DNA of 20,000 nt. It comes from Chiloscyllium plagiosum (taxonomy: Eukaryota). Below are positions 1-20,000 of this stretch, piece after piece. The translations under genes and the position numbers were made by a program. The notes beneath the pieces were generated by a model, which saw only the letters and a list, made by a program, of their open reading frames with translations, searched no databases and had not been told where the DNA came from. Location of the stretch: NCBI RefSeq assembly GCF_004010195.1, contig NC_057749.1:13185018-13205017 (forward strand), given 5' to 3'. Numbering within the stretch: the stretch's first letter is position 1; each line of letters opens with the position of its first letter.

Positions 1-115
1 ACAGGCCTTGTATCTTGCTGTGTGTATATTGCCAGAACAACTTGTTCGCTGTCTGTGAAGCAATTTGGGCAATCCTGAGGATGTGAAAAGCGCTATATAA
101 ATGCAGGGTCTTTTG
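1..115 (+). mobile_element. 3' end of a Deu-type (SacSINE1-like) SINE
   Basis: CTTGCTGTGTG...CTGTGAAGCAATTTGGG...CCTGAGGATGTGAAAAGCGCTATATAAATGCA matches the tail seen at 8590-8640. Family name recalled from consensus. Confidence 0.6.
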
Positions 116-339
116 TATCTTGCTTGTCCTAATGGCCTGAATTAAAGTGAAGTTCTGATCTATGTTTATTTCATCTATGCTGTTTAAAACTTTAAATTGA
201 CCCTAACACCCCTTTAAACTGTCCAACCTGACGATGGTATCAGACTGTGAATGGCCCTGTCTGCTTCAGTCAAACACAGGCTCAAGTATAAACTGACTTG
301 GTATCTTCAGCATTGTGGAGTTCTGCTTTGAACCTGGTA

Positions 340-1065
340 ATAGAGTCAAACAGCATGGAAACAGACCCTTTGGTCTAACCAGTCCATGCCAACCATAATC
401 CCAAATTAAACCAGTCCCATCTGCCTGCGCTTGGCCATTATCCCTCCAAACATTTATTGTTATATACCTTAACTAAATGACTTTTTTAAACATTGTAAAC
501 GTACCCATATTCACCATTTCTTTTGGAAGTGCATTCCACACATGAACCACTTTGTGTTTTTTTTTAAAATTGTCCCTCATGTCTTTTTAAAAATTTTCTC
601 CTTAAAAATATGCCCCCTAGTCCTGAAACACCCTACCCTCGGGAAAAGATATCTACCATTCTCCTTATCTATGTCCCTCATTATTTTATAAATATCTATA
701 AGGTCAACCCTCAACCTCCTATGGTCCTATTAAACATGTCCCAACTTCTCCTTATAACTTAAACTCTCTATCCTGGCAACATCCTGGTAAATTTTTTCTG
801 AACTGTCCTCAGTTTAATAATATTCGTCCTCTAACAGGGTGCCCCAAACTGGATACAGTACTCCAGAAGAGGCCCTACCAACATCCTGTACAATCTCAAC
901 AAAACGTCCTAACTCCTGTACTGAAAGATCTGAGCAATAAAGGCGACTGTACTAAATGCATTTTTAACCACCCTGTCTACATGTCATGCAAACCTCAAAG
1001 GATTATGTACCTGTACCCCTAGGTCTCTCTGTTCTACAATACCCGAGGCCCTACTTTTAATTGTA
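340..1065 (-). mobile_element. 5'-truncated, decayed CR1/HER1-type LINE 3' end
   Basis: Begins with the reverse-complement tail (AGAGTCAAACAGCATGGAAACAGACCC...AACCAGTCCATGCC). Includes AACTGGATACAGTACTCCAG, antisense of LEYCIQF. Colinear with the copy at 1912-2630. Confidence 0.8.
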
Positions 1066-1397
1066 TGATCATTTAAAATATATTGGTAATAGCTGAGAGA
1101 ATAGAAAAATGTATTTTGCATTCATCTGGAACTTCAGGATGTCCCAAACAGCTTTATACTAAAATAGTTATGACATTTTTATGGCAAATAATGAATATTG
1201 GCCTTGACACTGTGGAAAGATCTATCATGCCCTTGACAATGCCTTGTGGGACCTTTTTACAGGCAATTGAGAGAGTAAACATCTCATTTGAAAACTGGCA
1301 TTGCTGCCATGGGTCACACTGCATCTGTGAATACAAACAGTTAAGGTTTCTGGATTGCAATGAAACTTTGTCAGTTCAATATATAAGGAGATATCAG

Positions 1398-1515
1398 CTC
1401 TGACGAAAGGTCGCTCCACATGCAATTTTTAACTGTTTCTCTCTCCACAGATGCAACCAGATCTGCTGAGTTTCTCCAGCATTCTCTGTCTTTAGTTCTG
1501 ATTTCGGCAATCCTG
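1398..1515 (+). mobile_element. Penelope-like terminal repeat fragment with degenerate hammerhead core
   Basis: CTGACGA at 1400-1406, followed by CTGTTTCTCTCTCCACAGATGCAACCAGATCTGCTGAGTTTCTCCAGCA. Homologous to the reverse complement of 12700-12796. Confidence 0.6.
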
Positions 1516-1911
1516 TGCTTTCGTGTTGCTGCAGCCTAGATTATTTGGAATGGGATTTGAACTGGTGACCTCCTGATTCAGAAATGAGAGCACTGCCTAT
1601 TGAACTTCTAACCAGGAACTTTTTTTTTATTCCTGTGGGGACACGCCCTAGAAAGGTGATGATCGGTGCTGTGTTCAGAATATTATTTCACTTTTTTCAT
1701 GTGATGTGTACGTTGCTGGCAAGGCCAGCATTTTTTGCCCGTCCCTGTTTGGCCTTGAACTGAGTGGTTTGCTCACCTATTTCAGAGGGTAGTTAAAAGC
1801 AATCACCTGGCTGTGCAGTTACATCTAGGCCAGACTGGGTAAGGGCAGCAGAAGAACACTAGTGAATCTATCACCATCAGTTATAGTTGTTTTGGTCACT
1901 ATTATGGAGAG

Positions 1912-2630
1912 TGGTCATACAGTATAGAAACAGACCCTTGAGTCCAACCAGTCCATGCTGACCGTAATCCCAAACTAAACTAGCCCTGCCTGTCTGCGCT
2001 TGGCCCATATCCCTCCAAACATTTCTTATTCATGTATTTATCCAAGTGTCTTTTAAATGTTGTAACTGTACCTGCATCCACCACTTCCTCTGGAGGTTCA
2101 TTCCACATGCAAATCACTCCGTGTTTTAAAAATAAAAATGCCCCTCATGTCTTTTTTTAAATCCTCCGGCTTTCACCATAAAAATATGCCCCCGAGTCTT
2201 GAAATCCCCTAATTTAGGGAAACGACACCTGCCATTCATCTTATCTATACTCCTCATGATTTTATAAACCTCAATAAGGTCACCCCTCGACCTCTAACAC
2301 TCCATTGAAAAAAGTCCTAACCTGTCTTAACTGGCAGAAGAAGTGATGAATGCAGGTACAGTTACAACGTCATAAAGACATTTGGTCAGGTACATAAATT
2401 GGAAAGATTTGGAGGTATATGTGCCAAACACAGCAAATGGGACTAGTTTATCATAGAAAACTCGGCATGGATGAGGTGGAGCAAAGGGTCTTTTTCTGTC
2501 CTGTATGACACTATCCAGCCTCACCTTATAACTCAAACCCTTCTTCCCCAGCAACACCCTGGCAAATCTCTTCTGAATCATCTCTGGCTGAAGATCCTTG
2601 CTTATTATAACATGGAGACCAGAACTGGAC
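1912..2630 (-). mobile_element. CR1/HER1-type LINE 3' fragment, interrupted at 2327-2512
   Basis: Colinear with 343-860. Sequence resumes at CCAGCCTCACCTTATAACTCAAACCC after the inserted piece. Confidence 0.75.
2327..2512 (+). mobile_element. CR1/HER1-type 3' tail inserted in the opposite orientation inside the previous LINE
   Basis: GAAGTGATGAATGCAGGTACAGTTACAAC...AAAGACATTTGG...CTGTATGAC is the reverse complement of about 1914-2100. Confidence 0.75.
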
Positions 2631-2768
2631 ACAGGTTTATATTCCACCAGTTTATTAATTGAACTTAAATTACACCAGGATTTGAACCCAAGTCCCCAGA
2701 GCATTTGCCTAAACCTCTGGGTGCCATAGTCCAATAACATTGCCGCTACCTCATCACCTCCCTGTTAG

Positions 2769-3859
2769 ACAATAGACAATAGGTGCAGGAGTAGGCCATT
2801 CTGCCCTTCGAGCCTGCACCACCATTCAATATGATCATGGCTGATCATCCTTAATCAGTATCCTGTTCCTGCCTTATCTCCATAACCCTTGATTCCACAA
2901 TCCTTGATAGCCCTATCCAATTCTTTCTTAAATGAATCCAGAGTCTGGGCCTCCACTGCTCTCTGGGGCAGAGCATTCCACACAGCCACCACTCTCTGGG
3001 TGAAGAAGTTTCTCCTCATCTCTGTCCTAAATGGTCTACCCCGTATTTTTAAGCTGTGTCCTCTGGTTTGGCACTCACCCATCAGTGGAAACATGTTTCC
3101 TGCCGCCAGAGTGTCCAATCCTTTAATAATCTTATATGTCTCAATCAGATCCCCTCTCAGTCTTCTAAACTCAAGGGTATACAAGCCCAGTCGCTCCAGT
3201 CTTTCAATGTAAGGTAATCCCGCCATTCCAGGAATTGACCTCGTGAACCAACGCTGCATTTCCTCAATAGCCAGAATGTCTTTCCTCAAATTTGGAGACC
3301 AGAACTGCACACAGTACTCCAGGTGTGGTCTCACCAGGGCCCTGTACAGCTGCAGAAGAACCTCTTTGCTTCTATACTCAATCCCTCTTGTTATGAAGGC
3401 CAGCATGCTATTAGCCTTTTACACTACCTGCTGTACTTGCATGCTTACCTTCATTGACTGATGTACAAGAACACCCAGATCTCTCTGTACTGCCCCTTTA
3501 CCAAAATTGATTCCATTGAGGTCGTAACCTGCCTTCCTGTTCTTGCCACCAAAGTGGATAACCATACATTTATCCACATTAAACTGCATCTGCCATGCAT
3601 CTGCCCAGTCACCTAACTTGTCCAGGTCACCCTGTAATCTCCTAACATCCTCATCACATTTCACCCTGCCACCCAGCTTAGTATCATCAGCAAATTTGCT
3701 AATGTTATTACTAACACCATCTTTTATATCATTAACATATATTGTAAAATGCTGCGGTCCCAGTACTGATCCCCGCGGTACCCCACTGGTCACTGCCTGC
3801 CATTCCAAAATGGAGCCGTTTATCACTACTCTTTGTTTCCTATCAGCCAACCAACTGAT
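2769..3859 (-). mobile_element. Young 5'-truncated CR1 LINE (C-terminal part of ORF2 reverse transcriptase plus 3' UTR)
   Basis: Translation WLADRKQRVVING..SGVPRGSVLGP..SKFADDTKLGG..WQMQFNVDKC..RPHLEYCVQFWSP..RNFFTQRVV. One in-frame TAA at 3419-3421. TCTATTG tail repeats. Candidate TSD TGTTAG at 2763-2768 and 3860-3865. Confidence 0.95.
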
Positions 3860-4025
3860 TGTTAGTGCAAATAGTGATAAATGGGCACACACCTTGACTG
3901 TAACTGGGTAATTTGCACCAATGTAAGAATGCTTTAATTGTTCCTCATCGCAAGTGCATCTCACTTGCACAGTCGCTCTATGCTGAAACTGTTCCTCTAA
4001 AGTGGTTCCTGCTGTATTCCAACAG

Positions 4026-4166
4026 GTGAACAGTCGCGAGGTCGTGGCCATTAAGTGTGTGAGTAAAAAAAGTTTGAACAAAGCCTCGGTGGAGAACCTG
4101 CTGACTGAGATCGAAATCTTGAAGACGGTCAGGCATCCTCATATTGTGCAGCTGAAGGATTTTCAA
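4026..4166 (+). CDS. ULK3: ULK3 serine/threonine kinase, coding exon 2 (141 nt, phase 0/0)
   Basis: cag|GTG...CAA|gtatgt. Encodes [47 protein letters not shown], nearly identical to vertebrate ULK3 as recalled (VAIK lysine, alphaC glutamate). Confidence 0.97.
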
Positions 4167-4727
4167 GTATGTATGAGCAGAGTCTGAAAGTGGATATCTT
4201 TATAAAACTAACAGGGCTGGATAAGTAACTTCACTCATCAACACAGGGATTCCATCACCTTTCCTCTGAGCTTCTCTCATGAGTGGCCTTAACATTGCAG
4301 AGGTTGTTTGACTTGCTGAATATTGACAGCTTGTTTCTATCTGATTTCCAGTGGCATTTTGTTTCTCATGTATGTGTGTGAGAAAGGCAGTCGGTGTGTC
4401 TGACAGTGTCAATGTACCTTTGTCTGTCTGACTTGGCTGTTTTGTCTGTGTGTGTCAGTGTGTTCATGTGTTTTGGCTGTGAATATGGCGCTCTTTCTCT
4501 CGTGCGTGCGCACACCCCTTTGCTGCAATCTTGAGGTTATAACAAGAGGAATAGATAGAGGATGTGATGTTTTTGGATTTCCAGGAAGCTATTGCTGAAG
4601 TCCCACATATTAGAAGCAAGTGTGTAAGATCGAAGCACATGGAATGGGGTGAAGTAGCAACAGGGATTGGGAATTGGTTAGCAGGTAGGGAACTGAGTGG
4701 GAATAAATAAGGGTGGGTTTTGGAGTG

Positions 4728-5163
4728 ATTTGATTTATTACCATCATGTGTACCAAGGTACAGTGAAAAGTATTGTCTTTTGTGCTTTACAGGCAGATCA
4801 CACGATACAAGTGCATTAGGTAACAGAACAGAGTAAAGGATACAATGTTACAGTCACAGACAAGGTGCAGAGAGAGATTAACATTAAAGAGGACCATTCA
4901 AAAGTCTGATAACAGCGGGGAAGAAGCTGTTCCTGAATTGATCCATACGTGTATACAAACTTTTATATCTTCTGCCTGACAGAAAAGGGTGGCAGAGAGT
5001 ATACCCAAGGTGCGAGGGGTCTTTGATTATGTTGGTTGCTTCTGCAAGGCAGTGGGAAATATAATAGATGAAGTGAATGGATGGGAAGCTGGTTTGCTTA
5101 GTGGACTGGGCTGTGTTCACAGCTCTCTGTAGTTTCTTTTGGTCTTACAAAAAGCAGCGGAAG
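4728..5163 (-). mobile_element. Rex1/Babar-clade LINE 3' fragment nested in CR1
   Basis: Minus ORF IIKDPSHLGYTL..FLSGRRYKSL..FRNSFFPAVIRLLN is the typical Rex1/Babar C-terminus. Tail AATAAATCAAATC. TSD TGGAGTG at 4721-4727 and 5164-5170. Confidence 0.8.
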
Positions 5164-5908
5164 TGGAGTGGGAAGCAGTGATCGTGGATTATTACAGGGA
5201 TCAGTGATTGTTTCCAGCTATTCACTATATAATTTAATGAATTGCATGAAGGTATTAAATTTGGTATTTCCAAGTTTGCTGATGATATAAAACTAGAAGG
5301 AATTTGAGAGATGAGGCAGAAGTGAAGAGGCTTCAAGGTAACTTCAACAAATTGGGTGAGTGGGCAGATGCAGTACGTTGCAGCTAAGTGTGAAGTAATC
5401 CACTTTGGTATGGGAAAGAGAATAAGCATATTATTTAAACAATGATTGACACTTCTCAGTCTATCACTGTAAAAACGAGAACCAGTACACCAGTCAGTGC
5501 AAGCAGACATGCAGATGGAACAAGCAGTTAGGAAGGTCAATAAAATGTTGGCCTTCTTTGCCAAGGAGTTCAGGAGCAAGGAAGTTGTCATACAGCTGTT
5601 CAGGGCTTAGGTAGAACCATGCCTGGAGTATTGTGTGCCATTATAGTCGGCATGGACTGGTTGGACCAAAGGATCTGTTTCTCTGCTGTATGACTCTTAG
5701 TAAAATATATAAGATTCGGACAGGGCTGCACAAAAGGAATACATGGATGATGTTCCCTTGATTGGGAGCTGGAGTGGGGGAATTTCTGGAACAAGGGGTC
5801 ATAGTCTCGGATTATGGGATATTTGAGACTGAAATAATAATTGTTTTTCACTCAGAAGGTAGTGAACTGTTATTTTACCCCACAGAAGGCAATGGAGGGA
5901 AAAGAACA

Positions 5909-6229
5909 GCAGCACTGTGGCTCAGTGGTTAGCACTGCTGCCATACAGCAGCAAGGACTGGGGTTCAATTCCACCCTTGGATGAACATCTGTGTGGAGTT
6001 CACACATTCTCCCCATGTCTGCGTGGGTTTCCTCTGGGTGCTCTGATTTCCTCCCACAGTCCAAAGATGTGCAGGTTATGTGGATTGACCATGCTAAATG
6101 GCCCAGTGTTCAGAGATGTGCAGGTAAATGTGGGGTTACACGAATAAGATGAGAGGCTCTTTGGAAGTTTGGTACAGACTCAACAGGCCAAGTGGCCTCT
6201 TTCCGTACTGTAGGGGATTCTATTCTATT
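5909..6229 (+). mobile_element. HE1-like V-SINE nested in CR1
   Basis: A box TGGCTCAGTGG, B box GGTTCAATTCC, V-domain TGTGGAGTT..CACATTCTCCCC..GGGTTTCCTC..CTCCCACAGTCCAAAGATGTGCAGG, LINE-derived tail. Confidence 0.9.
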
Positions 6230-6404
6230 ACTCACTGAATATATTTAAGAAATAAATTGATTCCGAAATACAAAAGGTGTCAAGGGATATGAGAAGGGAG
6301 CAGGGGGATTGCATTGAGATAGGAAATCAGCCGTGATCATATTGAATGGTAGAGCAGGCTCAGTGGACCAGAAAGTCTCTTGTTGCTTCTATTTTGTATG
6401 CCTT

Positions 6405-6610
6405 TGTCTTGTCTGCACCGTCATCTGTGCATGTGTGTTACTGCCTGTGTGTCTTGGCTGTGTTGTGTGTGTGTGTGTGTTTTAGAGTCTTATGGTTGTG
6501 CTGTTGTCTTGATTGTGTTTATGTCAGTATCTTGGCTATGGTTTTGTCAGTGTGTGACTCTCTCTTGGTTGTGGTAGTGGCTGTGTGTCAGTCTCTTATC
6601 TGTGTGATTT
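6405..6610. repeat. TG-rich low-complexity tract with a (TG)n core at about 6465-6480
   Basis: Directly visible. Similar composition at 4370-4480 on the other side of the CR1 insertion. Confidence 0.7.
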
Positions 6611-7118
6611 TTTTTTTTGAGCAGCAGTATTGCCTTTCCTACTATCTGGTCTGACCTGTGTTGGGGTTCCTTGTTGAAATGGGGCGAGGGAAATTGGAGA
6701 ATGGCAGATTCTATCCCTGTCTCCCAACCACCACGTACACTCAGGAAAGAGTGACTGGGTGGCCCTTGATAAGTGAGGGCAGTGGCCATGACCGATGGGA
6801 CACCGAAACCAATATTAATGCCCTGGCCTATTCCTTGACCAACAATCAGAGACTTGAGTCGCCAACTTGGGTTGGGAGTGTTCCTGGAGGTTTTACTATG
6901 TGACCGCCTTCAGTACCTGGCCACTTGGAAGAGGAACAGACTCTTTATAACCTATTGATGAAATAGGGTTTTTTAACCCCTCCAACCTCCAATATTTTTA
7001 CAATCAATAAACAAAATACTTCAGTATTCCAGCTAGAAAGATGTAGGTAATAGGTGGTAATCATCCACTGAAGTAATCTCTCATTGTGAATAATGGAATC
7101 GGAATGATCTCCTTGGTG

Positions 7119-7388
7119 AGCATTATGGTGGCTCAGTGGTTAGCACTGCCGCCTTGCAGCACCAAGGACCCGGGTTCAATTCTAGCCTTGGGCAACAATC
7201 TGCATATTCTCCCAGTGTCTGCGTCGGTTTCTTCCCATGGTCCAAAGATGCGTGGGTTGGCCATGCTAAATGCAAGGTTACAGAGATAGGGTTGCGGGAG
7301 TGGGTCTACGTGGGCTGCACTTCGGAAGGTTGATGCAGACTTGATGGGATGAACAGCCTCTTTCCAAACTGTAGGGATTCTATGATTC
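7119..7388 (+). mobile_element. HE1-like V-SINE with internal deletions
   Basis: GGTGGCTCAGTGGTTAGCACTGC..GGGTTCAATTC..CTGTAGGGATTCTATGATTC. Confidence 0.9.
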
Positions 7389-7586
7389 TCTGTCACTGCC
7401 CTGTGTGAGTCAGAGGGTTCCAGACCACAACCAGGGGGCCCTGCCCTTCCCCGTGGAATAGTTTGGGAATATTCCGGGTAGCCAGACATTCCAGTTTGTG
7501 GAGGTGTGGGGTTCGGTGAGGGGGAGATATTATAGGCTTCTGGTTGCAGTCGTTTCTAACGTATGGTTTGACCTTGACCCTAACAG

Positions 7587-7707
7587 TGGGACAGCGAGAA
7601 CATTTACCTGATCATGGAATTCTGTGCTGGCGGCGATCTCTCCCACTTCATCCGCACTCGCAGGGCGCTTCCCGAAGGAGTGGCCAGGCGCTTTCTGCAG
7701 CAGCTGG
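7587..7707 (+). CDS. ULK3: ULK3 coding exon 3 (121 nt, phase 0/1)
   Basis: taacag|TGG...CTG G|gtaag. Encodes [40 protein letters not shown]. Confidence 0.97.
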
Positions 7708-7799
7708 GTAAGAGGCCGCGGGAGCTGGGTTGCCATATTAACTTTCCCATCCACTGCATGTTCCAAAGTGCTTCATGGGCAATGAGAGCATCAGCTTCC

Positions 7800-8652
7800 C
7801 CCTGGCTCGGAGGGTAACATTCTCATTGGAATTTGAAGATTGAGAGTTCAACTCCCACTCCAGAGGTGTGAGCAGAAAACTGCAGCTGACACTATCATGC
7901 CAGCACTGAGGGAGTGCTGCACTGTTGAAGGAGCCATCTTTCTAAACACTCACCTCCAGTAGAGGTAAAAGATCCCACCAAACCGTGAGAAGAGCTGTCC
8001 ACGAAAAAGGTTTATATTTCTCCAACACAGGGTGGCGCAGTGGCTCAGTGGTTAGTACTGCTGCCTTACAGCACCAGGGACCCAGTTTCGATTCCACCCT
8101 TCGGCGACTGTGAAGTTTGCACATTCTCCCCATGTCTGCACAGACCGCGAGCAGGTGCTCTGCTTTCTTCCCACCATCCAAAGAAGTGCAGGCTAAGTGG
8201 ATTAGCCATGGGAAATGCAGGGTTACAAGGGTCCGGGGGTGTGTCTGGGTGGGATGCTCTTTGGAGGGTCTGTGTGACCTCGATGGGCCAAATAGCCTGC
8301 TTCCACACTTTAGGAATTCTATGATCCATCCCTCAATCAATCTGACTACAATAGAAGTTCACGTTATCCCCATATTGTTGTATGTGGGGTCTTGCTGTGT
8401 GCATATTGATGTTTCCTACATTACAATACTGACTTCAAAATGGTAGTTCCACCGGATTGATGTTCCCATGAAGGTCCTACCCTCCGGTGGAACCACCACC
8501 AATCACCTCTTTTGCCTAAGAGAGCAGCCCAATGGTCCTCTGGGACTGTGGTGACTTTGCTGTAACCTTTACACACCAAAAGCACCTCATTTGCTGTAAA
8601 GCACTTTGGGATGTGAAAGTTGCTATATAAATGCAATTATTTCTTCTTTCTT
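7800..8652 (+). mobile_element. Deu-type (SacSINE1-like) SINE broken by two younger insertions (8030-8325 and about 8441-8570)
   Basis: GTTCAACTCCCACTCCAGAG..CTGAGGGAGTGCTGCACTGTTGAAGG..GTAAAAGATCCCA, then ATCCCTCAA..TTGCTGTGTGCA..TTTCCTACATTACAA, then GCTGTAAAGCACTTTGGGA..GCTATATAAATGCAA. Confidence 0.75.
8030..8325 (+). mobile_element. HE1-like V-SINE
   Basis: Same head, V-domain and tail as the other copies. Confidence 0.9.
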
Positions 8653-8760
8653 TTGGGAATGGCCATTAGATCCACATTCTGTTTGTACAGAGATTGGGCT
8701 GCCAATTATGTTAATGGAAGGATAAACATTAGCCTGGGATCCCTCAGAATGACCCTAGTC

Positions 8761-8864
8761 ACTGAAACGCTTCACAGGAGGCTCCCAAGCACTGAGGATG
8801 TCACCTAGACAGGGGGCAAAACGTCTGCAGCAGACATTCCCAGCTCGGCGAACAGAACCACAAC
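8761..8864 (+). mobile_element. 104-bp Penelope-type insertion carrying a minimal hammerhead-like motif
   Basis: Perfect 13-bp direct repeats AATGACCCTAGTC at 8748-8760 and 8865-8877. Internal GCA-CTGAGGA-T-stem-AAAAC-GTC-TGC. Confidence 0.8.
8789..8828 (+). ncRNA. Type I minimal hammerhead ribozyme relic (G12 to A, probably inactive)
   Basis: Helix I GCA(8789-91)/TGC(8826-28). Core CTGAGGA 8792-98. Helix II GTCACCT/AGGGGGC with AGAC loop. AAAA in place of GAAA. Palindromic helix III ACGT. GTC cleavage triplet ending at 8825. Confidence 0.65.
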
Positions 8865-9177
8865 AATGACCCTAGTCCTATTTGGAATAGTGCGATCTCC
8901 TTTACCTGCCTGAGCATTTAATGCTGCATTGCCTCTGACAGTGCAGCACTGTGCATTACTTCAGCTTTTCTGTTCTCGTTTAAGGCTTCTAGCAGTATAC
9001 TGTATGCACCCAAATCAAGATTCATCTAAGATCTTTGAGCTCTGTGGGAGCCCCTGCATTAACCTGTGAACTTTACAAAGGTGTTATTGTTAATGCTAGA
9101 AGTTACGAAAATGTTTACGGACTCCATGGATCAGCTGCTTTTTTCTTTCTTTCTTTCTCCCTCTCCTCCCCTCTCAG

Positions 9178-9282
9178 CATCAGCTCTCCAGTACCTCCAC
9201 GAGCGAAACATCTCTCACCTCGATCTGAAACCACAGAACATTCTGGTCAGTTCCCGGAGCACCCCTCACCTCAAACTTGCTG
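9178..9282 (+). CDS. ULK3: ULK3 coding exon 4 (105 nt, phase 1/1), catalytic loop
   Basis: Long pyrimidine tract, ctcag|CA...GCT G|gtgagt. Encodes (A)[34 protein letters not shown]. Confidence 0.97.
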
Positions 9283-9439
9283 GTGAGTTAACTCGGACTC
9301 TCCTCTATCCTACAGCCCTCCCCCTACTCCCCACCCCCCAACGCTTTATTTCCTAAATGGCAATGAAGGTCGGAGTTGAAAGCGAAGAAGGACCTGCGTT
9401 TATATAGCACCTTCTGCCATCTCACAATGCCCAAGTTCT

Positions 9440-9705
9440 GAAGACATGGGTTTAAATCCCACCACAGATAGTAGAATGTTAATTCAATGAATAACTCTGG
9501 AATTGAATTCCAGGTTGATCTAAAAACCCACCTGCTTCACTAGTGTCCTTTAAGGATGGAAATCTGCTATCCTTACCCAGCCTGGCCTATACGTGACTCC
9601 AGATTTGGTGGTTGATTCTCACCTGCCCTCTGAAGTGGCTTGCTGGGGCAGTTAAAGGAGGCGGACTGCTAATGCTGGCCTTGCCAGTGACGGCCACATC
9701 CTGTC
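9440..9705 (+). mobile_element. tRNA-derived SINE (third family), head truncated
   Basis: GGGTTTAAATCCCACCAC..AAAACCCACCTGCTTCACTAGTGTCCTTTAAGGATGGAAATCTGC..GTGACTCCAGA..AATGCTGGCCTTGCCAG. Reverse complement matches 15850-16090. Confidence 0.7.
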
Positions 9706-9879
9706 AAACCAGAAACGAACTGGTCAGGACACCAGGGAAAACTGACCTCGGAGTGACCGTGGGATGATGTTCGTTGTCCCGATGGGGCAGATGGGATCTG
9801 GGTTTAACATCTCATTCGAAACAACATTTCTAAAAAATAAACCTTGTGTCATCAGCAACTGGAAGTCTCTCAGAACCAG

Positions 9880-10010
9880 ACCCTCCATCCCCCTCTGCTT
9901 CTGCCCTCCTTTCTGTCCCCTCTCCTGCTCCACCCCTCTCTCACCCCACCTCTCTATCTTTCCATCTCCCTCTCCTGCCACCTCACTCCCTCCCTCTGCC
10001 TCTTTTTTTT
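9880..10010 (+). repeat. CT-rich polypyrimidine low-complexity tract
   Basis: About 130 nt almost entirely C/T on the + strand. Confidence 0.8.
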
Positions 10011-10221
10011 GTTAACCTCTTCGATGGGTCATTTGTCACAGTATCTCCTTAGGTGGCCCGCTGTGTGATAACCCTCCAGGGAAACAACATTGAAGGCACT
10101 ATGTAAATGCAATCGCGTGTTCTTACGCCGCATCCGTGCAGCGTTTGTGTCAAGAACGAAAACTGCTCTCCCCTTTTTGGAAGGTCCTTGTTCCAAATCT
10201 GGTTCCTTGTGTCTGCTGCAG

Positions 10222-10365
10222 ATTTTGGCTTTGCTCAGCACATGTCCCCTTGGGACGAGAAGCACATTCTGCGTGGATCCCCACTCTACATGGCACCGGA
10301 GATGGTGTGTCGCCAACAGTACGATGCTCGCGTGGATCTGTGGTCAGTGGGCGTCATCCTGTATG
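10222..10365 (+). CDS. ULK3: ULK3 coding exon 5 (144 nt, phase 1/1), activation segment
   Basis: tgcag|AT...TAT G|gtgagt. Encodes (D)[47 protein letters not shown]. Confidence 0.98.
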
Positions 10366-10819
10366 GTGAGTCCGCGATGTCGGCTGGCACTTCCTGGGGA
10401 AGGGGGAATTCTGGTGAGGTCCCTTCACCCCAGAGGGTCCTCCGTTTAAAAATATCCGAGTACAACAGGAATAGAGATTCCTGGCTTCAGCTTTACACAG
10501 AGACTCATTACAGAAAAGGTGTGATTGAACGAAAGAGGGAACTGGGGAGCACCACAGCTATTGAAGGGAAGATTTTCAGACGGGGGGCACTGAGGGGAGA
10601 TTCGATTGAGATGTACAAACTTGAGAGGAGTCTGGGATAAAAGTTGCCATAGTTCTGACCAGATCATCCATCTTCTTTCTCTCTCATTACCGACAACTGT
10701 TGGTGATTTAAGCTGAGGGTCATCATGCCTCGGGTGAGGGGAGAGGTTGAGAAGGAGAGTCGTTCGAGGTAACCTCAGCTGATCTGGTATTATGAAGTGG
10801 ATGCCTATTTAACAGCAGT

Positions 10820-10916
10820 CAGTGAGTACTGCAGATGCTGGAGATTAGAGTCAAGATTAGAGTAGGTCAGCAGGTCAGGCAGCATCCGAGGAGCAGCAAA
10901 AGCCCATCATCAATGA
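10820..10916 (-). mobile_element. Penelope-like terminal repeat fragment with deleted hammerhead
   Basis: Minus strand reads TTGATGATGGGCTTTTGC-TGCTCCTCGGATGCTGCCTGACCTGCTG..CTCCAGCATCTGCAGTACTCAC. The GAAAC segment is missing. Confidence 0.6.
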
Positions 10917-10939
10917 CTGGGTTGCCTAGATTTAAAATA

Positions 10940-11170
10940 ATGGTGTGGAGGTGCTGGTGTTGGACTGAGGTGGAAAAGTTAAGCAGTCACCTGACACCAG
11001 GTTATAGTCCAAAAGGTTTATTTGAAATCACAAGCTTTTGAAGCATTGCCCCTTTGTCAGTTGAAGTCTGACCTTCTATCTTCACCTGACAAAGGAGCAG
11101 TGTTCTGAAAGCTTGTGATTTCAAATAAACCTGAAGGACTATAATCTGGTGTCGTGTGACTGCTGACATT
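10940..11170. mobile_element. Head-to-head inverted pair of Penelope-type terminal repeats, each with a hammerhead-like motif
   Basis: Arms 10982-11066 and 11080-11164 match at 72/85 positions by my count. 13-nt loop. Flanking AAATAATG repeats at 10935-10942 and 11172-11179. Confidence 0.8.
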
Positions 11171-11209
11171 CAAATAATGTGTGGAAGGGATAAAGGGAAG
11201 GTGTAGCGA

Positions 11210-11375
11210 AAGTGGTGGCGTAGTGTCAACGTCACTGAGCTAGTAATCCAGAGCACCAGGCTAATACTCTGGGTTTGAATTCCGTCACGGTGTGAAATTT
11301 GAAAATTCTGGAATAAAGAGCTGGTCTAATACAGACCATGAAACTGTCAATTGTTGTAAAAGCCATCTGGTTTGT
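11210..11375 (+). mobile_element. tRNA-derived SINE (third family), 5' half
   Basis: GGTGGCGTAGTG..CTAGTAATCCAGAG..GGGTTTGAATTCC..GACCATGAAAC..AAAAGCCATCTGGTT. Confidence 0.65.
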
Positions 11376-11384
11376 GCAGTTTTT

Positions 11385-11690
11385 TTTTATATTTCTGCAG
11401 GCGACGTGGGTGTCACCTGCAAGGCCCTTTTATACCTATCCCTCATTGGCCCTGGAGAGACTCCCTGGGCCATTCAAAAGTCACCCTCATTGCTGTTGGT
11501 CTGGAGTCACATGTAGGTCAGACAAGGTGACATTAGCGAGCCAAGGGTTATGGCAAACAATGAATTGATGAGACTATCTTTCAATTCCAGATTTCAGGTA
11601 TTGCATTTGAAGTCCATCAGTTGTCAGTGGTGCAATTTGAACTGGCTTGTCCAGAACCTTATCCTGGCTCTTTGTGTTGCTAGATTACCC
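11385..11690 (-). mobile_element. tRNA-derived SINE (third family), decayed antisense copy
   Basis: GGTCTGGAGTCACATGTAGGTCAGAC and TTCAATTCCAGATTT are shared with 15850-16137. Confidence 0.6.
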
Positions 11691-11936
11691 TCTTTTTTTT
11701 TTTTCTACTTTGAAGGCTCAATGGGGTTCTGTTCACATAGGCTTTGTAAGAGAAAAGGAAGGTAAAGGGATTGCACAGTTTTGGGGTCCTGGGGGAGATT
11801 GGGAGAGGAGAGGGGGAAGGAAGGAGTTAAGAGTATGGAACATGTCAATGGTTTCTGACTGGATGGGAAGACCCTTTTGTAAAAAGAAACAATATAACAA
11901 TTTCAGGAGTAAGTGTCAAAGGTTACACTGAGCAAT

Positions 11937-12282
11937 GGGGGTGGCACGATGGCTCAGTGGTTAGCATTGCTGAACCCACAGCGCCGGGTACCCAGGTTCG
12001 ATTCCAGCCTCTGGCGACTGTCTGTGTGGAGTTTGCACATTCTCCCCATGTCTGAGTGGGTTTCCTCCGGGTGCTCCGGTTTCCTCCCACAGTCCAAAGA
12101 TGTGCAGGTCAGGTGGAATAGCCATGCTGAATTACCTCGTAGTGTCCAGGGAGGTGCAGGATAGGTGGGTAAGCCATGGGAAATGCAGGGTTGCAGGGAT
12201 AGGGTTGGGGGTGGTGGGGAGATGGTCAGTGTGGACTCAATAGGCTGAATGGCCTGTTTCCATACAGTAAATATTCTGAGAT
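11937..12282 (+). mobile_element. HE1-like V-SINE, near full length
   Basis: GGCACGATGGCTCAGTGGTTAGC..CAGGTTCGATTCC..GGCGACTGTCTGTGTGGAGTTTGCACATTCTCCCC..GGCCTGTTTCCATAC. Confidence 0.92.
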
Positions 12283-12421
12283 CTGCTGCCTTTACATGGT
12301 CTGGCCTACTACCCAGGTCCCTATTGTAATAAGGACTTATGATGGTCCTTTATGGTGGCGGGGTGGGATGTAGTTAAAGGAGCCTCATTGACCCTGCTCT
12401 TCTCTGGCAACCCTTCTGCAG

Positions 12422-12504
12422 AGACTTTGTTCGGACGCCCGCCCTTCGCATCAAAATCGTTCACTGAGCTGGAGGAGAAATTCCGCAGCAACAAGGCCAT
12501 CGAG
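12422..12504 (+). CDS. ULK3: ULK3 coding exon 6 (83 nt, phase 1/0)
   Basis: ttctgcag|AG...GAG|gtgggt. Encodes (E)[27 protein letters not shown]. Confidence 0.96.
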
Positions 12505-12699
12505 GTGGGTGACCGTGGACGGCACCAGGGTAATGTGTATTTTCACAGGCTGGGGAAGTGGCAACAATAACTTGCTTTTACGTAGTACTATAAAACATCC
12601 CCTGGGGGTAATTCCCAGGAGAGTCATCAGTCAAAAGTTTGAGGGAGGTGGGGTGGGAAACATAAGGAGGTGAGTTCAAAGGAGTAAATGAAAAATGCT

Positions 12700-12796
12700 C
12701 CAGAAGTTGCTGGAGAAGCTCAGCAGGTCTGGCAGCATCTTTGGAGAGAGAGAAACTGTGTTCGTGTTTCAGGTCCAGTGTGACTTCATGTAGAAG
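12700..12796 (-). mobile_element. Penelope-like terminal repeat fragment with degenerate hammerhead
   Basis: Minus strand GTCACACTGGACCTGAAAC..CAGTTTCTCTCTCTCCAAAGATGCTGCCAGACCTGCTGAGCTTCTCCAGCAACTTCTG. Homologous to 1398-1515. Confidence 0.6.
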
Positions 12797-13389
12797 AATC
12801 TTCAGTTCAGCACAGTTGCTATCAGATCTGCCGGATTTGAAGAATGTGGGGGGTGTGATGTTGAGGGTGGGGGCGGGGGTCTTCCAGGCATCTGAAGGTA
12901 CAGCGAAGGGTGGGGGTGTCTTGCTGGGAATTGGGGCTGTCCGAGAGGGTGAGGTCATGACAGGAGGTCAGGAAAGTCTGTGGAGGAGGCTACAGAACGG
13001 GGATAAGGAGTGCACTGAACATGAAGGCGAGAATCCAAGTAGCAACTTCTTGGTGAGTTTGGGAGGAGTGAGTGGGTTGTAAGGAAAATAGGAACTGCAA
13101 TATCTAATTTGGATGATTAACAGGGTTTTCAGAATCCACTTTCCTGAGATGGGATATGGAGTTTCAAGTCGACTAGTTGAATCTGCTTTGTTTGTGTCTC
13201 CCAGCCATGTCGATGTGTCCTGGATTGTGGTCATCGCTGGCTGGGGCAGTTTTTATTACCCATCCCTAATCTCCCCAGAGATGGTGGTGATGAGCCACTG
13301 CCTTAAACTGCTGTAGTCCTTGGGCTGCAGGTGCACCCACACAGTGCTGTTAAGGGGCAAGAGCCAGGATTTTGACCCAGTGACATTGA

Positions 13390-13492
13390 TGGATAAGTAC
13401 ATGGATAAAAGATGTTTGGAGGGAAATGGGCCAAACGCAGGCAGTGGGGATGAGTTTAGTTTGTGATTATAGTCGGTATGGACTGAGTTGTG
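13390..13492 (+). mobile_element. CR1/HER1-type 3' tail fragment
   Basis: GGATAAGTACATG..ATGTTTGGAGGGAAATGGGCCAAACGCAGGCAG..GGACTG is the reverse complement of about 1945-2045. Confidence 0.65.
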
Positions 13493-14464
13493 GACCCCTA
13501 AAAACATTTCAAGAAAGTAACCCAGACTCTAATTTTGCCAGTTGTTTTAAGCAGGCATAAGCAGATAGTCCAGGAGTGATGCAGCTGGTCAAACCACTTA
13601 GTTTTAAACAAAACAGAAATTATTTTGAAGATTACCAAATGATAGAAGAGAACAGACTACAGAATAACTTAACCTATCCAAAACCCAACAGATTATCCCC
13701 AACTTAATGATGCTGTTCCAAATACTTACAACAATCCCCATAAACATCTCTTGGCACAAAAGGTAAAATCAAACACAAGCATGATTTATCTGTAACACAG
13801 GGTTGCATAAGAACTGTAGAAGAGCTACCTGTACTTTCAGCGTGTAATTCAGGTTACATGGTAGGATATGCTGTAGCCAACTTGTACACAGAAAGCTCCC
13901 ACCAACCGAACTAGGCCATTTCAGCTCCACTTTTACAGGCTATTTTTATTCTCCATGCAAGTCGCCTCCCACATTATCAGCAGAAGCATCCGTTCCTTTC
14001 TGCCTCATGTTTATTCAGCTTCCTCTCCAATTCTTGTCGTGTTTGTTTCGATATAATATATTGGGCAGGGACCTCAGGAAGCTCTGTGTGTTCTTGGAGG
14101 GGGTTTTGAGCTCACAACCTACTGCACCAGAGGCAAGTGTGCTAACTGCAGAGCCACAGCACATTGCGCAAACCATTGTCAACCAAGAAGTGTACATCGC
14201 ACCTTTCCTTGTGTTTATAGTGCCTCAGTTAATTCCTGCACAAGGTTACACTGCAAGGGTAACACTTGCCTTGCTCGCACCATTATGAGTGTGAATGTAT
14301 TGCTTAAGTCTTTTGAGTGTCTCTCACAGCCATGACTGCTTATCACAGCTCCTCAGTATGAGGCTGAAATTAGCACTAATAATTCCCCAGCCATCTCTGA
14401 CTTTGCTGTATTTAACAGGTGGTTCAGAACAAACAGTCAGAAGGGCTAAATGTAGGCCTGTTGA

Positions 14465-14789
14465 CTGAATTGAATTGAATTGATTAGATTCCCTACAGTG
14501 TGTAAGCAGGCCCTTCGGTCCAACATGTCCACACCGACCCTCTGAAGAGTAACCCGCCCAGACCCATTTCCCTCTGACTAATGCACCTAACACTGTGGGC
14601 AATTTAGCATGGCCAATTTACCTGACCTGCACATCTTTGGATTGTGGGAGGAAAGCAGAGCACCCAGGGGAAACCCACGCAGACATGGGGAGAATGTGCA
14701 AACTACACACACACACACAGCTGGAATTGAACCCGTGTCCCTGGCGCTGTGTGGCAGCAATGCTAACCACTGTGCCACCATTGCCGCCC
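14465..14789 (-). mobile_element. HE1-like V-SINE (young subfamily), antisense
   Basis: Near reverse complement of 16819-17139. (TGAAT)n tail at 14466-14483. Internal (CA)n expansion at about 14705-14719. Confidence 0.92.
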
Positions 14790-15012
14790 GTTGGATGGGC
14801 TATATTGTCACATACTCATGTGAGTACTGTCAAAAGTTTGCAACTTCTCCCGGCGCCAGCTTAGGTACAAAGCTACTGAGGTGTCCAAGCTTTTAGAAAG
14901 AAAACTAGAAAAATTAAGAAGTCCAGCATTACAGGCCATCAGAAGCGCAAAATCATACTAATAAATTAGAGAAATGACAAAGTAAAAAGTTCAGAAAGAT
15001 AGTTCTTCCACC

Positions 15013-15045
<33 letters not shown>

Positions 15046-15052
15046 GTAATAA
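15013..15052. repeat. (AAT)n microsatellite, about 11 perfect units
   Basis: Directly visible. Confidence 0.95.
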
Positions 15053-15849
15053 AAGAAATTTTAATGAAAGAGAATAGAAGACAAAGTTCACTTGGTCCAT
15101 TTCTAGACTCTGGGCTCAGGGACCCAATCCCAGTTGGAATCCCAAGCTGGACCCACCACGCTGCCGAAGAAAATGGCTGCATGGAGTCACAGACTGAAGC
15201 TGCCGTAAGGGAGACGCAGACCAACGCTGATGAAAACAGCCATCAGAGCCACTGAAAGTAATCCCAGGCCGGGCCAGATCAACCAAGCCGCCACGAAAAC
15301 GCAGCAGAAACCTCGAGGAAACCCGGGGACCTTGGGAATCCCAGGCTCAGACCTACCTCGTCTTCAAGGCAGGAACAGCCAGAACAACATTTGGAGACAT
15401 TGTCTCATGCCAGTCAGTGATACACGAGCAACTGGGTACAGAGTCTGGGTTATACAGAGAGAATTACAGCAACTTAGGAACATGAGGAGGCCATTCAGCC
15501 CATTCACTTTAATGTGAATCTGAGCTGAACTGAATGTCAACTGTACCCACCCACCTCGGTTCAGTCACCTTTAAAATCCCTAACCAACAAACAAAACTTG
15601 CTATTGAAACTTTTAATTGACCCTCCCTGCACATGCTACCTCAATGATATTTACTGGGGAGAGCAAGTTCCAGGAGAATGCCCCTGATCTCCCCTGAATG
15701 ACCCTGCTCACATTTTCAAGCTACGCCAACAAGAACAAACACTATGAAAGCAATAAGCCATTTGGCCCATCAAATCTCAACACTGTACGAACAAGGCTTG
15801 ATCTGTCCTATCCTTCAACAGTGGAGTATTCCCAACCCTCAGGAGTGGA

Positions 15850-16137
15850 GAATTTTTTATTCATTCATGGTAGGTGGGCACCACTGGGCAGTCAATCCCT
15901 AATTGCCCCCAGGGCTGTTAGGAGTCAACTACATTGCTGAGGGTCTGGAATCTTATGTAGGACAGACCATGTAAGGATGGCAGTTTCCTTCCCTGAAGGG
16001 CATTAGTGAACCAGATGGTCATCATTAGACTCTTAATTCTAGATATTTATTGAACTCAATTTCTATCCTCTACCATTTGAACCCAGGATCCCTGGATTAA
16101 CAGTCCAGCAATAATATCACTGAGCCATTGCCTCCCC
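15850..16137 (-). mobile_element. tRNA-derived SINE (third family), near full length
   Basis: TTTTTTATTCATTCATGG tail, GTAAGGATGGCAGTTTCCTTCCCTGAAGGGCATTAGTGAACCAGATGG, TTTGAACCCAGG, and head CCATTGCCTCCC. Confidence 0.7.
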
Positions 16138-16334
16138 TGTAAGTTCACGACCTTTCTGAGTTCTACTCACCTCTGATTTGAATGATTGGCTCCTTATTGT
16201 GAGACCGTCCCCTGTGTTGTAAATTCCCTGATCAGCAGCAACAATCTCTCTCAACACTTGCCCCATCGAATCTGTTCTGAATCTTCCTTTCCATCCACTC
16301 TCCAGAGTCTTCTCCCTGAGAAGCCTTCTCCTCA

Positions 16335-16605
16335 GAAATTGCCTCTTCGTTCCTCCTCCTCCTCGCTTCCCCCCCCTTCAGCGTGTCACATTCCCATGTG
16401 AGGACAGAGCTGCTCGTTCACCTTCGCCTACTCCACTCACTGTCAAGGCCCGAACCACACTCCGGGTGAAGCAATGGTTTGCTTCTAGGTTTTGTCGTTT
16501 TTCCAGCCCTCTTAATATCTGGAGCAGAATCGATAGCTCTGTTTCTCTCTCCGGCAACACTGCCAGACCTCCTGTGTTAGTCTTCTCCACTTATTTCAGA
16601 AACTT
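16335..16605 (+). mobile_element. Decayed Penelope-like fragment (RT/GIY-YIG linker remnant plus terminal repeat piece)
   Basis: Frameshifted remnants TFPC..QGPNHT..VKQWF, followed by CTCTGTTTCTCTCTCC..CTGCCAGACCT as in 1430-1470. Confidence 0.45.
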
Positions 16606-16818
16606 GTATGCTTCAATCAGACCAATTGTTTCCCACCATTTAAATCATTTTAAACACCTCTTATTTAAACACTAAGATGGCTGCTTTATCGGAAACAGGT
16701 TTCACCATCTCTTGAGCATTTGATGACGAAGGTGGCAGCAGAGTAGAATCCTCTAGCCAAAGCTCCTCTCTCTTTTCTCCTGGAGTATTTCTTTTCAAAC
16801 TTTGTTTTAACCTTTAAT

Positions 16819-17139
16819 GGGTGGCACAGTGGCTCAGTGGTTAGCACTGCTGCCTCACAGCTCCAGGGTCCCAGGTTCGATTCTAGCCTTGGGCGACTGT
16901 CTGTGTGGAGTTTGCACATTCTCCCCGTGTCTGCATGGGTTTCCTCCAGGTGCTCCGGTTTCCTCCCACAGTCCAAAGATGTGCAGGTCAGGTGAATTGG
17001 CCATGCTAAATTGCCCGTAGTGTTAGGTGCATTAGTCAGAGGGAAATGGGTCTGGGTTGGTTACTCTTCGGAGGGTCAGTGTGGACTGGTTGGGCCAAAG
17101 GGCCTGTTCCCACACTTTAGGGAATCTAATCTAATCTAA
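16819..17139 (+). mobile_element. HE1-like V-SINE, full length, young subfamily
   Basis: Intact A and B boxes, V-domain and (ATCTA)n tail. TAACCTT at 16808-16814 and 17137-17143 is a possible TSD. Confidence 0.95.
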
Positions 17140-17276
17140 CCTTACTCGGAGGGAATGGGGGAGGCGAGTCCCGGACCGGAGGTTTGAAACCCGGTGTGGT
17201 CTGGAGACATGACCCAGTGGAGGCTTGGTGCTGGCACGGACTGGGGTGAAAAGAGCTATAATACGAGTACCTTTGT

Positions 17277-17572
17277 CAACAGGTCCACACCAACCCTCCG
17301 AGGAACACCCCACTCAGGCCCGTCCCCCTACCCTACTCCTGTAACCCTGCACTTCCCACAGGCTAACGCACCTAACCGACACATCCCTGGCCACTATGGG
17401 GCAATTTAGCTTGGCCAATTCACTTTACCTGCACATCTTTGGACTGTGGAAGGAAACCACAGCACCCAGCAGAAACCCTTGCAGACCCAGGGAGAAAGTG
17501 CAAACTCCGCACAGACAGTTAGTTATCCAAGAATGGAATTGAACCTGGGTCCCTGGTGCTGTGAGCCACTGC
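17277..17572 (-). mobile_element. HE1-like V-SINE, antisense, diverged
   Basis: GGCAATTTAGCTTGGCCAATTCAC..ACCTGCACATCTTTGGACTGTGG..GTGCAAACTCCGCACAGACAGT..GGAATTGAACCTGGGTCCCTGG. Confidence 0.88.
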
Positions 17573-18272
17573 TGGACTTTAGTATTCTTTCAATTTTGTA
17601 TCAAGTACTTGAGTATCTGTACCTAGGTATCTTGTACCTAAGATGGCGCCATTAGTGACTACATTGTAAACTTTTCGCTGCAGTCATTTGAGTGCACATG
17701 ACAATAAAGCTAAGTGGGAAACTAGCTTCTCAACCTATTTCACACCCTGACACAAGGTGGCAATCTCATACATGGATAGTCAAAGATGTAGTTTAAATTG
17801 TGGACGGTCTGGATACTTTTAGTCAATCTCTTAAGACTTATTATGGCATATGCCTAGTAGGACTTAAACCGTGATCTTCCAACTCAGAGGCAGGGACATT
17901 ACCGCTGGGCCAATGGAGCCCAAGTATGAATGGTCTCATCTGCAGCTGAATTCAGGGTTTCTGCAGTATCAGCCCGAGGAATCTGCCCCGTGGTTACAAT
18001 CTGACTGACCGTGGGTAACACCCAACCCTGCGGGTCCCCTTACCCACAACCCCACCTCCCCAGTTCACCAGACATCACCGATTGGTGACAGCAGGCGCAT
18101 TCCCTTCAGCTGCAGCTGGGACCAGACTTGGTCCGAGTGGCACATTCCAACACTGAAGACGGGTCCCTAACGGGTCCCTGAGCCAGCATCCTTCACCCTC
18201 CAGCAACTGCCAGCTACTCAGCCGTGGCTTGCGTTGCATCACCAACACGTCAAGAGAAAATTATTTGAGTTT

Positions 18273-18560
18273 TACAGTATGGAAAGAGGCCTTTCGGCCC
18301 ATGTCCACACCTATCTACCCCAATTCCATTTCCCAGCGTTTGGCCGCCATTTGTCTGCTATGATGTTTCAGGTGATTCTCTTAATCCTTTAATGTTGTGC
18401 TGGTTCCTGCCTCAACCACCTTTCCAGGCAGTGAGTTCCAGATTCCCAATTGGGTGTAAAACCTCCTGCCCTTTAAATTGGTGACCACCCGCCACCCCGT
18501 CCCTCGGTAATTGACTCTTCCGCTAAGGAAATGTTTATTCCTATCAACCCTCTCTGGATG
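18273..18560 (-). mobile_element. Decayed CR1-type 3' fragment
   Basis: TACAGTATGGAAAGAGGCCTTTCGGCCCA tail. Minus translation RFYTQLGIWNSLPGKVVEAGT. Confidence 0.7.
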
Positions 18561-18689
18561 TAGATATCTGGTCACATTTGTGGAACCTTGCTGTGCGCAT
18601 CATGTTTAGCAGTCCCTATGGAGTTTGCTGTGATGTAAACCACATTCGTAAGGGTCTGTACCGACACAATCAAAATGTTTGTAGGAGTT

Positions 18690-18975
18690 CGGTGGCTCAG
18701 TTTGAGTCAAGTAGCGCTGGGTTCAAATCTCACTCCAGGGAGCTGAGCACATTAAAAACCAGAGTCTACACTCACTCCAGTGCAGTGCTGGGGAAGTGCT
18801 GCACTGTCAGGGGTGAGACTTTAGATCAGGTTCGGGTGTTTGTGAAAGATCCCAGGGCTCTATTTGGAAGAGGAGCAGGGTAATTATCCTTGGAGCTCTG
18901 ACAAATATCAAATTCCACCCCCACCCCCACCCCCAATCAGAATGAATAGAGTTATTCTTGCCATTTATACATTGT
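18690..18975 (+). mobile_element. Deu-type (SacSINE1-like) SINE, 3' truncated
   Basis: GGGTTCAAATCTCACTCCAG..CTCCAGTGCAGTGCTGGGGAAGTGCTGCACTGTCAG..GAAAGATCCCAGGGCTCTATTTGGAAGAGGAGCAGGG. Homologous to 7840-8000. Confidence 0.75.
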
Positions 18976-19001
18976 TAATCATTTCATAACCGGGAACAAA
19001 A

Positions 19002-19295
19002 GGCAGCACGGTGGCACAGCGGTTAGCACTGCTGCCTCACAGCGCCAGAGACCTGGGTGCAAATGTGGAGTTTGCACATTCTCCCTGTGTCTGTGTGGGT
19101 TTCCTCTGGGTGCTCCGGTTTCCTCCCACGGTCTAAAGATGTGCAGGTTATGTGAATTGGCCATGCTAAATTGCCCCTAATGCTAGGTGAAGGGGCAAAT
19201 GTAGGGGAATGGGTCTGGGTGAGTTGCTCTTCGGCGGGTCGGTGTGGACTTGTTGGGCCGAAGGGCCTGTTTCCACACTAAGTAATCTAATCTGA
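19002..19295 (+). mobile_element. HE1-like V-SINE, young subfamily
   Basis: GGCAGCACGGTGGCACAGCGGTTAGCACTGCTGCCTCACAGCGCCAG..GGGCCGAAGGGCCTGTTTCCACACT..AATCTAATCT. Confidence 0.92.
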
Positions 19296-19474
19296 TTTGA
19301 ACTGTTTTAAAACTTACCGTTTTGTCCTGAATTGATACAACTTTGAAACTGCAAACACAATATTTAGTGACAATGCGCAATACGTTGTTGCACATCTCCT
19401 CCCGCAGTCTCTCTGCTCCAGGCTAATTCCTTGACGTTTTTCTGAATGTTTACTGTTTCCTGGTTTGGTTTCAG

Positions 19475-19630
19475 CTTCCTCCAGGCACCCGGGTCTCAAG
19501 AGAATGCAGGGATTTACTGCTCCGGCTGCTAGAGAGGGATCCGGAACGGAGAATAACCTTTGAGGAATTCTTTACGCACCCGTTTGTGGACCTGGATCAC
19601 ATGCCGAGTGCGGAGAGCCTGGAGAAGGCG
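19475..19630 (+). CDS. ULK3: ULK3 coding exon 7 (156 nt, phase 0/0), end of kinase domain
   Basis: tttcag|CTT...GCG|gtatgt. Encodes [52 protein letters not shown]. Confidence 0.96.
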
Positions 19631-19856
19631 GTATGTGAATGCACTGGGGCTGTTCTTGGCTGCTTCACGTTAACACCATATTTCCACGGTTTAAAGGGAA
19701 CAGGGTGTTCACCTGTCACAGCCCCGCAGTGTGACTCCTTCAGAGTAACCTCTGATACCTCAGCAGAGTTTACCTTCAGTTCTGAGTCTCCCTGTGCAGG
19801 CGTTTCATTTTAGAATTCACGTACTTGTTTTCAAAAGCTTCTGTGACCCTACCTCG

Positions 19857-20000
19857 TCCAGTCCCTGCACCCCCTCACTATCGCCGTCACTGCCTCCAGT
19901 CCCTGCACCCCCTCACTATCGCCGTCACCGCCTCCAGTCCCTGCACCCCCTCACTATCGCCGTCACCCCTCCAAGCCCTTCCCCCCCTCACTATCGCCGT
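19857..20000. repeat. 38-bp minisatellite, at least 3.8 units, continuing past the window end
   Basis: Unit TCCAGTCCCTGCACCCCCTCACTATCGCCGTCACYGCC starting at 19857, 19895, 19933 and 19970. Confidence 0.95.

What the first reader, a model, noticed from the sequence alone, without database searches (positions are those of the whole stretch)
8748..8877. 104-bp mobile insertion built around a minimal hammerhead ribozyme motif, with a perfect 13-bp TSD
Seen: AATGACCCTAGTC is duplicated exactly (8748-8760, 8865-8877) around a non-coding insert with no poly-A tail or TIRs. The insert folds as a type I hammerhead: GCA/UGC helix I, CUGAGGA core plus one extra U, a 7-position helix II with one mismatch and one G-U, then AAAAC-GUC. 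Helix III is the loop-less palindrome ACGU. Established: Penelope-like elements and retrozymes carry such minimal hammerheads, thought to cleave as dimers, and G12 is catalytically essential. Inference: this is a very short Penelope-derived insertion or a member of a non-autonomous ribozyme-bearing family. G12 to A (8818) looks like CpG decay and would stop it cutting the ULK3 pre-mRNA, in which it lies in sense orientation.
Basis: partly seen in the sequence, partly recalled or inferred. Interest (0 to 1): 0.7.

Follow-up and report, generated by a model that had tools for sequence, protein, structure and literature searches.

The report
Truncated Penelope retroelement with dead hammerhead
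The 104-base insert in an intron of the ULK3 gene is an ordinary, heavily shortened copy of a Penelope-like jumping gene that carries that family's usual tiny hammerhead ribozyme motif, here disabled by a common mutation.

Summary
The 13-bp repeat is exact at 8748-8760 and 8865-8877, and 0 of 200 shuffles reach two matches.

The insert is not a separate family. It is the last 104 nt of a high-copy Penelope-like element (PLE). An exact 34-nt motif pattern matches 4485 places in the 3.56-Gb genome and 0 in the reversed control. Other copies continue upstream for variable distances into RT and GIY-YIG-like coding sequence. They end either at the same AC-rich point as the window copy or 39 nt further on, at an optional "tail". 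They carry 9-14-bp target duplications and often an inverted partner. This matches published PLE biology (PMC4209133, PMC11167929).

G12 is G in 4041 of the 4485 matches and A in 444, so 8818 is a CpG-to-CpA decay.

The insert lies in sense orientation in a ULK3 intron. A related species shares it, and no empty site was found.

Rfam models do not detect the motif, and cleavage is untested. The finding is ordinary and of low interest.

The parts
8748..8760 (.). Left copy of the 13-bp target-site duplication (AATGACCCTAGTC)
   Evidence: Comparable 9-14-bp flanking repeats were found in 10 of 30 sampled family loci.
8761..8864 (+). Severely 5'-truncated, tail-less copy of a Penelope-like element (its last 104 nt up to the inner 3' end)
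   Evidence: 91-95% identity over positions 1-104 to 41 other scored genomic places, out of 834 first-look candidates. Other copies extend upstream by variable lengths.
8761..8808 (+). Remnant of the 3' end of the element's ORF: the last 15 codons plus stop TAG at 8806-8808, in the GIY-YIG frame
   Evidence: The frame of L043:6539-7033 ends ...ITEALHRRLLSTEDVT* at the homologous TAG inside the hammerhead loop.
8789..8828 (+). Minimal type I hammerhead motif: helix I 8789-8791/8826-8828; core 8792-8798; extra U 8799; helix II 8800-8806/8811-8817; loop 8807-8810; GAAA box 8818-8821; ACGU palindrome 8821-8824; expected cut after 8825
   Evidence: Sequence read. The features match the PLE min-HHR description in PMC4209133. 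No Rfam hit.
8818..8818 (+). G12-to-A substitution (CpG to CpA) in the GAAA box
   Evidence: G in 4041 and A in 444 of 4485 exact-pattern family copies. In the family contigs of run X1, 693724 of 788109 depth units read G at this place. CpG columns are non-majority in 44 of 614 cells, against 97 of 5672 elsewhere.
8798..8864 (+). Start of the next unit's ORF (ATG 8798-8800 at the start of stem II, first 22 codons), ending in the AC-rich inner reverse-transcription start region (about 8850-8864)
   Evidence: In L044 (reverse complement) the frame opening at this ATG reads through the tail into the PLE N-terminal region. The arrangement is as described for Poseidon_Ac in PMC11167929. 14 of 29 other sampled copies end at this same point.
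8865..8877 (.). Right copy of the 13-bp target-site duplication
7593..7706 (+). Upstream ULK3 kinase-domain exon (approximate limits of the Pkinase match, profile positions 70-107)
   Evidence: The kinase exons are colinear on the + strand. Two other exons of the series match ULK3 structure 6fdy best, at 1.2e-27 and 6.9e-22.
9180..9278 (+). Downstream ULK3 kinase-domain exon (approximate limits of the Pkinase match, profile positions 109-139)

Best explanation
The insert is a dead, 104-nt, 5'-truncated copy of a high-copy Penelope-like retroelement (PLE) of this genome. Earlier scan notes call the genome a shark's; I did not verify that.

Proposed mechanism:
1. The element's endonuclease made staggered nicks 13 bp apart in the ULK3 intron. 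This step is inferred.
2. Its reverse transcriptase started cDNA synthesis on the element RNA at the inner of its two internal start sites, in the AC-rich stretch ending ...CCACAAC(A), 67 nt past the ORF's ATG. This gives a 'tail-less' 3' end. That this is a recurrent 3' end is shown; that it is a reverse-transcription start is inferred from the Poseidon_Ac work.
3. Synthesis stopped or switched template after about 104 nt and joined the target at a 2-nt microhomology (TC). This step is inferred.

The copied segment happens to be the unit junction of the element. It holds the stop codon of one ORF, the start codon of the next, and the family's minimal type I hammerhead, which has no helix III loop and is thought to act only as a dimer or with the element's protein.

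In this copy the motif later lost G12 by CpG decay at 8818. It also has no partner motif on the same strand anywhere in the 20-kb window. It is most likely inert intronic debris. It predates the split from a related species that shares it.
For: - Copy number: the exact 34-nt hammerhead pattern matches 4485 genomic places and 0 in the reversed control.
- Attachment to a full element: 28 of 29 other sampled copies (L021 is masked upstream) share at least the last 10-12 nt before insert position 1; most share all 60 nt shown. Their homology starts at scattered points between locus positions 874 and 1498, that is 2 to 626 nt upstream of position 1; a few of these starts are set by masked N runs.
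- Upstream ORF pieces: RVT_1 scores E 1.7e-7, above the Pfam cut-off. The YKIPC..C...YIGQTGR stretch gives GIY-YIG at E 0.021. In the Atlas, 18 of 30 listed hits fall in the GIY-YIG set, best score 0.95.
- Unit junction: the frame from the ATG in stem II reads on into PLE N-terminal sequence in L044.
- Two 3' ends: 14 of 29 copies end at the window's end point and 15 of 29 carry a further 39-nt tail. PMC11167929 (parts 1-2 read) reports two internal RT start sites in an AC-rich region early in the ORF, with an optional 30-40-bp tail between them.
- Target duplications: exact 9-14-bp flanking repeats in 10 of 30 loci.
- Inverted pairs: 16 of 30 loci have a second, partial or complete copy within the 3.1-kb locus. 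In at least 13 it is an inverted partner with tails outward. The first 100 pattern matches include 11 such pairs. PMC4209133 reports the same arrangement.
- Helix II covaries between sister families in this genome: C-G / U-G / U-A at one pair, and wholly different GGGC/GCCC, GAGC/GCTC and GAGTC/GACTC helices.
- G12 is G in 4041 of 4485 pattern matches.
- Host gene and orientation.
Against: - No Rfam hammerhead model matches the window copy, or 18 loci with an intact GAAA box, even at E up to 10.
- Folding energies of the motif are not better than shuffles: z = -0.43 for the window copy, -0.64 and -0.10 for intact copies.
- There is no compensatory change within the family. Helix I is only 3 bp.
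- Conservation inside this young family could equally reflect the overlapping coding frames.
- GIY-YIG scores below Pfam's cut-off (15.5 against 22.6 bits), and the ORF has no PDB sequence match.
- No empty site was found. The immediate flank is unique in the genome, and the related organism B also has the 3' junction.
- The 30 main loci were chosen by similarity to the window copy, so proportions drawn from them are biased.
- Cleavage activity, and the reverse-transcription steps, were not tested for this element.
Confidence: 0.88

Rival explanations
1. It is a member of a distinct non-autonomous, ribozyme-bearing short retroelement family (retrozyme-like or SINE-like) with defined ends. PLE enzymes would mobilise it in trans.
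For: - Sister families in the same genome include very many mini-copies of about 95-135 nt. Pattern CTGAHGAAGN{8,20}CGAAACGTC gives 100,928 matches against 1 in the control. By my reading, 10 of 30 sampled copies begin right at the hammerhead's 5' edge.
- A 2026 preprint (10.64898/2026.07.22.740005; abstract and passages read) derives animal retrozymes from PLE pLTRs.
Against: - In the window's own family, none of the 26 other sampled copies whose upstream DNA is readable starts within 10 nt of insert position 1. L006, L021 and L024 are masked by N upstream.
- Homology continues upstream into GIY-YIG-like and RT coding sequence.
- There is no same-strand pair closer than about 3.4 kb among the first 100 pattern matches, so no tandem arrays were seen.
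Confidence: 0.04
2. It is a solo pseudo-LTR. A longer partial-tandem PLE insertion (a 104-nt repeat at both ends of an ORF) later lost its interior by recombination between the two repeats. That would leave one repeat flanked by the original duplication.
For: - The end product would be indistinguishable from what is seen.
- Direct pairs of the segment do exist, for example L044 at 4434-4537 and 6420-6522.
Against: - Direct pairs are rare: 0 among the first 100 pattern matches.
- A 104-nt repeat is a short substrate for recombination.
- Variable 5' truncation alone explains the copy.
- Organism B already shows the short form's 3' junction, but the contigs do not span the insert, so this does not exclude the rival.
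Confidence: 0.05
3. The hammerhead resemblance is incidental. The motif is conserved only because it overlaps the stop and start of the element's ORFs, and it has no RNA-level function.
For: - No Rfam hit.
- Fold z-scores are not significant.
- The family is too young to show covariation.
- Published in-vitro activity of metazoan min-HHRs is low (PMC4209133).
- Ribozyme mutants did not affect insertion in vitro (PMC11167929).
Against: - Sister families keep both catalytic boxes, the extra nucleotide, G10.1-C11.1 and the ACGU palindrome, while helix II changes sequence with pairing preserved.
- The pattern used there did not demand pairing.
- Protein-assisted cleavage with C3/G8 rescue is reported for the Anolis element.
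Confidence: 0.1
4. The copy has been co-opted by the host as a regulatory element of the ULK3 intron. Its presence in two species would then reflect selection.
For: - It is present in organism A and in the related organism B.
- It lies in sense orientation.
Against: - The flanks differ by only about 2-3% between A and B, so sharing is expected for a neutral older insertion.
- G12 is lost, and 7 of 104 positions differ from the family column majority.
- The same window holds two more decayed PLE fragments.
- Intronic PLEs are reported as abundant in a shark genome (10.1101/443036, passages read).
Confidence: 0.01

Closest known systems
Minimal hammerhead ribozymes (min-HHRs) of metazoan Penelope-like elements (Cervera & de la Pena 2014, PMC4209133; parts 1-2 of the text read)
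   Same: - Type I motif with CUGANGA and GAAA boxes.
- No helix III loop, with palindromic 15.2-16.2.
- An unpaired nucleotide between A9 and G10.1, and a G10.1-C11.1 pair.
- A long helix II (7 positions) and a short helix I.
- Thousands of copies per genome, mostly single motifs in truncated PLEs or inverted pairs 100-700 bp apart.
   Different: - Helix I here is 3 bp, against the 4-5 bp described as typical.
- This copy has A at G12.
- The text I read does not list cartilaginous fishes among the taxa. Its supplementary figures were not seen.
Poseidon_Ac (PAc) of Anolis carolinensis (Frangieh et al. 2024, PMC11167929; parts 1-2 read)
   Same: - The ORF's ATG sits at the start of hammerhead stem II, with the cut site about 26-28 nt downstream.
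- Genomic copies end at two alternative points in an AC-rich region early in the ORF. An optional 30-40-bp tail lies between them; here the points are +67 and +106 from the ATG, and the tail is 39 nt.
   Different: - In PAc the outer site is 111-118 nt into the ORF.
- Which PLE clade this element belongs to was not determined here, and no PAc sequence was compared.
- The reported ATT nick preference is only hinted at here: 3 of 10 duplications start with AAT, a fourth (L022) if its first C is assigned to the element.
Animal non-LTR retrozymes (PMC7229834, search listing only; 10.64898/2026.07.22.740005, abstract and passages read)
   Same: Short non-coding hammerhead-bearing sequences related to PLE pLTRs, found in non-mammalian vertebrates.
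   Different: Retrozymes are tandem arrays with defined units that give circular RNAs. The window copy is solitary, its family is attached to a coding element, and no tandem array was seen.
5'-truncated LINE insertions made by target-primed reverse transcription (established knowledge, recalled)
   Same: Variable 5' truncation, target-site duplication, and microhomology at the 5' junction.
   Different: - No poly-A or 3'-terminal initiation: the 3' end is an internal site of the template.
- Frequent inverted twin copies.
- A GIY-YIG-type rather than an APE or REL endonuclease.

Membership tests
Penelope-like element (copy of) | Reverse transcriptase domain in longer copies of the same family | tested here: met
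   RVT_1 E 1.7e-7, 31.6 bits (cut-off 29.6) on L043:5668-6078, upstream of and contiguous with the 104-nt segment.
Penelope-like element (copy of) | C-terminal GIY-YIG endonuclease domain | tested here: inconclusive
   Pfam GIY-YIG gives E 0.021 and 15.5 bits, below the 22.6 cut-off, aligned to profile positions 3-37 over the YKIPC..C..YIGQTGR stretch. In the Atlas, 18 of 30 listed hits fall in the GIY-YIG set, best score 0.95 with 202 shared features. No PDB sequence hit.
Penelope-like element (copy of) | Two alternative 3' ends differing by an optional 30-40-bp tail | tested here: met
   Of 29 other loci, 14 end at ...CCACAAC(A) and 15 carry a 39-nt extension ending ...CAAACTTTGA. The feature is described in PMC11167929.
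Penelope-like element (copy of) | Variable 5' truncation with target-site duplications of variable length | tested here: met
   Homology starts are scattered over about 630 nt. Exact 9-14-bp flanking repeats occur in 10 of 30 loci by a crude search.
Penelope-like element (copy of) | Tandem (pLTR-ORF-pLTR) or inverted partial-copy organisation | tested here: met
   16 of 30 loci have a second copy nearby; in at least 13 it is inverted, tails outward. There are 11 such pairs among the first 100 pattern matches, and one direct pair with read-through ORF in L044.
PLE-type minimal hammerhead (min-HHR) | CUGANGA box | tested here: met
   CTGAGGA at 8792-8798.
PLE-type minimal hammerhead (min-HHR) | GAAA box (G12 A13 A14 A15.1) | tested here: not met
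   The window has AAAA at 8818-8821. The family has GAAA in 4041 of 4485 exact-pattern copies. The window copy is therefore a decayed member.
PLE-type minimal hammerhead (min-HHR) | Unpaired nucleotide between A9 and G10.1, and a G10.1-C11.1 pair | tested here: met
   T at 8799; G 8800 pairs with C 8817. The same is seen in sister families, with U or A as the extra base.
PLE-type minimal hammerhead (min-HHR) | Helix II of about 6-8 bp, supported by covariation | tested here: met
   Helix II has 7 positions with one A.G mismatch, or 6 bp with a bulged A in the MFE of intact copies. There is no covariation within the family. Between families there are compensatory changes: GTCACCT/AGGGGAC against GTTACCT/AGGTAAC, and GGGC/GCCC against GAGC/GCTC and GAGTC/GACTC. 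These were read by eye.
PLE-type minimal hammerhead (min-HHR) | No helix III loop; palindromic 15.1-16.1 stretch allowing a dimer; GUC cleavage triplet | tested here: met
   ACGT at 8821-8824; the GTC triplet ends at 8825.
PLE-type minimal hammerhead (min-HHR) | Helix I of 4-5 bp | tested here: inconclusive
   Only GCA/TGC (3 bp) pairs next to the core, in the window and in the family. A 2-bp helix I is reported for the D. virilis variant.
PLE-type minimal hammerhead (min-HHR) | Self-cleavage as a dimer or with the element's protein | not testable with these tools
   This needs transcription and cleavage assays.
Rfam hammerhead families (Hammerhead_1 and relatives) | Match to the curated covariance model | tested here: not met
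   No hammerhead hit at gathering score on the window. None at E up to 10 on 8600-9000, nor on 18 loci with an intact GAAA box. A likely reason, which I did not check, is that these models include a helix III hairpin, which min-HHRs lack.
Non-LTR retrozyme | Tandem arrays of a short non-coding hammerhead unit | tested here: not met
   The window copy is solitary. No same-strand neighbours appear among the first 100 pattern matches, and family copies are attached to coding sequence.

The most novel reading that the evidence does not exclude
The roughly 100-nt size may not be an accident.

PLE reverse transcription starts inside the first 70-110 nt of the ORF, and the ORF's ATG lies in the hammerhead. 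A single-unit element transcript could therefore only yield a cDNA of about 100-135 nt, running from that start site to the RNA's 5' end.

Hammerhead-bearing mini-insertions would then be the default product of PLE activity and a class of their own. Sister families fit this picture. They give 100,928 motif matches in this genome, and by my reading about a third of 30 sampled copies begin right at the hammerhead's 5' edge.

The window copy would be such a run-off product of its own family rather than a random truncation.
Probability: 0.07. Interest if true: 0.45.

Novelty: new member of a known kind. Interest (0 to 1): 0.14.

Why it matters
It matters little in itself. It is one more fossil copy of a known kind of retroelement carrying a known kind of ribozyme motif, in a genome where such fragments are extremely common.

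It does make a clean worked example of three things:
- PLE copies ending at the published internal reverse-transcription start.
- The stop of one ORF, the start of the next and the hammerhead all packed into about 40 nt.
- CpG decay disabling about 10% of the motifs.

The by-product may deserve its own look: more than 100,000 minimal-hammerhead motif matches in one vertebrate genome, many of them in uniform mini-copies.

Tried and rejected
- Rfam: the gathering scan of the window, and E<=10 scans of 8600-9000 and of 18 family loci, gave no hammerhead hit. The miRNA-like hits are inverted-repeat artefacts of paired copies.
I used stop-free ORFs of at least 38 aa instead.
- Paralogous empty site: the flank 8600-8760 gives only 6 genomic matches. 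The other 5 cover only its first 57 nt, a repeat tail, so there is no paralogue to compare.
- Empty site in reads: laying contigs of two organism-A and two organism-B runs on 8400-9200 showed no joint skipping 8761-8877. Contigs break inside the high-copy insert, so none spans it.
- No RNA holder was listed by the look-up of sequencing runs. This says nothing about expression.
Proportions therefore rest on the similarity-selected sample and on the first 100 places listed by position.
- PDB sequence search with the GIY-YIG-like ORF gave no hit.
- Thermodynamic folding gave no support: z-scores are not significant.
- Literature: the terms Penelope/shark/ribozyme gave 2 papers, neither about shark PLE hammerheads.
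- No structure prediction, complex prediction or large protein search was run, as none was needed.

Full report
**Observation**

The exact 13-mer AATGACCCTAGTC occurs at 8748-8760 and 8865-8877. Allowing one mismatch, these are the only two matches in the 20-kb window, and 0 of 200 dinucleotide-preserving shuffles reach two.

**What the insert belongs to**

The window lies in a 3.56-Gb assembly. The 104 nt give 834 first-look candidates there. Of the 42 scored matches, 41 are other places, at 91-95% identity, nearly all over the full 104 nt.

I oriented 29 other loci on the insert. In 28 of them (L021 is masked upstream) at least the last 10-12 nt before insert position 1 are shared, and in most all 60 nt shown are shared. 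The window has unrelated intron sequence there. The point where homology begins differs from locus to locus, from 2 to about 630 nt upstream. The window copy is therefore one 5'-truncated copy among many, not a unit with fixed ends.

The upstream part is itself highly repeated (1794 candidates). It holds ORF pieces with a reverse-transcriptase match (RVT_1, E 1.7e-7, above Pfam's cut-off). It also holds a stretch reading ...VVYKIPCKDCTKHYIGQTGRQLTIRIHEH.... That stretch gives a sub-threshold GIY-YIG match (E 0.021, 15.5 against 22.6 bits). Its nearest clusters in the protein atlas are eukaryotic GIY-YIG clusters (best score 0.95; 18 of 30 listed hits in that set). It has no PDB sequence match.

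RT followed by a GIY-YIG-like domain is the Penelope-like element (PLE) architecture.

**Anatomy of the copied segment**

- The GIY-YIG frame runs into the 104-nt segment and stops at the TAG inside the hammerhead loop (window 8806-8808; L043 ORF ends ...STEDVT*).
- An ATG at the start of stem II (window 8798-8800) opens another frame. In the direct pair of L044 this frame reads on through the segment and beyond, into typical PLE N-terminal sequence (...IIILPADKGRM...).
- The segment is therefore the junction between two tandem units. The stop of one ORF, the start of the next and the hammerhead are superimposed.
- Frangieh et al. [quoted passage not shown]

**3' ends**

Of the 29 other loci, 14 end where the window copy ends (...GAACAGAACCACAAC, followed by A in all 30 loci). 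The other 15 continue for 39 nt to ...CAAACTTTGA before diverging.

The Anolis work reports that reverse transcription starts at two adjacent internal sites in an AC-rich region early in the ORF. It identifies the optional 30-40-bp 'tail' of genomic PLE copies as the sequence between them. Here the two ends lie 67 and 106 nt past the ATG. The window copy is a tail-less copy.

**Insertion signatures**

- A crude search found exact flanking repeats of 9-14 bp in 10 of 30 loci, including the window's 13 bp. The other 20 gave only 3-7-bp matches. Many of those have nested repeats or badly estimated boundaries.
- 16 of 30 loci hold a second, partial or complete, copy nearby. In at least 13 of them it is inverted, with tails pointing outward.
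- In several loci the target duplication flanks the whole inverted pair.
- Among the first 100 pattern matches listed by genome position there are 11 such inverted pairs and no same-strand pair.
- Cervera & de la Pena 2014 (PMC4209133, parts 1-2 read) report the same picture: mostly single motifs 'probably related to truncated PLEs', and pairs 100-700 bp apart on opposite strands.
- Three of the ten duplications start with AAT, a fourth (L022) if its first C is assigned to the element. That is compatible with the reported ATT nick preference, but the sample is small.

**The hammerhead**

The exact pattern CTGAGGATGTCACCTAGACAGGGGRCRAAACGTC matches 4485 places and 0 in the reversed control. With G fixed at G12 it matches 4041. 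So 444 copies (9.9%) carry the same G-to-A change as the window.

In 64 other copies held in loci, CpG columns are non-majority in 44 of 614 cells, against 97 of 5672 elsewhere. Position 8818 is the G of a CpG.

The window copy differs from the column majority at 7 of 104 positions: 8763, 8767, 8816, 8818, 8830, 8833 and 8835. Five of these also stand out against the family's contigs in public runs.

The motif has every hallmark that PMC4209133 lists for PLE min-HHRs: both boxes in the family, a nucleotide between A9 and G10.1, the G10.1-C11.1 pair, a long helix II, no loop 3 and palindromic 15.2-16.2. The exception is helix I, which is only 3 bp.

Within this young family there is no compensatory change. 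Between families in the same genome there is. The pattern CTGAHGANGN{12,20}CGAAACGTC does not demand pairing. It gives 2833 matches against 8 in the control. Among them, GTTACCT/AGGTAAC is a perfect 7-bp helix. It differs from GTCACCT/AGGGGAC by a C-G to U-A double change and by repair of the A.G mismatch. GAGTC/GACTC helices also occur. CTGAHGAAGN{8,20}CGAAACGTC gives 100,928 matches against 1, with GGGC/GCCC and GAGC/GCTC helices.

Three results count against a naive reading:
- Rfam's hammerhead models find nothing, even on intact copies.
- Folding energies are no better than shuffles.
- Published in-vitro activity of such motifs is low or protein-dependent.

**Context**

Five ORFs on the + strand match consecutive parts of the protein-kinase profile in order: 3987-4184, 7584-7814, 9063-9353, 10107-10637 and 19427-19810. 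Two of them match the ULK3 structure 6fdy far better than ULK1 (1.2e-27 against 4e-11; 6.9e-22 against 3.8e-5). The insert lies between the exon parts at about 7593-7706 and 9180-9278, in the sense of the gene.

The window holds no other hammerhead-like motif on the + strand. It does hold two decayed fragments of the 100,000-match family on the minus strand. A lone min-HHR without G12 and without a partner is not expected to cut. No protective role of the mutation needs to be invoked, since a tenth of all copies have it.

**Age**

The unique flank has no paralogue. Contigs of two runs of a related organism B (two studies) cover 8403-8765 and 8843-9132, with about 2-3% differences. They cross the 3' junction, and no run shows a joint skipping the insert. 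The insertion therefore predates the split of A and B. No empty site was found.

**Comparison and verdict**

This is a PLE fragment with the PLE-type minimal hammerhead, as described in 2014. Its 3' end is explained by the 2024 internal-initiation work. Intronic PLE expansion is reported for a shark genome (10.1101/443036, passages read).

'A distinct non-autonomous family' is not supported for this copy.

Earlier scan notes on the same genome call it a shark and report Penelope elements elsewhere in it. I confirmed the PLE presence but not the species.

Supplementary figures of PMC4209133 and PMC11167929, and those of the preprints, were not seen. They may already show cartilaginous-fish motifs or equivalent end maps.

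Interest is low. The novelty class is a new member of a known kind.

Noticed in passing
Genome-wide; loci L052-L081 (motif near position 1500 of each): A sister minimal-hammerhead family, CTGA(A/T)GA-A-GGGC-loop-GCCC-GAAACGTC, gives 100,928 exact pattern matches against 1 in the reversed control. That is far more than the roughly 4,000 to 9,000 min-HHRs reported for coelacanth and Xenopus in PMC4209133. By my reading of 30 sampled copies: 10 begin right at the hammerhead's 5' edge, 8 are head-to-head inverted pairs joined there, and 3' ends come in short and tailed forms. These look like uniform mini-copies of about 95-135 nt.
   Followed up: partly
window 12690-12806 (- strand): A decayed fragment of that sister PLE family: a degenerate hammerhead followed by ...GATGCTGCCAGACCTGCTG..., antisense to ULK3.
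   Followed up: partly
window 10830-10912 (- strand): Another fragment of the same sister family, with an internal deletion that removes the GAAA box and cut site (...TGATGATGGGCTTTTGC/TGCTCCTCGGATGCTGCCTGACCTGCTG...).
   Followed up: partly
window 3422-4138 (- strand): A 239-aa open frame with an RVT_1 match (E 2.2e-10). This is a different retroelement remnant, in the intron next to the first kinase exon seen.
   Followed up: no
window 8508-8657: A high-copy repeat just upstream of the insert (SINE-like tail ...GCTATATAAATGCAATTATTTCTTCTTTC). Contig depth rises to about 1000-2000 here, and 5 other genomic places match 8600-8657. The PLE copy landed about 90 nt downstream of it.
   Followed up: no
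window 8441-8498: An inverted repeat with 16-nt arms, 94% complementary, 26 nt apart (TGGTAGTTCCACCGGA / TCCGGTGGAACCACCA). Its nature is not examined. Organism B contigs show a 10-nt deletion at 8417 and a replaced segment 8437-8587 nearby.
   Followed up: no
L001-L030 and the listing: Target-site duplications flank whole inverted pairs of the PLE 3' segment (for example L009, L010, L013, L018, L022, L023, L029). This fits one insertion event priming from both strands of a staggered break, in line with the reported top- and bottom-strand extension by the Anolis enzyme.
   Followed up: partly
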